NCBI GenBank assembly: GCA_965214095.1
Contig: OZ243938.1
Coordinates: 1,152,001-1,216,000, forward strand
DNA from: Candidatus Poribacteria bacterium
GTDB lineage: Bacteria > Poribacteria > WGA-4E > WGA-3G
Direction of reading: 5' to 3'
DNA: 64,000 nt
Shown here: positions 1 to 64,000 of the stretch, piece by piece
How the letters are laid out: every line of letters begins with the position of its first letter
Numbering within the stretch: position 1 is the first letter of the stretch
Notes under the pieces: generated by a model
The model's database searches: none
What the model was told of the DNA's origin: nothing
The model's input: only the letters and a program-made list of their open reading frames with translations
Made by a program: the position numbers and the translations under genes

Positions 1-89
1 TGTCCAGAGAGTGTCAGAATAATTATGCTAAAACAAGAAAAATAATCGGTTTCTAAGTTGTACGTTTTCTCAAAGTCTACAACGTGAGT

Positions 90-500
90 TTATGCTTCTT
101 CTGATTCCTTCTTATTTGATTTCTTGTTTTCAGCAAGACCGGGAATTGTCTCAGTGATTTTACTGCGAACATCAGATGAAACTTTCTTGCCAGTTTCAAC
201 TGCAGTTTTCACTTGATTCTTCGCGTCCTTAACACGTTCCTTGCTTACATCAACGAGTCCTTGAACACTTTCTTTTCCTTGTTCCACGATTTGCTGTACA
301 TTCTCTTTTGCCGATTCAGATGCTTGTTGAGCGAATTCAAGTGTCTTGTCTTTTGCCTGTATAGATGTATCCCGTATTTTTTCTCGAGTTTCTTTTCCTG
401 GTGCTGGTGCATAAAGCAGACTCAGCACTGCTCCCGTCAAAAAACCGGTGAAGAAGGCAAATATCATTGTCAATCCGTTATTGCGTCCATCATTACTCAT
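90..500 (-). CDS. YtxH-domain protein
   Basis: Motif FFTGFLTGAVLSLLYAPAPGKETREKI followed by an amphipathic helical tail; lies next to a DUF948-like gene as in ytxG-ytxH pairs. Confidence 0.8.
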   Translation of the reverse strand: MSNDGRNNGLTMIFAFFTGFLTGAVLSLLYAPAPGKETREKIRDTSIQAKDKTLEFAQQASESAKENVQQIVEQGKESVQGLVDVSKERVKDAKNQVKTAVETGKKVSSDVRSKITETIPGLAENKKSNKKESEEA

Positions 501-641
501 GAGTTAATCCTTTCTATCAATAGATTTAAGAAATTATTTTTTTGACCATTTACTCTTGAAATGTAACAATACATTCCTATAGGTATATACGTCATTTTTC
601 TAAAAACATTTACAATTAGTTGATTTTGGAATTGGTTTCTT

Positions 642-1271
642 TCAATTTTCTGCTATATTTTCTTCAGATTCCTCTGGTGGTACTTCGCTTTCTGTTTCAT
701 CTGGTTCACGCTCCGGTTGAGATTCACTTTCTTCACCATTAGATTCCGATGTTTCGCTTGAATTAGATGGTTTATAAAATCTTCCCCAACCAGCCTTTAA
801 CCCGTGCCACATACTAATAACATCTGCCAGAGAAACAGCAATTTGATTTCGGAAATATTCTGCTTGTTCTATGGTCTGACCAGAAAAAGTTGATACAGAA
901 TTAACAAGCGATTCAAGTTGTTGTATGCTCTGATTCAACTTGTCCGACATCTCTTGAATATTATGTAACGTGGGTTGAATCTCATTCTCGCTAATCTGTT
1001 GAATTGATGCTGTGACACCGTTTAGGTTCTGTAACAATTCCGGCAATTCCTTATTTATTTCTTTCACTGTCTGCGTGACATCTGTAATAAGAATTCCAAC
1101 TTCTTGATTTACAAGATTCTCTGTAGAATTTAGCGTGTTCTGAATGCTGTTCAAAGACTTTCTTACACTACTCAGTGTCGCACATAGATAGATAAACAAA
1201 GCTGTTAAAGCGAGTAGTGCGATTCCAAGACTACATTGCCAGAAAATAGTTAGAATTGTACTTGCGTCCAT
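642..1271 (-). CDS. DUF948/YoxC-like membrane-anchored coiled-coil protein
   Basis: N-terminal TM helix, long heptad region, acidic tail; upstream of the YtxH gene; GAGG RBS. Confidence 0.6.
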   Translation of the reverse strand: MDASTILTIFWQCSLGIALLALTALFIYLCATLSSVRKSLNSIQNTLNSTENLVNQEVGILITDVTQTVKEINKELPELLQNLNGVTASIQQISENEIQPTLHNIQEMSDKLNQSIQQLESLVNSVSTFSGQTIEQAEYFRNQIAVSLADVISMWHGLKAGWGRFYKPSNSSETSESNGEESESQPEREPDETESEVPPEESEENIAEN

Positions 1272-1350
1272 TCGTATTATCCTCTCTTATGCTATAGCAT
1301 AATTGATATGTAGCATAAATATTCCATTGTTCAGATGAAAAACCTTTGTA

Positions 1351-4005
1351 TTATAAATGGTTCTCAATAATTTTGGTAGTAGCTGCAATTGCATCGTTGA
1401 CTTTATTTATGTCTTTTCCTCCACCTTGTGCCAATTCAGGACGACCACCACCGCGTCCATCTGCAATTTTTGTAATCTCCTGTATCAATTTACCAGCATT
1501 CAAGCCACGTTCTTTTACAAGATCAGATGTAACGCCAACGATAAAGGCTGCATCTTTTCCTAATACCGAAGCAAGCGCGACAACACCAGATTCCAATCGT
1601 GTTTTGAGTGTGTCTACCATCTGTCTGAGACTGTCTCTATCGGTTTTTTCTATACACGCCGCAACGACCTTGACACCATCAACAAGTGTTGCACCATCAA
1701 CTAATGAACCAATGTTTGAGAGTGCACTCTGGCTTTTCAACTTTTGTATTTCTTGTTCCAATTCACGCTGCTCTTGAAGTAATTGTTGTATTCTTTCTGA
1801 TAAACCGGATTTTGGTGTTTTTAGTATATTTGAGACATCGGATAGAATTATATCATCATCTTGGATAGTTGTGAGCGCATCACTTCCCGTAAATGCTTCA
1901 ACACGTCGGACACCTGCTGCAATACTGCTCTCACTGATCAATTTAACGTAACCGAGTTCACCTGTAGCATAGACGTGTGTGCCACCGCATAACTCAATAC
2001 TATATCCTCCTGCTTGCACTACCCTAACCATATCACCATATTTATCACCAAAGAACGCTAACGCGCCTTTTTCTTTTGCCTTATCCAGCGACATCTCGTT
2101 GATCTCAATTGTGTCGTTTTTTCGTACCTTCTCGTTAATGTAAGTCTCTATCTCCTGGAGTTGTTCCGTTGATACGGCTTCAAAGTGATTAAAATCAAAT
2201 CGTAATCTGCCAGACTGAACAAGCGATCCTGCTTGTGCTACGTGTGTGCCTAAGATACTTCTTAATCCACTGTGAAGCAGATGCGTAGCAGTATGACTTA
2301 CAGCAATTGCATTACGTCTATCACTATCAATTTGTGCTTTGACATTGGTAAATGGCGTAATTTCGCCTTCAAGAACTTTACATTTATGCACAAATAGATC
2401 TGGTGAAGGTTTGATTGTGTCAAGCACTGTGAGTTTTGCGTCAGAACTCTCAAGTAAGCCTATATCTCCAACCTGTCCACCTGATTCACCATAGAATGGT
2501 GTGTGTCTAAGCAGAACTGATACCTCATCATCTTGTTTTGCGCGTGCTACAGATTCAGAACCAGAAATCAATGTAACGATCTCTGTATCAATCATATAGT
2601 CAGTATATCCGACAAATCCTGTGCTACCCGTTTCTTTCAGCACTTCAGCATATAGTGAAACTTCATCGTCATTTACGCCGCTACCCGCAGCTTGCCATGC
2701 TGCTCTACCCCGTTCACGTTGTGCAGACATATTCTCGTCAAACCCAACTTCATCAACGGTGAAACCGCGTTCTCGTGTAAGCAGTTGTGTCAAATCAAGT
2801 GGAAAACCGAAAGTATCGTATAATTCAAAAGCACGTTTGCCATCAAGTTCAGTTTTACCTTCTGTATTTAGCGTACCAATAGACTGTTCAAGGATGTCTA
2901 ATCCACGTGCAAGCGTTTGATGAAAACGATTCTCCTCTGCTTGAATTGTGCGTGTAATAAAATCCTTTCGTGGTAATACGTCTGTGAAAACATCACCGAG
3001 TAAATCAATAACTTTATCAACGAGTCGGTATATGAATGGTTCATTCATATCCAGTTTTTTGCCATAGAGCACTGCGCGGCGTAAAATTCTACGTATCACG
3101 TATCCGCGTCCATCATTAGATGGCATGACTCCGTCACCGATTGTGAATGTCAAACAACGGATATGGTCTGCAATTACTCTATGTGGAAGTCCATCAATGT
3201 CATGACCGTAGTCCTTACCTGTCATATCAGAGATTGTTTCAAGTAGTGGAATAAATAAATCTGTTTTATAGTTAGAGTCAACGCCTTGTAGAATAGAAGT
3301 TATTCTTTCAAAACCCATGCCGGTGTCTACATGTGTAGCAGGGAGTGGGTCAAGCGTACCGTTCTGATCTCGATTATATTGAATAAAGACAAGATTCCAA
3401 AATTCACGAAATCGTTCGCTTGTATTGGGACCAGCATCAGGGTCATTTGCAGTTTCAGGGAACGCGTCTACGCCTAAATCAACAAATAGTTCACTACACG
3501 GCCCACAGGGACCGGTCTCACCCATTTCCCAGAAGTTATCCTTATCACATCGACGAATGCGTTCAAGCGGTAGATCAGTTTCCTGTAGCCAAAGCTTTTC
3601 TGCTTCGTCATCTTCAGTATACACAGTTGCCCAAAGCACTTCTGATGGAATTTTCCACAACTCTGTAACTAATTCCCATGCAAAAGCAATGGCTTCCTGT
3701 TTATAGTAATCCCCAAAAGACCAGTTTCCGAGCATCTCAAAAAAAGTGTGATGACTTGGCGAGTGTCCTACCTCTTCAAGGTCATTGTGTTTGCCACTAA
3801 CCCGTAAACATTTTTGTGTGTCTACAGCACGTTTAAATTCTCGTTGTCCAATACCAAGGAATACATCCTTGAATTGGTTCATTCCTGCATTCGTAAACAA
3901 TAAAGTTGGGTCATCGGCGGGAATTAAAGAGGCACTTGGAACGACTGTATGTCCCTTTGTTTTGAAATATTCTAAGAAACTTGCTCTGATTTCATCTGAT
4001 GTCAT
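1351..4005 (-). CDS. alaS: Alanine--tRNA ligase
   Basis: DPTLLFTNAGMNQFK, HHTFFEMLGNWSFGDY, HTATHLLH, ELCGGTH, GGGRPELAQGGG; start moved to ATG 4005 with GGGAGA RBS. Confidence 0.97.
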   Translation of the reverse strand: MTSDEIRASFLEYFKTKGHTVVPSASLIPADDPTLLFTNAGMNQFKDVFLGIGQREFKRAVDTQKCLRVSGKHNDLEEVGHSPSHHTFFEMLGNWSFGDYYKQEAIAFAWELVTELWKIPSEVLWATVYTEDDEAEKLWLQETDLPLERIRRCDKDNFWEMGETGPCGPCSELFVDLGVDAFPETANDPDAGPNTSERFREFWNLVFIQYNRDQNGTLDPLPATHVDTGMGFERITSILQGVDSNYKTDLFIPLLETISDMTGKDYGHDIDGLPHRVIADHIRCLTFTIGDGVMPSNDGRGYVIRRILRRAVLYGKKLDMNEPFIYRLVDKVIDLLGDVFTDVLPRKDFITRTIQAEENRFHQTLARGLDILEQSIGTLNTEGKTELDGKRAFELYDTFGFPLDLTQLLTRERGFTVDEVGFDENMSAQRERGRAAWQAAGSGVNDDEVSLYAEVLKETGSTGFVGYTDYMIDTEIVTLISGSESVARAKQDDEVSVLLRHTPFYGESGGQVGDIGLLESSDAKLTVLDTIKPSPDLFVHKCKVLEGEITPFTNVKAQIDSDRRNAIAVSHTATHLLHSGLRSILGTHVAQAGSLVQSGRLRFDFNHFEAVSTEQLQEIETYINEKVRKNDTIEINEMSLDKAKEKGALAFFGDKYGDMVRVVQAGGYSIELCGGTHVYATGELGYVKLISESSIAAGVRRVEAFTGSDALTTIQDDDIILSDVSNILKTPKSGLSERIQQLLQEQRELEQEIQKLKSQSALSNIGSLVDGATLVDGVKVVAACIEKTDRDSLRQMVDTLKTRLESGVVALASVLGKDAAFIVGVTSDLVKERGLNAGKLIQEITKIADGRGGGRPELAQGGGKDINKVNDAIAATTKIIENHL

Positions 4006-4029
4006 ATTGACACATCTCCCATATACCCA

Positions 4030-4059
4030 ATTATAGTCTAATCTTAGTTTAGAAGTCAA
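4030..4059 (-). promoter_or_regulatory. Putative sigma70 promoter for alaS
   Basis: TTGACT-18 bp-TATAAT on the minus strand. Confidence 0.45.
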
Positions 4060-4089
4060 GAACAAAAGAATGTTTGTTCTGATTTTTAG

Positions 4090-4713
4090 TTAGAATACCT
4101 GATGAATTATCTTCAAGATCAACTCAGAATCGTATCCTCTACGAGCTAAATATCCATGTAATCTACGTTGTGCCACCTGATTAGTCAGATGTTTATATTT
4201 CTTTCCCTGTTTTTTTGCAATTTGAAGGGCTAATCTTGCTTCATCTTCAGCATTAACTTCATTTACCACCTGTTCTGCTGTTTTTCTGTCAACACCTTTT
4301 TCAATGAGTTCCATTTTAAGAAGTTTCTGTCCTCTGGGATTTGATTTTAGACGTCGTTGAACCCATTTCTCTGCAAACTGTCGATCACGTATGTGTCCAG
4401 ATTGAATTAATTCCGTTACGATTGTTTCTACTGTTTCATCACGAAACCCTTCTTTTGCAAGGTGCCGTGACATTTGTGATTTACTATATATTTCTTCTTG
4501 TAGCATTTCAAGGGCATACTTTTTAGCACGCATCATTTCTTCTGCTGTAATCAGTTTTTCAATAACTTCTGCTTCAATTTCTAAACCGATTCGCAATCCT
4601 AAATTTTCAACAAGCATTGTAGGAACAGATAGTTGATGTGTGTCATCTAAATATATCTTTAGGAGTGAGGAGTCATTTAATTGCGGTTGGATATCTGTTA
4701 TTTTCTGTTTCAT
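4090..4713 (-). CDS. recX: Regulatory protein RecX
   Basis: GHIRDRQFAEKWV, PRGQKLLKMELIEKGV, YLARRGY motifs; classical recX-alaS synteny. Confidence 0.9.
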   Translation of the reverse strand: MKQKITDIQPQLNDSSLLKIYLDDTHQLSVPTMLVENLGLRIGLEIEAEVIEKLITAEEMMRAKKYALEMLQEEIYSKSQMSRHLAKEGFRDETVETIVTELIQSGHIRDRQFAEKWVQRRLKSNPRGQKLLKMELIEKGVDRKTAEQVVNEVNAEDEARLALQIAKKQGKKYKHLTNQVAQRRLHGYLARRGYDSELILKIIHQVF

Positions 4714-4732
4714 TCGTGCTGATTTCAAAATA

Positions 4733-4760
4733 TATGGGCAGATATAAGAATCCGCCCATA
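4733..4760 (-). terminator. Probable intrinsic terminator after the ThuA-like gene
   Basis: Minus-strand hairpin TATGGGCGGAT-6nt-ATCTGCCCATA followed by TATTTT. Confidence 0.45.
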
Positions 4761-4840
4761 GTCTGATTTTTAGGTATCGGTATAACTAACAATCCGAACT
4801 GAATATACAGAAACTCTATCTCTGTGATTATATTCAGTTA

Positions 4841-5470
4841 TTAGCTACCGTTAGAACCTGCCCATAAAGCACCGCGCTGTAGCAACGTGCTAAACATCTC
4901 ATGTTGGCATGCTGCAGGATCATGTCCAAGTGCAAGGTAGAATACTTTTCCTTCACCCCAATTCTTTGTCCATGCTACTGGCATAGCTCCACCTTTCCAC
5001 AAAGCAGAAGCAAGCACGTGATTACGCGGGTCGTAATCAAGGATGTATTGTTCATCTTTCACGACAAATTCGTCAAGTCCCTGTGTGATTTCATGCTCAT
5101 TGTCAACAATACTCACCTGATAATCCCTATAACGTGGATGTGTAGTAAAGTAACCACCAACCATAGAGCGATATTCAGGACAACCTCGAAATGAATCTGC
5201 GGCAGAATGGATACCGACATAACCTTTACCTGAAGCGACGTGGTTTAACAATCCATTTTTTTGCGCATCTGATATTTTACCCACCGTATAATAGAAAACG
5301 ATAAGATCATACGGATCTAAGTTCGGAGAAACCAATGCATCCAAATCGTCTTCAACAGTCGTCAGTTCAAATTCGTCTCGTTGTGAAAGTGATTTGACAA
5401 TTTCTTCACTGCATCCCTTCCAGTTATGAATTGCACCACCTGCAAAAACGAGTGTATTTATCTTTGCCAT
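4841..5470 (-). CDS. ThuA-like (class I glutamine amidotransferase-like) domain protein
   Basis: GKGYVGIHSAADSF, GGYFTTHP, DEQY, PVAWTKNWGEGKVFYLALGH; GGAGG RBS. Confidence 0.85.
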   Translation of the reverse strand: MAKINTLVFAGGAIHNWKGCSEEIVKSLSQRDEFELTTVEDDLDALVSPNLDPYDLIVFYYTVGKISDAQKNGLLNHVASGKGYVGIHSAADSFRGCPEYRSMVGGYFTTHPRYRDYQVSIVDNEHEITQGLDEFVVKDEQYILDYDPRNHVLASALWKGGAMPVAWTKNWGEGKVFYLALGHDPAACQHEMFSTLLQRGALWAGSNGS

Positions 5471-5822
5471 TTGTAACCTCCTAATGAATTATATCCGAAT
5501 TATAACATACATCCATCAAAATTACAACTATAGACGTTTTAAAGGCAGAGGCATTCAATTGTCGATATTCGTTGTGTCCATTCATAATATATAAGATATA
5601 GCATGACTTCTCATGCTATATCTGCTGGACTTTACCTCAAAGTTTATATTAGATTTTGCTCATGTCAAGAATGAGCGCGGACAGGAATTAAACCCATGTG
5701 GTTATTGTCTTCATTAAAGCAATAGCACTTAAATTATACATGAGCCAATCCGTTTTATGTGTCGTATTGCCTCATAACGTGAATTTGAGATAAGAAATCA
5801 GTTCTATCAACTGAAACCTTTG

Positions 5823-7598
5823 TCACTCTATAAAAATAAAGTCTGTGATTTCACCCGTAACAACGTACTCGTCGAGTATGAGTGTTTCTTCAACTTCTTC
5901 AAAAGTGTTATTACTGTCCAGCGTCAGTTTGATTGTTCCAGGTGCAGGTATTTCATCTTGCCGTGCGTCAATAAGCGCGTCTAGTGTTTGGGGGAGTTTT
6001 TCATCTTCAGCGTCGAAATCAAAATCAAAATCGAAGTCAAATTCAAGATCAAACAAATCAGCAGTTTCGGCTTCTACTTTCAGTGATACACCACCCGTTC
6101 CAAAATCGGATGGGACAAGAATCGATATGTCTTTTTCAAACGTCCGTTCATCTTCTTCGGCAATACTCCAATGCGGTAATAGCACGACCGTGAACGTCAC
6201 CCGTGTTCCCGTTTGAATGCCATCCGGCACCTTGACTTCTATAATCTCAGCTGACGCTATCTGCGGTTTGTCCATTATTTCAATAGATACCGACTTCAAA
6301 GTCGCCTTTCCCGCAGCATTTTTCAGCGGGTCTGTGAACTCGTTCACAGCGTAATTGAGATTTTCATAAATATCAAAAAACGGGTCGTTTGTAATATTTC
6401 GCCACCTTTGCGTGTAGGTTTTCTTCGTTTCCATAAACGATAGAATTATTTTTCCTTCTGATGTAGCACGCGTCCACTCTTGCCGGAGCGAGTCTGTTGA
6501 TGACGCAACAATAGGCGCAATTGCCCATTCTTGACCATAAGCGACTTTAGTTGTTGTCTTTATCGGTTTATCGCTATTGACCGGGTGATAAGATACATCA
6601 ACCGGTATCGTGTCTGGTGCTGCACCAAGTTCTCCGACAACCGCGGCACTCAAATCCTTCGTGAGTGTGCCAATCGGATCGCCATACGCAATTACAGATT
6701 TATAGGGATTTTGTAAGTTTGCAACAATACCTGCCGTCGTTGCCCGATAGACTGGTATTGAAATCTTGCCATCGTATCGAAGTGAATGCCCAAACGCCAC
6801 AAACGTGTCATCGGAATACACTTGTGTTACCGTGCCGTAAGCAATAACATCTACAACATCGCCTATAGCGATAGCAACGCCTATCATGTCACCAGCTTCT
6901 AAATTACCTGAAGCAGCAGGTGCGTTTGCAGGCGCACCCCCAATATCCGAAACGAAATCAATCGCATCAAATCGTGATGACTTCAGACGCTTGCGAATGT
7001 CTTCAATGCGACGCGGGTTTATACCACTGAAAACCAACGGTGTTTTGACAGCCTGCTGGCGCATCTGTACACCCGGTGCTCCTGGAGCCGCCATAAACTC
7101 ACCTAACGGAAGGTGATCTCGCGCAGCTTCCATTGCATCAATCGCAGTTGCCCAAAAACGATGCGGAGCTGTACCGAAATTCACACCATACGCCAACGCT
7201 CCCATCACGCGACCCGGCGGACCCACAGGACTGCCAGACATACCCGAAGCAATGCCACCGAGTTCTTCTATGATCGGGTCCGTCAACTCAAACTCATAGA
7301 GCGGAAAACCTAAATTAAAATCGCGTATCCCAAGATATTTTACTTTGATTGACACTTTATCTGTTCCATCAAGAACAGTGATAAGTTGATGCTCACTATT
7401 CAACGTTAAACCACGAGCTTCCGACTCATACATGCCCGTCAGAGACACTTCCGACAATATCGGTAATCCCGATTTACCCGAATCCGAACTCATATCATCC
7501 ACGACTTCTTCCGGCAGAGGCTCCGGTGCTTCATCGGAACCACAACCGAATTGAAATATGACAAAAATAACACTCAATAAACAAAGTATATGTTTCAT
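5823..7598 (-). CDS. SpoIVB-like peptidase S55 domain lipoprotein
   Basis: Lipobox-like FGC; GGIASGMSGSPV serine motif; GALAYG; GTVT...FVAFGH. Confidence 0.8.
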   Translation of the reverse strand: MKHILCLLSVIFVIFQFGCGSDEAPEPLPEEVVDDMSSDSGKSGLPILSEVSLTGMYESEARGLTLNSEHQLITVLDGTDKVSIKVKYLGIRDFNLGFPLYEFELTDPIIEELGGIASGMSGSPVGPPGRVMGALAYGVNFGTAPHRFWATAIDAMEAARDHLPLGEFMAAPGAPGVQMRQQAVKTPLVFSGINPRRIEDIRKRLKSSRFDAIDFVSDIGGAPANAPAASGNLEAGDMIGVAIAIGDVVDVIAYGTVTQVYSDDTFVAFGHSLRYDGKISIPVYRATTAGIVANLQNPYKSVIAYGDPIGTLTKDLSAAVVGELGAAPDTIPVDVSYHPVNSDKPIKTTTKVAYGQEWAIAPIVASSTDSLRQEWTRATSEGKIILSFMETKKTYTQRWRNITNDPFFDIYENLNYAVNEFTDPLKNAAGKATLKSVSIEIMDKPQIASAEIIEVKVPDGIQTGTRVTFTVVLLPHWSIAEEDERTFEKDISILVPSDFGTGGVSLKVEAETADLFDLEFDFDFDFDFDAEDEKLPQTLDALIDARQDEIPAPGTIKLTLDSNNTFEEVEETLILDEYVVTGEITDFIFIE

Positions 7599-7636
7599 AA
7601 CAAATCTCCTTTTTAAATAAATATGAACTTGTTGCT

Positions 7637-7960
7637 TTAGTTAATCAAAAAGCGTAAAACCCCATCTCTCACAATCAGTATATTCGGTTCGTAAACACCG
7701 TCTCCATCCTCATTGAAAGAGAACTGACCTAAAATCGTATCATGGGTTTTGGATACGCGCCAGTGTGTCTCGTATGGACTGTGCGTCCGTATTTTCAGCT
7801 CTTTAATGCCTCAGAAACACATGGACACACGTATAAGTGACAGCGGCAAACGCGTTGGGTTCTGTGCCGTAAGTCTTTTGATACTGTGCGACACACTCAC
7901 GATTGCCGCTGGTTTCATCTGTTGGCAACCATCCCGTGAAAGTGATTGCCCTCAGCAGCA
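7637..7960 (-). pseudogene. Frameshifted 3' fragment of a LivK-type ABC substrate-binding protein gene
   Basis: Manual translation: ITFTGWLPTDETSGNRECVAQYQKTYGTEPNAFAAVTY / TDAQSIRDTLARIQN / DTILGQFSFNEDGDGVYEPNILIVRDG, in shifting frames with no 5' half. Confidence 0.65.
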
Positions 7961-7994
7961 GTGCAGAAGCATTTAATTATCGATATTCTTTATC

Positions 7995-8020
7995 GTAGGA
8001 GGGGTTTCCAACCCTGATTT
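7995..8020 (+). repeat. GTAG-type REP hairpin
   Basis: GTAGGAGGGGTTTCCAACCCTGATTT; related degenerate copy near 61046-61071. Confidence 0.45.
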
Positions 8021-8064
8021 AACAACAAAATCAGTCGGCCTCGTGCAATTCACGCACCTATTTT

Positions 8065-8300
8065 AACCTAAGTTGCGACCTAATCAATATGTATGTTTAA
8101 TCTCACAAATATAATATTAAGACATATATATAATATCTTATAAAATAATATATTATGGTCTTAATATGAGTAATTATACACAAATTCAACAAATTTGTCA
8201 CATTTAATCTGTTTATGATTTCAAATTAACCATAATCCACATGATGCTTAAGCAAAGTGGTATCTGGACATCAATGATCTTTTAGGTAGCAACTTGGGTT
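8065..8300. mobile_element. MITE-like element (family D)
   Basis: 19-bp TIRs AACC(T/C)AAGTTGC(G/T)ACCTAA with 2 mismatches, ATTTT on both sides, AT-rich noncoding interior. Confidence 0.55.
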
Positions 8301-8375
8301 ATTTTATCCTTTGGAAATGTTTTATTTCACTTTAGGATAAGAAAACTCGACAATTGAATGCCTCTGATTTTAAAG

Positions 8376-8504
8376 GGATGTGTAAAGTTTTGGCATCAAC
8401 CGCATAATTCGTGGTAGGTGTGAACTCCGATTCCCCACTTGTCACAATTCGGAGATCGCTCATACAAGTTTTTGATCATATTGCGCCAAGAACTTTGCAC
8501 ACTC
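8376..8504. repeat. MITE-like shell (family A, degenerate) enclosing an inverted REP doublet
   Basis: GGATGTGTAAAGTTTTGGCA...GCCAAGAACTTTGCACACTC around GTAGGTGTGAACTCCGATT / ATTCGGAGATCGCTCATAC. Confidence 0.55.
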
Positions 8505-8532
8505 AGCGTTAACAAAGTATGATTTGTTCTCG

Positions 8533-11193
8533 TCACTGGCTATAACTATTTGTATGTTCATGTATTTGTTGGCGTTCGCGGTTGGCATGAGGATCTGCCC
8601 GACGTGCTATACCTGTAATCTCATCAACCGATTCATCAGTCTTGAAACGCAAGTAAAGTTTTCTTGACTTGTTTGCCATAGGTGTATTCTTCAATGCACG
8701 ATAACATCGCATCATATTATAGTGAGCATCCAAATCTTCTGGATCGACCTCAATCGTTTTCTGAAAATGTGTTAATGCCGTTTCATACTCACGTTTGAGA
8801 AAGTACATGCCTCCCAGTTGATTGCGAACGCGAGTATCTCGTGGGAATTGTGATGCTGCTTGTTGTAGATGTTGAATTGCCAAATCGTATTTTCCATACG
8901 TCTCTTGTACCAAAGCATAGAAATAATGAACCTTTGCCCGATGAGGATTTCCGGGAGGCAAGATTTTCTGTATCTCAAATGCTCTGTTCAGCATCTCTTC
9001 TGCACTCTTCACGTCACCTTCTTTGATGTTACACCGTGCAATATTCACCCATCCATCCAAGTAACCAGGATCAATTTCTGTAACCTTCCTGAATGCAGCT
9101 TGTGCTTTTCTTAAGTCTCCTTGTAGGAATAGTCCTATACCGTAGTCGTTCCAACGTTCACGAGCATTACCATCCAATGTATCATTAAATGATACATTTT
9201 CTAAATTAGATTTGACATGTAAGGTTGTTCTTACATCTGCCATCATAACAATTGGTAGGTTTGGTATGGACTTGATTTCTCCTGCAACATCAGCAGTATC
9301 ACCAGTCCAAACCCATTTTCCATCGTCATAGCCTTTATCCACCTGATAGTTCGTATCTTCAGGATCGCGAACCCCCGCATAAGCCCACTGTGTATGCCAC
9401 CAGTTGAATTTGCGATAATTGAGTTTTGCTTCTAATGCCAGAGTATCGCCACAATCATCTGGAATAGTGAGCTTGTATCTCACCGTATCTGCGGCACCAG
9501 GTGGAATGGTGCGGGAATACAATACGGTTCGCATTGCCCACGCATTGCGTTTGTTAATTAAGTTACCGCGCTCATCTAACATATAGGCTTGATAGAAGTG
9601 TGCACTCGGATCAACAGGACCATTGCCATCAGGAGCAGCGATCCTACCATTCCAAAACACAATTTTACCATTCTCATCAGTTACCTTCAACTCAAGCCAG
9701 ATATCAAATGCATCAATTGTGCCAGCGGGGAATTGATGTCCAACCCCGCGCGTCCGAACTACAACCTCAATTAACGTGTCCTCTCCTCGTTGGATTGCTG
9801 CACCATTCTTTGGAACAGGTTTTCCATTAGCAAACAGATCTAACGTGATAACATCATTTTTTAAGAAGTCTATTACTGTTTGGAGTTGTTCATCGTGTTT
9901 ATTAACATAAGGGAGTGCAGTATTCGCTGCAGGAAAACGATGACTGTGGACTTTACCCTTTATATTCCCCGCATCTTTTGAGTCAACAAGTGGCATGTGG
10001 CAATCAACACATTTCTTAGCCTTTTCAGGATAATAGAATGAGAGCGCTCCTTGATGTGAAACACCACTCTTCTGCCATTGATCGTAGTCGTTGAAACCAC
10101 GCACCCATTTGAAATTGTTGACCGGAAAGTCAAGATGTACCTTGTGACAAGTTGAACAGAATTCTGCTGTATTATCTCGGTGGAAAGGCTTTAGAAAACT
10201 CTTGCGATGTGGTTCTGGATCAAGCCGAATTAAGTAGTTGTGCAATCCGCGGATAATGCTATTGTCACTTGATGCTAAATCATGTAGAGGAGGATACTTT
10301 ATCACATACCCACTATTTCCCATCGTATCCTTGACTCGTTCAATGGAATGGCAAGCCGTGCATGCTAATCCTGCTTGTGCGGCAGGTGTATGAAGGTTTT
10401 CTCTAATCGGTTTGTCCATAATTCCATTAAGTAGAATAGCGGGATCATGACATCCACCGCACCATTTCGAAGACTGTATACCGTTCACCTCCTGCATATA
10501 GATGATGGATTTGCGGTACCACTGGTTGTTGAAAGATGAAAAATGATGAGCAGATTCGTTCCACTGCTTATAGATATCCGGATGACAACCTTTTGTTGCA
10601 CATGTTTCGGATGTCAGAAAAAAATCAGTCGGAATGAGGTTACCTGTCTCTGTTTCTACAGATGCTGGAAAAAAATGTCCTGTCGTTCCACCACCTTCTT
10701 CATACATACTTGTCGGAGGGAAAGCAGGATTCTTGACAATATAATCCGCGTTAGGAAAATAGTGTTGCGAAACCTTAGCACCTATTGGAAAGAACAGCAC
10801 AAAAATAAAAACCCCAACAATCATCTTTTTTAGAATTGGTGAAATTGTGTCACTGAACTTCAATAGATGGATTGAAAAGAGCAGACTCCCAATGCTTACG
10901 CTGACTATATGTGTAATGAGAACCCAACGGTAAGGAGTTGTCGCACCGACTACCATCAGATAACCACCAGAGATGATTCCAATGATTACTCCTAAGACTC
11001 CGAATTTACCTATACCTGTCAGTTTTCTGAGATGTTTATAAAGATAGATACAGAATGGGATCAGTAGAATAATTCCGAGACCAATATGGAGAAGTACATT
11101 TAAAATATAGAAAAGTGTGGGTTCACCGAAACTGAATAGATATGCACTGTTTAGGAGTAGAATTAGGAAGGCTAATAGTGAAATTTTACGCAT
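8533..11193 (-). CDS. Membrane-anchored multiheme cytochrome c with C-terminal TPR repeats
   Basis: About 5 N-terminal TM helices; CGGCH, CTACH, CSTCH, CVDCH plus atypical CATKGCH; TPR-like helices at the C-terminus. Confidence 0.85.
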   Translation of the reverse strand: MRKISLLAFLILLLNSAYLFSFGEPTLFYILNVLLHIGLGIILLIPFCIYLYKHLRKLTGIGKFGVLGVIIGIISGGYLMVVGATTPYRWVLITHIVSVSIGSLLFSIHLLKFSDTISPILKKMIVGVFIFVLFFPIGAKVSQHYFPNADYIVKNPAFPPTSMYEEGGGTTGHFFPASVETETGNLIPTDFFLTSETCATKGCHPDIYKQWNESAHHFSSFNNQWYRKSIIYMQEVNGIQSSKWCGGCHDPAILLNGIMDKPIRENLHTPAAQAGLACTACHSIERVKDTMGNSGYVIKYPPLHDLASSDNSIIRGLHNYLIRLDPEPHRKSFLKPFHRDNTAEFCSTCHKVHLDFPVNNFKWVRGFNDYDQWQKSGVSHQGALSFYYPEKAKKCVDCHMPLVDSKDAGNIKGKVHSHRFPAANTALPYVNKHDEQLQTVIDFLKNDVITLDLFANGKPVPKNGAAIQRGEDTLIEVVVRTRGVGHQFPAGTIDAFDIWLELKVTDENGKIVFWNGRIAAPDGNGPVDPSAHFYQAYMLDERGNLINKRNAWAMRTVLYSRTIPPGAADTVRYKLTIPDDCGDTLALEAKLNYRKFNWWHTQWAYAGVRDPEDTNYQVDKGYDDGKWVWTGDTADVAGEIKSIPNLPIVMMADVRTTLHVKSNLENVSFNDTLDGNARERWNDYGIGLFLQGDLRKAQAAFRKVTEIDPGYLDGWVNIARCNIKEGDVKSAEEMLNRAFEIQKILPPGNPHRAKVHYFYALVQETYGKYDLAIQHLQQAASQFPRDTRVRNQLGGMYFLKREYETALTHFQKTIEVDPEDLDAHYNMMRCYRALKNTPMANKSRKLYLRFKTDESVDEITGIARRADPHANRERQQIHEHTNSYSQ

Positions 11194-11235
11194 GGATTTG
11201 TTTGGTTTGATTCTGATATGAGCATTTATCTATAT

Positions 11236-11985
11236 TTACCCGGCAGTATACCCACCATCAATCGGCAAGGCGATCCCCGTAACAAAAGCAGATTCGTCGG
11301 ATGCCAGATATAATGCACCATAAGCAATCTCTATCGGTTGACCAAGCCGACGCATGGGATGTTTATCTGCAAGTTTCTGGTATTCATTAGGTGTTTTGAT
11401 GACTCCTGCGACTAACGGTGTTTCTACAAAACCGGGACAGATACAATTCACTCGGATATTGTCTTGAGCATAGTCAAGTGCCATTCCGCGCGTCAAATTT
11501 GTTACAGCACCCTTAGATGCAACATACGCAGCTCGGACATCCGCACCAACTAGACCGTAGATAGAGGACATATTAATAATAACTCCTCCACCGTTCTTTT
11601 GCATCGCAGGGATAGCAGCTTTAGCACAGAGGAATACACCGTTTAGGTTGACATCTAAACAACGATGCCAATCATCTTCAGGGAGTTCCCCTACAGGTAG
11701 ACGCATGGCGATTCCAGCGTTGTTGAAAAGTATATCAAGTTTTCCAAAAGAATCTACGGTTTGTGCTACGACATTTTGTGTATCTACTTTGATAGTCACA
11801 TCAGTTCTGATAAATTTTGCTACATGACCAACGTCTTGTATATCCGCGACAGTCTGCTCTCCTCCATCAATATCTATGTCTGCCACAACGATCCTTGCAC
11901 CGTGTTCGGCAAAGAGTTTCGCTGTCGCTTTACCTATACCGGAAGCTGCACCTGTGATAATTACCACCTTGTCCTTTAGTCTCAC
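11236..11985 (-). CDS. SDR family NAD(P)-dependent oxidoreductase
   Basis: TGAASGIG, NNAG, YVASK, DGG; likely GTG start at 11985 just after the upstream stop. Confidence 0.9.
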   Translation of the reverse strand: MRLKDKVVIITGAASGIGKATAKLFAEHGARIVVADIDIDGGEQTVADIQDVGHVAKFIRTDVTIKVDTQNVVAQTVDSFGKLDILFNNAGIAMRLPVGELPEDDWHRCLDVNLNGVFLCAKAAIPAMQKNGGGVIINMSSIYGLVGADVRAAYVASKGAVTNLTRGMALDYAQDNIRVNCICPGFVETPLVAGVIKTPNEYQKLADKHPMRRLGQPIEIAYGALYLASDESAFVTGIALPIDGGYTAG

Positions 11986-11987
11986 GG

Positions 11988-12920
11988 TTACACTTTTTCC
12001 TTCCAAGCAGCAAGATTCTGTTCTGGTTGACCGATCTGATTTCTCAACACACCGATATTTTCTATTTCAAGTTCTATCACATCACCGGGTTGAATCCATC
12101 TGTCAAGTTCCCATCCACATCCTTTGCCGACAGTGCCAGAGCCTAAAAATTCACCCGGGAATAGTGTTTCAGACTGCGATACAAAAGAAATCATCTCTTC
12201 AAAAGTATAGTACATATCTGATGTCGTTCCTTCAGACCAAACTTCTCCATTGACTCTTGCTGTCATTTTCAGATCGTAAGGATCACCAATTTCATCAGGT
12301 GTTACAAGACACGGCCCCATGATGTTGCTGTTGTCAAAATCCTTACCTTTTGCAGGACCGAGGGATAACGTCATGTGACGGAATTGTATATCACGCGCAC
12401 TGATATCGTTGTATATGGTATATCCAGCGATGTATTCATGTGCATCTTCAATAGGGATATTCTTCCCAGTTTTGCCGATATACACACCCCATTCCAATTC
12501 AAAATCAAGTTTCTCTGTGTAGTTTGGCCAAGTGACAACAGCTTCGTGTCCAGCAATGGATGCGGGACTTGTGCTACCTCTGTAATAATTGGGAAGTTTG
12601 AACCATTCAGGTGAAATTTCTTTTCCTGTAATTCGAGATGCAGCATCCATGTGTGTTTTGAAAACACCAAAATCCCGCAAACTTGCAGGACGTGGAAACG
12701 GTGCTTGTAATACTACATCGGATATATTATATACACTTTCCTTGCGTTGCGACAGAATTGTGTCAAGTCGTTTTTGTGCTTCATCTAAACAGTTCTGTTC
12801 AAAGAACTGTGTCATATCCGATACTTCAAGTGCAAGATCAACGATAGTGTTCCCATCGATCAAAGCTCCAAGTTTGTTATGTTCGTTGTTTGACGGTAGT
12901 TTGAATGTTACAAGTTTCAC
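11988..12920 (-). CDS. Fumarylacetoacetate hydrolase family protein
   Basis: LDFELE, GYTIYNDISARD, KGKDF, GPCLVTPDE, GSGT motifs; GGGAGG RBS. Confidence 0.9.
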   Translation of the reverse strand: MKLVTFKLPSNNEHNKLGALIDGNTIVDLALEVSDMTQFFEQNCLDEAQKRLDTILSQRKESVYNISDVVLQAPFPRPASLRDFGVFKTHMDAASRITGKEISPEWFKLPNYYRGSTSPASIAGHEAVVTWPNYTEKLDFELEWGVYIGKTGKNIPIEDAHEYIAGYTIYNDISARDIQFRHMTLSLGPAKGKDFDNSNIMGPCLVTPDEIGDPYDLKMTARVNGEVWSEGTTSDMYYTFEEMISFVSQSETLFPGEFLGSGTVGKGCGWELDRWIQPGDVIELEIENIGVLRNQIGQPEQNLAAWKEKV

Positions 12921-12994
12921 AAATAATCCTCCCTTGATGCTATGGTAACTTTATACTATATTAGCATTCAAAAGTCAAGGATATGTATTTCGTT

Positions 12995-13083
12995 GGGTGT
13001 GTAAAGTTTCAGCAAAATGTTTATCTGAACCAGGATAACATTCAAGATATTTCTATGATAGAAAAAGAAAAATTTGCACACAG
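12995..13083. repeat. Degenerate family A MITE shell
   Basis: GGGTGTGTAAAGTTTCAGCA ... AAAAATTTGCACACAG. Confidence 0.4.
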
Positions 13084-13168
13084 TAGGAAGACATTGTAAA
13101 GTTATTCTTGGAGTTCACACATATATCTCAAAATTGTGAAGAAAAAGAACTTGCATAACACTTGGCGA

Positions 13169-15235
13169 CTAATAATGACCATCATCAGGATCAATACGTA
13201 GATTCGGATTACTACTTCGGATTTTATAAATCGTCATCATTCCTTGAATAGGATTGTTCTTGACATATAGTTCTCTTAAAGACTTCAGATTTTGAAGTTC
13301 ACCAAAATCAGTAATCTTATTATCGTTCAATCTAAGGATAGCAAGCCGTTTCAATTCAGCAATCGGACTGATATCGGATATTTGATTCTTACCAAGCGTA
13401 AGCATCCCAAGATATTTCATATCAGATAGCGGCGAAATATCACTTATTTTATTATCCGTAAGGTGCAATATCCCCAATTGTGTCAACTTTGAAAGAGGCT
13501 TTATATCGGTGATTTGATTTCTGATAAGTCCTAAGCGTCTTAGTTGATCTAATTCAGCCAACGGCGTTAAGTCGGTGATACCATTATCATTTAGAGATAG
13601 ATCTGTAAGTCGATTTAGTCCAGATAGCACATTCACAACCATAGTAAGATCATGGATTTTGTTACTACCTATACTTAGATCGGTGAGTCGTTCAAGTCCA
13701 GCAAGCGATGTGATGTCACTGATATGATTTCCCGAGAGTCCTAAATCCTGAAGGTGTTTTAATTCTGCCAATGGAGTGAGATCTCTAATTTTATTCCCAT
13801 ATAACCATAATATATCAAGTTGTTTCATTTCTGCCAATGGTGCAATATCCGTAATTTGACATTTTCTGAGATATAAGTGTTTTAGATGTATCATGCCTGC
13901 TAATGGAGTTATATCACTAATTTGGGTGTTTTTTATGGATAACCAAGTCATTTTCTTTAAATTAGCAAGTGGTGAAATGTCAGAAATGTTGTTGCCAGAT
14001 AAAGATAAACTGCTTAGATGAACCAAATGCGTGAGAGGCGTCAGATCACTTATTTTATTTTTTTGCTTGCTGTACCCATCTTCTAACTTCAATTCCGACA
14101 ACTGTTGCAATCCACTTAGAGGAGAAATGTCTTCAATGGGATTACCTTCAATATACAGATGAGTTAATTCTGTTAATTCTTTAAGTGGGGTAATGTCTTC
14201 AATCTGATTATCATCTAGATATAAAGCCCATAGTCCAGGCATTTTTTCTAAACCAGTTAGGTCTTTTATTCCTTTATCTCTGCCACTAATTGATTCCACT
14301 TCTATCAACCTGTTTGATGGAATTGGTTCATGTGGCTCTAAGTTCAGCTCCTCTCTCACAGCTGCTGCAAGGTTCACATCTGGTATTTCTGGAGATGGGA
14401 TAGTCTGCACGACTTCTTGAGATGTGTCATCGTCTTGAGGAATAGGTGACGGAAGAACCGAGATATAGGATGGATATTCTAAATATTTATATTTGTCAAC
14501 TGCACTTCTATCAACAATCAAATTATCAATATAACTTAATAGTAGATAATTATTTAATCCACTAAGTGGTTTGATATCCTTAATATGGTTATGATCAACG
14601 TATAACTTTTTTAGATTAATCAGTTTACCGAGGGGATTCACATCAATTATTTCATTGTTTCTCAGAGTTAATTCAGTCAGTCTTATCAAATCAACTAACG
14701 GTGTGAGATCTACGATTTGATTGTTATCCAGATGCAGTCGTCTGAGTTCTGTTAATTCCGCCAAAGGTGAGATGTCCTGAATATGATTCATTCCAAGACG
14801 TAAGGATATAAGTGCTTTAAATTCTCTTATTACGTTTACGTTTGAGATAAAATTGCTATGTAGTTTGAGATACTCAAGTCTTGTTAAGTCTCTGAGTGCA
14901 CCGATATCACTGATTTGGTTGTGACTAAGATCTAAATCCTTAAGTTTTGTTAATTCTTTTAGTGGAGTAATGTCATTGATAAAGTTCCCGCGGCAATCGA
15001 ATTGTCTTAAATTAACAACATTCTCTAATCCAGCTAAATTGCTTATTCCCTTTTTTCTAACAGACAAGTATGTAATCGTTTTGAGTTCTTTTTTGAAAAT
15101 AGGTTCTGTTGGACCAAGATGTAGTCTTGCACGGATAGCAGATTCCAGATTTGGGTCTGGAAAATCTATCGGTTCAGATTGGAAACAACCTATGATTACT
15201 ATATAGAAGATTAAAAGCAGGAAAATCTTTCTCAT
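13169..15235 (-). CDS. Internalin-like leucine-rich repeat lipoprotein
   Basis: Lipobox IIGC; two LRR blocks each opened by an (F/I)PDxNL cap; 22-aa LxxLxLxxNxIxDIxPL repeats. Confidence 0.9.
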   Translation of the reverse strand: MRKIFLLLIFYIVIIGCFQSEPIDFPDPNLESAIRARLHLGPTEPIFKKELKTITYLSVRKKGISNLAGLENVVNLRQFDCRGNFINDITPLKELTKLKDLDLSHNQISDIGALRDLTRLEYLKLHSNFISNVNVIREFKALISLRLGMNHIQDISPLAELTELRRLHLDNNQIVDLTPLVDLIRLTELTLRNNEIIDVNPLGKLINLKKLYVDHNHIKDIKPLSGLNNYLLLSYIDNLIVDRSAVDKYKYLEYPSYISVLPSPIPQDDDTSQEVVQTIPSPEIPDVNLAAAVREELNLEPHEPIPSNRLIEVESISGRDKGIKDLTGLEKMPGLWALYLDDNQIEDITPLKELTELTHLYIEGNPIEDISPLSGLQQLSELKLEDGYSKQKNKISDLTPLTHLVHLSSLSLSGNNISDISPLANLKKMTWLSIKNTQISDITPLAGMIHLKHLYLRKCQITDIAPLAEMKQLDILWLYGNKIRDLTPLAELKHLQDLGLSGNHISDITSLAGLERLTDLSIGSNKIHDLTMVVNVLSGLNRLTDLSLNDNGITDLTPLAELDQLRRLGLIRNQITDIKPLSKLTQLGILHLTDNKISDISPLSDMKYLGMLTLGKNQISDISPIAELKRLAILRLNDNKITDFGELQNLKSLRELYVKNNPIQGMMTIYKIRSSNPNLRIDPDDGHY

Positions 15236-15259
15236 CAGATTTTCTCCATTCTCACATTA

Positions 15260-15835
15260 TTATTCAAAGTACTCATCTTCGCTAAACTTTGTCCACGAAT
15301 GAAACACTGGAAAGGGTATTGGCAAACTTTCATCAGGATCGTTAATTCTAAATTCAATCTTCTCTTTGTCAAATAGGTTTCGAACTGAAATGGATATTCC
15401 TTCAGTTTCAATACAATTATCACATGTATTTGGTAAATTCTGATGTGAACTTGGAGATTCAAAATAAAGTTTATATTCTGATCCACCTTTTTCAACACGA
15501 TAATCCTTTGCTATGATCTCCCATTCATTGAGAGCAGTATCACCTTCAGCATATTGAGCCCATATACTAATTACTTGCTTGTCATTATCAAAGAAATCAA
15601 GGATGATACCCTTTCGTTTCAATGCGTCCTTAGATGGGGCAAACTGACGAAATGACCGATCTTGTAATTCGGTTTTTACCTGTTCCTCTTCTTCGATATC
15701 AACAGGTTCTAATGGATTAGCACAGGATATTAGAGATATACAAACAATAATCGGTATAATCAACAATAGATATAGTCTTGTATGGATTTTATTGATTGCT
15801 TGGTATCTTAAATTAAGACGTTTGGATTTTTTCAT
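15260..15835 (-). CDS. Hypothetical lipoprotein
   Basis: Basic N-terminus, hydrophobic stretch, LISC lipobox; co-oriented with the LRR gene, 24 bp gap. Confidence 0.65.
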   Translation of the reverse strand: MKKSKRLNLRYQAINKIHTRLYLLLIIPIIVCISLISCANPLEPVDIEEEEQVKTELQDRSFRQFAPSKDALKRKGIILDFFDNDKQVISIWAQYAEGDTALNEWEIIAKDYRVEKGGSEYKLYFESPSSHQNLPNTCDNCIETEGISISVRNLFDKEKIEFRINDPDESLPIPFPVFHSWTKFSEDEYFE

Positions 15836-15869
15836 TCCTGATCCTTTCTTTTGTTATCATACTAATCAA

Positions 15870-15899
15870 ATTGTAACATTGTAATAGATAGATTGTCAA
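15870..15899 (-). promoter_or_regulatory. Putative sigma70 promoter (lipoprotein-LRR operon)
   Basis: TTGACA-18 bp-TACAAT with TG extension. Confidence 0.45.
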
Positions 15900-15943
15900 G
15901 ACAATGCGTAGTTTTGATCTAAACATTCAAACAGAAATAGTCC

Positions 15944-15972
15944 TTGATTCATTACATGCTGTTTGGTAAAAT
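15944..15972 (+). promoter_or_regulatory. Putative sigma70 promoter (Ldh-transporter operon)
   Basis: TTGATT-17 bp-TAAAAT with TGn extension. Confidence 0.45.
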
Positions 15973-16002
15973 GCCAACATATTCATACTCATAGAGGTAG
16001 TT

Positions 16003-17031
16003 ATGCAAGAAATTGTTATAGATGCAGAAAAGTTGCATGACTTTGCGCGAAAGCTTTGTGAAAAAGCAGGTTTATCATCAGATGATGCTGAACTGATGGC
16101 GAAGCTACAGGTTCAAACCGACCTACGTGGGGTACATTCTCACGGAACACGTGCATTGCCGGGATACCTGAACCAAGTACTTGATGGCAACCTAAACCCA
16201 ACACCGAATCTCCAAATCGTCACAGAAGGACCAAGTTTCGCAGTAATTGATGGAGATAACGGAATGGGACATCTAGCAAGTACGCTTGCTATGCAAACTG
16301 CGATTGATAAGGCAAAAACAACAGGTGTTGCAGCTGCTGGAGTACATAATGCAGGACATTTCGGAGCAGCAGCTTGTTATTCTATCATGGCAACTGAGAA
16401 TGGGATGATCGGCTTTTCAACAACAAATACTGGCAGACCCTCTGTCGCTGCCCCCGGTAGTGCTGAAGCAGTGGTCGGAAACAACGCTTTTAGTTATGCA
16501 TTGCCAACTGGACAAGGACATCCAATCGTATTAGATATGGCATGTGGTGTATCATCATGGGGGAAGATTGGAACGTTCCGTATGTACAGCAAACCGATCC
16601 CTGATGGTTGGCTATTAGACGATACAGGTCAGCCAAGTGCCGATCCAAGTCAAGGTAGTTTATTAGCACCCGCTGCGGGTCCGAGAGGATACGGATTAGC
16701 TCTGATAATGGGCATTTTAGCGGGACCTCTCTCTGGCGGAATGATGACAATCAATAAAACCATAACTACATCTGAACACTTCTTTTTTGCCATGAATATT
16801 GAATCTTTTACCGATTATGATATGTATACCTCTGAAGTTGAGAATGGAATACGTAAAATTCACGACGCAAAAACAGCGGAGGGTGTGGAACAAGTCTATC
16901 TCCCCGGTGAAATAGAATGGAATAACTACGATAAATGGATAGAGAACGGCATTCCTATTCATGTAGATCATTTACGCAGTCTTGCAAACGTCGCAGAGAA
17001 ATTAGATATTAACATATTTTGGGAGTGGTAA
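16003..17031 (+). CDS. Ldh2 family (AllD/ComC-like) oxidoreductase
   Basis: DLRGVHSHG, DGDNGMGH, HFGAA, LDMA, GYGLAL, YLPGE. Confidence 0.9.
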   Translation: MQEIVIDAEKLHDFARKLCEKAGLSSDDAELMAKLQVQTDLRGVHSHGTRALPGYLNQVLDGNLNPTPNLQIVTEGPSFAVIDGDNGMGHLASTLAMQTAIDKAKTTGVAAAGVHNAGHFGAAACYSIMATENGMIGFSTTNTGRPSVAAPGSAEAVVGNNAFSYALPTGQGHPIVLDMACGVSSWGKIGTFRMYSKPIPDGWLLDDTGQPSADPSQGSLLAPAAGPRGYGLALIMGILAGPLSGGMMTINKTITTSEHFFFAMNIESFTDYDMYTSEVENGIRKIHDAKTAEGVEQVYLPGEIEWNNYDKWIENGIPIHVDHLRSLANVAEKLDINIFWEW

Positions 17032-17034
17032 CCT

Positions 17035-18528
17035 ATGGAAGAAACGAATGAACGTGTTGACGGTGGCACACTACCCGATTGGGAAGTAGCAGAACTTCCT
17101 GCTCCACCTCAATATCAATTTGGTAAAGCATTTAGAAACATATTAGGACCAGGAATAATTGCCTTAGGTGCATCAATCGGCAGTGGGGAATGGTTATTAG
17201 GACCAGCAATTACTGCTCAATATGGTGGTACATTGCTGTGGATTGCTACCATTGCAATCCTACTGCAATCCGTTCTAAACACAGAGTCAATCCGCTATAC
17301 GTTGTATACTGGTGAACCGATGTTGAGTGGTTACATGCGGTGTAAACCTGGACCACGGTTCTGGGCAATTCTCTATTCCGGTGTTGACTTTTTCAGCATT
17401 TGGCCTGGATGGGCAATGGCAGCTGCAACTGCTCTGGCTGCAGCATGGATAGGAAGAATGCCATCGGAAGCCGATCAGAATACTGTCCGTATATTTGCTT
17501 ATATTATCTTTTTCGCATGTTTAGCAATCATAATGTTCGGAGGAAAAATATACAATGCACTTGAGAAAGTTCTGCTATTCATGGTTGTATGGATTATCGG
17601 ATACTTGGTCATTGTAGATGTTATTCTGGTCTCACCTGCTGTCTGGTGGACTGTCATAAAAGGTTTCTTCAGTTTCGGTGCATTGCCACCTGAAGTACAG
17701 GGTGGAAACTTTGATTGGTTACTACTTGGTGCATTCGCTGCCTATGCTGGAAGTGGAGGTTTAGGAAACATAACTATATCAAACTATGTCCGTGATAAAG
17801 GATGGGGTATGAGTAGTTTGGTTGGTGCGATCCCATCTATTATCGGTGGTCAAAAGGTGACACTCTCACACTTCGGTAAAGTGTTCAGAATTTCTCCAGA
17901 AAATATCAATCGATTCAAAGAGTGGTGGAAATATGTTAGATTTGAACAGTATTACATCTGGGTCGTTGGGTGTTTCATCGGTTTGGCACTACCTGCAATG
18001 TTGACACTTGAATATGTGCCGTTAGGGCAGGAAATGGATCAATGGGCTGCGGCAGGATTTCAAGCTGAAGGACTCGCACAAAGAGGTGGTAGAATCTTGT
18101 GGTATCTCACGCTGTTATGCGGATTTTGGGTGCTTTTCTCAACACAACTTGGCAGTGTAGATGGTGTACCACGTAGATTTACCGACATTATTTGGACTGG
18201 GTTCAGAAGGGCAAGAGCAATGGATGATCACAATGCAAAATGGATCTACTATCCGATAGTCCTCGTTTATGTCATCTGGGGTGTCATAGCAATGTATTTG
18301 GCAAAACCTTTGTTAATGATTATCGTGTCAGCGACAATAGGTGGGTATCAACTGGTGATGTGTTCAATCCATACCTTATATGTAAATCGTAAGTTCTTAC
18401 CGAAGGAGATTCAACCACCAATATATAAGCAGATTGGACTAATATTGTGTGCATTGTTCTATTCAATCTTTGGCACAATCACGGTTTACAAACAGGTGGT
18501 TGTGAAATATATCATACCACTATTTTAG
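17035..18528 (+). CDS. NRAMP/APC-superfamily membrane transporter
   Basis: GPGIIALGASIGSGEWLLGP motif; about 11 TM helices. Confidence 0.8.
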   Translation: MEETNERVDGGTLPDWEVAELPAPPQYQFGKAFRNILGPGIIALGASIGSGEWLLGPAITAQYGGTLLWIATIAILLQSVLNTESIRYTLYTGEPMLSGYMRCKPGPRFWAILYSGVDFFSIWPGWAMAAATALAAAWIGRMPSEADQNTVRIFAYIIFFACLAIIMFGGKIYNALEKVLLFMVVWIIGYLVIVDVILVSPAVWWTVIKGFFSFGALPPEVQGGNFDWLLLGAFAAYAGSGGLGNITISNYVRDKGWGMSSLVGAIPSIIGGQKVTLSHFGKVFRISPENINRFKEWWKYVRFEQYYIWVVGCFIGLALPAMLTLEYVPLGQEMDQWAAAGFQAEGLAQRGGRILWYLTLLCGFWVLFSTQLGSVDGVPRRFTDIIWTGFRRARAMDDHNAKWIYYPIVLVYVIWGVIAMYLAKPLLMIIVSATIGGYQLVMCSIHTLYVNRKFLPKEIQPPIYKQIGLILCALFYSIFGTITVYKQVVVKYIIPLF

Positions 18529-18654
18529 CTACGGTAGATACATTCAATATCGTTAACGGCATCATTCATTGCGCCTCTTACATTCTTCATACCGTTGATT
18601 TAATGTTTCTAAGCGCATCGGACTTTGATGTCAAATTACTTAATTCATTTCTCG

Positions 18655-18788
18655 TAGTAAAAACCATAATTATTTACACATTACGGTAGGTTCGGTTCCT
18701 AACCGAACCGGTGTATGTTCGGTGACGTAGATGCGGTTAGGAAACCGCATTTACCGGGAATGTGTGCATATTTCTTGATTTCACTATA
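18655..18788. repeat. Family B element (TAG-ended shell with REP doublet)
   Basis: AAAACCATAATTATTTACACA..GGTAGGTTCGGTTCCTAACCGAACC..GATGCGGTTAGGAAACCGCAT..GATTTCACTATA; near-identical copies at 41.7 kb and 54.2-55.8 kb. Confidence 0.8.
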
Positions 18789-18975
18789 ATCTTCATTCAA
18801 GGATATCACCCAAAAACATTTTTCACCAATATGCACCCAAATTGAACCTAAACCACGTCATTTATAATAAATACGTACTGATGGTGTTCTGTTTGACATC
18901 AATCTAAATGATATCAAGTAGATTACACATTAACTAATTGATTCGTATACAATATTTCCAATTAGGAAGTAGTTT

Positions 18976-21900
18976 ATGAAGAATAATGACGTCGAATTAA
19001 TCCAAAGTGTTCTGAATGGCGACGAAAACGCTTTCTCCACATTAGTTCAAAAATATCAGAAGCAAGTTCATGCACTCGCTTGGCGGAAAATTGGTGACTT
19101 TCATATTGCTGAAGAGATTACACAGGATACATTTCTGAAGGCATATCAGAAACTCGCAACGCTTAAACAGCCACACCGATTTGCTGGATGGCTATATGTT
19201 ATTGCAACACGCTGCTGTCATGACAAACTCCGAAAGAAGCAAATTGAGACTGAATCACTTGAGGAAATGGATTATGAAGCAATAGAGACAGATGCATACT
19301 CCCGATATGTCGTTGCGCAGAAAACTAAACTAACCGTTGAAGCACAACGCGGCGTGGTCAAAAGACTGCTTGCCAGCTTACCAGAAAGCGAACGTACGGT
19401 AGTAACACTCCACTATTTCGGAGAGATGACCTGTGAAAGAATGAGTGAATTTTTGGGTGTATCGGTAAATACGATCAAGAGTCGTCTACGTAGAGCCAGA
19501 AACCGGTTGAAGAAGGAGGAACCTATGATACGTGAGGCAATTAGCAACTTCCAAATCTCACCGAACTTGACAGAGAACATAATGAAAGAAGTCACCCGGA
19601 TAAAACTGACTCCACCTGTGAGCAGCAAACCAGTTATTCCATGGGTTATTGGCGTTTCAAGTGCAGTACTAATTGTGATAATACTTGGAATAAGCAGCCA
19701 ATACTTATCCCATTTTCAGAAACCTTATAGTTTGGATGCACAGTCTGAGATGGCTGTAGACATCGTTGATTCTCCAATTGTCAAGAATTTTGAAACGAAA
19801 CAGGACATCCGAAACCAACATGGGAAACTTGCTGAAAATCGTGGTAGTGAGGATGGTAATGGAGATGAATCGAATCAAGTCTTAGGTGACCAAGGCAGCT
19901 ATGCAAGATGGAGTTTGCCTGAAAAGGCGAAATTGCGTCTTGGAAAGGGTGTTGTTAGCAACTATGAAGGTGACTTAAGTACAATTGGAAGGGGAAGATC
20001 TTACTATTTTACACCGAATAGTTCACAGTTGTTAGTCATGACTTCTGTTGGTATCTGGTCGTATGATGTCCAGTCAGGGAAAGAACTCATGCTATCAACG
20101 GGACGAGGAAGAGGAATGAACAATGTGGTTTTGAGTTCCGACTTACGTACTTTTGCAATTACACATTACAATAAAATAGAATTATGGGATGTTCAATCTA
20201 ATCAACTCAATGCCACGTTTGAAAGTCCTGGCCGAGATACATTAACCACAGTATTTAGTCCTAATGGAAAAATGCTTGCGAGTTCGGGATTTTCAGGAAT
20301 AATAAGGCTATGGGAGACTGAGAACGGATCACATCGTGATATTTCTACCCCACATGAAATCGTAGATAGGGTGATGTTCAGTCCTGACGGTAACACGTTA
20401 GTCAGCAGTAGAAGAGCAGACGTGCGGTTATGGGACACTGCAACAGGAACATTTAAGTTTGGTTTAGAAGATACAACTGGTGTTGATAACATTATATATA
20501 GTTCAGACGGCAGTATTCTTTTTGGCATCAGGAGGCGTGAAGTTCGTTTTTGGGATCCAGAGACAGGTAAGATAGGTATGAAATTGGAATTTGATAGATT
20601 GTTAAATTACTTTAACACCCCATTTGATCTATCACCTGATGGGAAAACGTTTGCAATTGAGGGGACCAATGATTATACAGTTGATTTATATGATACACTG
20701 ACCGGTCAACTGAAGCGATCACTTACCGGAGATCCAGCATATAGAAAAGGTAAAATAATGTCCAATGGTGTTCCTAAGTGGGTGGATTATGCTACAAAAG
20801 GTGTTGTATCTGTTGCATTCAGTCCTGATGGACAAATACTTGCAGTTGGGAGTGAGGGGGAAATTGTACTTTGGGATCATGGCACTGGCACACGTAAGTT
20901 AACGCTGACAGGAAAAGGAATATTCTACAACCTAATGTTTAGTCCAAATGGTAGTAACATCATTGCTCGGAATAGGACCAATAAAGATGTTGAGGATTTC
21001 TACCTGTGGAACATAGATACTGTAGAGAAAAATGATTGTAAACCGCAATACACGATCAAAGACCATAGCAGTGAGATTTTTTCTATTGCATTTAATACGG
21101 ATGGGAAAACACTCGTTAGTGCTCATAATTATGAAAAGATGAGACTTTGGGACGTAACGAATGGACAATTAAAAGCAACTTCAAGTGGATATCAGTGGCA
21201 AACGCAGATTATTTCCACAGCATTTTCTCCAAATGGAGAGATATTTGTAGGTTTAAGTATCAACTCACCGAAATCTTATAATATACCGTCAATTCTACTT
21301 TGGGATGCCACGACAGGAGAATACCTGTCATCGCTAACTGGTCATGACAGAGCATTGAGTAATTCGCGTCCTTATGGCCATGGTGGAGGAATTGTATTTA
21401 GTAGCGATGGAAAGACTATGGTTAGCGGAAGCACTGATGGAACAGTTCGACTATGGAATATGAAAACAAAAAAAGGAAAGGCAACAGGTAGCCTAATGGC
21501 ATCCCTTGAAGGGCACACAGCTTCAGTACTTTGTGTTGGTTTGAGTCCTGATGGAAATATTATCGCAAGCGGAAGTGAAGACAAAACCACTCGATTATGG
21601 GATTTACGTCATCGTAAACTAATTGCCACACTTGAAGGACATACAAACTCTATTCTGAGAGTTGCATTTGATCCTTATGGATCCGCGCTTGCAACAGGAT
21701 GCCGCGATGGTTCTATTCATCTATGGGATCCTACAACCGGCAAACACAAAGCATCTCTGAAAGGAAATAAACTTTTTACAAGTCCAGCGAGTTTGCCACG
21801 TAAGAAAAATGATCCAGCATATATTAAAGGATATTCGCATGGACCTGTCAATTCAATCGTATTCAGTCCAGACGGAAAAACGCTTATAAGTGGTGATGCG

Positions 21901-22056
21901 ATGAATATTTATTTCTGGGACATGAATACGCACCGAATCAAATCAACCGTTTCAGGACATCAAGGCTTATTCTCACTTGCTCTAAGTCCTGATGGACGCA
22001 CAATTGCAAGTGGAAGTTCTGACGGCACAGTCCTTATCTGGGATGTGAAACCTTAA
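18976..22056 (+). CDS. ECF sigma-70 factor fused via a TM helix to WD40 repeats
   Basis: Region 2 (AEEITQDTFLKAY, FAGWLYVIA), region 4 (LGVSVNTIKSRLRRAR), TM segment at about aa 220-240, many FSPDG..LASGS.DGTV.LW repeats. Confidence 0.92.
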   Translation: MKNNDVELIQSVLNGDENAFSTLVQKYQKQVHALAWRKIGDFHIAEEITQDTFLKAYQKLATLKQPHRFAGWLYVIATRCCHDKLRKKQIETESLEEMDYEAIETDAYSRYVVAQKTKLTVEAQRGVVKRLLASLPESERTVVTLHYFGEMTCERMSEFLGVSVNTIKSRLRRARNRLKKEEPMIREAISNFQISPNLTENIMKEVTRIKLTPPVSSKPVIPWVIGVSSAVLIVIILGISSQYLSHFQKPYSLDAQSEMAVDIVDSPIVKNFETKQDIRNQHGKLAENRGSEDGNGDESNQVLGDQGSYARWSLPEKAKLRLGKGVVSNYEGDLSTIGRGRSYYFTPNSSQLLVMTSVGIWSYDVQSGKELMLSTGRGRGMNNVVLSSDLRTFAITHYNKIELWDVQSNQLNATFESPGRDTLTTVFSPNGKMLASSGFSGIIRLWETENGSHRDISTPHEIVDRVMFSPDGNTLVSSRRADVRLWDTATGTFKFGLEDTTGVDNIIYSSDGSILFGIRRREVRFWDPETGKIGMKLEFDRLLNYFNTPFDLSPDGKTFAIEGTNDYTVDLYDTLTGQLKRSLTGDPAYRKGKIMSNGVPKWVDYATKGVVSVAFSPDGQILAVGSEGEIVLWDHGTGTRKLTLTGKGIFYNLMFSPNGSNIIARNRTNKDVEDFYLWNIDTVEKNDCKPQYTIKDHSSEIFSIAFNTDGKTLVSAHNYEKMRLWDVTNGQLKATSSGYQWQTQIISTAFSPNGEIFVGLSINSPKSYNIPSILLWDATTGEYLSSLTGHDRALSNSRPYGHGGGIVFSSDGKTMVSGSTDGTVRLWNMKTKKGKATGSLMASLEGHTASVLCVGLSPDGNIIASGSEDKTTRLWDLRHRKLIATLEGHTNSILRVAFDPYGSALATGCRDGSIHLWDPTTGKHKASLKGNKLFTSPASLPRKKNDPAYIKGYSHGPVNSIVFSPDGKTLISGDAMNIYFWDMNTHRIKSTVSGHQGLFSLALSPDGRTIASGSSDGTVLIWDVKP

Positions 22057-22154
22057 AGAAACTAAAAGGTCTATTTATTGGCTGGACTTAGAGTTCACTA
22101 ATACAATTTCTATATAATGAAATAGTAGAATCACACTGAATAAGGAAATCTCTT

Positions 22155-22353
22155 ATGAATTTCAGAATGTGCTTAATATATTCAACATTCTTATTTCACA
22201 TTGCATGCCTCTTTAACTGTAATTCGCCACCAGATAAGTTAGAGGAAATGGTCTTACAAGTCATACCATCTATATGGAAGCTATAGGTCATATATTCCAT
22301 CTGCAAACAAAGAAGATATAGGGTTCCGTTGTGTCAGACCTGTAAAACCGTGA
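22155..22353 (+). pseudogene. Internally deleted remnant of an FGE/SUMF1-family lipoprotein gene
   Basis: RBS plus MNFRMCLIYSTFLFHIACLFNC..EEMVL, then in another frame the typical terminal DIGFRCVRPVKP*. Confidence 0.5.
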
Positions 22354-23868
22354 TTATTGAATATAAACAGCGATAATTGCTTCTGCCAGACTTTCTATAG
22401 CCGCTTCTTTTGCCACTAAATCAACTTGTAAACCGTGTTCCTCAGCAGTTGCTTTAGTTGATGGACCGATAACAGCAACCCTAACCTTGCTAAGCAAATC
22501 TTTTGCTGTGTGGTGGGGAAACATCTCAACGAAGTTGGTAACAGTTGAGGAACTAGTAAAAGTGACCACATCAATTCTGCCATCTAAAAGGTCTTTTTCA
22601 AGAACATCGTTGTCATCACTGTGCACTTTGACAGTATCATATATCGGAAGATCGTCAACCACAGCACCTTTGTGATGTAGCGCATCAGGTAAGTTTGCAT
22701 TTGCGATTTTTGCTCTCGGTAGCAAAACTTTCTGACCATTCACATCATCAATCTCTGTTGCAATAACACTTGCTTGAGATTGAGAGGGAATGAAATCAGG
22801 ATTTATTCCTATGGTATTTAATGCTGCAATGGTCTTTGGTCCAACAGCACAGATTTTGCAACCACCGAATGCTCGCGTATCCAAGCCTTTATCCCGTATG
22901 TGTTGATAGTATATCTCAACAGCATTGACACTCGTAAATATCACCCAGTCATATTCTTTAGGAGAAGGTATGTCTGAACAATGTCCTTCAAGTGGGTGAA
23001 TTTCAATGGTAGGGAATTGAATGACTTCTGCCCCGTTCTCCTCAAGCATATCAGCAAATTCACTTGCTTGTGCCCGCGCACGGGTTACAAGGATTCGCTT
23101 GCTAAATAGTGGCTTGTTATCAAACCATCGGAGTTGTTCTCGTAAACTGTTAACCTCACCGACAACGATTAAGGCTGGACTTTTCAGTTTTGCAGATTCA
23201 GCTTTTTCCACAATATCTGCAAGTGTGCCTTGAACAACAAATTGTTGTGGTGTCGTTCCAACGCGAACCAAACTCACAGGTGTCCCTGCATCTCGTCCAT
23301 ACTTCATAAGACGATCAACAATCTGACTGAGATGTGCTACACCCATATAGACTACGAGGGTGTCAACGGCTTTTGCGAGATATTTCCAATTGATGTTGGA
23401 ATCGGGATGAAGTGCTGCGGAGTGTCCTGTAACAAATGCTACTGAAGAAGCATAATCACGATGCGTAACAGGTATACCAGCATAAGCAGATGCGGCAACG
23501 GCAGAAGTTACACCCGGAACAACTTCAAACGGAATACCCGCTTCTACGAGTGCCATCGCTTCTTCTCCTCCGCGTCCGAAAATATACGGGTCTCCCCCTT
23601 TCAGACGAACAACCACCTTGCCTGCTTTGGCATGTTGGATAAGGAGTCTGTTGAGTTCTGCTTGACGTGTAGCACGGATTCTTGGGTCAGGAGCTTTGAT
23701 CTTTTCGGTGAGCGGTGGACAATGTTCAAGCAATACATCGTTCAATAACAAATCGTAGATAACTACATCTGCTTTCTGCAGACATTCTAACCCTTTTACA
23801 GTAATTAGTTTCTTATCACCTGGACCAGCACCTACAATATAAACGATACCTGTTTCAGTTGTATTCAT
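22354..23868 (-). CDS. cobA: Uroporphyrinogen-III C-methyltransferase / uroporphyrinogen-III synthase fusion
   Basis: [29 protein letters not shown]; C-terminal HemD domain (ILVTRAR, FTSVNAV, FTSSSTV). Confidence 0.95.
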
Positions 23869-23889
23869 GTGTGTTTTCTTCTGATATTA

Positions 23890-24801
23890 TTAGGAATTCA
23901 GGAGTTCTCTTGCGCCCCTATTTAGCAATTTTTCTGCAACAACACCACCTAATTGTTGTGGACTATCAATTTCCCCAGATTCCATTTCAACAATCCGGTT
24001 TTTACCTTCAGGATGGCATACTGTAGCAATGATTGAAAGTTCACCATCTTTGTTTTTTGCATAAACACCGATAGGAAGTTGACATCCTCCACCAAGATGC
24101 TCCAACACAGTTCTCTCAGCAGTGATTTCAGCAGTAGTCGTAGGATCATTCAGAGGTGCAAGCAGTTCTTTAGTGTCAACATCGTTCTCTCGTGTTTCAA
24201 TAGCGAGTGCCCCCTGTCCAACAGCAGGTATCATCTGATCAACATCAAAATATTGTGTGATAACATCGTGCTTATTGAGACGTTTTAACCCAGCTGCAGC
24301 AAGTATAATCCCATCAAGTTCTGTCTCATGCAGTTTCCGTAAACGTGTATCAACATTCCCACGAACATCAATGATGTTCAATTCTGGACATAGATACAGG
24401 AGTTGTGCTTTGCGCCTTGGACTTGTAGTGCCGATTATTGCTCCGTTGTGTAATTTCTGTAATGAAACACCTGTAGAGGTTATAAGCACATCGCGCGGAT
24501 CCTCGCGTGAAGGGATAGCTGCAATATGTAATCCATTTGGTAATTCTATGGGTAGGTCTTTAAGGCTATGAACAGCAAGGTCTATTTCATCATTTAACAA
24601 CGCTATTTCAATCTCTTTGGTAAAAACACCTTTTCCAAGTCCAACTAAAGAACGATTCTGGATAGTGTCTCCGGTGGTTTTGATGATCTTAAGTTTGATT
24701 TCAACATTAGGGAAATGTTGTGATAATTCCTGCTTAACATATTCTGCTTGCCAGAGGGCGAGTTGACTACCACGCGTGCCTATAGTAACAGAATTAGTCA
24801 T
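23890..24801 (-). CDS. hemC: Hydroxymethylbilane synthase
   Basis: GTRGSQLALWQ, AVHSLKDLP, RGNVDTRL, LGGGCQLP. Confidence 0.97.
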   Translation of the reverse strand: MTNSVTIGTRGSQLALWQAEYVKQELSQHFPNVEIKLKIIKTTGDTIQNRSLVGLGKGVFTKEIEIALLNDEIDLAVHSLKDLPIELPNGLHIAAIPSREDPRDVLITSTGVSLQKLHNGAIIGTTSPRRKAQLLYLCPELNIIDVRGNVDTRLRKLHETELDGIILAAAGLKRLNKHDVITQYFDVDQMIPAVGQGALAIETRENDVDTKELLAPLNDPTTTAEITAERTVLEHLGGGCQLPIGVYAKNKDGELSIIATVCHPEGKNRIVEMESGEIDSPQQLGGVVAEKLLNRGARELLNS

Positions 24802-26099
24802 TTCTGTTCCTTTTCATTATCTGCATCCAATGCAAACAAGTCTTGAAGTGCTTGAACATATTCTCCATGATCTGACAATCCATCATGAACAGCATTGCGT
24901 AGATTTTCGACTGGGAGGTGCAGCAGTTTTTTGATAATCGCTTGTGTCATCGCTGCAGCGTCGGCTTCCTGAGTATTGGATAATCCTGTTTTGTCAAGGA
25001 ATGACTGCAGTTCCGTATCAGCAACCGCTTGAAATTGCTGATGTAAAGCTTTGATCGTTGGATTGACTTCAAGTATTTTTAAGTGATCATGGAACCGTTT
25101 CGCTTCTTGGGTAACTATCAGTTCTGCACGCGTTGCTTCTTGTTGTCTATCCTTGAGATTTGACGCAACTACAGCCTCTAAATCATCAATGTTATACAAG
25201 AATGCCTGGTTGATTTTACTAACATCCGGTTCAATATCACGCGGAACAGCAATGTCAATGAGAAACATATATCGGTGTTTCCGTTTTCTCATGATGTCAG
25301 CGAGTGGTTTACGTTCAATAAGATAATGTGGTGCATCTGTAGAACTAATTACTATGTCCGCATTAATAAGAAAATTGAGATCGTCTTCATAAGCAACAGG
25401 GGTACCTTTGAACTTTTCAGCAATATTCACTGCTTTTTGAAATGTGCGGTTTGCGACTATAACCTTATTTACACCGTTAGCAACGAGATGTTTTGCAGTC
25501 AATTCGCTCATTTCACCTGCGCCTAAAATTGCGACTGTTTTGTCTTCTAAAGTGGTAAATATCTTCTTGGCAAGTTCTACAGCGGCATAACTGATTGAAA
25601 CAGCACCTGTGGCGATAGTCGTCTCTGAACGGATTTTTTTGCCAACGCTGAACGCTTTCGTAAACAGTTTATTCAGTATAGTTCCTGACCCACCAGCCGA
25701 ACGAGAAATGTCATACGCCTCTTTAACTTGTCCCAAAATCTGTGATTCACCAACGACCATCGAATCGAGACTTGATGTTACACGGAATAGATGCTGGATA
25801 GAATCCATGTTGTTATGGAGATAACTCCATTTCTTGAGTGTATCAAGTCCTATGCGGTGATAACGGGATAGAAAGTCGAGAAGTATTTTGGATGGTGCTT
25901 GGTTTATCCGGTGCGTATTTGCAACAGCGTAGACCTCAACTCTGTTACAGGTTGAGAGAATCACAGATTCTTGTAGTGAATAAGAATCGCGAAGTTGATT
26001 GAGAGAGTCGATGAGTTGTTCATCGGAAAAAGCCAATTTTTCTCTGAATTCAATTGGAGCAACATGATGACTTGTTCCGATAGAGACAATCTGGTTCAT
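24798..26099 (-). CDS. hemA: Glutamyl-tRNA reductase
   Basis: STCNRVE, SLDSMVVGESQILGQVK, GAGEM, DIAVPRD. Confidence 0.97.
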   Translation of the reverse strand: MNQIVSIGTSHHVAPIEFREKLAFSDEQLIDSLNQLRDSYSLQESVILSTCNRVEVYAVANTHRINQAPSKILLDFLSRYHRIGLDTLKKWSYLHNNMDSIQHLFRVTSSLDSMVVGESQILGQVKEAYDISRSAGGSGTILNKLFTKAFSVGKKIRSETTIATGAVSISYAAVELAKKIFTTLEDKTVAILGAGEMSELTAKHLVANGVNKVIVANRTFQKAVNIAEKFKGTPVAYEDDLNFLINADIVISSTDAPHYLIERKPLADIMRKRKHRYMFLIDIAVPRDIEPDVSKINQAFLYNIDDLEAVVASNLKDRQQEATRAELIVTQEAKRFHDHLKILEVNPTIKALHQQFQAVADTELQSFLDKTGLSNTQEADAAAMTQAIIKKLLHLPVENLRNAVHDGLSDHGEYVQALQDLFALDADNEKEQK

Positions 26100-26148
26100 A
26101 GTTCTTACTCAACGTTGATTCTTAATTTCCTAAACCATAAGTTTAAAA

Positions 26149-26177
26149 ATTATATCACAATAAAGTTTAAAAGTCAA
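26149..26177 (-). promoter_or_regulatory. Putative sigma70 promoter for hemA-hemC-cobA
   Basis: TTGACT-17 bp-TATAAT with TG extension. Confidence 0.55.
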
Positions 26178-26240
26178 ATTTAGCAAATATGGTCATGTCC
26201 CATTAATATCAACCATTGGAGTATTATATTACACACCCTA

Positions 26241-26423
26241 TCATATTGGAAAACAATTCATAATATCGGTTTCAGAAAGTTGTTGGGAAGGAATTGCTTG
26301 AACCACTGGAACGATATAACTCATTATAGTGCATCCATCAATTTCCTCTGTGTCAATAAGCGGATTTAGGTGTTGTCTGTGATCAAATACAATATAATAT
26401 CCTTGAGTTTCTCCTTCCTCATA
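26241..26423 (-). pseudogene. 3' remnant of a probable AAA-ATPase/nuclease-like gene
   Basis: Start-less frame EGETQGYYIVFDHRQHLNPLIDTEEIDGCTIMSYIVPVVQAIPS, resembling C-termini of AAA-like proteins (recognised from memory). Confidence 0.45.
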
Positions 26424-26447
26424 CGGTTATTTATTGAGAGGCATCAA

Positions 26448-27290
26448 TCATCGGTATGTGTGCACACTGTCTAAAAATAGATTTACACCGATATAAGTAC
26501 ATAGTACTGCGATAAATCCAATGATTTCAGAATACGCTGCTTTCCTACCACGCCATCCCCATAACTGACGTATACTAATTTGAACAACATAAATAAACCA
26601 AGTTACTATTGTAAAAAGAACTTTTGCATCAAGCCATCTCCACTTCACTTCGTCATTGATATACTGCGTCCATAGTGCACCAATTAACACACCTACTGTG
26701 AGCAAAATCACACCGAGGATAGCAAATCTGTGTCCAAACTCATCAGAAGCACCGAGTGAAGGTAGAATGTTATATAAAGGGGTGTGGTTCTTCTGTCTAA
26801 TCTTTTTCTCTGTCAGTAGGAACATTAGGCCAAAACCAAAGGCAGTGATGAATGCTGCATAAGAAAAAAGAATTAATGTTACGTGAGGGACTAACCAATA
26901 GGTTTCTAAGTTTTCTGGTAATTCTGATGTCCCTCTCGAGAAACTATACGAAATCAGGATTGTAATGAACGCTAAAGGCATTATGAAACTACCTATTGCG
27001 CGCAGATGTGGTATTCTACCAACAATCAAATAGATAAGCGTTATTGCCCACGCAAAAAAAGCAGTTGAGTCTGTCCACCGTGTCATAGGGAAATGTCCCT
27101 GCTGTGTCCACCATACAACTATAAATAGTGTCAGTAGACCAAATCCAAGACACGTAATCGCATAAGCAATGTGGGCAATTGTAGGTCTTAGTGCGGGAGT
27201 TTCAGTCTGTTTCCCTAAAACAAGATATCCAGCTTGGAATATGCTTGCTGCTAAATATACTAAAACTGTTACAAGAAATAGAAAATGCAT
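26448..27290 (-). CDS. ccsA: Cytochrome c biogenesis protein CcsA / HemX-like
   Basis: Multi-TM; WLVPHV, GALW..WRWLDAK, GWRGRK, terminal His; likely start ATG 27290. Confidence 0.85.
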   Translation of the reverse strand: MHFLFLVTVLVYLAASIFQAGYLVLGKQTETPALRPTIAHIAYAITCLGFGLLTLFIVVWWTQQGHFPMTRWTDSTAFFAWAITLIYLIVGRIPHLRAIGSFIMPLAFITILISYSFSRGTSELPENLETYWLVPHVTLILFSYAAFITAFGFGLMFLLTEKKIRQKNHTPLYNILPSLGASDEFGHRFAILGVILLTVGVLIGALWTQYINDEVKWRWLDAKVLFTIVTWFIYVVQISIRQLWGWRGRKAAYSEIIGFIAVLCTYIGVNLFLDSVHTYR

Positions 27291-27308
27291 AGTTTTCTGG
27301 TTTGACTT

Positions 27309-27399
27309 ATACCAAATTAACCTAAATCGTAGGGGCAAGGTTCCCTGCCCACCCGTGTTCTCAGTATCAAAAACAGGACAGATCTCGTTAATTTGGTAT
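27309..27399. repeat. Small TIR shell with GTAG REP
   Basis: Perfect 13-bp IR ATACCAAATTAAC/GTTAATTTGGTAT enclosing GTAGGGGCAAGGTTCCCTGCCC. Confidence 0.6.
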
Positions 27400-27407
27400 T
27401 ATAGGTT

Positions 27408-28559
27408 TCAACTTTGAGTCGTTAATTGTTTTGAAATAAAGTTTTGTGCTTGATCAGTTTTACCGTGTCGCACCCAGTTAAACAAACATTCAGAATTACA
27501 CTCAAGGTTATCAAGACCGAGACAGCATTCTTCATGTTGTGAAGTGTTTTCAACATGTCCAATGAGTGCCTCTAAGAAATCTTTTCGCTTATCCGGTGTG
27601 GAAAGTGCATCAAGAACTTCTGGACGATATCTGCCAAGAATATCAATAAAATCACCGTATCCGTTGTTTTCAAACTGGTTTTTTAGTCTGTCATAAATGC
27701 TATCTGTTAATGCATGATCTAATCCATTTTTAGCAGAGATACTGATTATCAGATTGTCATCAATTACCAGTTTCGGAGTGATAAATGTTCCTGCGTTTGG
27801 ACTATCAAGCGACTCATAGATGAAATTCGCTTCTCTATCACCCGATAAACCCAAATAAGACCTTTTCTCGGCAATTACCAGAAATGCATCTTCAATATCT
27901 TGGTATTTTACCAATTTAGGGTCAAAACAGGCAACATCTGCACCACATTTGCGAAGTAAAAAGATACGGCTTTCTATTTCTGATGTTTTATCCTCACACA
28001 ACACAACACATTTTCTTTTGTCCAACAAGAGATAAACAGGATAAGGTAACAACTGGTTTTCTATAGGTATTGGTTCATTGTTTTCATATCCAAGTGTATA
28101 TAATGAGGATGTGTTCAGCATCGTCTCAAGATGTTCGCGGATACGTCGACTTGTAGCAGGACTTTTTCCACTTGTAGATATGCTTATGACTAACTCACCA
28201 TCCGTTACAACAGATGCGGCAGCAAAAGTGCATTGTGGAATTACATCCACTACGTTGACTAATCGTGTCTTGTATTTATCATGTGCTTCTGTGAAGGCTG
28301 TGGTGTTTATAGAGGTATCATCCGTTGCAGCACAAACAAGGAAATAATCTTTCGTATCACCTTCAATTAAGTGTCGTTTGTGCCATACAATTTGTCCGAT
28401 GTCAGATAGAAATGCAACTAACGCCGTTGTGTCAGGACTAATTACTGTTACATGTGCACCACTAATTAGCATGGAAACAACTTTGCGTTCAGCAACTGTA
28501 CCACCACCTACAACTAAACAATTTTGATTCTGAAGATTTAAGTGTGCAGGGTAGAACAT
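27408..28559 (-). CDS. Precorrin-2 dehydrogenase/sirohydrochlorin ferrochelatase (SirC/Met8-like), internally duplicated
   Basis: YPAHLNL..CLVVGGGTVAERK, VNVVD..CTF, ISISTSGKSP; degenerate second copy starting YPVYLLL. Confidence 0.85.
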   Translation of the reverse strand: MFYPAHLNLQNQNCLVVGGGTVAERKVVSMLISGAHVTVISPDTTALVAFLSDIGQIVWHKRHLIEGDTKDYFLVCAATDDTSINTTAFTEAHDKYKTRLVNVVDVIPQCTFAAASVVTDGELVISISTSGKSPATSRRIREHLETMLNTSSLYTLGYENNEPIPIENQLLPYPVYLLLDKRKCVVLCEDKTSEIESRIFLLRKCGADVACFDPKLVKYQDIEDAFLVIAEKRSYLGLSGDREANFIYESLDSPNAGTFITPKLVIDDNLIISISAKNGLDHALTDSIYDRLKNQFENNGYGDFIDILGRYRPEVLDALSTPDKRKDFLEALIGHVENTSQHEECCLGLDNLECNSECLFNWVRHGKTDQAQNFISKQLTTQS

Positions 28560-28609
28560 TAGGATACAGAATTGTAAAGTGCAATCAGTATAACAGAATA
28601 TAGGAAATG

Positions 28610-29590
28610 CTAAGCATCCCGTGACACCACATAATTCGCAAGGTTTTCAAGTGCCTTACGAGCGTCAGAGCGTGGAATGTCTGTCAGTGCCGTATTAGCA
28701 CGGTCAGCATATCCTTGTGCTATCTTCAGACAGTGAGATTCAACATCATACTTTTCAAATAAAGATTCAACATAGTTGATTGCTTGGGATTCATCACTGT
28801 CAGCGTTAAGAACTTTTTCAAGCATCTGCTTTTCACCATCATCACAGACTTTTCTTGTATATATAATAGGAAAGGTTAACTTTCCTTCACGGAGATCACC
28901 GTAAGCATTTTTTCCTAATTTCTCAGGTGCCTCTACGAAATCAAGGAGGTCATCTACGATTTGGAAGGCTGTTCCAATCTGTTGACCATACTTTGTAATT
29001 GCGTCAATCTGTTGCTTATTCTTTGTTCCAAGATGTGCACCCAGTGTACAAGAAGCAGCGATCAACTTCCCAGTTTTGAAACTAATGATTTTTAGATATT
29101 CTTCCTCAGATATGTCAAAATCACCACTCTTGTATGCATGAATTACTTCACCTTCACACATTGCTTGTGTTGTATCTGCGAGGATTTCCATTGCAGGATC
29201 ATCCGATTTTCGCGAGACAAGCATTGAAAGGACACGTGCATGCAGATAATCCCCTACAAGAACTGCTACTTTATTTCCCCACTTTGTCTGTAGTGTTTCG
29301 CGTCCACGACGGATTGCTGCTTCATCAAGAACATCGTCATGCACAAGTGAGGCAACATGAATAAGTTCAACAACAGCAGCAAGTGTATGCGCATCGCTTC
29401 CAACATACCCACATGCTCGTGCAGAAAGTAAAACGAGTATCGGACGTAGCCGTTTTCCGCCACCCTCAACTACATGTTGAACCGCCATATCAACAAAACT
29501 GTATTCACTCGCCGTGTTCTCAGTCAAAATAGACTCAACAGCACTCAGATCATCGGAAATCAGATTAACGACTTGATCAAAACTTGACAT
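28610..29590 (-). CDS. Polyprenyl diphosphate synthase (IspB-like)
   Basis: GGKRLRP, LVHDDVLD..RRG, FQIVDDLLD. Confidence 0.93.
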   Translation of the reverse strand: MSSFDQVVNLISDDLSAVESILTENTASEYSFVDMAVQHVVEGGGKRLRPILVLLSARACGYVGSDAHTLAAVVELIHVASLVHDDVLDEAAIRRGRETLQTKWGNKVAVLVGDYLHARVLSMLVSRKSDDPAMEILADTTQAMCEGEVIHAYKSGDFDISEEEYLKIISFKTGKLIAASCTLGAHLGTKNKQQIDAITKYGQQIGTAFQIVDDLLDFVEAPEKLGKNAYGDLREGKLTFPIIYTRKVCDDGEKQMLEKVLNADSDESQAINYVESLFEKYDVESHCLKIAQGYADRANTALTDIPRSDARKALENLANYVVSRDA

Positions 29591-29599
29591 TCAATTCCT

Positions 29600-30886
29600 T
29601 TACTTTAGTTTCGCTAATACCTCAGATGCGACTTGTATGGTTTTATCTATATCTTCTTCAGAGTGGACTAACGAAACAAATCCCGCTTCAAATTGTGACG
29701 GAGCGACATATACGCCACGTTCAAGAAGACCCCAGAAATACTCACGAAAACGATCTGTATCAGCGGTGCGTGCACCATCCGCATCCGTTACAGTTTCTGA
29801 TGTAAAATAGAGCATCAACATAGATCCTACGCGGCTGTGCCATGCATCAATTCCGTGTCTTTTAGTCGCATCGGCAAGTCCATTCGCCAGAACTGTAGCA
29901 CATTTTTCAAGTCTATCATATATTCCAGGTTTCGCAAGTTCCTTTAGAGTCGTTAAACCCGCAGTTACTGCTAACGGATTTCCAGATAAAGTTCCTGCCT
30001 GATAAACATCTCCTTCTGGTGCAACACATTTCATAATCTCTCGTTTGCCACCATAAGCACCGACTGGCAATCCACCACCGATGATTTTTCCGAGACAAGT
30101 CATATCTGGCGTAACATTATACAATGACTGTGCTCCGCCATACGCTACGCGGAAACCGGTTATCACCTCGTCAAAGATTAGCACGATACCGTGCTGTTCA
30201 GTAATCTCACGTATTTCATTGAGATATCCATCACGCGGCGGTATGATACCCATGTTTCCCATGATCGGTTCAAGGATGAGACACGCTATTTCATCTGGAT
30301 TTGCCTCAACGGTAGTCTTCAATGCTTTAGCATCGTTGAATGGTATCGTTAATGTATTTCGGGCAAAATCTTCAGGCACACCGCCACTGTCCGAAAGACC
30401 GAATGTGGCAATACCTGAACCAGCCTTTGCTAATAGATAGTCCACATGTCCGTGATAACACCCGTCAATCTTTAGGATTTTGCTGCGTCCTGTATATCCG
30501 CGTGCAACACGAATAGCACTCATTGTCGCTTCTGTTCCGGAATTGACAAGTCGGACCTTCTCAATAGATGGAACGGCATCCACAATGATTTCAGCAAGTT
30601 CGGTCTCTAAAGTTGTCGGTGCACCGAAACTTGTTCCACGCGCTGCCGCATGACTAACTGCTTCTACAATAGATGGATGTGCATGTCCTAATATGAGTGG
30701 TCCCCAAGAGGCTACGTAATCTATGTATTCGTTGCCATCAATGTCGTAAATCTTGCATCCGTTTCCACGTTCAATAAAGCGGGGATGTTCACCCACCTTG
30801 CCGAAGTTACGGACAGGACTGTTGACACCACCCGGGATAAATTGTTGCGAATTCTTCCAAGCTGATAACGATTTGTTACTCTCCAA
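29600..30886 (-). CDS. hemL: Glutamate-1-semialdehyde 2,1-aminomutase
   Basis: [31 protein letters not shown]; TTG start with GGAGG RBS. Confidence 0.97.
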
Positions 30887-30956
30887 TTCATTCCTCCAAA
30901 TAAGTTAATATCATACCAAATTAAAATAATAAATATTGTCTTCTGATTCTACTATT

Positions 30957-31934
30957 CTATTGATCAAGCCATTCTACAACAGACTTTGCGAAGTAAGTTA
31001 AAATCATGTCTGCACCAGCGCGTTTGATACTCGTTAATAACTCCAGAGCTACACGTTTCTCATCTATCCAACCGTTTTGTGCTGCAGCCTTCACCATAGC
31101 ATATTCACCACTAACGTTATAAGCTGCAACTGGCATCTGAAATTCCGATTTCACTTGATGGATAACATCAAGATAAGAAAGTGCTGGCTTTACCATAACA
31201 ATATCCGCACCCTCCTCAATATCCAAGGCAACTTCACGTAATGCTTCTTCAGCATTTGCTGGATCCATCTGATAAGAGCGACGGTCTCCAAATTGCGGTG
31301 CAGATTCTGCTGCCTCGCGAAAAGGCCCGTAAAATGCTGAAGCGTATTTTGCAGAATACGCCATAATCGGTATGTGATCATACCCTTCTTCATCCAAAGC
31401 GTACCGTATTGCACCCACACGTCCATCCATCATATCAGATGGCGCGATGACATCTGCACCAGCATGTGCATGGGATATACTCTCTTTGACAAGCAGGTCA
31501 AGCGTTGGATCATTCTGCACTTCACCATTTTCTATGATACCACAATGTCCGTGGTCTGTATACTCACACAGACACACATCTGTAATTACAAGTAGATCAG
31601 GAACTGCATCTTTAATCGCACGAACTGCTTGTTGTATGATTCCATCTTCTGCATAAGCTTCAGACCCATGCGAATCTTTGGATTCAGGAATTCCAAATAG
31701 TATCGTTGCAGGAATCCCAAGGGATGCAATTTCCTTTGCAGCATCCACAAGTTTATCTACGGAGTATTGATAGCATCCCGGCATAGATGATATTTCTATT
31801 GCCGTATTCTCCCCATGAACAACAAACATCGGATAAATCAGATCATCTACCGATAGATGTGTTTCACGCACAAGACGGCGAATGTTCTCATTTGCACGAA
31901 GTCGTCTTGGACGATAGATAGGAAAAACGCTCAT
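30957..31934 (-). CDS. hemB: Porphobilinogen synthase (Zn-type)
   Basis: [27 protein letters not shown]. Confidence 0.97.
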
Positions 31935-32827
31935 TCAGTCTCCGATGCATCCGATTTAATTTCATGCTTTTTCAACTCAAATGTTCTTACTTCTGTAGTG
32001 GATTCAGCACTTGGAAACGTATCTTGTAGGATTGGTTTTTCAGCTTCTTGGTGAAATTTGACAATACCTACATCGGGTGCTAACCACACCGTTGTAATCG
32101 TCTCACCTGCTCCAGGTCCTCCTCCTCCACCTATTTTCGGCATCACCGTTTCAGTTCTGTACTCTATTTTCAAACAATTCTCAAATTCTCCAGCTGCTGT
32201 TTCAACGGTTTCTTTCGCTAAAATATTTCCTGTTTCCAATATTGTAAAATAAATAGTGGATCCTGATGAAGCACCTGCTAATTCTGGATCGTTTTCAGAT
32301 GTTTCAAAGTTTAATGTAATCTTTATCAACGGCTTAATTCTATATGAATCCCATTCTTCATTCAAGGTTATTGGATAAGGAAGTAAATAAAAATCTTCTT
32401 GGTTTTCTATTTCTATATCAAATTTAGGTTGAAATTGAGCATCAGGCGGCATATTTTCTCGTGAATTTTCAAAAGAACCTTCTAATTCTTTAGTAAGTCG
32501 ATTCTTATATGCTTTCTTCACCGCATCTCCGATATGGAACTTTATACCTGTTTCGTCTACCTTTAGAAGAATTGGATGGACATGATAATCATAATTCTCC
32601 CAATTTTCAAATGACGGTTCATATTCAAAAGCATGATACTTTTCACCTGCAATCTCTTCTCCATCAACTGCGCGTCGTGTCAATTCGTTACCATCCTGAT
32701 CTTCGTAGACCCAAAAACTGCCAATAGTTGTAGGAAAATAATTCTCTGCTGAATCATCTCCCATCAATGTTCCACTAAGACAGAAAATAAAAAGTAACAG
32801 TATTATAGCATGCATTGTTCTTAACAT
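31931..32827 (-). CDS. Secreted DUF3108-like protein, array paralog 5
   Basis: Signal peptide; [19 protein letters not shown] ... [12 protein letters not shown] ... [12 protein letters not shown]; ATGA overlap with hemB. Confidence 0.8.
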
Positions 32828-32861
32828 TTTATCTTACTCCAATTTGTCGAATCTGAAACGA

Positions 32862-33785
32862 TTATTCGCTTTTCTCACTATCAGTATCGTCTGTTTTTAT
32901 TTCATATTCTTTCAATTCAAAGGTGATCGGTTCAGGATTCTCGGGTTTTGGGATACCTGCGTCTTCAGGAATTATTTCTAAAAAAATGTGTTGCCTTTCC
33001 TGATGATATTTCACTATTCCAACATTGGGTGCATACCATACTGTAGTTACAGTTTCTCCAGCAGGTTCTATATTATCGTCATCGGGATCAAACTCATTTG
33101 GAAAAAGTGATAATGTCGTTTCTGTGCGGTACTCAATCTTTAGACAATCCTCAAAAGTTCCTGCTGGTACAATTACAGTTTCTGAACCAGTAACGATTCC
33201 CGTTTCACTTATATCAAAAATAAAAGACATTGTCTCAGACCCAACAGGTATACCTGACTCGCTGACTGTCATTTTTATCTCACCTTTTTTCTCAGTTACA
33301 TCCCATTCTTCATTTTCAACAACTGTATCAGGCAGTAAGAGAAAATCGTCTTGTGCTTCAGTTATAATGTCAATGTCAATGTCAATGTCAACAGGTCCTC
33401 CTTGAGGGGCCTCTTTCATCATAGCTTCAGAAAAAGAATCTGCCTCGTATTTTAATCGTGCTTTTAATGCCTTTTCTACTTCATCACCAACAACGAGCAC
33501 TATTCCATCATCATTGACTTTATATAAAGATGGACTGAGAAAACAACTATATTCCTGCCAATTTTCTAATTCAGGTTCATAACTGAAAGCAGATAGGACT
33601 TCATCACCAATTTCTTCTCCTTCAACAGCGCGCCGTGTAAACTCGTTTTCATCCTGATCTTCGTAAATCCAATAACTGTCTAACGCATCGGGGAAATACT
33701 TGGTAGACGATTCGTCACCTAACAAGATCACACTAAAAGATAAAACAAACAGCAAAATCATTGCTGTACAAACTCTCTTGATCAT
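32862..33785 (-). CDS. Secreted DUF3108-like protein, array paralog 4
   Basis: Same motifs; start moved to ATG 33785 with GGAG RBS. Confidence 0.8.
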   Translation of the reverse strand: MIKRVCTAMILLFVLSFSVILLGDESSTKYFPDALDSYWIYEDQDENEFTRRAVEGEEIGDEVLSAFSYEPELENWQEYSCFLSPSLYKVNDDGIVLVVGDEVEKALKARLKYEADSFSEAMMKEAPQGGPVDIDIDIDIITEAQDDFLLLPDTVVENEEWDVTEKKGEIKMTVSESGIPVGSETMSFIFDISETGIVTGSETVIVPAGTFEDCLKIEYRTETTLSLFPNEFDPDDDNIEPAGETVTTVWYAPNVGIVKYHQERQHIFLEIIPEDAGIPKPENPEPITFELKEYEIKTDDTDSEKSE

Positions 33786-33804
33786 GGGTTTACTCCATTT
33801 TGAT

Positions 33805-34770
33805 CTATTCTTTCTCACTTTCATCTTCAACTTCTTCAGGAACAATTTCATAACTCTGTAATTCATAAGATATCACTTTAGGTGCAAGAAGGGCATCTAT
33901 ATCTGGTTGTGCCAATGATGCCTCAGAAAAATCAGAATCTGACATAGTATTTAAGAAAATCTTCTCCGATTCTTGATGAAACTTAACAATACCGATGTTA
34001 GGTGCTAACCATATTGTAGTAACAGATTCACCCGGTTGTTCCTGATTTGGATTAGGTTCAGATGCAGTCAGTTCAGTTTCCGTTTGGAATTGAATTTTCA
34101 GACAATCTTCAAATGTGCCAGCAGTTACATCTACGGTCTCTGTGCCGAGGATTATACCAGTTTCTTGAATATCAACATCTAATGTAATTGTTGGGATCTC
34201 AGGAGCACCTTGAAAGTCCGGTAACCCTTGGATATCCATCGTAAAAGATATAGTAGCATTGACATTGAATGAATCCCACTCCTCATTAGGTGTCACGTCC
34301 AATGGAAGTAAAAAACTATTTTCCTCAGCTTCTGCTTCCACATCATAGATGAGGCTAATTGTAATATTCAGTTCAGGTGGTGCAGTGGTGGCAAAAACAT
34401 TCTGGGCAAGTTCAGAAATAATGTCCATCTCTTTACCGAGACGGGCTTTTATTGCATTTTCTACTTCTTCTCCAACAAGACATGAGACCCACTCATCACC
34501 AACATGGAACAGGTATGGCGCAAAATGTCTCTCAAAATCAATCCAATCTTCCAATTCAGGATCATAACTGAATCCGTTATATGTTACACCAGATATCTCT
34601 TCACCATCCACGACTTGCCGAGTTAATTCATTTCCGTTCTGATCTTCATATACCCAATAACTTCCAAGTGTACTTGGAAAATATAATTTTGCAGTTTCAT
34701 TACCCTTTAGTGTAGCACTTAGAAGTAAGACAAGTAGAATTGAAAAAATAAAACTAATTCGCTTTAACAT
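33805..34770 (-). CDS. Secreted DUF3108-like protein, array paralog 3
   Basis: Same motifs; signal peptide. Confidence 0.8.
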   Translation of the reverse strand: MLKRISFIFSILLVLLLSATLKGNETAKLYFPSTLGSYWVYEDQNGNELTRQVVDGEEISGVTYNGFSYDPELEDWIDFERHFAPYLFHVGDEWVSCLVGEEVENAIKARLGKEMDIISELAQNVFATTAPPELNITISLIYDVEAEAEENSFLLPLDVTPNEEWDSFNVNATISFTMDIQGLPDFQGAPEIPTITLDVDIQETGIILGTETVDVTAGTFEDCLKIQFQTETELTASEPNPNQEQPGESVTTIWLAPNIGIVKFHQESEKIFLNTMSDSDFSEASLAQPDIDALLAPKVISYELQSYEIVPEEVEDESEKE

Positions 34771-34803
34771 GTGAATTTTCCTTTATCATCTGTGCGAAAA
34801 CAA

Positions 34804-36561
34804 TTAATTCTTGTTATCTTTATTTACATCAACAGTTTTGATTTCATATTCTTTTAATTCAAGTGTTTCTTCTTCAAATGAGTTGAACATTTCAATATCT
34901 GCTTCTGTTATATCTTGTTCATTTTCTGCACTCTTAGATAGAGCCTTCAGCAGTATATTTTCACTTTTTTTATGGAATTTAACAATACCAATATGAGGAG
35001 CAATCCATAGCGTCGAAATCGTTTCTCCAGGTGTACCTATGTTCTCTGACTGCCATCTGTCAGAAACATTCATTGTCGTTTCGGTACGAAATTCAACCTT
35101 TAAACAGTCATTAAACTTTCCTGCTGTAGTTTCAATAGATTCTCTACCAACAATTTTACCTGTTTCAATGATAGTAATGTCCCATATATTTCTACTAAGT
35201 GGTCGGTTGATCGGTCTATTTTGTGTGTTCGTACTAAAATATTGTATATCAATCTTTGCTTCAAATTTCGTGACATCCCATTCTTCATTTGTTTGAATAA
35301 TGTCTGGCAAAAATTGTAATGATTCTTCTGACTTGACATCTACTTCATATTTTAATTCAAAACCTCTTTGCTCTTGGGTTGTAGTGTCATTTTTCATCGA
35401 TTCTTGTAATCTGTTTGTAATTCCTTCAATTACATCTAATTCTTTTTTCAGCCGTGCTTTAAGTCCTTTTGCCGCCGAATCACCTACATGCAATACTATT
35501 CCATCATCCGCAACTTCATACAATTCTGGATTCATATAGACATTGTACTCTTCCCAATTTTCTATTGCAGGTTTATAATTGAATGCCTTCAACCGCTTTT
35601 CTGGTATCACTTCATTCTCCAAAGCGCGACGAGTCAATTCATTTCCATCTTGGTCTACATAAACCCAATAACTGCCGGGACTAACAGGAAAGTAGTTGGT
35701 ATTAGCCTCTGTTTCAGTTAACTTGATTTCATATTTCTTGAGTTCAAGGGTGTTTTCAGTTGTTGTGAATGGAATTTCATCAATCGGAGCTGTCTTGAGG
35801 AACATATCTTCCATTTCTCTGTGACACTTTACAATACCAACATTCGGAGCTAACCACAAAGTTGTCACCGTTTCTCCAGGCGGATTACCATCTCTTTCGA
35901 ATGCCATACTCATTTCTGTTTCGGTCCTGAATTCTATTTTTATACATTCTTCAAACGTTCCTGCTGGTGTCTCAACTGTTTCTCTATCTACCACCGTCCC
36001 CGATTCAATCACAGAAAAATTAATGTCCATCCGTTCAATATTATTATCCGAATGGTCATTTACACTTATTTGAAGTGTAGTTTTGAGTTTGCTCGTATCC
36101 CATTCTTCGTTCAATGAAATTGGTAGTGGAAGAAAAAGGTATTGTTCAGAAGAATCAGTGATTACTTCATAACTAATTTCTGCATCGTCGGGAGGCTCCA
36201 TAAGAATAAGTGTCTCAATTTCTCTTGTTAATCGTGCCTTGATAAGCTCTGCTATTTCATTACTATTGTAGAATGTGATACCATCGTCATCTACATAAAA
36301 ACGGTTAGGTTGCAAATGTGGTATATAGTCAAACCATTCTTCTATTGCAGGTTCATAACTGATTGCATGAAAGGTTTGGACAGGTATTACTTCATCTTCA
36401 ACAGATTCTCGGGATATTTCGTTACCATCTTGGTCTTCGTAAACCCAATAACTTCCGACATCACTCGGAAAATATACACTTGAGGATTCATTTCCAAATA
36501 TTGTAATACAAAAACACAGCAATAGTATTGATACGAAAGTCAGACATAGTTTATTCAACAT
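34804..36561 (-). CDS. Secreted protein with two tandem DUF3108-like domains, array paralog 2
   Basis: YFP..GSYWVY.DQDGNE occurs twice (about aa 30 and 290), each followed by a WxAP.(V/I)GIVK motif. Confidence 0.82.
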   Translation of the reverse strand: MLNKLCLTFVSILLLCFCITIFGNESSSVYFPSDVGSYWVYEDQDGNEISRESVEDEVIPVQTFHAISYEPAIEEWFDYIPHLQPNRFYVDDDGITFYNSNEIAELIKARLTREIETLILMEPPDDAEISYEVITDSSEQYLFLPLPISLNEEWDTSKLKTTLQISVNDHSDNNIERMDINFSVIESGTVVDRETVETPAGTFEECIKIEFRTETEMSMAFERDGNPPGETVTTLWLAPNVGIVKCHREMEDMFLKTAPIDEIPFTTTENTLELKKYEIKLTETEANTNYFPVSPGSYWVYVDQDGNELTRRALENEVIPEKRLKAFNYKPAIENWEEYNVYMNPELYEVADDGIVLHVGDSAAKGLKARLKKELDVIEGITNRLQESMKNDTTTQEQRGFELKYEVDVKSEESLQFLPDIIQTNEEWDVTKFEAKIDIQYFSTNTQNRPINRPLSRNIWDITIIETGKIVGRESIETTAGKFNDCLKVEFRTETTMNVSDRWQSENIGTPGETISTLWIAPHIGIVKFHKKSENILLKALSKSAENEQDITEADIEMFNSFEEETLELKEYEIKTVDVNKDNKN

Positions 36562-36610
36562 GTTGCATTTCCTTTTTATCTCCCCTCAATTACTGGACTA
36601 ACAAAAACAA

Positions 36611-36690
36611 TAGTAAATTCTAAAATTAACAATACACGCTACATTAAGAAAAAACGCGCTTGTAGTCGCGGAATTCATTACGCCTCTTAC
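36611..36690. repeat. Degenerate shell plus GTAG REP inside the array
   Basis: TAGTAAATTCTAAAATTAACAATACAC (family B-like end) then GTAGTCGCGGAATTCATTACGC. Confidence 0.4.
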
Positions 36691-36691
36691 A

Positions 36692-37585
36692 TTACTCGGT
36701 TACTCCGATTTCCGGTGAGTCTGTTTTTATCTCATAACTTTTCAATTCAAAATTGGTAACTTCATCAGAATTCTCACCGTTGCTCATGTATTTTACAATA
36801 CCAATATTTGGAGCTAACCATAGTGTGGAAACTGATTCTTGTAGCTGCTGAGTCGGTATTAACTGCTTTATTTGTGGTGGAAGAGTCGTATCTGTAGATG
36901 TCAATGTCCTGTATTCAATTTTTAAACAATCATCAAACTTTCCTGCTTCAGTCTCAACTGTTTCTTTCCCTACTACTTTGCCTCTCTCTTCAAAACTGGT
37001 CGTAGATACAATGGATTTAAGTTCTTCTGGAGGATCAACTGCCGCACCATTTATATCCATATACATATTTACCTTTACTTCTAATTCCATGGCAATCCAT
37101 TCTTCATTATAGGTAATCGGTATGGGAAAAAGATAGAAATAATCTTGGGCAGTAGGATCAACTGTGTAGTCAAATTCAATCGTAACATCAGGAGGGAGTT
37201 GTTCGGCGATCAGAAGACGCATAGATGCAATCGTTTCATCAAGTTTCTTGCTGAGGATAGATTTGGTTGTAGTTTCTATATCATCGCCAACATATAATGC
37301 GACCCACTTCTCTCCAATATTATATAGAAATGGATGCATCAGATACTGATATTTTTCCAGATCCTCAATTTCTGGTTGATATGAAAATGCATGATAAGTC
37401 ATACCTTCTATATTCTTATCTTCAACAGCAGATCGGGTTAATTCGTTACCATCTTGATCAACATACACCCAAGTGCTACCAACTGTATTAGGAAAATATA
37501 GTTCTGCCGACTCCTTACCTATTGACGAAACGCTTAGACCGAAAATGAGTAATAGTGTAAATAATGACCGAGAAACTCTAAACAA
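36692..37585 (-). CDS. Secreted DUF3108-like protein, array paralog 1
   Basis: TTG start with GGAGG RBS; same conserved motifs. Confidence 0.8.
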   Translation of the reverse strand: MFRVSRSLFTLLLIFGLSVSSIGKESAELYFPNTVGSTWVYVDQDGNELTRSAVEDKNIEGMTYHAFSYQPEIEDLEKYQYLMHPFLYNIGEKWVALYVGDDIETTTKSILSKKLDETIASMRLLIAEQLPPDVTIEFDYTVDPTAQDYFYLFPIPITYNEEWIAMELEVKVNMYMDINGAAVDPPEELKSIVSTTSFEERGKVVGKETVETEAGKFDDCLKIEYRTLTSTDTTLPPQIKQLIPTQQLQESVSTLWLAPNIGIVKYMSNGENSDEVTNFELKSYEIKTDSPEIGVTE

Positions 37586-37620
37586 TTATTATTCCTCCTG
37601 AAAATTAACATCACCTATTT

Positions 37621-37649
37621 AGTATACACGAAGATACTGCCTATATCAA
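37621..37649 (-). promoter_or_regulatory. Putative sigma70 promoter of the paralog array
   Basis: TTGATA-17 bp-TATACT. Confidence 0.5.
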
Positions 37650-37659
37650 GGAAATTAAT

Positions 37660-37812
37660 GGAATGTAAAATCTTTAGCACTAACTTCCTACCATCCATTG
37701 TAGTGTGAGGTCTCTGTGTCCCGTAGTTGTTGATAGATTGAATGATGGTGGGGCACGGAGACCCTGTACGACAATGAGTAATGTGATATTTTGCCAAAAA
37801 CTTTACACATTC
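37660..37812. repeat. Family A shell with inverted GGGGCACGGAGACC REP pair
   Basis: Right TIR TGCCAAAAACTTTACACATTC; left arm is a degenerate reverse complement of 39040-39107. Confidence 0.6.
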
Positions 37813-37835
37813 AGCATCACGCCACAAAACCAATA

Positions 37836-38597
37836 TCACTCCAAAACCTTCCTACGACTTGGAGAATCAATAAACAACGAATCCCCTCCATCAATCGTCA
37901 ACTCCAACCCTGTCACCCACGCAGCCTCATCCGAACAGAGCCACAACGCGCCATACGCCACATCAATCGGATTACCAAGACGTTCTAACTGAGGCTCAAC
38001 CGGGGCGATTTCTCCATCCGGCAAAGGATCCCAGATGATCCCAGGACATAACGCATGGACACGGATATTTTTATCGTACAGTTCTTTCGCAAGGTTTTTC
38101 GCAGTTGCTACCATCCCCGCCTTCGCAGCAGCATAAGCAACGTTAGCATCCTGACGAACACGCGCACCCGCCGAAATCGTGACAATACAACCGCCACCCC
38201 GTTTCTCCAATATCGGCACAAGTAGACGAACAGGATTGAAGAGCGTCCGCAAATTATTTTGCAACGCGCCATCCCAATACTCTGGATCCATTGTAGTGAT
38301 ATCGTGTTCCGTTGAGAAAAAACCACCTGCTGCATGGATAAAACAGTCAACACCACCATATTCCGAAACTACAGCATCAATAAGGGTGTCTACTTGATCA
38401 GAATCAGTCAAATCACTCTGATACATATACACATCACCACCGTTATCACGGATACGTCCTGCGGTTTCTTCCATCTTTTCTGTCGTGCGTGCAGCAAGGG
38501 CAATCTTGGCACCTTCTTGTGCAAATAGCAGTGCCGTTGCCCGACTCATATTTGAACCGGCACCACCGATCAATACAACCTTATCTTTCAATCGCAT
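37836..38597 (-). CDS. SDR family oxidoreductase
   Basis: Rossmann start (atypical GGAGSNMS), YAAAK, LCPG, IDGG. Confidence 0.88.
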   Translation of the reverse strand: MRLKDKVVLIGGAGSNMSRATALLFAQEGAKIALAARTTEKMEETAGRIRDNGGDVYMYQSDLTDSDQVDTLIDAVVSEYGGVDCFIHAAGGFFSTEHDITTMDPEYWDGALQNNLRTLFNPVRLLVPILEKRGGGCIVTISAGARVRQDANVAYAAAKAGMVATAKNLAKELYDKNIRVHALCPGIIWDPLPDGEIAPVEPQLERLGNPIDVAYGALWLCSDEAAWVTGLELTIDGGDSLFIDSPSRRKVLE

Positions 38598-38704
38598 TTT
38601 TATTTTCCTTTTTTATTATCACAATGTTCTCGGGGTAAACCAACTGGAGAGTGTAAAACAACAAGGACACAGAAGATCTCCCTTCCATTCCTCCATAGAA
38701 CAGA

Positions 38705-38733
38705 AATATACCACATTTTGAACAAAATGTCAA
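38705..38733 (-). promoter_or_regulatory. Putative sigma70 promoter with palindromic operator
   Basis: TTGACA-17 bp-TATATT; palindrome ACATTTTG-AA-CAAAATGT at 38713-38730. Confidence 0.5.
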
Positions 38734-38750
38734 AGTCATGCAATAATTAG

Positions 38751-39107
38751 GGGTGTGTAAAGTTTTTGGCAAAATGGACACAGACATCCTGTAGGAGGGA
38801 TCTCCGAATCGCGAACTGTCGGGAATCGGATGCCCGCCTGCAAGTAGGCATTGGTCAGAAAACAGCAATTATTCAACGATTGAATACCTCTGCGTATGTC
38901 ATGAATGTTTGCATTAATTGCATTAATTTCTATTATATTTTGGATTTATTTATGAAAAAACCTTCGCGAAAAAATAGAGTTAGATTCAGTCATAATAAGA
39001 GATTATCAATGAGCTGGGTGTACTTCTGAGACTGAAAGAATGTGGGGCACGGAGACTCCGCAAGACAATGGTTGGTGAGAACTTAGTGCCAAAAACTTTA
39101 CACACCC
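38751..39107. mobile_element. Intact MITE (family A)
   Basis: Perfect 21-bp TIRs GGGTGTGTAAAGTTTTTGGCA; 9-bp direct repeat AATAATTAG at 38742-38750 and 39108-39116. Confidence 0.8.
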
Positions 39108-39126
39108 AATAATTAGCAGGGTTATT

Positions 39127-39263
39127 TAGTTTTCGGTAATTCTGATAGATTTGTTCACATATTAATATAAAGCAATGCATAGTAGTAGGCACACTCGGTG
39201 TACCGTATACCTTAGCGCACAAGATAGACGGCACACTTCGTGTGCCTACTACTATGAACATTT
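39127..39263. repeat. Family C REPIN-like element
   Basis: GTAGTAGGCACAC...GTGTGCCTACTAC inverted doublet with conserved leader; homolog at 61966-62160. Confidence 0.75.
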
Positions 39264-39426
39264 TTATTTTTTGTTGCCATTTACTACCATGTAACGTTAT
39301 AATTACTATTTTAGTGTAATAAAATAAAACTTTATAGCGTTAAAATGATACAGATTACAATAATTGGAATTTGAAGTAAGTTCATTTTAGGAGGAAAGAA
39401 GCGGAGGAAAACCGTTTTTTAGATAG

Positions 39427-41673
39427 ATGTACTCAATTGTCAAGAAACATAACACAAACTATCTACAATATCTGCTTGGCTCATTAGTACTTGCAATTAT
39501 TTGCTTAAGTGTTAGTGTTCCGATTTCTGCAGAAGAAGATTATAATCCAATTCGCGATGCTGCTTTTACCTTGGTAGATAGAGGTGACTACAAACGAGCA
39601 GTACCAAAATTAGAAAGTCTTTTACAAACTGATTTAACAAAGTTAGGAAAACTTGAGATATATCATGCACTCGGTTACTACTATGAAAAATTGAAAAACC
39701 GTCCGAAAGCTGTTGGATACTATGTAAGAGTCGTTACAAACGATTATCCACTTGCTGACAGTGCATCCTATCGCTTGGCAAAGTTGTATGTAGGTATGAG
39801 GAACAATACCAAAGCAATAAAATGGTATACTCAACTTATAAAAGACTACCCAGAGAGTATATATATCAATGATGCAAAATGGAACCTAGCTGAACTTCAT
39901 CTGAAATATAGACAATATAAGGAAGCAAAGTCTGTATTAGTAGATATAACCGATAATCCTACTTTTGCTCGTGAGGCAAGTTACGCATTAGGTCGGTGTG
40001 AAGAAGGTTTAGGTAATTATGCTGAAGCATTTAAAATACATCAACAACTCATCAATGAAAAACAGTCAGATTCTATCGCTGATGACGCTGTAGGCAAGTT
40101 GAAGATGCTTGCCCGTTCACGCAGTTCACTAAAACTGACTATACAAGATAGATTTAATTGCGGTTTAGTTGAATATCACCAAAGAAACTATAGAACTGCT
40201 GTAAATGAGTTTACACAACTCGCAAATAGCACTGATTTGAAACAGAAAGGTCGTGCACTTTACCATCTCGGAATGAGCAATCAGGGAAGAAAGTGGTATA
40301 ATACTGCAGTCAAAAACTATAACGCCGTCGTCGCACTCGGGTCCAAATCAGACCATTTAACGCGGGCACATTACCAAATCGCTCAAGTGTATAGGATTAA
40401 AGGAAGTCTAACAACTGCTGTAGAACGACTTGAAAGTTTTGTAAAGACATATCCATGGAGTGAATTGGTAGATAACGCTCTTTACGATATCGCGTCAATT
40501 CATCAACAAAGAGAAAAATCAGAGTTGATGCTAAAAGCGTTTTCAAGGCTAATTGAAGTTGAACCCAGTAGTGAATATGCCGATTGGGCAGCATGGCGTA
40601 TTGGGTGGCAAAGATTTGACGAAAAAAAATACGAAGAAAGTTACAAGGCGTTTGAAGGACTAAAGAGAAACTTCCCTGGCAATCGATACGCAATGGGCGC
40701 ACATTTTTGGATGGCGAAAATACGGGAACGACAGAATAAACCTGAACTCGCAAAACAGATATATCAAGAAGTCGCCAAAGCACGATATTGGTACTACAGT
40801 GCAAGGGCAAAGGCTATCTTGAATATCACAAAATCTGAATTAGAAACGAAAGCCATACCCGATGCAGAATTGCCTGAAGAAAAAAGATGTCCGGAACAAC
40901 TTGACACGTTGGTGAAACTCAGACTTTACGAAGATACCGTGTATTTATTATCACGTTTTATTCAGCAAACACCAGATGCGGCACAAGAATGCTACTATGC
41001 ATTGATCAAGTCTTATGAGAAAATGTCTTTGTATGATAAGGCACGTGAAATTGCAGATATGGCACTGCTCAGTCCATCGTTCAAATTTCAAGCAAGTGAT
41101 GAACTATCAAGATTCCGTAAGAAACTCTATCCTTTACATTATGAAACATCGGTTGAGAAGTATGCAAAAGCCTATAATGTTGACAAGGCTCTAATCTATG
41201 CTATGATCTTAGAAGAAAGCAGATATCGGGCGGATGCAATCAGTTGGGCAGGTGCAATTGGGTTGATGCAGATTATGCCGGCAACCGGCAGAGAGATCGC
41301 ACAGAAACTTAAAATTAGCCGATTCCGCTCATCTATGCTGAAAATACCTGATATAAACATTCGTTTGGGAACTAAATATATCGGTGAACTCAACGATATG
41401 TTTGATGGAAATGCAATGTTGGTTTCTGGGGCTTACAACGGTGGCCCCGGTAGAATGAAGCGATGGCTGCAAACAAAGAATATCAAAGACCTTGATGAAT
41501 TCGTTGAGAAGATTACCATTAGAGAAACTCGTCTTCACATCAAAAAAGTCATCAATAGTTATGACAATTACGTTGAGATCTACGGTCAACCCGATGTTCC
41601 AGCTGTCAATTCTGCTTTTGACTTAAACAGTAAGAAAAAGGACACTCCTATTCTTGGGCAACTCAACCAATAG
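39427..41673 (+). CDS. TPR-containing soluble lytic murein transglycosylase (Slt70-like)
   Basis: Signal peptide, TPRs, SLT motifs ILEESRY, AIGLMQI, AYNGG, ETRLHIKKV. Confidence 0.92.
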   Translation: MYSIVKKHNTNYLQYLLGSLVLAIICLSVSVPISAEEDYNPIRDAAFTLVDRGDYKRAVPKLESLLQTDLTKLGKLEIYHALGYYYEKLKNRPKAVGYYVRVVTNDYPLADSASYRLAKLYVGMRNNTKAIKWYTQLIKDYPESIYINDAKWNLAELHLKYRQYKEAKSVLVDITDNPTFAREASYALGRCEEGLGNYAEAFKIHQQLINEKQSDSIADDAVGKLKMLARSRSSLKLTIQDRFNCGLVEYHQRNYRTAVNEFTQLANSTDLKQKGRALYHLGMSNQGRKWYNTAVKNYNAVVALGSKSDHLTRAHYQIAQVYRIKGSLTTAVERLESFVKTYPWSELVDNALYDIASIHQQREKSELMLKAFSRLIEVEPSSEYADWAAWRIGWQRFDEKKYEESYKAFEGLKRNFPGNRYAMGAHFWMAKIRERQNKPELAKQIYQEVAKARYWYYSARAKAILNITKSELETKAIPDAELPEEKRCPEQLDTLVKLRLYEDTVYLLSRFIQQTPDAAQECYYALIKSYEKMSLYDKAREIADMALLSPSFKFQASDELSRFRKKLYPLHYETSVEKYAKAYNVDKALIYAMILEESRYRADAISWAGAIGLMQIMPATGREIAQKLKISRFRSSMLKIPDINIRLGTKYIGELNDMFDGNAMLVSGAYNGGPGRMKRWLQTKNIKDLDEFVEKITIRETRLHIKKVINSYDNYVEIYGQPDVPAVNSAFDLNSKKKDTPILGQLNQ

Positions 41674-41698
41674 AATAGATTAGCATTTACAGCTCAAC

Positions 41699-41818
41699 AA
41701 TTATTTACACACTACGGTAGGTTCGGTTTCCTAACCGAACCGGTGTTTGTTCAGTCTCATAGATGCGGTTAGGAAACCGCATCTACCGAGGAGTGGCACA
41801 TGTTTTTACATTCACTAC
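41699..41818. repeat. Family B element (empty-site allele of the IS target)
   Basis: GGTAG-GTTCGGTTTCCTAACCGAAC-CGGTG..GATGCGGTTAGGAAACCGCATCTAC..TTCACTA. Confidence 0.8.
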
Positions 41819-43455
41819 AAGATGATACGACGAATCCACTCGTTGTCATCTTGATCGGGGAAATCCGAGCGAAAATGTGCACCACGGCTTTCGGTGCGTA
41901 ACAACGCGGATTGTGCTATTAACCACGCGACATTGAGCATATTGAATGTTTCACACAAACCCACATCTGTAGTGTGAAGTGACGTTGATGAGGATGGAAG
42001 AACCCCTATCTCTACCCCAATCTCATCTAAATCAGAGAGTGTAAGTTCTAATCCCTCACCATCACGTTCAATCGCAACGTTTTCCCAAAGTGTTTCTCTG
42101 ATCGCATCTTTAATAGCGACTATTGTTTCACCGTCTATATCATCTATCAAATCAGTAGATTGGTAGTTTGGTATCGGTAAGGTTGGTGGGGTAATAGATG
42201 TCTGTGCTTTTGCATGTACTGCAGCGTTGATTCCAGCGCGCACGCCAAAGACCAAACACTCCAAAAGAGAATTACTTGCCAAACGATTCGCTCCATGCAC
42301 ACCAGTACAGGCAACTTCACCACACGCAAATAGACCATGAATGTTTGTTTCCGTATCGGCATTAGTACGGACACCACCCATCATAAAGTGTGCTCCCGGT
42401 CTGACAGGGATTAAGTCTATACTAATATCCAAGCCATAACGTTCTGTCGTGGAAGAGATAGTTGGAAATCTCTCAAGAATAAAATCTGCAGGTTTATGTG
42501 TTATATCAAGATATACACATGGAAAATCGGTCAGGAACATCTCATTCTGGATGGCGCGACTGACAACATCACGCGGTGCAAGTTCACCTTTCTCATGGTA
42601 TTTATCCATGAAACGTTCGCCACGGATGTTGATAAGTCGACCACCTTCACCACGCACTGCTTCAGATATGAGAAAATTGGGAGCACCGTCAAGGAAGAGT
42701 GTTGTTGGATGAAACTGGACAAACTCCATATCAATCATCTCACACCCAGCACGCCACGCTGCTGCGAAACCATCACCTGTTGCTACTTCTGGATTTGAGG
42801 TGCACGGATAGAGTCTTCCAAGTCCACCTGTTGCAAGTATCGTTGCTTTGGCATAAAGGTTTGTCAGTTCACCCTCTACGATAGCGGAAACACCATAGCA
42901 GATTACTTTGTCGTTTTCAGAGATTGATGATGTATCAGTAAGAAGATCAACCGCAAAAGCGTCTGATATGACGCGTATTCGGTCTGTGCTTAGCACACGT
43001 TGGACGAGAACATCGGTTGTTTCCCTACCTGTAGCATCACCTTTGTGTACAATTCTTTTACGACTATGCGCTGCTTCCTGCGTAAAACGCGGAAGAGTCC
43101 CTTCCCAATCAAAATTAGCACCCCAATCCAACAATTCCTTTACACGTGGTATTCCTTCAGAAACCATCGTTTCCACAACATCAGCATCGCAAAGACCGCA
43201 CCCCGCACTGCACGTGTCTTCAACATGCAGGTCAACAGTGTCATCAATATTCATTGCGACTGCAATTCCGCCTTGTGCATAAAGAGTATTGCTTTCTTTG
43301 AGGGTAGTTTTCGTGATGAGTGTAACATCAGCACTTTCACTTGCAGCAAGTGCAGCACGTAATCCCGCAGCACCGCTTCCAATGATGAGCACATCAGTAC
43401 ACCACTCAGATGATACTGCTGTATTCAGGACAGGAATATCTGATTCGTTATCCAT
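41815..43455 (-). CDS. nadB: L-aspartate oxidase
   Basis: GSGAAG, AQGGIA, EAAHSRKRIVH, QFHPT, HFMMGG, GVHGANRLASNSLLE, ESRGAH. Confidence 0.95.
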   Translation of the reverse strand: MDNESDIPVLNTAVSSEWCTDVLIIGSGAAGLRAALAASESADVTLITKTTLKESNTLYAQGGIAVAMNIDDTVDLHVEDTCSAGCGLCDADVVETMVSEGIPRVKELLDWGANFDWEGTLPRFTQEAAHSRKRIVHKGDATGRETTDVLVQRVLSTDRIRVISDAFAVDLLTDTSSISENDKVICYGVSAIVEGELTNLYAKATILATGGLGRLYPCTSNPEVATGDGFAAAWRAGCEMIDMEFVQFHPTTLFLDGAPNFLISEAVRGEGGRLINIRGERFMDKYHEKGELAPRDVVSRAIQNEMFLTDFPCVYLDITHKPADFILERFPTISSTTERYGLDISIDLIPVRPGAHFMMGGVRTNADTETNIHGLFACGEVACTGVHGANRLASNSLLECLVFGVRAGINAAVHAKAQTSITPPTLPIPNYQSTDLIDDIDGETIVAIKDAIRETLWENVAIERDGEGLELTLSDLDEIGVEIGVLPSSSTSLHTTDVGLCETFNMLNVAWLIAQSALLRTESRGAHFRSDFPDQDDNEWIRRIIL

Positions 43456-43488
43456 TTGCAAGCCTTTCGGTGATCACGACTATAGCGA

Positions 43489-43911
43489 TTATAGTGTAGG
43501 TGCAAAACTATCGTCAACAGGCATTACTTTGCCAATTCCCGTAGCAATAACCGTGTCATCACTCAGTTTTATCTCTGCCTTCGCTTCTATTAGTCGTCGT
43601 GATACTTTAATTCTTTCTGCGGATACATAGAGTTTCACACCTATTGGTGCGGGTTTCCGAAAACGCACCTCAAGTTGGGCAGTAACTGCTGGACCATTGT
43701 ATGTTCCTATGCCGATGTGTGTAATCGCCTCATCTAAGAGAGTACTTATTATACCACCGTGTAGAATGTTTGCCCACCCCTGCAAATGTTCGGGTGGTGT
43801 GCATTCTATGTGAACTGCAGCACCCGAATCTATGACTTGAGGATTAACTTGCAAGCCATACGGATTTTTCATTCCGCATACAAAACATCGGTTGTTATTT
43901 TCAATAGCCAT
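43489..43911 (-). CDS. PaaI family thioesterase
   Basis: CFVCGMKNPYGL, HGGIISTLLDE, hotdog-fold pattern. Confidence 0.88.
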   Translation of the reverse strand: MAIENNNRCFVCGMKNPYGLQVNPQVIDSGAAVHIECTPPEHLQGWANILHGGIISTLLDEAITHIGIGTYNGPAVTAQLEVRFRKPAPIGVKLYVSAERIKVSRRLIEAKAEIKLSDDTVIATGIGKVMPVDDSFAPTL

Positions 43912-43977
43912 AATATCTATAAATTGAATTGATACACTTAGTGTTCTGTCTACCTTTATTGTAAGGGTAATATGATC

Positions 43978-44000
43978 GTAGGGGCGAGGTCACCTCGCCC
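43978..44000 (+). repeat. GTAG-type REP hairpin
   Basis: GTAG-GGGCGAGGT-C-ACCTCGCCC perfect hairpin; similar to the REP at 27329. Confidence 0.6.
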
Positions 44001-44048
44001 TCTTCCAAATCTAATACCCGTAATTTTAGAATGGACACTCCACTTAGT

Positions 44049-46706
44049 TCATGGAGAAGTAAGTAATGACAAACTTCGTTCTAATTTTTCTTGTTCAATC
44101 AACAACCTATCCAAGAGATCACGTTTTTGGACAACGACATTTTCAGGAGCACGTTCAATAAAGTTCGGGTTTTCTAAGGTCTTCTGTGCTGCCGTAACAT
44201 CTTTTGTTGTCTGTTGATGTCGTTTTGTCAAACGTGTTTTTTCTGCCTCCAGATCAATCACTCCTTCCAAAGGTATATAGATTGCCATTTCTCCTATGAC
44301 TGCCTCTGCAGATGCAGGAGGTTTCGGTAAAGATTCCGCAATTGTAATGGATTCCACACGAGTAAATGCAGGTAAGTAGTGTTCAAGATAGGTTTCAAGC
44401 CGTTCACGAATTTCAGCATTTGGTGATTGTATGTGAACTTCCACAGCAGCACCTATCGGCACATTCAGTTCACCACGAATGCTTCTGATATTATCTATAA
44501 CCTTCATAAGCGCATCCATCGTGGCTTCTACTGATGGGTTTTGAGCTGAAGGTTGAGGCCAAGGTGCAACGGTAACAGATCCATTTTCATCAGGAAAATC
44601 TCCCCGACTGCTAAGAGGGAGTTGCTGCCATATTTCTTCTGTGAGAAATGGCATCAATGGGTGGAGTAGACGTATAATCTGTTCTAAGACATCAGCAGCA
44701 ACCCATAATGCCTGAGGCTCATCGTTTGATAGTCGCTGTTTAGCAAATTCCAAATACCAATCACAGAATTCATGCCACAGAAATGCATAAAGTGTTTGTG
44801 CAACTTCATGAAAACGGAAATTCTCCAATGCCTCTGTCGTTGTTCTGATTGTATAATTTAGTCTGCTTTGTATCCATAAGACTTCTAACGGAAGTTGATC
44901 ATCGTCATCAACACCATCTGCAGGCATCGGATGTTTTTCCAAATTCATCAGCAGGAACCTTGCTGCGTTCCATATTTTATTCGCGAACCTTCTTCCTGAT
45001 TCAATCTGGGATTCTGGTAATGCAACATAAGGGATAGGTGTGCTAGCATTTGTAAGAGCAAACCGAAAAGCATCCGTACCATATTTCTCTATAGTCTCTA
45101 TAGGATCAATGCTGTTTCCCTTAGATTTACTCATCTTCTGTCCCTTCTCATCAGCAACAAGTCCGTGAAGGTAGACAGTCCTGAATGGCACTTCATCCAT
45201 ACATCCGAGTCCTAACATGATCATCCGTGCAACCCAAAAGAACAGAATATCCCATCCGCTAACAAGTACTGATGTGGGATAAAAGGTCTTCAACTCTTCG
45301 GTTTCTTCTGGCCACCCCATAGTTGAGAAGGGCCATAATCCTGAACTGAACCAAGTGTCTAACACATCTTCGTCCTGATGAAAATCCGTTGAACCACATT
45401 TGCACTTTTCAGGTGTATCCATTACAGCAGTAACTTCTTCACATGAATTGCAATACCAAATCGGCAGTCTATGTCCCCACCATCTTTGTCGTGAAATCGG
45501 CCACGGTTCGATATTTTCCATCCAGTGATAAAACCGTGAAGTTTCACGTTCAGGAATAAATGTGATGTCACCTTTTTTAGTCGCTTCTATCGCACGATCA
45601 GCAAGTGGACGTACATTCATAAACCATTGTAATGATATGGCAGGTTCAATAATAGTGTTGCACCGATCATGGTGTCCAACTGCATGCCGATGTGGAACTA
45701 TTTTGACGAGATAATCCTCTTTCTTCAAATCCTCAATGACCTGTTTCCGACAATCCCAGCGAGATAAACCGGTGTATCTCTCCCCTGCATCTTCATTCAT
45801 GTGTCCATCAGTGGTGAAGATGTTCAGTTGTTCAAGATCGTGTCTCAGTCCGATTTCATAGTCATTAACATCGTGGGCAGGAGTAACTTTCAACGCACCA
45901 GTACCAAATTCAGTATCAACATATTCATCCGCTATAATTGGAATCTCTCTATCGCAGAGAGGCAGGAGAACCTTTTTACCGATCAAATGTTTGTATCGTT
46001 CATCATCAGGGTGGACTGCGACTGCGGTATCACCTAACATCGTTTCAGGACGAGTCGTCGCAATTTCAAGAACAATTTCTGTGTCTATTACAGGATAGTG
46101 AATGTGGTAAAAGTTGCCGTCAATCTCAACCGGTTCTACCTCAAGATTACTTACTGCAGTATGACATTGTGGACACCAATTCACCATATATGTGTCCCGA
46201 TAGATGAGTCCTTGGTTGAAGAGTTTTACAAATGCAGTGCGAACTGCTTTAGATAAACCTTCATCAAGCGTAAACCTTTCACGTTCCCAATCACAGGAAC
46301 AACCGAGTTGCTGTAGTTGTGATACGATATAACCAGCAGATTCCTCTTTCCATTGCCACATCCGTTCAATAAATTTCTCACGTCCGATTTCGTTTCGACT
46401 CGAACCTTCCTCTGCCAACTTTCGCTCCATGATGAGTTCAGTGACAATCCCCGCATGATCGGTTCCTGGCATCCATAATGTGTTTAGTCCTTGCATACGT
46501 TGCCAACGGATAAGACAATCTTGAAGTGTGTTATCAAGCGCATGTCCAATATGCAAACTACCAGTAATGTTAGGCGGAGGAATGACAATGGCGTAGGAAG
46601 GTTTGTCGGAGGTAGCTTCGGCGTGAAAAAAGTTATTACTTTGCCAATATTTGTACCACTTACCCTCAATGGAATGAGGGTCGTAAATCTTTGGGAGACT
46701 CGTCAT
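44049..46706 (-). CDS. valS: Valine--tRNA ligase
   Basis: PPPNITGSLHIGH, ATTRPET, KMSKS, C-terminal coiled-coil arm. Confidence 0.97.
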   Translation of the reverse strand: MTSLPKIYDPHSIEGKWYKYWQSNNFFHAEATSDKPSYAIVIPPPNITGSLHIGHALDNTLQDCLIRWQRMQGLNTLWMPGTDHAGIVTELIMERKLAEEGSSRNEIGREKFIERMWQWKEESAGYIVSQLQQLGCSCDWERERFTLDEGLSKAVRTAFVKLFNQGLIYRDTYMVNWCPQCHTAVSNLEVEPVEIDGNFYHIHYPVIDTEIVLEIATTRPETMLGDTAVAVHPDDERYKHLIGKKVLLPLCDREIPIIADEYVDTEFGTGALKVTPAHDVNDYEIGLRHDLEQLNIFTTDGHMNEDAGERYTGLSRWDCRKQVIEDLKKEDYLVKIVPHRHAVGHHDRCNTIIEPAISLQWFMNVRPLADRAIEATKKGDITFIPERETSRFYHWMENIEPWPISRQRWWGHRLPIWYCNSCEEVTAVMDTPEKCKCGSTDFHQDEDVLDTWFSSGLWPFSTMGWPEETEELKTFYPTSVLVSGWDILFFWVARMIMLGLGCMDEVPFRTVYLHGLVADEKGQKMSKSKGNSIDPIETIEKYGTDAFRFALTNASTPIPYVALPESQIESGRRFANKIWNAARFLLMNLEKHPMPADGVDDDDQLPLEVLWIQSRLNYTIRTTTEALENFRFHEVAQTLYAFLWHEFCDWYLEFAKQRLSNDEPQALWVAADVLEQIIRLLHPLMPFLTEEIWQQLPLSSRGDFPDENGSVTVAPWPQPSAQNPSVEATMDALMKVIDNIRSIRGELNVPIGAAVEVHIQSPNAEIRERLETYLEHYLPAFTRVESITIAESLPKPPASAEAVIGEMAIYIPLEGVIDLEAEKTRLTKRHQQTTKDVTAAQKTLENPNFIERAPENVVVQKRDLLDRLLIEQEKLERSLSLLTSP

Positions 46707-46827
46707 TTTATTACCTGTAGAGATTTCTTCTAAACCAAGTTAACCAGATTGTGCTGTTATAGCACACCCACCGAGCACGCTAAACAACAATTATTTCTAT
46801 CTATTTCAATAACGAAATACAATGTGT

Positions 46828-47385
46828 CTACGTAAAGGACGGTTCTACCCAACCATACGCCCCATTATCTGATTGATAGAGTAAGTTGACCTGACGCGTT
46901 TCAGAATTTAAGAACATCAATAACGTATCACCAGAGGTGTGAAGTTCAGTGGCAGCTTCATTCACAGTCAGTGGTTTTGCTGCAAACTTCTCACCAGCAG
47001 GGACAATTATAGGTGAATCAGGAACACCTAAATCTGCAGGAATGTCAGATACATCTTGATTCAACTGTTCAACTACCTCGCGATGGGGTACATTATGACG
47101 CTTATCCTTTACTCTTTCCTTGTATTTACGGATCTGTTTGACGACTTTGTCTGAAGCACCGTCTAATGCAGACATCAAATCATGTGTTTCGTTATTAGCA
47201 AAAAATGAGACTCTTGGTGCAGTCACTTTAACCTCAGCTTCAAAACGATGCTTTTCCGCTTTAAGAATTACATTAAATTCATGTATCTCACTAAAACGAG
47301 ATTCAACTTTCTCTGCACGTTTGATAATATAATCATGCAAGTCGTCAGTAATTTTGAGATTATGTCCGGAATAAGTGATTTTCAT
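46828..47385 (-). CDS. hpf: Ribosome hibernation promoting factor (long HPF)
   Basis: S30AE N-domain, QIRKYKER, C-terminal KPLTVNEA..FLN; follows rpoN. Confidence 0.88.
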   Translation of the reverse strand: MKITYSGHNLKITDDLHDYIIKRAEKVESRFSEIHEFNVILKAEKHRFEAEVKVTAPRVSFFANNETHDLMSALDGASDKVVKQIRKYKERVKDKRHNVPHREVVEQLNQDVSDIPADLGVPDSPIIVPAGEKFAAKPLTVNEAATELHTSGDTLLMFLNSETRQVNLLYQSDNGAYGWVEPSFT

Positions 47386-47467
47386 AGTAACATCCCCCAT
47401 GATTTATCCTATTAAAATTGTTTTTGAATGTAGAAAATTGCTGAAATCACATAAATCTGTTTGATAA

Positions 47468-49240
47468 TTACTTTTCAATGCTTTTTCTTTGACGGGAAGA
47501 AAGTATACCAAGTTCCTCACGATATTTTTGTACAGTCCGTCTTGCAACCACCATGCCTTGTTTCTTCAACATATTACTTATTGTTTGATCGCTTAATGGT
47601 TTGCCAGTGTCCTCATTACTTATCAAACCCTTTATTGCACCTTTGACATGTTCAGGCGATACGGAACTTCCCTGTGTCGTAGCCAACTGATTTCTAAAAA
47701 AGAACTTCAACGGATAGGTGCCGATTGGCGTTTCAACATATTTATTACTCGTGACACGACTGACAGTTGATTCATGAACACCTGCCATTTCAGCTACAGT
47801 TTTTAATGTCAAAGGTTTTAGGCTCTGTGGCCCCTGAGTCAAGAAATCGGATTGCACCTCAAAAATCGCTGCAGTGACGCGTTCAATTGTGCGTCCTCGT
47901 TGTGATATACTACTCAGAATATCTATTGCGTCATTATATTTTTTTTCTATCCATTTTTTTGCTTCTACGTCTAATGTGTTTTTTTCGTCCCGCATTAAAC
48001 TTACATAATATGGATTCATACGTAGCCGTGGAATGTAATTATCATTCGGTAAAATATAGTACTCTCCCTCTGTTTCCACCAATCTCACATCTGGTGTGAT
48101 GCCTTGCACTGTCTCAGGCGACTTAACCATGTCTTTTACAGATGGATCTGTAAAGTACCTGCCAGGATACGGAGACAGAGTGCCAATCCAATCAGATGCC
48201 GCCATTATGTCTGTTTGATCTACTTTCAGTTCGTCCGATATTGTTGAGATACGATTCTCTATTAGATCTTGTAAGTGATTTTCTACAATCAATTGAGCTA
48301 ACTGAAAGGGAACATTCGTCTCAAAAGGCATAGATCCGTTATGTTTGTGATGCTGCATTTCATAGTGTCGAATCTGAATACTCAACGTTTCTTCAAGGTC
48401 ACGATACGCGATACCGATCGGTTCAAATGTATCTTGAATTGTCCGTAAAATAGACTCAACTTTTGCTACTGGACATCCTACTTCTGTTGCAATATCTTCC
48501 AAAGTAAGTTCATAAAGGTTGAGTTCTTCTCCTTCATAGATAACAGTATATGTCTTTTTACCAAAGGTATCAATTAGATGCCACTTTTTTGACCTGTTTT
48601 CAAGAGTTGTATCAATCAATCTAATTTCATATTGCTTGTTTTCATTGTCCGCTTTTGATATATTATCACTCAGTTTTTTTGATAGTGTACTTTGTAATTC
48701 ATCGGATAAGTAACCATTGTCAAAATTTTCAAGGTGTTCTATAGGAAGAGAAAACAACTTGAGTTGGAGCTGACCATCATCGTTTAGGTTGCCTATGATT
48801 AACTCTCCAATGTTACGTTCTTCCTCCGTAAAAGGTGCTAATTGAAGTTGTTGCAGAAGATAATTATGTAGAGAGACCACTTCAGCAATGTCTGGTTCAG
48901 GAGTACTACTACTCTCATGTTGGACATTTCCATTTGAAACGGGAATCCGCATATCGTCAAAAACGGAATGCCAGTCTATATCAACGGAGGTATCCTCCTT
49001 ATCATTGTTTTCTTCAGGTTTATTCCATTCAAGTGAAGAATCGTATTCCTCCATAGTCAATGCTGTATCGGGTTCTTCCTCAATTTCCAACAACGGGTTT
49101 TGTATCAACTCTTGGTCTATATATTGTTTCAATTCAAGTTGCGGCATCAGCAACACCTTAATTGCTTGCTGCAATTTAGGTGTCATAACTATTTTTTGTT
49201 GTTGAGTCTGACTTGGTGCAAGCTTCTGTTGCATTTTCAT
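47468..49240 (-). CDS. rpoN: RNA polymerase sigma-54 factor
   Basis: Q-rich region I, NPLLE, HESTVSR, RpoN box ARRTVQKYRE. Confidence 0.95.
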   Translation of the reverse strand: MKMQQKLAPSQTQQQKIVMTPKLQQAIKVLLMPQLELKQYIDQELIQNPLLEIEEEPDTALTMEEYDSSLEWNKPEENNDKEDTSVDIDWHSVFDDMRIPVSNGNVQHESSSTPEPDIAEVVSLHNYLLQQLQLAPFTEEERNIGELIIGNLNDDGQLQLKLFSLPIEHLENFDNGYLSDELQSTLSKKLSDNISKADNENKQYEIRLIDTTLENRSKKWHLIDTFGKKTYTVIYEGEELNLYELTLEDIATEVGCPVAKVESILRTIQDTFEPIGIAYRDLEETLSIQIRHYEMQHHKHNGSMPFETNVPFQLAQLIVENHLQDLIENRISTISDELKVDQTDIMAASDWIGTLSPYPGRYFTDPSVKDMVKSPETVQGITPDVRLVETEGEYYILPNDNYIPRLRMNPYYVSLMRDEKNTLDVEAKKWIEKKYNDAIDILSSISQRGRTIERVTAAIFEVQSDFLTQGPQSLKPLTLKTVAEMAGVHESTVSRVTSNKYVETPIGTYPLKFFFRNQLATTQGSSVSPEHVKGAIKGLISNEDTGKPLSDQTISNMLKKQGMVVARRTVQKYREELGILSSRQRKSIEK

Positions 49241-49272
49241 CACACGGCACTCCAAAATTCCATATCAGACAT

Positions 49273-49375
49273 TATAGTGAATTATTAATATAAGTTGACA
49301 CTTTCTTCCCATGGTAGGCGATGTTTCCTAACCTCGCCGATGCAGAGTGTTCAAGTAATTTCAAAATCTACTATA
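49273..49375. repeat. Family B-like TATAG...CTATA shell with a single REP
   Basis: TATAGTGAA..GTAGGCGATGTTTCCTAACCTCGCC..CTACTATA. Confidence 0.55.
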
Positions 49376-49438
49376 AGTGAATTTTCGTGATTGTGTTTGA
49401 AAATAGTTTAAATGTAAGAAAATCATAATATACATTGA

Positions 49439-50191
49439 CTACGGGTTATTGTCTTGTAGCGTATATTGAAAGTTTTTGCCAAAATAGAGTTCTCTCGCAA
49501 CTTCACTACTTAGAAGTTCATCTGGTGTTCCAGAAAGTGTTATTTTACCGTCGGCTATCAGATATGCACGATCAACAATATTAAGCGTTTCAACTGCATT
49601 GTGATCGGTAATTAGAATTCCAAGGTTGCGGTTACGTAAATGTAATATCAGTTGTTTTATATCCGCAACAGCAATTGGGTCAATCCCAGAAAGTGGTTCA
49701 TCAAGAAGGATAAAGTCAGGTTGTGCTGCCAATGCTCGCGCAATTTCTGCACGACGGCATTCTCCTCCTGAAAGTGTATATGCTTTCCGGTCCAAAAGAT
49801 TCGTTATTCCAAGTTCATCCGTAAATTCTATTATACGTTCTTCACGTTCTGTCTTTGGCATGCCACGCGCCTCTAAAATCGATTCAATATTCTGTTTTAC
49901 CGTTAACTTTCGGAAGATTGATGTCTCTTGAGAAAGATAACCTATGCCGAGGCGGGCACGTTTATACATCGGTAGAAATGTAATATCTCTATCTCCGTAG
50001 GTGATACGACCTGCATTGGGTCGGATTAGACCGACCACCATATAGAATGTAGTTGATTTCCCAGCACCGTTTGGTCCCAATAATCCTACAATTTCACCTT
50101 GTTGAACCGATAGACTAACTTCATTTACGACAATTGGACCCCGACGTGTATACCTTTTTACGAGATTATGTGTTTGTAATTCTATTGACAC
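49439..50191 (-). CDS. lptB: LPS export ABC transporter ATP-binding protein
   Basis: GPNGAGKST, LSGGE, LLDEP..GIDP, ITDHN; synteny with rpoN. Confidence 0.95.
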   Translation of the reverse strand: MSIELQTHNLVKRYTRRGPIVVNEVSLSVQQGEIVGLLGPNGAGKSTTFYMVVGLIRPNAGRITYGDRDITFLPMYKRARLGIGYLSQETSIFRKLTVKQNIESILEARGMPKTEREERIIEFTDELGITNLLDRKAYTLSGGECRRAEIARALAAQPDFILLDEPLSGIDPIAVADIKQLILHLRNRNLGILITDHNAVETLNIVDRAYLIADGKITLSGTPDELLSSEVARELYFGKNFQYTLQDNNP

Positions 50192-50266
50192 GTACTTACT
50201 ACCTATTTTCTCCTATTACTGAATTATTAATCATTCACTTCAAAAACAATATGATTTGTTATGTAA

Positions 50267-51235
50267 TCAATCTTGGGTTTCTTCTTCATCTGTATCTTCA
50301 GTTGCAGTATCGTCAGATTCAGGTTGTTCGTTCTCTTCAGGTTCAGTCTCTTCAGTATCACTATCATCTATAGATTCAACTTCTTCCTTCACACTATCAT
50401 TTTCTTTTTCTGCTGTCTTTACTTTGCTTTCTGTTTTGTCAGAATCGGTTTCAGACTTTTTCTCTGTTTCTGGAGAGCCCACCTTATTCTCACTCACATC
50501 AGGTTCTGTTGAGGGATCTGTTCCATCAGAATCAGAATCAATATCTTCTGATTCCTCAGATGCAGTTGGTGCTGCTTGTGTAACGGTTACCTTGAATTTA
50601 ACGTCACCAACCCCAGTCTGTTTCCCTGTCACTCTGTTGAAAGTAAAGAGTTTTGTTTCAAGTCTATCATTCTTTTGTAAAACAATTACATTATCTTTTA
50701 AAGTAATGATACTTGTAAGATTGTCCATTGTTGCGTGGTCACAGGTTGCAAAGATCTTATCATCTCTGATTTCCACGTTCCCAACAGCAACGATTTCAAC
50801 TGTTTCTCCTGTTTCAGGATCGCTTTTTAATGTGATTGTATCTGCGTTTAGAAAACCAATCTCAACTCCATCCTCAGTATGTCTTTTTGTTTTGGCATTA
50901 CCAATAAGGATTGTAATTCCGACTTTCTCATCTCTTTCCATTCTATCAGAGGTTCCTGTAATTACCTCTTTCGTGATCTCAACTTCTTGCTTCTCTGTCT
51001 CATCTTCTTGTTTATCCAATGTAATAGATGAATTGTCTTCAGTGTTCTCAGGCGACGTATCAGGGGTTTGTTCAGTTTCCTGCACATTTTCAGCTTCTGG
51101 TGCTTCTGCTGCAGTAACATGCAATGATGTCAAACAAAGTAGTATCCCCAAGAATACTAACAATTCTCTCACGAAAATCGGAAGTTTCTGAGATGTATCT
51201 GTTTCTAATTTAGTGTTGTTTCTCTTATTCTTCAT
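50267..51235 (-). CDS. lptA: LptA/OstA family protein with acidic extensions
   Basis: Signal peptide, OstA-like AVGNVEI..L.DNVIV; position between lptC and lptB. Confidence 0.75.
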   Translation of the reverse strand: MKNKRNNTKLETDTSQKLPIFVRELLVFLGILLCLTSLHVTAAEAPEAENVQETEQTPDTSPENTEDNSSITLDKQEDETEKQEVEITKEVITGTSDRMERDEKVGITILIGNAKTKRHTEDGVEIGFLNADTITLKSDPETGETVEIVAVGNVEIRDDKIFATCDHATMDNLTSIITLKDNVIVLQKNDRLETKLFTFNRVTGKQTGVGDVKFKVTVTQAAPTASEESEDIDSDSDGTDPSTEPDVSENKVGSPETEKKSETDSDKTESKVKTAEKENDSVKEEVESIDDSDTEETEPEENEQPESDDTATEDTDEEETQD

Positions 51236-51779
51236 TTATTTCCTCGTCTTTAGGATAAAGTCTAAACCTGTTATTTTTCATCGTTACGGTTTCAAGGTTT
51301 GGATTAGCAACCATTTCTGTGCCATACCAAGTGGAGTCTCCACGTAGAATCTTTACTTCGTTTGGGGCATAAAGCGTGCCTTCTTTGTTTTGCCATTCAA
51401 GGAGTTCTGTATTTAATGTGCCGTTTTCGTTCACACCGATGACATTACCTTGAAGATATACGTTATTTCTCTTTCTACCTGTGCTGTAAAGTTCACCTGT
51501 CAGACTCGTCAATGTAATGGATACCTTACCTTCTTCATATATCTGCACTTTGGGATTTTGGACAATGATTTTATTTCCACGTGCTTTGTTTTCTTGCATC
51601 TCAGAGGAGTCGCCAACAAGTGTCCACTTCAAAACACCCTCTTCCGTGTGTTGTGTCGTAAATGTTTCAAGTTGTTGAAGCGGTGCCGGTTCTGCTGGTG
51701 GATTTTCCTCCTCACGCTCACAACCTATCACAACTAAAAGAGAGATACAGAAGAATACAATTAAAGATATATTCCTCAA
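51225..51779 (-). CDS. lptC: LPS export protein LptC (start uncertain, probably TTG 51779)
   Basis: Hydrophobic N-terminus ending VIGC; KWTL, L.GNV, LNTELLEW motifs; synteny. Confidence 0.75.
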   Translation of the reverse strand: MRNISLIVFFCISLLVVIGCEREEENPPAEPAPLQQLETFTTQHTEEGVLKWTLVGDSSEMQENKARGNKIIVQNPKVQIYEEGKVSITLTSLTGELYSTGRKRNNVYLQGNVIGVNENGTLNTELLEWQNKEGTLYAPNEVKILRGDSTWYGTEMVANPNLETVTMKNNRFRLYPKDEEINEE

Positions 51780-51807
51780 TAACTGATGTTCAAGAAGTGT
51801 GTTGACA

Positions 51808-52683
51808 TTATTCAGGACGGGTTTTCCATCGCTGATGCATCCAAATCCACTGTTCAGGATTTTTCCGAATATAGGATTCAATGACTTTTGTATACTTCTG
51901 TGTATTAATAACAAGTTCTTTCTCTTTGTCATCACACCGTTCTAATGTTAACGGTGGTTCAATTATCGCCCGATGAGTCCCATCAGGTTGTCTTATAATA
52001 AAAGACGGCAATATAGCTGCACCAGTTTTGAGAGCAAAAGCAATCGGACTGTAAGGTGTATAAGCAGGTTTCCCAAAAAAGTCAACAAACACACCATTCA
52101 CCGATGTATCCACATCAGCAACTATTCCTAAGAGATTGTTGCTTCTCAGGCATCGCAATGCTTGTCTAACACCAGTATTTCGATCAATGGTAGAATAGCC
52201 TGCCTTCTCTCTATATTTGGATACCAAGGCATTTAAGCGAGGTGAACGCAACTCTCGAACAATTGGAGTCAAAGGTGAAACATTTGTACTGATACTTGCT
52301 GCCAACAGTTCCCAGTTACCAAAATGACCTGTTAAGATTATCGCGCCCTTTCCTAACGCTAACGCATCTTCCACATGCTGAACACCTTCAAAACTAACAT
52401 ATTGTTGAATCTGTTTCGGATTCATGCGGGGAAACAGCATGAACTCCACCACATTTTTCCCTAAATTTGAAAAACATTGCTTTACAATAGTTTTGATAGC
52501 ATCTTCGTTTGAAATATCCAATGCTTGCTGTATGTGTTCACACGCCAACCTTCGCTGTTGAGTTGCTAACCGATACGCGAGCGTCCCCAACCATCCTCCG
52601 ATAACCAACGCAATTGATCTCGGAAGCAGATAGATACTGTATCCGATTAGTTTGGCAGTAAAACCATAACACCAATCTTTCAT
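51808..52683 (-). CDS. Lipid A biosynthesis lauroyl/acyltransferase (LpxL family)
   Basis: TGHFGNWE, VFVDFFG, PEQWIWMHQRWK. Confidence 0.9.
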   Translation of the reverse strand: MKDWCYGFTAKLIGYSIYLLPRSIALVIGGWLGTLAYRLATQQRRLACEHIQQALDISNEDAIKTIVKQCFSNLGKNVVEFMLFPRMNPKQIQQYVSFEGVQHVEDALALGKGAIILTGHFGNWELLAASISTNVSPLTPIVRELRSPRLNALVSKYREKAGYSTIDRNTGVRQALRCLRSNNLLGIVADVDTSVNGVFVDFFGKPAYTPYSPIAFALKTGAAILPSFIIRQPDGTHRAIIEPPLTLERCDDKEKELVINTQKYTKVIESYIRKNPEQWIWMHQRWKTRPE

Positions 52684-52846
52684 TAGAAAAATAGTATACC
52701 AAAATTTATGCAAAATTACAAAAGAATTTGCATTGTCCAATAATTCGGATCCATTTTATTTCGCTACATTACTTTGTGGTATGCTTTCATTTATTTCTTT
52801 GTATTATTTGATTTTAAGTGTAGTTATCAGATATACTCTAAATAGA

Positions 52847-54169
52847 ATGGATACCATTATGCAAAAACCTGACCACATCAACAAACAAATATTCCAACTC
52901 GCCATCCCAAATATCATAAGCAACTTCTCCATTCCACTTCTCGGTGCAGTAGATACAGCTTTAATGGGACGTATGGAGACTGATCATTATCTTGGTGCAG
53001 TAGGCATCGGTGGTGTTATTTTTAGTTTCATTTACTGGGGTTTCGGTTTCATCAGAATGGCATCCACAGGTTTGACAGCACAAGCATACGGAGAAAATGA
53101 TAACGAAGAATGTGGTCTTCTCCTGCAACGGTGCTTTTCAATCGGTGTCATCTGCAGCATCCTGTTATTGATGTTTCAGTGGGTGCTGGCAGATGTTAGT
53201 TTTCTTCTCATCGGAACAAGTCCAGAAGTAGAAAAACTTGCCCGAACCTATTTCCATATCCGTATCTATGCAGCACCTGCAACACTTTGTCTTCATGCAT
53301 TCCACGGCATTTTTCTCGGATTACAAAATGCCAAATATCCGATGATATTGACAATTCTCGTCAATATCATCAATATCGTGTTGAACATTGTTTTTGTGAT
53401 GCAGCTTGGCATGAAGGTGGAAGGTGTAGCATTAGCAACCGTCATCGCGCAATATGGTGGTCTGATATTTGCAATTGCGTTCTTTTTCCATCGCTACCGA
53501 AATCTATTCACCACATGGAATTTCAAAACAATCCTCTCCTACTCAAAACTTAGACGTTTCTTAAGCATAAGTGGAGACATTTTTATCCGCACGCTCTGTC
53601 TTGTTTTCAGTTTCTCCTTCTTCACCGCTATGTCAGCTGGAATAAGCGATACAATCTTAGCAATCAATACTATTCTCCTTCAATATATCAACCTAATGTC
53701 TTATGCCATTGATGGTTTCGCATTTGCTGCAGAGAGTATGATAGGCAAGTATATTGGCGCACGAGATATACAAAACCTAAAGAGAACAACCGGTCAGATT
53801 TTTCTATGGTCTTTTCTGTTCGGTGGGATTGTAATGCTAATCTTTCTTCTATTTGCGAACCAGCTCCTACACTTATTCACAGATAAACTCAATCTAATTG
53901 AAAATGCAAAACCGTATCTCGTATGGATCATCATTGCCCCGGTTGTGAACGTAGCTGCATATATTTGGGATGGTATATACCTTGGTGCAACTGCGACAAA
54001 ACCTTTGCGGAACACTATGATTGTTTCTATGCTACTATTTACCAGTGCAGTATATCTATTGCTACCTTATGGCAACCATGGACTTTGGGGAGCGTTAACG
54101 TTCCTATTAGTGATACGAGGCGTGGCATTGACATTCATAGCACCAAGACATCTATTCAGTCGAAATTGA
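52847..54169 (+). CDS. MATE family efflux transporter (DinF-like)
   Basis: LAIPNIISNFSIPLLGAVDTA, FGFIRMASTG, DGFAFAAE; start 52847 or 52859. Confidence 0.9.
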   Translation: MDTIMQKPDHINKQIFQLAIPNIISNFSIPLLGAVDTALMGRMETDHYLGAVGIGGVIFSFIYWGFGFIRMASTGLTAQAYGENDNEECGLLLQRCFSIGVICSILLLMFQWVLADVSFLLIGTSPEVEKLARTYFHIRIYAAPATLCLHAFHGIFLGLQNAKYPMILTILVNIINIVLNIVFVMQLGMKVEGVALATVIAQYGGLIFAIAFFFHRYRNLFTTWNFKTILSYSKLRRFLSISGDIFIRTLCLVFSFSFFTAMSAGISDTILAINTILLQYINLMSYAIDGFAFAAESMIGKYIGARDIQNLKRTTGQIFLWSFLFGGIVMLIFLLFANQLLHLFTDKLNLIENAKPYLVWIIIAPVVNVAAYIWDGIYLGATATKPLRNTMIVSMLLFTSAVYLLLPYGNHGLWGALTFLLVIRGVALTFIAPRHLFSRN

Positions 54170-54255
54170 TTGATGAAACTATGCTGGTAGACACACTTTA
54201 TAGCAAAAACCATAATTATTTACACACTACGGTAGGTTCGGTTTCCTAACCGAAC

Positions 54256-55743
54256 CATAGGCGTCAATTTAAGGATGCACCAAGACCGATAAGTGTCAAC
54301 TTTTAATCAGAGGAAGTATAAATTATGAAATAAAACTTCTGTAAAAATGAAAACACCTCATATATAATGTAGATATAGATTTATTATGGTCTACAAAGAG
54401 GTGTTTCCTAATGAATACATTATCACAAGTTCCCAAAGAAATGCAACATATTCTTACAACTATAGCCAATGATGCAGCTCTCAATACAGGTTTTGTCAAA
54501 AGAAGTTGTAAACTCAACGGTAGTCGTTTTGCTCAAATACTCATTTGGACTTGGTTAGAAAACCCAGATGCCACCTATACACAACTTGCGCAAACCGCTG
54601 GTGTGCTGGGGATTTCAATCTCACGACAAGCCATTGAACAACGATTTACATCTGAAGCAGCAGAGACCCTGAAAGTTATCCTTGATGCTACTGCGTCCAA
54701 GGTTATTTCTGCCGACCCGCAAACGCTTCCGCTCCTTGAAAAGTTCACTGGTGTCTATTTACAAGATAGTTCTTGGATTACACTCCCTGATGTGCTCCAC
54801 GAAACTTGGGAAGGTGGAAGCAAAAAGAATAAACCGAACACAGCTGCCGTGAAACTCCACCTGCGTTTTGATAGTGCCACAGGCACTTTTGAACACTTTG
54901 AACTGACCAATGGTATCACCGCTGATAGTGCTATTGAAAAGCAGATTGACATGCTACCCGCCGGCAGTTTGCGCCTCGCAGACCTCGGCTATTATTCACT
55001 TGATACCTTCAAAAGACTTTCCGATGCAAACGTCTTTTGGATATCACGCTACAAAGTCCAGTGTTTTCTCTATGATGAAACAGGTGACCCTTTTTGTTTG
55101 CTAAAATGGCTCAAGAAGGGTTCTAATAACTTCAAGGACAAACAAATCTTTATAGGTAAAAACAAGCGTCTCAAAGCACGATTAGTTGTTCAAAGACTTT
55201 CAGAAACAGAAACCCAACAGCGTATTAAGGAGATAAAACATCGTGCAAAGCGGAAGTATACGAAACCTTCACCCAAACGACTTCAGCTCGCAAGATGGAA
55301 TATCTACATTACTAATATAAAAGTAGACCATCTGACTGCTGAACAGATTTGTGCTGTCGCACGCATCCGATGGCAGGTTGAGTTGATGTTCAAGTGCTTC
55401 AAAAGCATTGGAAAAGTTGATACCTCCCGTAGCGACAAGCCATATAGAATCTTATGTGAGTTATATGCAAAACTCATCGTCGCAATTATGCGGCACTGGA
55501 TCATGTTAAGGGTCGGTTGGCGATGTCTAAAACATAGTCTAACAAAAACAGCAGAACTTATTAGCACCTTCGCACGCACACTTGCAATAGGTTTCCGCAA
55601 GTCTATAATGTCTTTTCGGCAAACTTTTGATGAAATAAAACACGCTTTCCAAAATGGGTGCTACATTGAGAGACGTGCTAATAGAGACACAACATTAGAA
55701 CACCTTGAAAATGCAGCAAAAAATCACTAAATTGACGCCTATG
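54256..55743 (+). mobile_element. IS4-family (IS231-like) insertion sequence, 1488 bp
   Basis: Perfect 16-bp TIRs CATAGGCGTCAATTTA; flanking 20-bp direct repeat; transposase stop lies inside the right TIR. Confidence 0.92.
54411..55730 (+). CDS. IS4-family DDE transposase
   Basis: GFVKR..KL, QDSS, DLGYY, RWQVELMFK. Confidence 0.93.
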   Translation: MNTLSQVPKEMQHILTTIANDAALNTGFVKRSCKLNGSRFAQILIWTWLENPDATYTQLAQTAGVLGISISRQAIEQRFTSEAAETLKVILDATASKVISADPQTLPLLEKFTGVYLQDSSWITLPDVLHETWEGGSKKNKPNTAAVKLHLRFDSATGTFEHFELTNGITADSAIEKQIDMLPAGSLRLADLGYYSLDTFKRLSDANVFWISRYKVQCFLYDETGDPFCLLKWLKKGSNNFKDKQIFIGKNKRLKARLVVQRLSETETQQRIKEIKHRAKRKYTKPSPKRLQLARWNIYITNIKVDHLTAEQICAVARIRWQVELMFKCFKSIGKVDTSRSDKPYRILCELYAKLIVAIMRHWIMLRVGWRCLKHSLTKTAELISTFARTLAIGFRKSIMSFRQTFDEIKHAFQNGCYIERRANRDTTLEHLENAAKNH

Positions 55744-55875
55744 GTTCGGTTTCCTAACCGAACCGGTGTTTATTCAGTCACATAGATGTGGTTAGGTAAC
55801 CGAACCTACTGGGAGTGTGTACATATTTTTAGATTTCACTATAAAGCGCGCCTACACTTTTTACATGCATCATAC

Positions 55876-58800
55876 TTAGTTGGTCGGATCACAATCATCA
55901 TCTTCAAGATATGAAATTATTGTGGCAATACCAAGTATATCATCCGAAGTATTGTCATCAATTTCAGGATATGTCACGCCTTGTTCACTGGTACTCCAAG
56001 TTCCAGTATTGTGCACGGCATTACAAATTGTCTTGTAGATCGCCTTGCGTACCTCATCAGCTGTTGTATTCTTCAATGATACCTTTGTATTAGCGTGTGT
56101 GAACCCACTTTCCTCAGTATAAACTCCTTTCCAACTGTCTAAGCTATTAGAGACTGACAGTTCTTCTAAGACTGAACTCCATCCAGTCGAAGTCTGCTCA
56201 GAATCACCATCTTCAAATTTATAATAGTTGTCCACATAAATTGGATCCTCTCCATCGTATCCGTACCCACGTATGGCATAGACTTGGACTTGCAAGTGGT
56301 CAGAATCAAGTTTGATGGCATAATAAACTTCAAAGAACTCTTCCTTCTCTACATAGAATTCAAGCACTTCAATTTCTACCGTAATTGTGTCCGTTCCGCC
56401 ATTGTTATCCGTGACAGATACGGTAACGGTATAAGACGACTGAATGTCATAATCAAGAGTGGAATTGGTAGTCAACTGACCATTACTAGTATTAAAACTG
56501 AAGGAACTTGCATCAGTACCACTGATACTATATGCAAGCGTATCTTCGTCTTCATCTGTTGCTGACACAGCATGTCCAACGTTGGAACCTGACGCAGCAG
56601 ACTCAATAATAGCACGTAATGCCTTCTCACCTTCCGTGAACACTGGAGCATCATTAACATCGGTTATACTGACTGTTAGAAATGTTCCATTTTTACCACC
56701 TCTGCCATCAGAGACACTGACTGTAACAGAGTAGGAGGATTTCTCTTCGTGATTAAAAATTTCATTGGTTGTTATCTGTCCCGTGTTCATATCTATACTG
56801 AAGAACTCTACATCCGTCCCGGCAAGACTGTATTCAAGCGTATCATCATCTTCATCTGTCGCCTCTACTGGATCACCGACCAATGTACCAATTGCTAAAT
56901 TCTCTGCTACCGAACGTGATGAGAAAAATCCATCCGTGAAAATAGGTTTATCGTTCTCATCTGACACACTGATTGAGACCGCTATTTCGTCTGTGCCACC
57001 ATTGTTATCGGTGACAGTTACCGATACAGAATAACTATCCTTGACCTCGTAATTAAATTTCGCTTTTGTTGTTATCTGTCCAGATGAGTCATTAATATTA
57101 AAGGAATCCGCATCTGTCCCCATAAGATCGTATTCAAGCGTATCTTCATCTTCATCTGTTGCCTCTACTGGATCGCCTACCACTGTCCCAGGAGACAAAT
57201 TCTCTGCTACTGAACGATTCGTTCCTGTTCCCTCTGTGAATATGGGCTCATCATTCACATCACTAACATTGATTGTAACTGCTATTTCGTCTGTGCCACC
57301 ATTGTTATCAGTAACAGTAACTTCAACCGAATAAGTGCTTTTGACTTCATGATCTAAAATAGCAGTGGTTGTTATCTGTCCAGATGAGGCATTGATATTA
57401 AAGGAAGCAGCATCGGTACCTTCAAGATCGTATTCAGGTGTATCCCCATCTTCATCTGTTGCTAAGACCGGTGTGCCTACGACTGCTCCAGATGGCAAGT
57501 TCTCTGCTACGGAACGGGATGTGGAAGCTCCCTCTGTGAATATCGGAGCATCATTCTCATCAGTGACATTGATAGTAACCGCTATTTCGTCTGTACCACC
57601 TTTGTTGTCAGAAACAACAATCGATACGGAATAAGAGTCTGTGTCTTCATAGTTTAGAGGAGCACTTGTCTTTAACTGACCAGAACTACTATCAATACCG
57701 AAGGAACTTGCATCTGTACCTACAAGTGCATATTCAAGTGTGTCATCGTTTTCATCTGTTGCAGATACAGGATCGCCAATCGAACTATTAGCAAGAGTAT
57801 TCTCTGCTATAGAACGTGTCGTACTCTCTCCTTCTGTAAATTCAGGTGCTTCATTGTCATCAGTGACATTGATCGTAACAGCTATTTCGTCTGTACCATC
57901 TTTGTCATCAGACACGGAGACCAATACAGAATAACTGTTCTTGGTTTCATAGTCTATTGGATCCTTCGTCCTTATCTGCCCCGAACTGCTATCAATACTG
58001 AAGGAACTCGCATCCGTGCCACCGAGAGTGTATTCAAGCGTTTCTCCATCATCATCTGTTGCGGTTACTGGGAGACCAATGGCAACATTAGACGGAGTAT
58101 GCTCTAATACATACCGTATCGTAGATTTACCCTCTGTGAAAACAGGAAGATTATTACATAACGGGATCAACTCAGGAGATAACTTAATTACGGCATCAAC
58201 GACTTCCCCGCCGGTGGATGTAGTTGGGCTAGTTGGAAAGTACTTTGAAACTACTATATCTGAGGTGGTTAAGCCACACCACCGTTTGAAATCGTCGACC
58301 TTAATTGAAATTGTAGTATCGGAGTCATCAAGCTCTGATGGCACTTCACACCACACAGAAAGACCCCACAGGTTCCATTTGTCACCTCTGAAAACTGAAA
58401 AACTGTCCTTTCGTGGATGTACTATATTGCCATCGATATTACATTGAATATCTATGAAAACACCGGGTTGGTTGAGTATCGGTTGGAACGCCATTATTCT
58501 CGGTCCGACCGTCACCTGAAGTTTAACAGTGTTTCCATCAAACACTACGTCATAAATATCCTTATCACCATCTTCAATAATTTTCGGAGGAGTATTTGGA
58601 TCAGTACCATCTTCATTTGGCGTGTTATCACCGTTAGTTGTATCACCGTTAGTTGTATCATCATTTGGCGTGTTATTACCGTCAGTTATTTCACCATTTG
58701 GTGTGTTATTACCGTTAGTTGTATCATCATTCGGCGTGTTATTACCGTCAGTTGTATCACCATTTGGTGTGTTATTACCGTTAGTTGTATCACCATTCGG

Positions 58801-59547
58801 CGTGTTATTTCCGTCAGTTGTATCACCATTTGGTGTGTTATTACCGTTTGGAGTTTCACTTTTTGGTGTGTTATTACCGTCAGTTGTATCACCATTTGGT
58901 GTGTTATTACCGTTTGGAGTTTCACTTTTTGGTGTGTTATTACCGTCAGTTGTATCACCATTTGGTGTGTTATTACCGTTTGGAGTTTCACCATTTAGCG
59001 TATCATCATCCTTGGGTGTAGATACATCATCCGTTTTTGTATCATCTTCAGATTTTATGTCACCTATAGGTGTAGATATAAAAGGCACATCAGTGTCATT
59101 TTCTGGTCGCGGAGCGTCTGAAATAAAGTCAGTCGTTTCATCTACTATATCTTTGATTGGCACATCAATAATGTCGCCAGTTTGTACATATTTCTTGATC
59201 CGTTCAATGATAGAAATAACAATCTCTTCAATATCCACCTCTTTGTTATTATCAATATATCGCGTTTCTATCTGTGTAACTATCTTTTCTACTGGTACTT
59301 CCGTGATGACTTTCTGGGTGACGATACGTTCTATAATCCTTGTGACAACATCCTCAATACGCACCGTTCTTGTTGTTTCATCAACATAGGCACACATAGA
59401 AGGCACGCCTAAGACTTTGTAACAACGAACCGTAACTGTACTAACTTCATCAGAATTGACAACTATAACCCGTTGATTTTCAAACTGTTCACAACCAAAT
59501 ATGATAATTAGACTTAGCAGAATGATACTAATATATCTTTTGAGCAT
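55876..59547 (-). CDS. Cadherin-repeat surface lipoprotein
   Basis: Lipobox IFGC; V/E/I-rich N-module; N/T/D/G/P repeat linker; six N..P.FT(E/D)G..ATD.D.D.L.Y cadherin-like domains. Confidence 0.9.
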   Translation of the reverse strand: MLKRYISIILLSLIIIFGCEQFENQRVIVVNSDEVSTVTVRCYKVLGVPSMCAYVDETTRTVRIEDVVTRIIERIVTQKVITEVPVEKIVTQIETRYIDNNKEVDIEEIVISIIERIKKYVQTGDIIDVPIKDIVDETTDFISDAPRPENDTDVPFISTPIGDIKSEDDTKTDDVSTPKDDDTLNGETPNGNNTPNGDTTDGNNTPKSETPNGNNTPNGDTTDGNNTPKSETPNGNNTPNGDTTDGNNTPNGDTTNGNNTPNGDTTDGNNTPNDDTTNGNNTPNGEITDGNNTPNDDTTNGDTTNGDNTPNEDGTDPNTPPKIIEDGDKDIYDVVFDGNTVKLQVTVGPRIMAFQPILNQPGVFIDIQCNIDGNIVHPRKDSFSVFRGDKWNLWGLSVWCEVPSELDDSDTTISIKVDDFKRWCGLTTSDIVVSKYFPTSPTTSTGGEVVDAVIKLSPELIPLCNNLPVFTEGKSTIRYVLEHTPSNVAIGLPVTATDDDGETLEYTLGGTDASSFSIDSSSGQIRTKDPIDYETKNSYSVLVSVSDDKDGTDEIAVTINVTDDNEAPEFTEGESTTRSIAENTLANSSIGDPVSATDENDDTLEYALVGTDASSFGIDSSSGQLKTSAPLNYEDTDSYSVSIVVSDNKGGTDEIAVTINVTDENDAPIFTEGASTSRSVAENLPSGAVVGTPVLATDEDGDTPEYDLEGTDAASFNINASSGQITTTAILDHEVKSTYSVEVTVTDNNGGTDEIAVTINVSDVNDEPIFTEGTGTNRSVAENLSPGTVVGDPVEATDEDEDTLEYDLMGTDADSFNINDSSGQITTKAKFNYEVKDSYSVSVTVTDNNGGTDEIAVSISVSDENDKPIFTDGFFSSRSVAENLAIGTLVGDPVEATDEDDDTLEYSLAGTDVEFFSIDMNTGQITTNEIFNHEEKSSYSVTVSVSDGRGGKNGTFLTVSITDVNDAPVFTEGEKALRAIIESAASGSNVGHAVSATDEDEDTLAYSISGTDASSFSFNTSNGQLTTNSTLDYDIQSSYTVTVSVTDNNGGTDTITVEIEVLEFYVEKEEFFEVYYAIKLDSDHLQVQVYAIRGYGYDGEDPIYVDNYYKFEDGDSEQTSTGWSSVLEELSVSNSLDSWKGVYTEESGFTHANTKVSLKNTTADEVRKAIYKTICNAVHNTGTWSTSEQGVTYPEIDDNTSDDILGIATIISYLEDDDCDPTN
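58640..58985 (-). repeat. Coding 33-bp tandem repeat (about 10 units)
   Basis: GNNTP(NGDTTD/KSETPN/NDDTTN) units with partial 66-bp higher-order periodicity. Confidence 0.85.
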
Positions 59548-59691
59548 ATTTCTCTCCTTACCTTGATGACCTATATCCTATTCATAATAATAGATAGTGT
59601 TGGCCTACTAATAAGATATGCTGCTGAGTTGACAGATAACACTTGTAGATATCGAAGATATTTTCTTCGGTATATTTACATCTCATATAGT

Positions 59692-60129
59692 TCATTCATC
59701 AATCTCTTCAATAAATTCGTTGGCTACTTGCTCTACTATCTCATTGAGTGGTACATCTATAAGTTCATCTTCTGGAACTAACTCCTTGACTCTTTCTATA
59801 ACTTCGTTCACGATTGTAACAATTTCGACTTCTGTATAAATATATACCGTTTCTATTTCTGTTACGATCGTCTCAATAATCACTTCTCTTATGATTTCCT
59901 CCACAACAATTATTTCAACAATCTCAGTGACTACTGTTTCTACCTGGACGTAAATGGTTCTGTTTTCTTCAAATGAGCAGAATACGGGTACCCCTAACAG
60001 CGTTGAACAGAAAACATGTGTAACCACCAACTCGTCAGATGATACAACTTTTGTAAATTGGTTTTCAATTTTGCCACACCCTAAAAGTGTAGCGATTATG
60101 ATGAGGCCCCACATTAGTCTTACTAACAT
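59692..60129 (-). CDS. Small V/E/I-rich lipoprotein, paralog of the cadherin protein N-terminus
   Basis: GGAGGAG RBS, LLGC lipobox, colinear similarity to aa 1-145 of the downstream gene. Confidence 0.8.
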   Translation of the reverse strand: MLVRLMWGLIIIATLLGCGKIENQFTKVVSSDELVVTHVFCSTLLGVPVFCSFEENRTIYVQVETVVTEIVEIIVVEEIIREVIIETIVTEIETVYIYTEVEIVTIVNEVIERVKELVPEDELIDVPLNEIVEQVANEFIEEIDE

Positions 60130-61149
60130 GGTTTACTCCTCCAATGTCAGTTTGATTGAACTAAAAAGATGATTGTATGACTAAGGTGATGATAGTATGT
60201 GGCAATAATACACCGTAGATATAATAGATACATATATGCAAAGAACGTATCGTATTATTCTTAGGATGTCTGTCAGATAGATATGCTATCATCAATAGTA
60301 AACCCAAATTATATGCAAGTATAAACTGGTTAACTACTTCCGCAAAAACGGAAATTTGGGTTTACCAAATAGTACATCACAGATGTATTGCATTCAGAAA
60401 ATAATTACTTCTGAAACAATAATGGTATAAAGATGGTTGTATGGCATTCATTCTGACATGTGTGAAATCATCAACCTGAATGCCTTAACTAACTGAAGTT
60501 GTTAAACTTAGCTGAAGGTAGGTATATTTTTCTCATGGTCCGTTCTCCCCGGATTTAACACGTCATTAGACGTGGATTTAAAGCATCTGCAGCTATTGTG
60601 TGAATTAGTAAATGTACACGACTCTAATTCTATTGATAACTCGCAGTGATGAACTTTAATAATCTACTGGACACAAAAAATATATATATGATAGGTATAT
60701 AAATAAGTATAAATAAAATATTATAAAGTATGAATTCTGTTGAAAATACTAATGTAGTTGAAAAAATCCTTCTTCTTATGTGAAATCTGAATCATCTTTC
60801 AAATATCATAATGACAGATTAACTGCGATATATATAGTAGCAATTGTGATTATCTTATACTGTAATTTCATATAATGACATTAATATTTTCAAAAATGAC
60901 TAAAAGTTTAATACTATTTATGATTTTATCAAATTTGACTTTTTAAGTCAACTACTTTAAAAAAGAAAAATGCATAATTTGTTAGAATTATAACAAGATT
61001 CGTTATTTTTTTCTAAATATAACCAAAATTGCCACCAATTTCATTGCAGGAATGGTTTCCAACCCCGATTTCATGAGACTTAACATTAGAATCTGAGATC
61101 CAACTACGACAGATACCATAAAATAAACCTAATACCACCTATAATTCAG

Positions 61150-61178
61150 TTGACATTCTGAAGACTAATCCTTATACT
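61150..61178 (+). promoter_or_regulatory. Putative sigma70 promoter
   Basis: TTGACA-17 bp-TATACT. Confidence 0.55.
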
Positions 61179-61224
61179 ATTTTAGAAATAAACAATCCAT
61201 ACTAACGTCGTACAATATCTGAAA

Positions 61225-61956
61225 ATGAAACATATAATTCTCTCAGTCCTCCTCATAATTAACCTGCCGGTAGTAGCACTTACTCAGTCAGAATATACGA
61301 TACCCAAAAAACATCGTGTCATTCAAGAAAAAACGATACAATCACAAAATTCATCAATAGGAACAAAGTTCTCAGATATTAGATTCACATCATTGAATGG
61401 TAACATACATTCCATATTATCACTCACACAACAAGGACCAGTCATTTTTGTGTTCCTTTCTGCCGAATGTCCAGTCGCACAAAGATATGCAATGCGACTA
61501 AAGCGAATGCACAAAGAATTTAAAGACAAACACGTAACTATCGTAGGGGTCTATTCAAACGAAAACGACTCTGCAGAAGATGTTCAAGCATATTTGAAAA
61601 AAGCAGAATATCTGTTTCCAATTGTAAAAGACAGAGATGGTAGTTTAGCCCGTCATCTCGGCGCAACAATGACACCTCAAGCACATCTTATTGATACAGA
61701 AAAGGTCTTACGTTTCCGCGGTCCGATTGACGATAATCGCTACGTAACCCGAGTGAAACACAATTATTTAAAAGATGCATTAGTCGCTGTCCTAAGTGGT
61801 AAAAAAATTAAGATCAAAGAAACCCCCGCCTTCGGATGCACAATCCACCTACCTGATCTACCCGTTCAAAAACCGGTTATATACAACAAACATATTACAC
61901 ACATTGTTGAAAACTTGAGAATTATCTTTAGTTTTCTGATAGATACATTGAAATAG
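61225..61956 (+). CDS. Exported redoxin/thioredoxin-like protein, possibly 3'-truncated
   Basis: Signal peptide; FLSAECPVA, GATMTP, RGPIDD, AFGC. Confidence 0.8.
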   Translation: MKHIILSVLLIINLPVVALTQSEYTIPKKHRVIQEKTIQSQNSSIGTKFSDIRFTSLNGNIHSILSLTQQGPVIFVFLSAECPVAQRYAMRLKRMHKEFKDKHVTIVGVYSNENDSAEDVQAYLKKAEYLFPIVKDRDGSLARHLGATMTPQAHLIDTEKVLRFRGPIDDNRYVTRVKHNYLKDALVAVLSGKKIKIKETPAFGCTIHLPDLPVQKPVIYNKHITHIVENLRIIFSFLIDTLK

Positions 61957-61965
61957 CATTTATCA

Positions 61966-62160
61966 TAGTTTTCGATAATTCTGATACATTTGTTCACATA
62001 TCAATATAAAGCAATGCATAGTAGTAGGCACACTCCGTGTGCCGTATACCCTAGAGTACAGGATAGATGGCACACGGACTATGCCGTATACCTTAGAGCA
62101 CTGAATAGACGGCACACGGAGTGTGCCTACTACCATTAACATTTATGAAGATTAGAACTA
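61966..62160. repeat. Family C REPIN-like element with an extra internal unit
   Basis: Same leader and GTAGTAGGCACAC ends as 39127-39263 but three GGCACAC hairpins. Confidence 0.75.
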
Positions 62161-62254
62161 AATAACCCTACCCAAATATCACAAATATCTTGAAATCAAG
62201 ACACAATTGTGCTAAATTAAAAAAACAAACAGAACATAAGGAGAACAACAGATT

Positions 62255-63106
62255 ATGCCAAAATTTGGTGTGAATTTATTATTATGGGCAGATAAGTTTG
62301 ACAAAGAAACCGCAGACCTAATACCGAAGGTCGCTGAAATGGGATTTGATGGTGTTGAAATACCTGTCTTTGACCCTGAAACCGTGGACATTCCATACAC
62401 ACAAGCACTACTCAAAGATACAGGAATTGAGACAATCGGTTGCAACATCATGGCAGGGGATAGGAATCCTATTGACGAAGATCCTGCTATTCGTAAAAAC
62501 GGAAGAGAATATCTCAAACGCACAATTGAGGTCATCGCAGAATTAGGAGCAGATACACTCGTAGGACCGATGTACAGTGCCGTTGGCAATCTCGTTGGAC
62601 GCGGAAGAAACGATCAAGAATGGGGTTGGTGTGTTGAAGGACTACAGGAAGTGTCAGAATTCGGTGAAAAACACGGAGTCACACTCGCAAGTGAACCTCT
62701 CAACCGGTTTGAAACTTATTTCGTCAACATCGCAGAAGATGCAGTCAAACTCTGTAAAGCTGTGGATAGTCCATACTTCAAGGTGCATCTGGATACATTC
62801 CACATGAACATTGAAGAAAAGAACCAAGCTGACGCTATTGTTAATACTGGAGATTACCTACACCACATGCACTGTTGTGAAAATGATAGGGGAACACCCG
62901 GCACAGGACTTGTTGATTGGGAAGGTGTTTTCGGTGCATTGGCAAAGGTCAATTATGATAGATGGCTCGTAATTGAGTCCTTTACGCCTGCAGTGAAGGA
63001 GATTGCCGCAGCAACATGTATCTGGCGCGATATCGCACCAAGTGCTGAAAGTCTCGCTACAGATGGACTCGCATTCCTTAAACAGAAAGCAGCCGAATAT
63101 CTGTAG
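62255..63106 (+). CDS. D-psicose/D-tagatose 3-epimerase-like sugar phosphate isomerase/epimerase
   Basis: GFDGVEIP, EPLNRFE, HLDTFHMNIEE, ENDRGTPGTG, IESF. Confidence 0.9.
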   Translation: MPKFGVNLLLWADKFDKETADLIPKVAEMGFDGVEIPVFDPETVDIPYTQALLKDTGIETIGCNIMAGDRNPIDEDPAIRKNGREYLKRTIEVIAELGADTLVGPMYSAVGNLVGRGRNDQEWGWCVEGLQEVSEFGEKHGVTLASEPLNRFETYFVNIAEDAVKLCKAVDSPYFKVHLDTFHMNIEEKNQADAIVNTGDYLHHMHCCENDRGTPGTGLVDWEGVFGALAKVNYDRWLVIESFTPAVKEIAAATCIWRDIAPSAESLATDGLAFLKQKAAEYL

Positions 63107-63168
63107 AATCACCAACATCAAACGCAAATTACATGCCACAAGGCGAATCGCACAATGGAGGGAATAAA

Positions 63169-64000
63169 ATGCACCGTCTCAACTGGATCTGTCTGTTCTG
63201 CTTGATCCTATTTGCTGCATCTCTAACAATTTACGCAGAAAATCCAAACGCTACTGCCGAGGAAACAGAGAAGAATACTGTTGATGAGGCACGATTTCTC
63301 ACAAATGTCCGACAACTCACTTATGATGGAAAACGTGCAGGTGAAGGATACTTCTCTGAAGATGGTAATGCATTGATTTTCCAAAGTGAGCGGGAACCTG
63401 ACAATCCTTTCTATCAAATATATCTTCTGAATTTACTAACGGGAGATACGCACCGGGTTTCTCCTGGTATAGGCAAAACCACCTGTGCATTCTTTCGTAC
63501 CGGAACAGATGAAGTCTTATACGCATCTACACATCACGATATCTATGCAAAGGTAAAGCAAGAAGAAGAAATCAAATTCAGAGAGTCGGGTAAGGAACGC
63601 CGCTATAGTTGGGATTACGATGAGATGATGGACATCTTCTCTGCAAATCAGGATGGAAGTAACCTTAAGCAGCTAACAGACTCACACGGCTACGATGCCG
63701 AAGGTTCATATTCTCCTGATGGCAAATATATCGTCTTTTGCTCTTTACGCCATGCATATCCAAAGAGTGAACTATCTCCTAAAGACCTGAAACAACTTGA
63801 AGTGGATCCCTCCTATTTCGGTGAAATCTATATCATGAATGCCGATGGCTCTAATCAAAGACGATTGACAGATTGGGATGGCTATGATGGTGGTCCATTC
63901 TTTACCCCAGATGGACAACGCATAGTATGGCGGCATTTCTCAAAAGACGGTGCAACTGCGGATATCTACACAATGCAGTTGGATGGCACTGATGTTCAGA
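63169..64000 (+). CDS. Secreted TolB-like PD40 beta-propeller protein (runs off the window)
   Basis: GGAGGG RBS; MHRLNW.. signal peptide; RQLTYDGKRAGEGYFSEDG, GYDAEGSYSPDG, GYDGGPFFTPDG. Confidence 0.85.
   Translation, partial: MHRLNWICLFCLILFAASLTIYAENPNATAEETEKNTVDEARFLTNVRQLTYDGKRAGEGYFSEDGNALIFQSEREPDNPFYQIYLLNLLTGDTHRVSPGIGKTTCAFFRTGTDEVLYASTHHDIYAKVKQEEEIKFRESGKERRYSWDYDEMMDIFSANQDGSNLKQLTDSHGYDAEGSYSPDGKYIVFCSLRHAYPKSELSPKDLKQLEVDPSYFGEIYIMNADGSNQRRLTDWDGYDGGPFFTPDGQRIVWRHFSKDGATADIYTMQLDGTDVQ

Follow-up and report, generated by a model that had tools for sequence, protein, structure and literature searches.

The window, i.e., the whole 64,000-nt stretch of Candidatus Poribacteria DNA analysed here, carries a 2,821-bp composite at positions 5546–8366, which is bounded by a perfect 20-bp terminal inverted repeat (TIR), CAGAGGCATTCAATTGTCGA, at 5546–5565 on the plus strand and at 8347–8366 on the minus strand. 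A first-pass annotation made from the sequence alone had pointed out this pair of repeats 2.8 kb apart, and the pair stands as described. With up to three mismatches allowed, the TIR matches four sites in the window, against 0.02 expected in shuffled sequence. The composite and its immediate surroundings consist of the following features:

5536..5545, no strand: left copy of the target-site duplication (TSD), GTTTTAAAGG, by its 9/10 match to 8367–8376
5546..5657, plus strand: stump of an ISAs1-family insertion sequence (IS), truncated so that its left end with the perfect 20-bp IRL (5546–5565) is retained, by alignment to the IS of G021
5658..5822, no strand: cargo, unique and non-coding, on the 3' side of the S55-like gene, continuous in an X1 metagenome contig (5545–6362)
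5823..7598, minus strand: passenger gene, an intact 591-aa S55-like (SpoIVB-type) putative lipoprotein gene, by its ORF, weak profile matches and Atlas neighbours
7637..7963, minus strand: pseudogene, the 3' part of a gene for a LivK-type substrate-binding protein, by frame translations and similarity to L007
7964..8366, plus strand: complete 403-bp MITE of the ISAs1 family forming the right end of the composite, by BLAST to a MITE on contig C1 and to copies in G051
8059..8299, no strand: AT-rich MITE of 241 bp from a third family, lying within the 403-bp MITE, by sequence and by insert-free copies in metagenomes X2 and X6
8367..8376, no strand: right copy of the TSD, ATTTTAAAGG, by sequence and flank comparison
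8375..8504, no strand: MITE-2, an unrelated multi-copy neighbour outside the composite, with a terminal repeat that begins GGGTGTGTAAAGTT

Between the IS stump and the co-oriented MITE lie 2.3 kb of passenger DNA with the intact S55-like gene and the LivK-type 3' remnant, both coding sequences unrelated to transposition. The gene had been called an S55 peptidase lipoprotein gene: the ORF is indeed intact over 591 aa, while its profile matches are weak and stay below the cut-offs, both for Pfam PF05580 (E 4.6e-4, 20.7 bits against 25, residues 105–137 only) and for NCBIfam TIGR02860 (15.6 bits against 305). All of the 30 nearest ESM-Atlas clusters carry Peptidase_S55 (PF05580), which we treat as a lead only. 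With a dN/dS of 0.17–0.19 versus its orthologues, the gene is under purifying selection; its product carries a GMSGSP motif at about residues 119–124. Directly upstream and in the same orientation lies the LivK-type fragment, recognised from the start as 5'-truncated and frameshifted: its 5' side is cut at the MITE, and it contains an in-frame TAA (7803–7805) and one frameshift. At the amino acid level it is 56–67% similar to the product of a LivK-like gene of L007; an NCBIfam search with a 53-aa piece of it matched no family, and tblastx found no other match in the genome that carries the window (G000). The non-coding segment 5658–5822 likewise has no other match in the genome or the compared loci.

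The composition of the S55-like gene had been taken as a hint of a GC-richer relative as donor, based on sampled lines with 50–52% GC. Over its whole length the gene has 45.5% GC and a GC3 of 39.0%, compared to 41.6±2.7% and 33.5±4.4% for 828 long ORFs, among which it ranks at the 94th percentile for GC and the 90th for GC3. The orthologues in G014, G017 and G053 have 46.5–47.1% GC in loci of about 43% GC (measured for G014 and G017) and are thus equally shifted within their own genomes, so that the composition belongs to the gene family and a GC-richer donor is rejected.

The two ends of the composite derive from different elements, an IS stump on the left and a MITE on the right. The stump is 92.9% identical over 112 nt to positions 1–109 of the 1,329-bp IS of G021 (L059, L062) and breaks off 17 nt 5' of what in the intact IS is the transposase start codon. 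The 403-bp MITE has a degenerate IRL at 7964–7983 (3 mismatches in 20) and the perfect IRR at 8347–8366; a search for further TIR-like sites with fewer than six mismatches inside the composite found none. Two of its parts, 7964–8065 (90% identity) and 8300–8368 (94%), align to a 162-bp MITE at C1:3409473–3409634, and over its right 68 nt it is 100% identical to MITE copies in G051. A compound transposon would have a complete IS or MITE copy on each side of its core, which is not the case here: the left copy is a 112-bp stump that lacks an inner end.

The outer flanks of the composite, GTTTTAAAGG and ATTTTAAAGG, are identical at 9 of 10 positions and in register; among 2,000,000 random pairs of 10-mers from the window, 130 reached an identity of at least 9/10 (~6.5e-5). 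The flanks had been described as resembling a target duplication of 9–10 bp, which agrees with the 9–10 bp duplications in 16 of 22 end pairs of the same family (see below). ISAs1-family elements generate duplications of 8–10 bp (ISfinder), and the composite has the 10-bp length; its TIR is shared at 20 of 20 positions with the 1,329-bp IS of G021 and G051. That the duplication is imperfect (9/10) is a point against transposition of the whole unit. The inner MITE (7964–8366) has no duplication of its own, its flanks being identical at only 3 of 10 positions, and this is not decisive alone because 6 of the 22 family pairs also lack one. The possibility that the two repeats are the ends of two independent MITEs therefore does not apply in that form: there are two elements, a truncated IS and a MITE, neither with its own duplication, and the outer pair shares a common one.

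An autonomous IS with the same ends, which the first-pass annotation had proposed to look for, is present in sister species and absent from G000. G021 has three intact copies and G051 seven, each with this 20-bp TIR or a version that differs at one position; they span 1,299–1,346 bp, mostly 1,329 or 1,332 bp, have a TIR that begins with CAG and encode a 401-aa ORF with a match of 207.7 bits (cut-off 70) to NCBIfam ISAs1 (NF033564) and with the Pfam domains DDE_Tnp_1_assoc and DDE_Tnp_1. The TIR is present in 37 of 40 genus genomes (control matches: 0), with about 200 ends in one of them. The 22 end pairs in G021 and G051 comprise 12 perfect 10-bp duplications, three perfect 9-bp duplications, one at 9/10 and six without any, and G021 harbours non-autonomous derivatives with internal deletions, namely a 715-bp one bounded by a 10-bp duplication and a 631-bp one that has none. 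The ends of the composite are thus those of a real IS that was active recently. As had been noted, the ORF list contains no transposase between the inverted repeats of the composite. Nor does G000 encode an intact transposase of this family: tblastn with the 401-aa query returned only a 59-aa fragment (C1:3406435–3406611), and all that is left of the IS in G000 is the 112-bp stump plus an internal fragment of 178 bp.

Solo truncated ends are common in this IS family (C1:1616271 in G000; L078–L081), and IS elements have swapped flanks by recombination (L059 and L064 in G021). The listing of end pairs covers, in full, four of the 37 TIR-bearing genomes (G021, G051, G001 and G005); a second full copy of the composite was not found in the 40 genus genomes. 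The TIRs 2,800 bp apart in G051 (L058) enclose no cargo: they belong to an IS into which a UPF0236/ISLre2-type IS is nested. In G005 we examined two places with an end no more than 5 kb from a MITE; of the three intact MITE pairs there, two have their own duplication and one has none, and both solo-end-plus-MITE candidates of this genome are independent insertions. A family-B 20-mer, which also occurs at 38873–38892 of the window, was discarded as an element end since it is internal to a longer repeat.

The first-pass annotation had allowed for the S55-like gene residing at this locus in relatives devoid of the TIRs. The gene is found at the locus in none of 39 congeners and is absent from the five closest relatives, and the homology upstream of thuA to 37 congeners ends at or near position 5527. 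The cargo is thus foreign to the locus. Among 159 genomes of the order, an orthologue (73–74% amino acid identity) occurs only in G014, G017 and G053, at another locus and without TIRs; in G014 and G017 a divergent 244-aa gene lies upstream of it. A metagenome scan yielded a single 73% orthologue (L082) in yet another context. We searched for a donor locus with an intact LivK–S55 arrangement without finding one, and no ancestral locus was recovered for the G000 clade: none of the five closest relatives has the two genes that flank the orthologue in G017 next to each other.

The site upstream of thuA is a hot spot for MITEs: MITE-2 defines the target site of the composite, and an end of the MITE-2 type, 16–17 nt past ATTACAA, also lies upstream of thuA in G021, G051, G005 and G044. 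Moreover, the site is only about 170 bp from a junction of a ~580-kb inversion specific to G000. Recombination between two copies of the element was rejected as the origin of this inversion, since at the other junction (C1:580894–581158) the flanks do not pair with those in the window. The hot spot and the nearby junction make local rearrangement a live alternative: an IS and a MITE might have inserted independently near resident or rearranged DNA, and deletions and the inversion might have produced the present order without any transposition of a whole unit. The solo truncated ends, the recombinational exchange of flanks and the six family pairs without duplications are all in keeping with such a history. 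We nevertheless regard it as unlikely, since it requires the 9/10 match of the outer flanks to be due to chance and leaves unexplained both the absence of the cargo from the five closest relatives and the metagenomic contigs described next.

In metagenome X1, one contig that is ~98% identical to the window spans 5545–6362 and hence the junction of IS stump and cargo, while the 31 letters that precede the TIR differ from those of the window; a second contig spans 7584–8356 including the junction of the LivK remnant and the MITE. Both internal junctions are thereby kept beside a different left flank, with the qualification that the X1 contigs leave the right flank of the composite uncovered and that repeats can give rise to chimeric metagenome contigs. 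Positions left uncovered in X1–X3 were excluded from the evidence. Metagenome X2 contains a 98% identical S55 segment (5753–7799 only) between other flanks and with neither IS stump nor MITE at its borders; the S55-like gene therefore also changes context by other routes. In X2 and X3, the S55 segments are 98% identical, whereas the thuA contigs are only ~93% identical.

This discrepancy hints at exchange between lineages, and an allelic replacement has to be considered, in which a resident simple element at GTTTTAAAGG had its interior swapped for stump, S55-like gene, LivK remnant and MITE from another strain by homologous recombination in the common ends. Such an event would preserve the old duplication. 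We consider it quite improbable: recombination would depend on very short tracts, only ~21 nt common to IS-type and MITE-type right ends and 112 nt in the left stump, and the resident element would itself have to combine an IS-type left end with a MITE-type right end. A mis-joining of the contig at the repeated TIRs is more improbable still, to the point of being nearly negligible. TIR and MITE are repetitive, and short-read contigs of relatives (G016, G018) end at TIRs; yet a 4,825-nt contig from X6, possibly source data, covers 4800–8344 with zero differences, other contigs cover 8330–9300, the independent X1 contigs confirm both internal junctions, and C1 is a contig of 5.2 Mb.

Taken together, positions 5546–8366 probably constitute a composite similar to a mobile insertion cassette (MIC), which was mobilised in trans and is now stranded, as G000 lacks an intact transposase. 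The ends of the composite, its duplication, its absence from the locus in relatives and the recurrence of its internal junctions elsewhere are directly observed; from the outer duplication and the differing left flank in X1 we infer mobilisation by a cognate transposase in trans and the following order of events. At a donor locus, LivK would have been interrupted by a MITE, and an IS copy would have come to lie downstream of the S55-like gene. The IS copy would then have lost its transposase gene and inner end. An intact IS copy could have supplied transposase in trans, with the outermost IRL and IRR being used, and the unit would have inserted upstream of thuA by the 10-bp staggered cut of the family. 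Later loss of every intact IS copy from G000 would have left the cassette stranded. The lack of a transposase in G000 that could move the composite is at the same time a point against transposition of the whole unit. A more far-reaching reading, which we find on balance doubtful, is that the composite works, or worked until very recently, as a shuttle for the S55-like gene between uncultivated sponge-associated lineages; it draws on the occurrence of the stump–cargo–MITE unit at different chromosomal sites of natural populations (X1) and on the 98% identical gene copies in hosts with only ~93% identity in the housekeeping DNA alongside (X2, X3). If true, gene flow driven by IS and MITE could here be traced directly in unculturable symbionts, which is rarely possible.

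The first-pass annotation had likened the element to non-autonomous MICs, a comparison that is borne out by family-typical ends, the TSD and DNA foreign to the locus. MIC231 is an IS231-derived MIC of the Bacillus cereus group. The composite shares with MICs the lack of a transposase and the unrelated passenger gene; it differs in its asymmetrical ends, an IS stump and a whole MITE instead of a pair from one deleted IS, and, compared to MIC231, in its family (ISAs1 instead of IS4/IS231), its uncultivated host and a mobility inferred from sequence. MICs are defined by the absence of a transposase gene between inverted repeats, by passenger coding sequence and by mobilisation in trans through the cognate transposase (PMC3129680). 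Tn3-derived miniature elements (TIMEs) have been demonstrated experimentally to mobilise DNA between two transposase-less ends with arbitrary cores (PMC4133298). The composite resembles these transposon-like units, but TIME composites have Tn3-family ends, 5–6-bp duplications and reside on Pseudomonas plasmids, whereas ours is of the ISAs1 family, chromosomal, has a 10-bp duplication and only one end that is a complete miniature element. Compound transposons such as Tn5 and Tn10 carry passenger genes between two IS-derived modules whose outer ends are used (PMC10969869). The passenger genes in the window are similarly placed, and the degenerate inner end at 7964–7983 would favour use of the outer ends; in contrast to these compound transposons, neither module encodes a transposase and the left one is a 112-bp stump. 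The ISAs1-family IS partner in G021 and G051 is 1.33 kb long and has its own transposase, whereas the composite has none and carries cargo.

Pack-MULEs acquire gene fragments inside Mutator TIRs, probably during repair. The composite, also a non-autonomous TIR element with host gene material including a gene fragment, had been compared to them as well. This analogy is unsupported because the cut within LivK is the insertion point of an ordinary, complete MITE (7963/7964), whose left end forms the border of the fragment; moreover, the element is built as a composite, and its cargo includes a complete gene. The unit thus follows the logic of a composite transposon and not that of gap-repair capture.

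As the principle of MICs and MITE-driven composites is already established, the value of the locus lies in a well-resolved case and a handle on symbiont gene flow, not in a new mechanism: it offers a clean natural example of how a whole gene may be made portable by a decayed IS end, a MITE of the same family and a transposase from elsewhere. It also documents an active ISAs1-family IS, together with its MITEs, across a genus of uncultivated, probably sponge-associated bacteria, and ties them to gene relocation and large inversions. Among the titles listed by a literature search, none deals with MITEs derived from ISAs1 or with those of Poribacteria.

The right arm had been annotated as a single nested MITE together with a REP. 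It consists of two elements, the 403-bp MITE, which supplies the right TIR, and the 241-bp MITE nested within it; the supposed REP appears to be the GGAGGGGTTTCCAACCCC hairpin of the MITE body. The nested MITE is flanked by a 7-bp duplication, TATTTTA, and X2 and X6 contigs run from 8058 straight into 8300, sharing 7 letters at the join, and thus represent copies without the 241-bp insert. Its end sequence has 17 matches in the genome.

The 2.8-kb composite at 5546–8366, which lies between thuA on its left and a multihaem/TPR gene on its right, is probably a fossil cassette in the window's own genome, G000. Its ends are formed by the 20-mer CAGAGGCATTCAATTGTCGA, found free of mismatches at 5546–5565 on the plus strand and at 8347–8366 on the minus strand; allowing up to three mismatches, the window contains four matches to this 20-bp terminal inverted repeat (TIR) versus 0.02 expected. 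A third, degenerate copy of the left-type end is located at 7964–7983, and the flanks of the inner MITE itself agree at 3/10 positions. The outer flanks GTTTTAAAGG (5536–5545) and ATTTTAAAGG (8367–8376) agree at 9/10 positions, as did 130 of 2,000,000 random 10-mer pairs drawn from the window. The perfect TIR pair (20/20 at both ends) with target-duplication-like flanks described in the first-pass annotation is thereby confirmed. The composite is made up as follows:

5546–5657: left arm, an IS stump that shares 92.9% identity with nt 1–109 of an ISAs1-family IS with a 401-aa ORF
5823–7598, minus strand: intact 591-aa S55-like ORF (ORF translation)
7637–7963, minus strand like the S55-like gene and immediately upstream of it: LivK-type 3' fragment with a TAA at 7803–7805 and a frameshift
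7964–8366: right arm, a complete MITE in the same orientation as the stump, aligning to a 162-bp element of contig C1
8059–8299: AT-rich 241-bp insert in the right-arm MITE, bearing terminal repeats of its own plus a 7-bp duplication

Neither the ORF list nor a translated search with the family transposase revealed a transposase within the composite, and the intact S55-type gene next to a 5'-truncated, frameshifted LivK fragment was likewise as annotated. The nested MITE reported there was found as well: judged by its sequence, the insert is a MITE of another family, and its host turned out to be a whole MITE that supplies the right end.

The origin of both ends can be traced within G000 (5.2 Mb, 41% GC; the window is C1:1152001–1216000) and its congeners. 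The 162-bp element (C1:3409473–3409634) has both ends, each with a single mismatch, and its 9-bp duplication, ATGAAATTA, is perfect; because it aligns to 7964–8065 (90%) as well as to 8300–8368 (94%), 7964–8366 is a complete MITE enlarged by the 241-bp insert. Of 40 genus genomes, 37 contain the TIR, with up to 198 (G016) and 106 (G005) copies, and a reversed control gave 0 matches. End pairs (perfect or with one mismatch) that are 1,299–1,346 bp apart enclose the 401-aa ORF in three copies in G021 and seven in G051; the ORF matches NCBIfam ISAs1 with 207.7 bits (cut-off 70) as well as Pfam DDE_Tnp_1_assoc and DDE_Tnp_1. The genome-wide search that had been proposed for an autonomous IS with the same ends thus succeeded in G021 and G051, not in G000, where no intact copy and only a 178-bp internal fragment (C1:3406435–3406612) was detected. 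The stump's match to the IS stops 17 nt short of the transposase start codon. The IS stump on the left and the co-oriented MITE on the right therefore form a proper IRL...IRR pair. For 22 end pairs of the family in G021 and G051, the duplication is perfect over 10 bp in 12, perfect over 9 bp in three, a 9/10 match in one and absent in six; the composite's outer flanks follow this 10-bp rule at 9/10. Internally deleted IS copies are also present in G021 (715 bp with a 10-bp duplication, 631 bp without).

Copies of the ISAs1-family IS at two loci, L058 (G051:C6:96469–99268) and L063, contain a nested 439-aa UPF0236-type (ISLre2-family) transposase gene. Such nesting explains the 2,800-bp TIR pair of L058, which was therefore rejected as a second cargo element.

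With regard to known systems, the composite has the structure by which a mobile insertion cassette is defined in PMC3129680, so that this analogy of the first-pass annotation holds structurally; of its non-autonomous-element interpretation, the Pack-MULE analogy and a GC-based inference on the donor do not. It would function in the manner of the non-autonomous composite transposons whose assembly by Tn3-derived miniature elements was demonstrated in PMC4133298. With only a stump for a left module, it falls short of a true compound transposon. Among the titles listed by literature searches outside subscription journals, none concerned ISAs1-derived MITEs or MITEs in Poribacteria; papers that contain both ISAs1 and MITE are among those listed.

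The cargo is foreign to this locus. Homology upstream of thuA to 37 congeners ends at or near 5527, and of 29 relatives' loci none has thuA and the multihaem/TPR gene within 1.5 kb of each other. Orthologues of the S55-like gene exist in three of 39 congeners (G014, G017, G053; 73–74% aa identity, 76% nt over 5823–7618 only) and nowhere else among 159 genomes of the order; they sit between unrelated genes without TIRs nearby, and a 73% orthologue on metagenome contig L082 has a third context. By their multihaem protein these three congeners are distant (83%), and the five closest relatives (G051 93%, G021 92%, G005 and G001 90%, G044 87%) gave no S55 protein match at E 1e-180 or better, the best matches in G021, G005 and G001 being paralogues of at most 49% identity. 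Neighbouring orthologues of G000 and G017 share 64–86% identity; the 73% of the S55-like gene falls inside this range and therefore gives no sign of recent transfer from the G014/G017/G053 clade. Either the donor is unsampled or the gene has been lost repeatedly. In the public metagenome run X2, a 3.2-kb contig matches 5753–7799 only (~98%) with other sequence on both sides, and a thuA contig (93% identical) diverges at 5527. In G004 (locus L007, C12, ~3369–3695) a LivK-like gene and a 47% paralogue of the S55-like gene are oriented convergently; LivK and S55 genes may recur in such a looser neighbourhood in the genus.

The passenger protein has a hydrophobic leader ending in Cys19 with a non-canonical lipobox, and GMSGSP is its sole part that matches SpoIVB/S55 models, below threshold. 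Its nearest Atlas clusters, a lead only, carry Peptidase_S55 and occur most often in Candidatus Poribacteria. Compared with the three orthologues, dN/dS is 0.17–0.19. The GC content of the gene is modestly high (94th percentile); as the orthologues are equally GC-high in their own genomes, composition tells nothing about the donor, and the suggested GC-richer source was not borne out. Consensus scans marked two patterns: downstream of the gene, within the IS stump, a candidate 13-bp hairpin with T-rich tail, and within the nested MITE a putative 11/12 sigma-70-like site directed towards the gene.

Did the composite move as a unit? One contig of run X1 covers 5545–6362 at ~98% identity across the stump/cargo junction, with 31 different letters left of the TIR, and a second covers 7584–8356 across the junction of LivK fragment and MITE. 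These contigs are the strongest hint of movement as a unit. Runs X6–X9 contain the whole stretch; they are probably source data and hence no independent support. As controls, G005 has two places with a solo end within 5 kb of a MITE; of the three intact MITE pairs at these places, two have their own duplication and one lacks it.

A less likely rival explanation is a static scar, in which the order of the composite is the product of local rearrangement, as a MITE hot spot and the junction of a rearrangement are close by. thuA adjoins the orthologue of C1:579188–580894 in G021, G051 and G001; a block orthologous to C1:581158–590391 comes after the multihaem gene in G051, G021, G005, G001 and G044. 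G000 therefore has, compared with its closest relatives, an inversion of ~580 kb (C1:581 kb to 1,157 kb). Its right junction lies between the unrelated MITE-2 (8375–8504) and the multihaem stop (8533), at ~8505–8532, and its left junction (C1:580894–581158) is occupied by a 59-bp element whose degenerate ends resemble the ISAs1-family IS and which has no duplication. If the composite and one duplication copy are taken out, the MITE-2 end lies 16 nt after thuA, as in G021, G051, G005 and G044, which places the insertion site between thuA and the breakpoint, and insertion of the cassette looks like an event separate from the inversion. No pairing was seen between the flanks of the second inversion junction and those at the composite.

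The MITE-2 terminal repeat, GGGTGTGTAAAGTTCTTGGC, has 65 end matches with up to three mismatches in G000. A MITE-2 end lies equally far upstream of thuA in G000, G021, G051, G005 and G044 (regions L087–L091) with differing interiors, which points to a hot spot or else to an element that changes rapidly; the corresponding spot in G001 is taken by a 60-bp element whose ends resemble the ISAs1-family IS. A putative sigma-70-like site for thuA (5499–5527, minus strand; TTGTAA, 17 nt, TATAAT, upstream TG) stops precisely where the relatives' homology stops (5527), and the variable MITE-rich zone therefore starts at the putative -35 box. An 8-copy repeat of ~234–346 bp (window 38873–38892 and seven other C1 sites, e.g. 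934011 and 1724139) contains the TIR-like 20-mer CAGAGGTATTCAATCGTTGA internally, 34 nt from a MITE-2-family terminus, and looks like a chimaera that combines two element families.

Elsewhere, two of six pairs without duplication, L059 (G021:C1:138513–139841) and L064 (G021:C1:2268809–2270154), have swapped flanks reciprocally: L059 and L064 have left flanks that are reverse complements of each other, and the same applies on the right, which indicates a ~2.1-Mb inversion in G021 by recombination between the inverted IS copies. Contig C2 of G000 (32,066 bp) has 64.1% GC versus 41.1% for the chromosome and may be contamination or a foreign replicon.

Follow-up and report, generated by a model that had tools for sequence, protein, structure and literature searches.

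What sets the length of the target duplication when an insertion sequence (IS) lands in a palindromic repeat and both of its flanks carry the whole palindrome? The locus that raises this question lies in the genome of a sponge-symbiont poribacterium, in a stretch of 64,000 nucleotides that was analyzed as a whole (the window, to which the coordinates below refer). Duplication length is regarded as an almost fixed trait of a transposase family, since it depends on how the two active sites are placed on the target. A first-pass annotation of this DNA had proposed that the target structure sets the duplication length, with the transposase attacking an extruded REP cruciform at its base. The features of the locus and of two empty sites in the window are as follows.

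18685 to 18708, plus strand: empty site of the same REP family, a single 19-bp hairpin variant with a 3-nt loop.
41716 to 41787, plus strand: empty REP doublet, consisting of GGTAG, a hairpin (41721 to 41740), a spacer, an inverted hairpin (41763 to 41782), and CTACC.
54191 to 54235, plus strand: REP doublet of "family B", left arm, whose last five bases are the GGTAG head (54231 to 54235); the same arm is found at the empty 41.7-kb site.
54236 to 54255, plus strand: left copy of the 20-bp target duplication, a hairpin with an 8-bp stem and a 4-nt loop.
54256 to 55743, plus strand: insertion sequence of 1488 bp, IS4 family with IS231-type ends.
54256 to 54271, plus strand: left terminal inverted repeat, CATAGGCGTCAATTTA, which fits the IS231 end consensus.
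54289 to 54299, plus strand: the repeat core a second time, ATAAGTGTCAA, in a subterminal position (IS position 34) and at the left end only.
54411 to 55730, plus strand: transposase ORF of 439 aa, the single ORF of the IS.
55728 to 55743, minus strand: right terminal inverted repeat, the reverse complement of the left one.
55744 to 55763, plus strand: right copy of the 20-bp target duplication.
55764 to 55809, plus strand: remainder of the REP doublet, with a 24-bp spacer, a degenerate inverted second hairpin (55788 to 55805), and CTAC (compare the empty doublet at 41716 to 41787).

The 20-mer GTTCGGTTTCCTAACCGAAC forms both flanks of the IS in the window sequence, at 54236 to 54255 and 55744 to 55763. 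The two copies are identical 20-bp hairpins, GTTCGGTT-TCCT-AACCGAAC, with GGTAG outside the left one and CGGTG outside the right one, just as the first-pass annotation had described. The whole hairpin has been duplicated and two intact hairpins are left, which bears out its further suggestion that each insertion also copies the REP. The adjoining IS ends (CATAGGCGTCAATTTA... on the left and ...TAAATTGACGCCTATG on the right) are perfect 16-bp inverted repeats. With up to three mismatches allowed, the 20-mer occurs at three places in the window (41721, 54236, and 55744), against a shuffled expectation of 0.00. A G precedes the hairpin, a C follows it, and the IS ends in C...G, so the 22-bp alternative raised earlier is a valid reading of this site; at palindromic sites generally, the true duplication is ambiguous by 1 to 2 bp. 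The non-palindromic genomic copies described below delimit the IS as CAT...ATG and give a duplication of 20 bp. In a divergent relative sampled by the public run X2, a 513-nt contig has 37 other letters between 54159 and 55841; that organism therefore has neither the REP doublet nor the IS here.

As single-stranded DNA, the 20-mer folds into its 8-bp stem and 4-nt loop at -7 kcal/mol (z -4.0). Both empty sites of the first-pass annotation were found with one hairpin: the 41.7-kb site reads GGTAG-hairpin-CGGTG and has no IS, and the 18.7-kb site is the 19-bp variant. The 5.2-Mb genome holds about 377 to 510 hairpin sites of this kind (377 under the strict definition), and the left REP arm with its hairpin occurs many further times in the genome and in relatives. 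The GGTAG head stands directly before about 92% of 362 oriented hairpins, and there are 145 neighboring hairpin pairs less than 200 bp apart, mostly at 65 to 68 bp. A GTAG head is a hallmark of REPs. In its own features the repeat fits the REP/REPIN description: the palindrome is short, has a conserved GTAG head, occurs hundreds of times, and often forms inverted doublets. Searching for PF01797 (RAYT/Y1 transposase) gave five matches, one of them partial. The other four sit in repeated units of about 1.8 kb that are IS200/IS605-like, with 138-aa and 420-aa ORFs, and a RAYT is therefore not established. Three of these units have no adjoining hairpin, and the fourth has one variant only.

The element is an IS4-family DDE insertion sequence with IS231-type ends, and an unusual variant. 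The transposase matched PF01609 (80.5 bits, E 1.9e-22) and the IS4 model NF033592 (195.9 bits, cut-off 115), so the single ORF encodes a DDE_Tnp_1/IS4-type transposase, as in the IS4 family. The IS end, CATAGGCGTCAATTTAAGGA, fits the IS231 consensus that De Palmenaer et al. (2008, PMC2266710) give in their Table 1, CAT-------AA--TAA. The first-pass annotation is thus supported as to the IS4 family and the IS231-type ends. Sixteen sequences share D119, D191, and E324 without exception, and these residues correspond in alignment to D, D, and E in an IS4 transposase from Bacillus; they are probably the catalytic residues. Their spacers of 71 and 132 residues lie inside the IS4 range, D(60-110)D(100-150)E. 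In the C1 motif, A317-x2-R320-x3-E324-x6-K331, three residues of the Y(2)R(3)E(6)K signature (R320, E324, and K331) are present and the Tyr position is Ala317. This position is Leu in a Herpetosiphon relative and Tyr in the Bacillus protein, and it is not conserved in alignment A1. Because the Tyr is missing, membership of the IS4 family in the sense of De Palmenaer et al. is not clean.

A reading as an IS1634/IS1549-type element, from a group with long direct repeats, was suggested by a weak match to the IS1634 model NF033559 (29.2 bits) and by the 8- to 514-bp direct repeats reported for that group (PMC2266710). We took membership to mean a score that reaches the family model and duplications that are either 5 to 6 bp or long and variable. 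However, the score falls well under the cut-off of 100 bits while the IS4 model reaches its own, the duplications are fixed at 18 to 20 bp, and the ends match IS231. We therefore rejected this assignment and regard it as very unlikely.

The predicted structure of the transposase (pLDDT 77.2, pTM 0.70) had Tn5 transposase as its top five fold matches in the PDB (including 1muh and 4dm0; E 8.8e-9 to 2.9e-7), at a moderate TM of 0.42 to 0.46, which suggests a Tn5-transposase-like fold. A sequence-profile search of the PDB gave nothing relevant, its best hit being an ABC transporter at E 0.61; only the predicted fold connects the enzyme with Tn5.

Thirteen copies of the IS (98.3 to 100% identity) are present in the genome, and all 13 have an exact 20-bp duplication. 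Their flanks have only REP-type repeats of up to 170 bp in common, so the 13 insertions are independent. Ten copies sit in the hairpin, in exact register, and the other three are at unrelated, non-palindromic 20-mers. Since there are just 377 to 510 or so hairpin sites in 5.2 Mb, the 10 of 13 copies support a preference of the IS for the hairpin. At one non-palindromic site, C1:4200153, the 20-mer is single-copy at all five orthologous empty loci from relatives, and it showed no hairpin potential on folding. Tabulating the flanks, as the first-pass annotation had suggested, thus upheld the preference for hairpins but also gave three non-palindromic targets with the same 20-bp length. Recent activity of the IS is indicated by the 439-aa frame, found at the same offset in 11 of the 13 copies, and by six copies with 100% identity.

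To extend the comparison, 222 stretches confirmed by tblastn were reduced to 80 loci, all from Poribacteria MAG records; the close relatives of the transposase are all in Poribacteria. Exact duplications flank the element at 49 of the 80 loci (20 bp at 21 loci, 19 bp at 26, and 18 bp at 2), where the transposases are 48 to 90% identical in amino acid sequence to the query. No clean duplication was found at 25 loci, and the search pattern missed the ends at the remaining 6. In all 25 targets that have the 8-bp stem, duplication and hairpin are equally long (20 bp in 14 targets, 19 bp in 11), as the first-pass annotation had predicted. Eight further sites belong to a second REP type with a 7-bp stem and a 13- to 14-nt loop, in which the cuts lie 3 to 4 bp inside the stem and the duplications are 19 to 20 bp. 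The 8 insertions at non-REP sites also have 19 to 20 bp. Single-copy elements on a Herpetosiphon plasmid (35% aa identity) and a Chlorohelix plasmid (34%) are flanked at non-REP sites by duplications of 19 to 21 bp and 20 bp, respectively; a search of these two Chloroflexota plasmids for more copies yielded one partial extra. As for the outgroups, the Clostridium plasmid copies that were compared have inverted repeats (CATAGCC...) with non-matching flanks, and the Bacillus plasmid copies are degenerate or have ends that the search could not place, so they gave no duplication length.

Could the matching flanks have been created by misassembly, or by recombination among the copies? Repeats are difficult to assemble, the non-matching flanks at 25 of the 80 relative loci are what recombination would give, and short-read contigs of public runs (Logan) break at the repeats, with none that spans an IS junction. 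However, there are 13 exact duplications at 13 loci of a near-closed 5.2-Mb contig, and the same pattern recurs in about 20 independently assembled genomes. Recombination, moreover, removes matching flanks and does not make them. We rejected an artefact on the strength of the 13 exact duplications and their recurrence, and the explanation as a whole is extremely improbable. Summed contig depth over the IS was about 13 times that of the flanks in runs X15 and X17, a depth that is not equal to copy number.

The cruciform proposal draws its strength from the palindromic targets. The 20-mer is a stable hairpin; the match of duplication and hairpin lengths (20 bp with a 4-nt loop, 19 bp with a 3-nt loop) holds even in one IS lineage within one genome (loci L073-75 versus L077); and at the second REP type the length tracks the loop, 20 bp with 14 nt versus 19 bp with 13 nt. 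The 25 of 25 match is equally expected from a structure-guided cut, and recognition of a duplex and of a cruciform come out alike at palindromes. However, 19 to 20 bp are also duplicated at non-palindromic sites, namely at 3 of the 13 copies, in 8 relatives, in the 2 Chloroflexota elements, and at several MITEs (see below). One of these targets lacks folding potential, and its empty site is verified. In addition, cuts at the second REP type fall inside the stem and not at its base. The claim that a cruciform base sets the length of about 20 bp is therefore not supported. Duplications of about 11 bp at non-palindromic sites, which the first-pass annotation had set against its own proposal, were not seen; these sites have 19 to 20 bp as well. 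A length set by attack at the base of a cruciform is thus improbable. Because 3 of the 13 copies are at non-palindromic sites, one of them with five single-copy empty orthologues, the stagger of about 20 bp is a property of the transposase. The two-turn stagger is intrinsic to the enzyme; what the palindrome contributes, by its structure or its sequence, is an adjustment of about 1 bp in length and the centering of the cuts.

The non-REP targets tend toward dyad symmetry. Of 16 such targets, which come from several lineages, are phylogenetically non-independent, and were selected by us as non-REP, 12 start with G, 14 end with C, and 14 have a complementary outermost base pair. Dyad pairing over these targets reached 55 of 152, compared with 39.8 +/- 5.2 after shuffling, and at least 55 occurred in 12 of 5000 shuffles. 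A dyad-symmetric target preference is a likeness to IS231; Hallet and colleagues reportedly described a dyad-symmetric target consensus for IS231A in 1994.

We consider it likely that this is an active cut-and-paste IS of IS4 type with an intrinsic 19- to 20-bp stagger, which targets dyad-symmetric half-sites and mobilizes MITEs. The transposition chemistry would be that of the family to which the element belongs. In this model, the transpososome would join the two 3' ends to target phosphates 19 to 20 bp apart, about two helical turns, and gap repair would then yield a 19- to 20-bp duplication at every type of site. Each half of the complex may favor a half-site 5'-G(G/T)(G/T), one per strand, at the edge of the duplication, so that a duplication would begin with G and finish with C. 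The spacing of the half-sites would tolerate a variation of about 1 bp. The REP palindrome of 19 to 20 bp would present two perfect half-sites at the correct spacing, and insertions would therefore be centered on the REP dyad and regenerate the palindrome on both sides.

Sites that resemble the inverted repeat (up to 2 mismatches) occur 137 times outside the IS copies, compared with 7 in a reversed-genome control. They form 45 pairs with IS-type inverted repeats, of which 33 are 169 to 173 bp long (about 171 bp); exactly two hairpins are present in 33 of the 45. These units have the IS inverted repeats, no transposase, many copies, and the same duplication length, as MITEs of this IS should. 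Exact duplications comprise 11 of 20 bp and 2 of 19 bp; within 3 mismatches, 25 of the 45 have a duplication at 19 or 20 bp, and 20 have no clean one. Several MITEs show 19- to 20-bp duplications at non-palindromic sites. IS and MITE insertions are also nested in one another. The clean duplications missing from 25 of the 80 relative loci and from 20 of the 45 MITEs were probably lost by decay or when copies recombined. The approximately 171-bp MITEs are very probably moved in trans by the IS transposase, as their ends suggest. MITEs that combine these inverted repeats with two hairpins are new in this analysis. With two palindromes in each MITE, the family would spread its own preferred landing sites and nest within itself.

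Because hairpins adjoin many IS and MITE ends, the flanking copies might be extended IS termini, with no target duplication at all. The palindromic flanks do prolong the inverted repeat at 16 of 20 positions. However, the asymmetric loop is direct and not inverted on the two sides, three of the genome's own copies are flanked by unrelated 20-mers, and empty sites with a single hairpin exist. Hairpins that belong to the element are thus refuted by the non-hairpin copies, and we give this reading next to no credence.

Comparison with known systems sets the element apart. It resembles the IS231 subgroup (IS231A and others) in its single DDE ORF, its length of about 1.5 kb, and its end consensus (PMC2266710), and in having non-autonomous derivatives with the same ends (MIC231, in the reference list of that paper). 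However, neither its own 20-bp duplications nor the 18 to 20 bp of its relatives match the one-turn duplications of the IS4 family (7 to 13 bp, Table 1 of the same paper) or the 10 to 12 bp of IS231, a figure taken from that paper alone. Many IS231 transposase pairs exceed 50% identity and the hosts belong to the Bacillus cereus group, whereas this element occurs in Poribacteria and Chloroflexota, has Ala or Leu in place of the YREK Tyr, and is about 28% identical to Bacillus-plasmid transposases annotated just as "IS4 family transposase" and not as named IS231 references. The IS1634/IS1549 elements are likewise IS4-related DDE elements with duplications beyond one helical turn, but their repeats vary from 8 to 514 bp, and no model is known to explain them (PMC2266710). 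The first-pass annotation had held that REP targeting is best described for IS110 and IS3 members, which is incomplete: Tobes and Pareja (2006, PMC1525189) report REP-targeting IS in five families, including IS4 with ISRm22. ISRm22 (IS4Sa subgroup, Sinorhizobium meliloti) has all of its copies in REPs, on the palindrome axis, but duplicates 6 bp and splits the REP, whereas here the whole 19- to 20-bp palindrome is duplicated intact. IS1397/ISKpn1 and ISPsy8 (IS3) and IS621, ISPpu9/10, and ISPa11 (IS110) also insert at fixed REP positions; they differ in transposase family and chemistry, make duplications of 0 to 3 bp, and interrupt the REP (same source). Tn5 (IS50) transposase, the best structural match, uses palindromic targets with G/C pairs at the duplication ends (PMC1525189), but its duplications are 9 bp and no similarity was detected at the sequence level. 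The papers searched for 19- to 20-bp duplications in the IS4 family, for such REP/MITE nesting, and for Poribacteria IS contained nothing pertinent.

A defining trait of the IS4 family, duplication of about one helical turn, is broken by this clade. With IS231-type ends and a predicted Tn5-like fold yet cuts two turns apart, it offers a natural comparison of enzymes with staggers of about 11 and about 20 bp, which bears on what sets the stagger in DDE transpososomes. Annotation tools that expect at most 13 bp for IS4 will misplace the ends of such elements. Because the duplication covers the entire preferred target, insertion multiplies the target rather than destroying it; together with the target-carrying MITEs, this accounts for the nested and tandem arrays, and it may be one source of the repeats with which Poribacteria genomes are loaded. 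More tentatively, it is possible, although we think it less than even, that the "REP" of these genomes is at least partly a landing-pad module made and spread by the transposon family, not a host repeat hit by chance, and that the two-turn stagger is an adaptation for target-preserving insertion. If so, each insertion would regenerate two intact pads and each approximately 171-bp MITE would add two more. The family would then build harmless intergenic safe havens and accumulate as IS-pad-IS arrays, a target-preserving mode of insertion that would be undescribed for DDE transposons.

The insertion sequence (IS) spans positions 54256 to 55743 of the window (1488 bp), with perfect 16-bp terminal inverted repeats (CATAGGCGTCAATTTA ... 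TAAATTGACGCCTATG) and a single ORF of 439 aa (54411 to 55730). It is bracketed by identical 20-mers, GTTCGGTTTCCTAACCGAAC, at 54236 to 54255 and 55744 to 55763, with GGTAG beyond the left copy and CGGTG beyond the right one. One more copy of the 20-mer, at 41721, belongs to an IS-free site with the sequence GGTAG-hairpin-CGGTG, and the 18.7-kb site has one 19-bp hairpin variant whose loop is 3 nt long. When single-stranded, the 20-mer forms an 8-bp stem and a 4-nt loop (-7 kcal/mol, z -4.0). The first-pass annotation had described an IS between duplicated 20-bp hairpins (54236 to 55763) and one hairpin at the empty 41.7- and 18.7-kb sites, and every detail was correct. Its point that each insertion also copies the REP holds as well, as the whole hairpin stands on both sides of the IS.

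The left end, unlike the right, has the inverted-repeat core (ATAAGTGTCAA) again in a subterminal position, 33 bp inward at 54289 to 54299; the transposase may bind there as well. The downstream neighbor of the IS is a 1223-aa ORF on the minus strand (55876 to 59547) with many cadherin-like repeats and a low-complexity tract rich in Asn, Gly, Thr, Pro, and Asp. It is convergent with a membrane-protein gene (52733 to 54169), and the IS and the REP doublet occupy the intergenic gap. In the public sequencing run X2, a 513-nt contig from a divergent relative links 54159 to 55841 with 37 other letters between them. Therefore, that organism has neither the REP doublet nor the IS at this locus.

The transposase matches PF01609 and scores 195.9 bits with the NCBIfam IS4 model (cut-off, 115). 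Membership in IS1634 was rejected, because the score with that model was 29.2 bits, far below its cut-off of 100. A sequence profile search of the PDB found no match for the transposase. The five best PDB matches of its predicted AlphaFold structure (pLDDT 77.2) were all Tn5 transposase (E values of 8.8e-9 to 2.9e-7, TM scores of 0.42 to 0.46). De Palmenaer et al. (2008, PMC2266710) define IS4 elements by D(60-110)D(100-150)E spacing, the Y(2)R(3)E(6)K signature, the presence of one ORF, and a duplication length close to one turn of the helix; their Table 1 gives subgroup ranges of 7 to 13 bp, and for IS231 it gives CAT-------AA--TAA ends and 10- to 12-bp repeats. Our element has the IS231 end type, and its DDE spacing (71 and 132 residues) fits the family. 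However, the YREK tyrosine is replaced by Ala317 (by Leu in the Herpetosiphon relative described below), and the duplication is twice the family range. The long repeats of IS1634 and IS1549 are variable (8 to 514 bp; PMC2266710), whereas the lengths here are fixed. Our literature search, which covered sources other than ISfinder entries and supplementary files, found no IS4-family element with a 19- to 20-bp duplication and nothing on Poribacteria IS elements.

The genome (GC content, 41%) contains 13 full-length IS copies of 98.3 to 100% identity, six of them 100% identical. The 439-aa frame is kept at the same offset in 11 copies and is shifted by one base, by our test, in the two 1487-bp copies. 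The same contig yields a 98%-identical 439-aa protein, which suggests that these two copies are intact too. The copies share flanking sequence only in REP-type repeats of up to 170 bp, and they therefore represent 13 separate insertions. All 13 have an exact 20-bp duplication. Ten lie in exact register inside the hairpin GT(T/G)CGGTT-TCCT-AACCG(A/C)AC, nine facing one way with respect to the loop and one facing the other way. The other three, at positions 4200153, 4265783, and 4400707 of the main contig (C1), lie in unrelated, non-palindromic 20-mers. For the copy at C1:4200153, the orthologous locus was compared in five relatives; in each of them, the sequences matching the two flanks overlap by a single copy of the 20-mer, which has no folding potential (0 kcal/mol). 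Therefore, the 20-bp stagger needs no hairpin. The second contig of this assembly (32,066 bp) has a GC content of 64% versus 41% for the main contig and may be foreign DNA or assembly contamination.

The 5.2-Mb main contig carries the window. Strict hairpins number 377 in the genome (loop of 4 nt in 374), and 510 sites differ from the consensus by no more than two substitutions. GGTAG precedes about 92% of 362 oriented hairpins, and 145 neighboring pairs form inverted doublets, mostly spaced 65 to 68 bp apart. With a few hundred sites in 5.2 Mb, 10 of 13 insertions in exact register cannot be chance. REP targeting is known for five IS families including IS4 (Tobes and Pareja 2006, PMC1525189); the IS4 case is ISRm22, with 6-bp repeats at the palindrome axis, so REP targeting by an IS4-type element is not new. 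Duplication of the whole palindrome, as seen here, is not described there.

Close relatives of the transposase were all in Candidatus Poribacteria MAGs. Scanning one genome per species with a sequence pattern yielded 222 stretches that tblastn confirmed, and we retained 80 loci (48 to 90% amino acid identity), all Poribacteria records from about 20 assemblies, with IS ends anchored on the conserved repeat core. Exact duplications were found at 49 loci (20 bp at 21, 19 bp at 26, and 18 bp at 2). Another 25 had none, many lying between REP variants that differ from each other, an arrangement that recombination between copies should produce; at the remaining 6, the pattern did not locate the ends. 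At L025, L032, and L078, the stem is the same on both sides and the loop is inverted on one (TCCT versus AGGA), the pattern expected if copies whose REP targets have opposite orientations had recombined or undergone inversion. Twenty-five targets have an 8-bp stem, and in these the duplication coincides with the hairpin (14 of 20 bp, loop of 4 nt; 11 of 19 bp, loop of 3 nt). Both lengths occur for one IS lineage in one genome (L073 to L075 versus L077). Any one IS has fixed ends, so the difference of 1 bp is genuine, however the flanking G and C are assigned.

A second REP type in the relatives has a 7-bp stem (GTCGGGT...ACCCGAC) and an 11- to 14-nt loop, with the IS inserted on the dyad. The duplicated stretch is GGT-loop-ACC, which is 20 bp with a 14-nt loop and 19 bp with a 13-nt loop. 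The cuts therefore fall 3 to 4 bp inside the stem rather than at its base, which does not support the earlier proposal of attack at the base of an extruded cruciform. Eight relatives' insertions were in non-REP sites, with 20-bp duplications in lineages of at least 70% identity (L016, L020) and 19-bp duplications in the 50 to 55% lineages, where one further base is ambiguous in every case. The nearest annotated plasmid relatives are elements of Herpetosiphon aurantiacus (34.8% identity) and Candidatus Chlorohelix (33.8%). They have duplications of 19 to 21 bp and 20 bp, respectively, at non-REP sites with G-rich/C-rich edges. A duplication of about 20 bp in both Chloroflexota plasmid elements makes it a property of the clade that predates the spread in Poribacteria.

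We compared 16 non-REP duplications from our IS copies, MITEs, relatives, and Chlorohelix, a hand-selected set that is not independent; the first base was G in 12, the last base was C in 14, and the outermost pair was complementary in 14. Interior dyad symmetry was weak (55 of 152 pairs versus 39.8 +/- 5.2 when shuffled; 12 of 5,000 shuffles reached 55). This pattern fits a model in which the transposase would read a short half-site, 5'-GKK on either strand, at each edge of the duplication, with a spacing tolerance of about 1 bp. REP palindromes match this arrangement perfectly. In B-DNA, 19 to 21 bp make up two helical turns, which would place both scissile phosphates on the same side of the duplex. 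With this geometry, a cruciform would be dispensable, although one may still form at palindromic sites.

Outside the IS copies, the genome holds the 16-bp inverted repeat at 137 sites with up to two mismatches (7 in the reversed-genome control) and at 189 versus 44 with up to three. There are 45 pairs at 100 to 400 bp, besides many solo ends on the main contig. Thirty-three pairs are 169 to 173 bp long, and exactly two hairpins lie inside 33. The layout is inverted repeat, arm, GGTAG-hairpin, 46 bp, inverted hairpin-CTACC, arm, and inverted repeat.

Example MITEs of about 171 bp with the 16-bp inverted repeats of the IS (main contig)
C1:1338913-1339083
C1:2057070-2057240
C1:4972884-4973055

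MITE duplications are exact at 20 bp in 11 cases and at 19 bp in 2, and 25 of 45 have no more than three mismatches at 19 or 20 bp. Seven targets are strict hairpins, and several more are degenerate ones. The MITEs at C1:1492263, 3080288, and 4972884 have near-identical non-REP targets (GTGTATAGAAAAATGTGC..), which points to another small repeat family as a target. At least two IS copies (443699, 2355851) lie in a hairpin within a MITE, and at least 9 of the relatives' 49 duplicated targets directly adjoin the end of another IS or MITE. At C1:2057225-2057399, four inverted-repeat-like ends recur with a 58-bp period as tandem units of hairpin, repeat, and arm; repeated insertion then deletion, or slippage, could be the origin.

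An IS-type inverted repeat lies within 110 bp of 156 of the 377 hairpins. None adjoins the window's own REP doublet (family B), so the hairpins are not all MITE-borne. We found no RAYT in the genome; of five Y1-transposase hits, the four inspected were IS200/IS605-like units without these hairpins. Each unit resembles an IS200/IS605-type element that carries a TnpB-like gene.

Y1-transposase hits on the main contig; the first four are units of about 1.8 kb (98% identity) with a 138-aa Y1 transposase and a 420-aa ORF
C1:81623-81976
C1:2170036-2170389
C1:2385609-2385962
C1:4230081-4230434
C1:2666075-2666299, partial

The IS transposase may mobilize the MITEs. The hairpins may be REPs of the host, or they may be modules that the element family has spread.

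The first-pass annotation had also proposed that target structure sets duplication length, to be seen by tabulating the flanks of all copies and homologs. This proposal is partly supported: length did equal hairpin length in the 8-bp-stem targets, and the palindrome both centers the cuts and adjusts the duplication by about 1 bp. However, 20 bp was also duplicated at non-palindromic sites, including those of three of our own copies. The transposase itself sets the stagger of about 20 bp, and it is not bound to cut at the base of a stem. We class the element as an IS231-like branch of the IS4 family, marked by a two-turn duplication, loss of the YREK tyrosine, target-preserving insertion centered on the dyad, and MITEs that carry the target.
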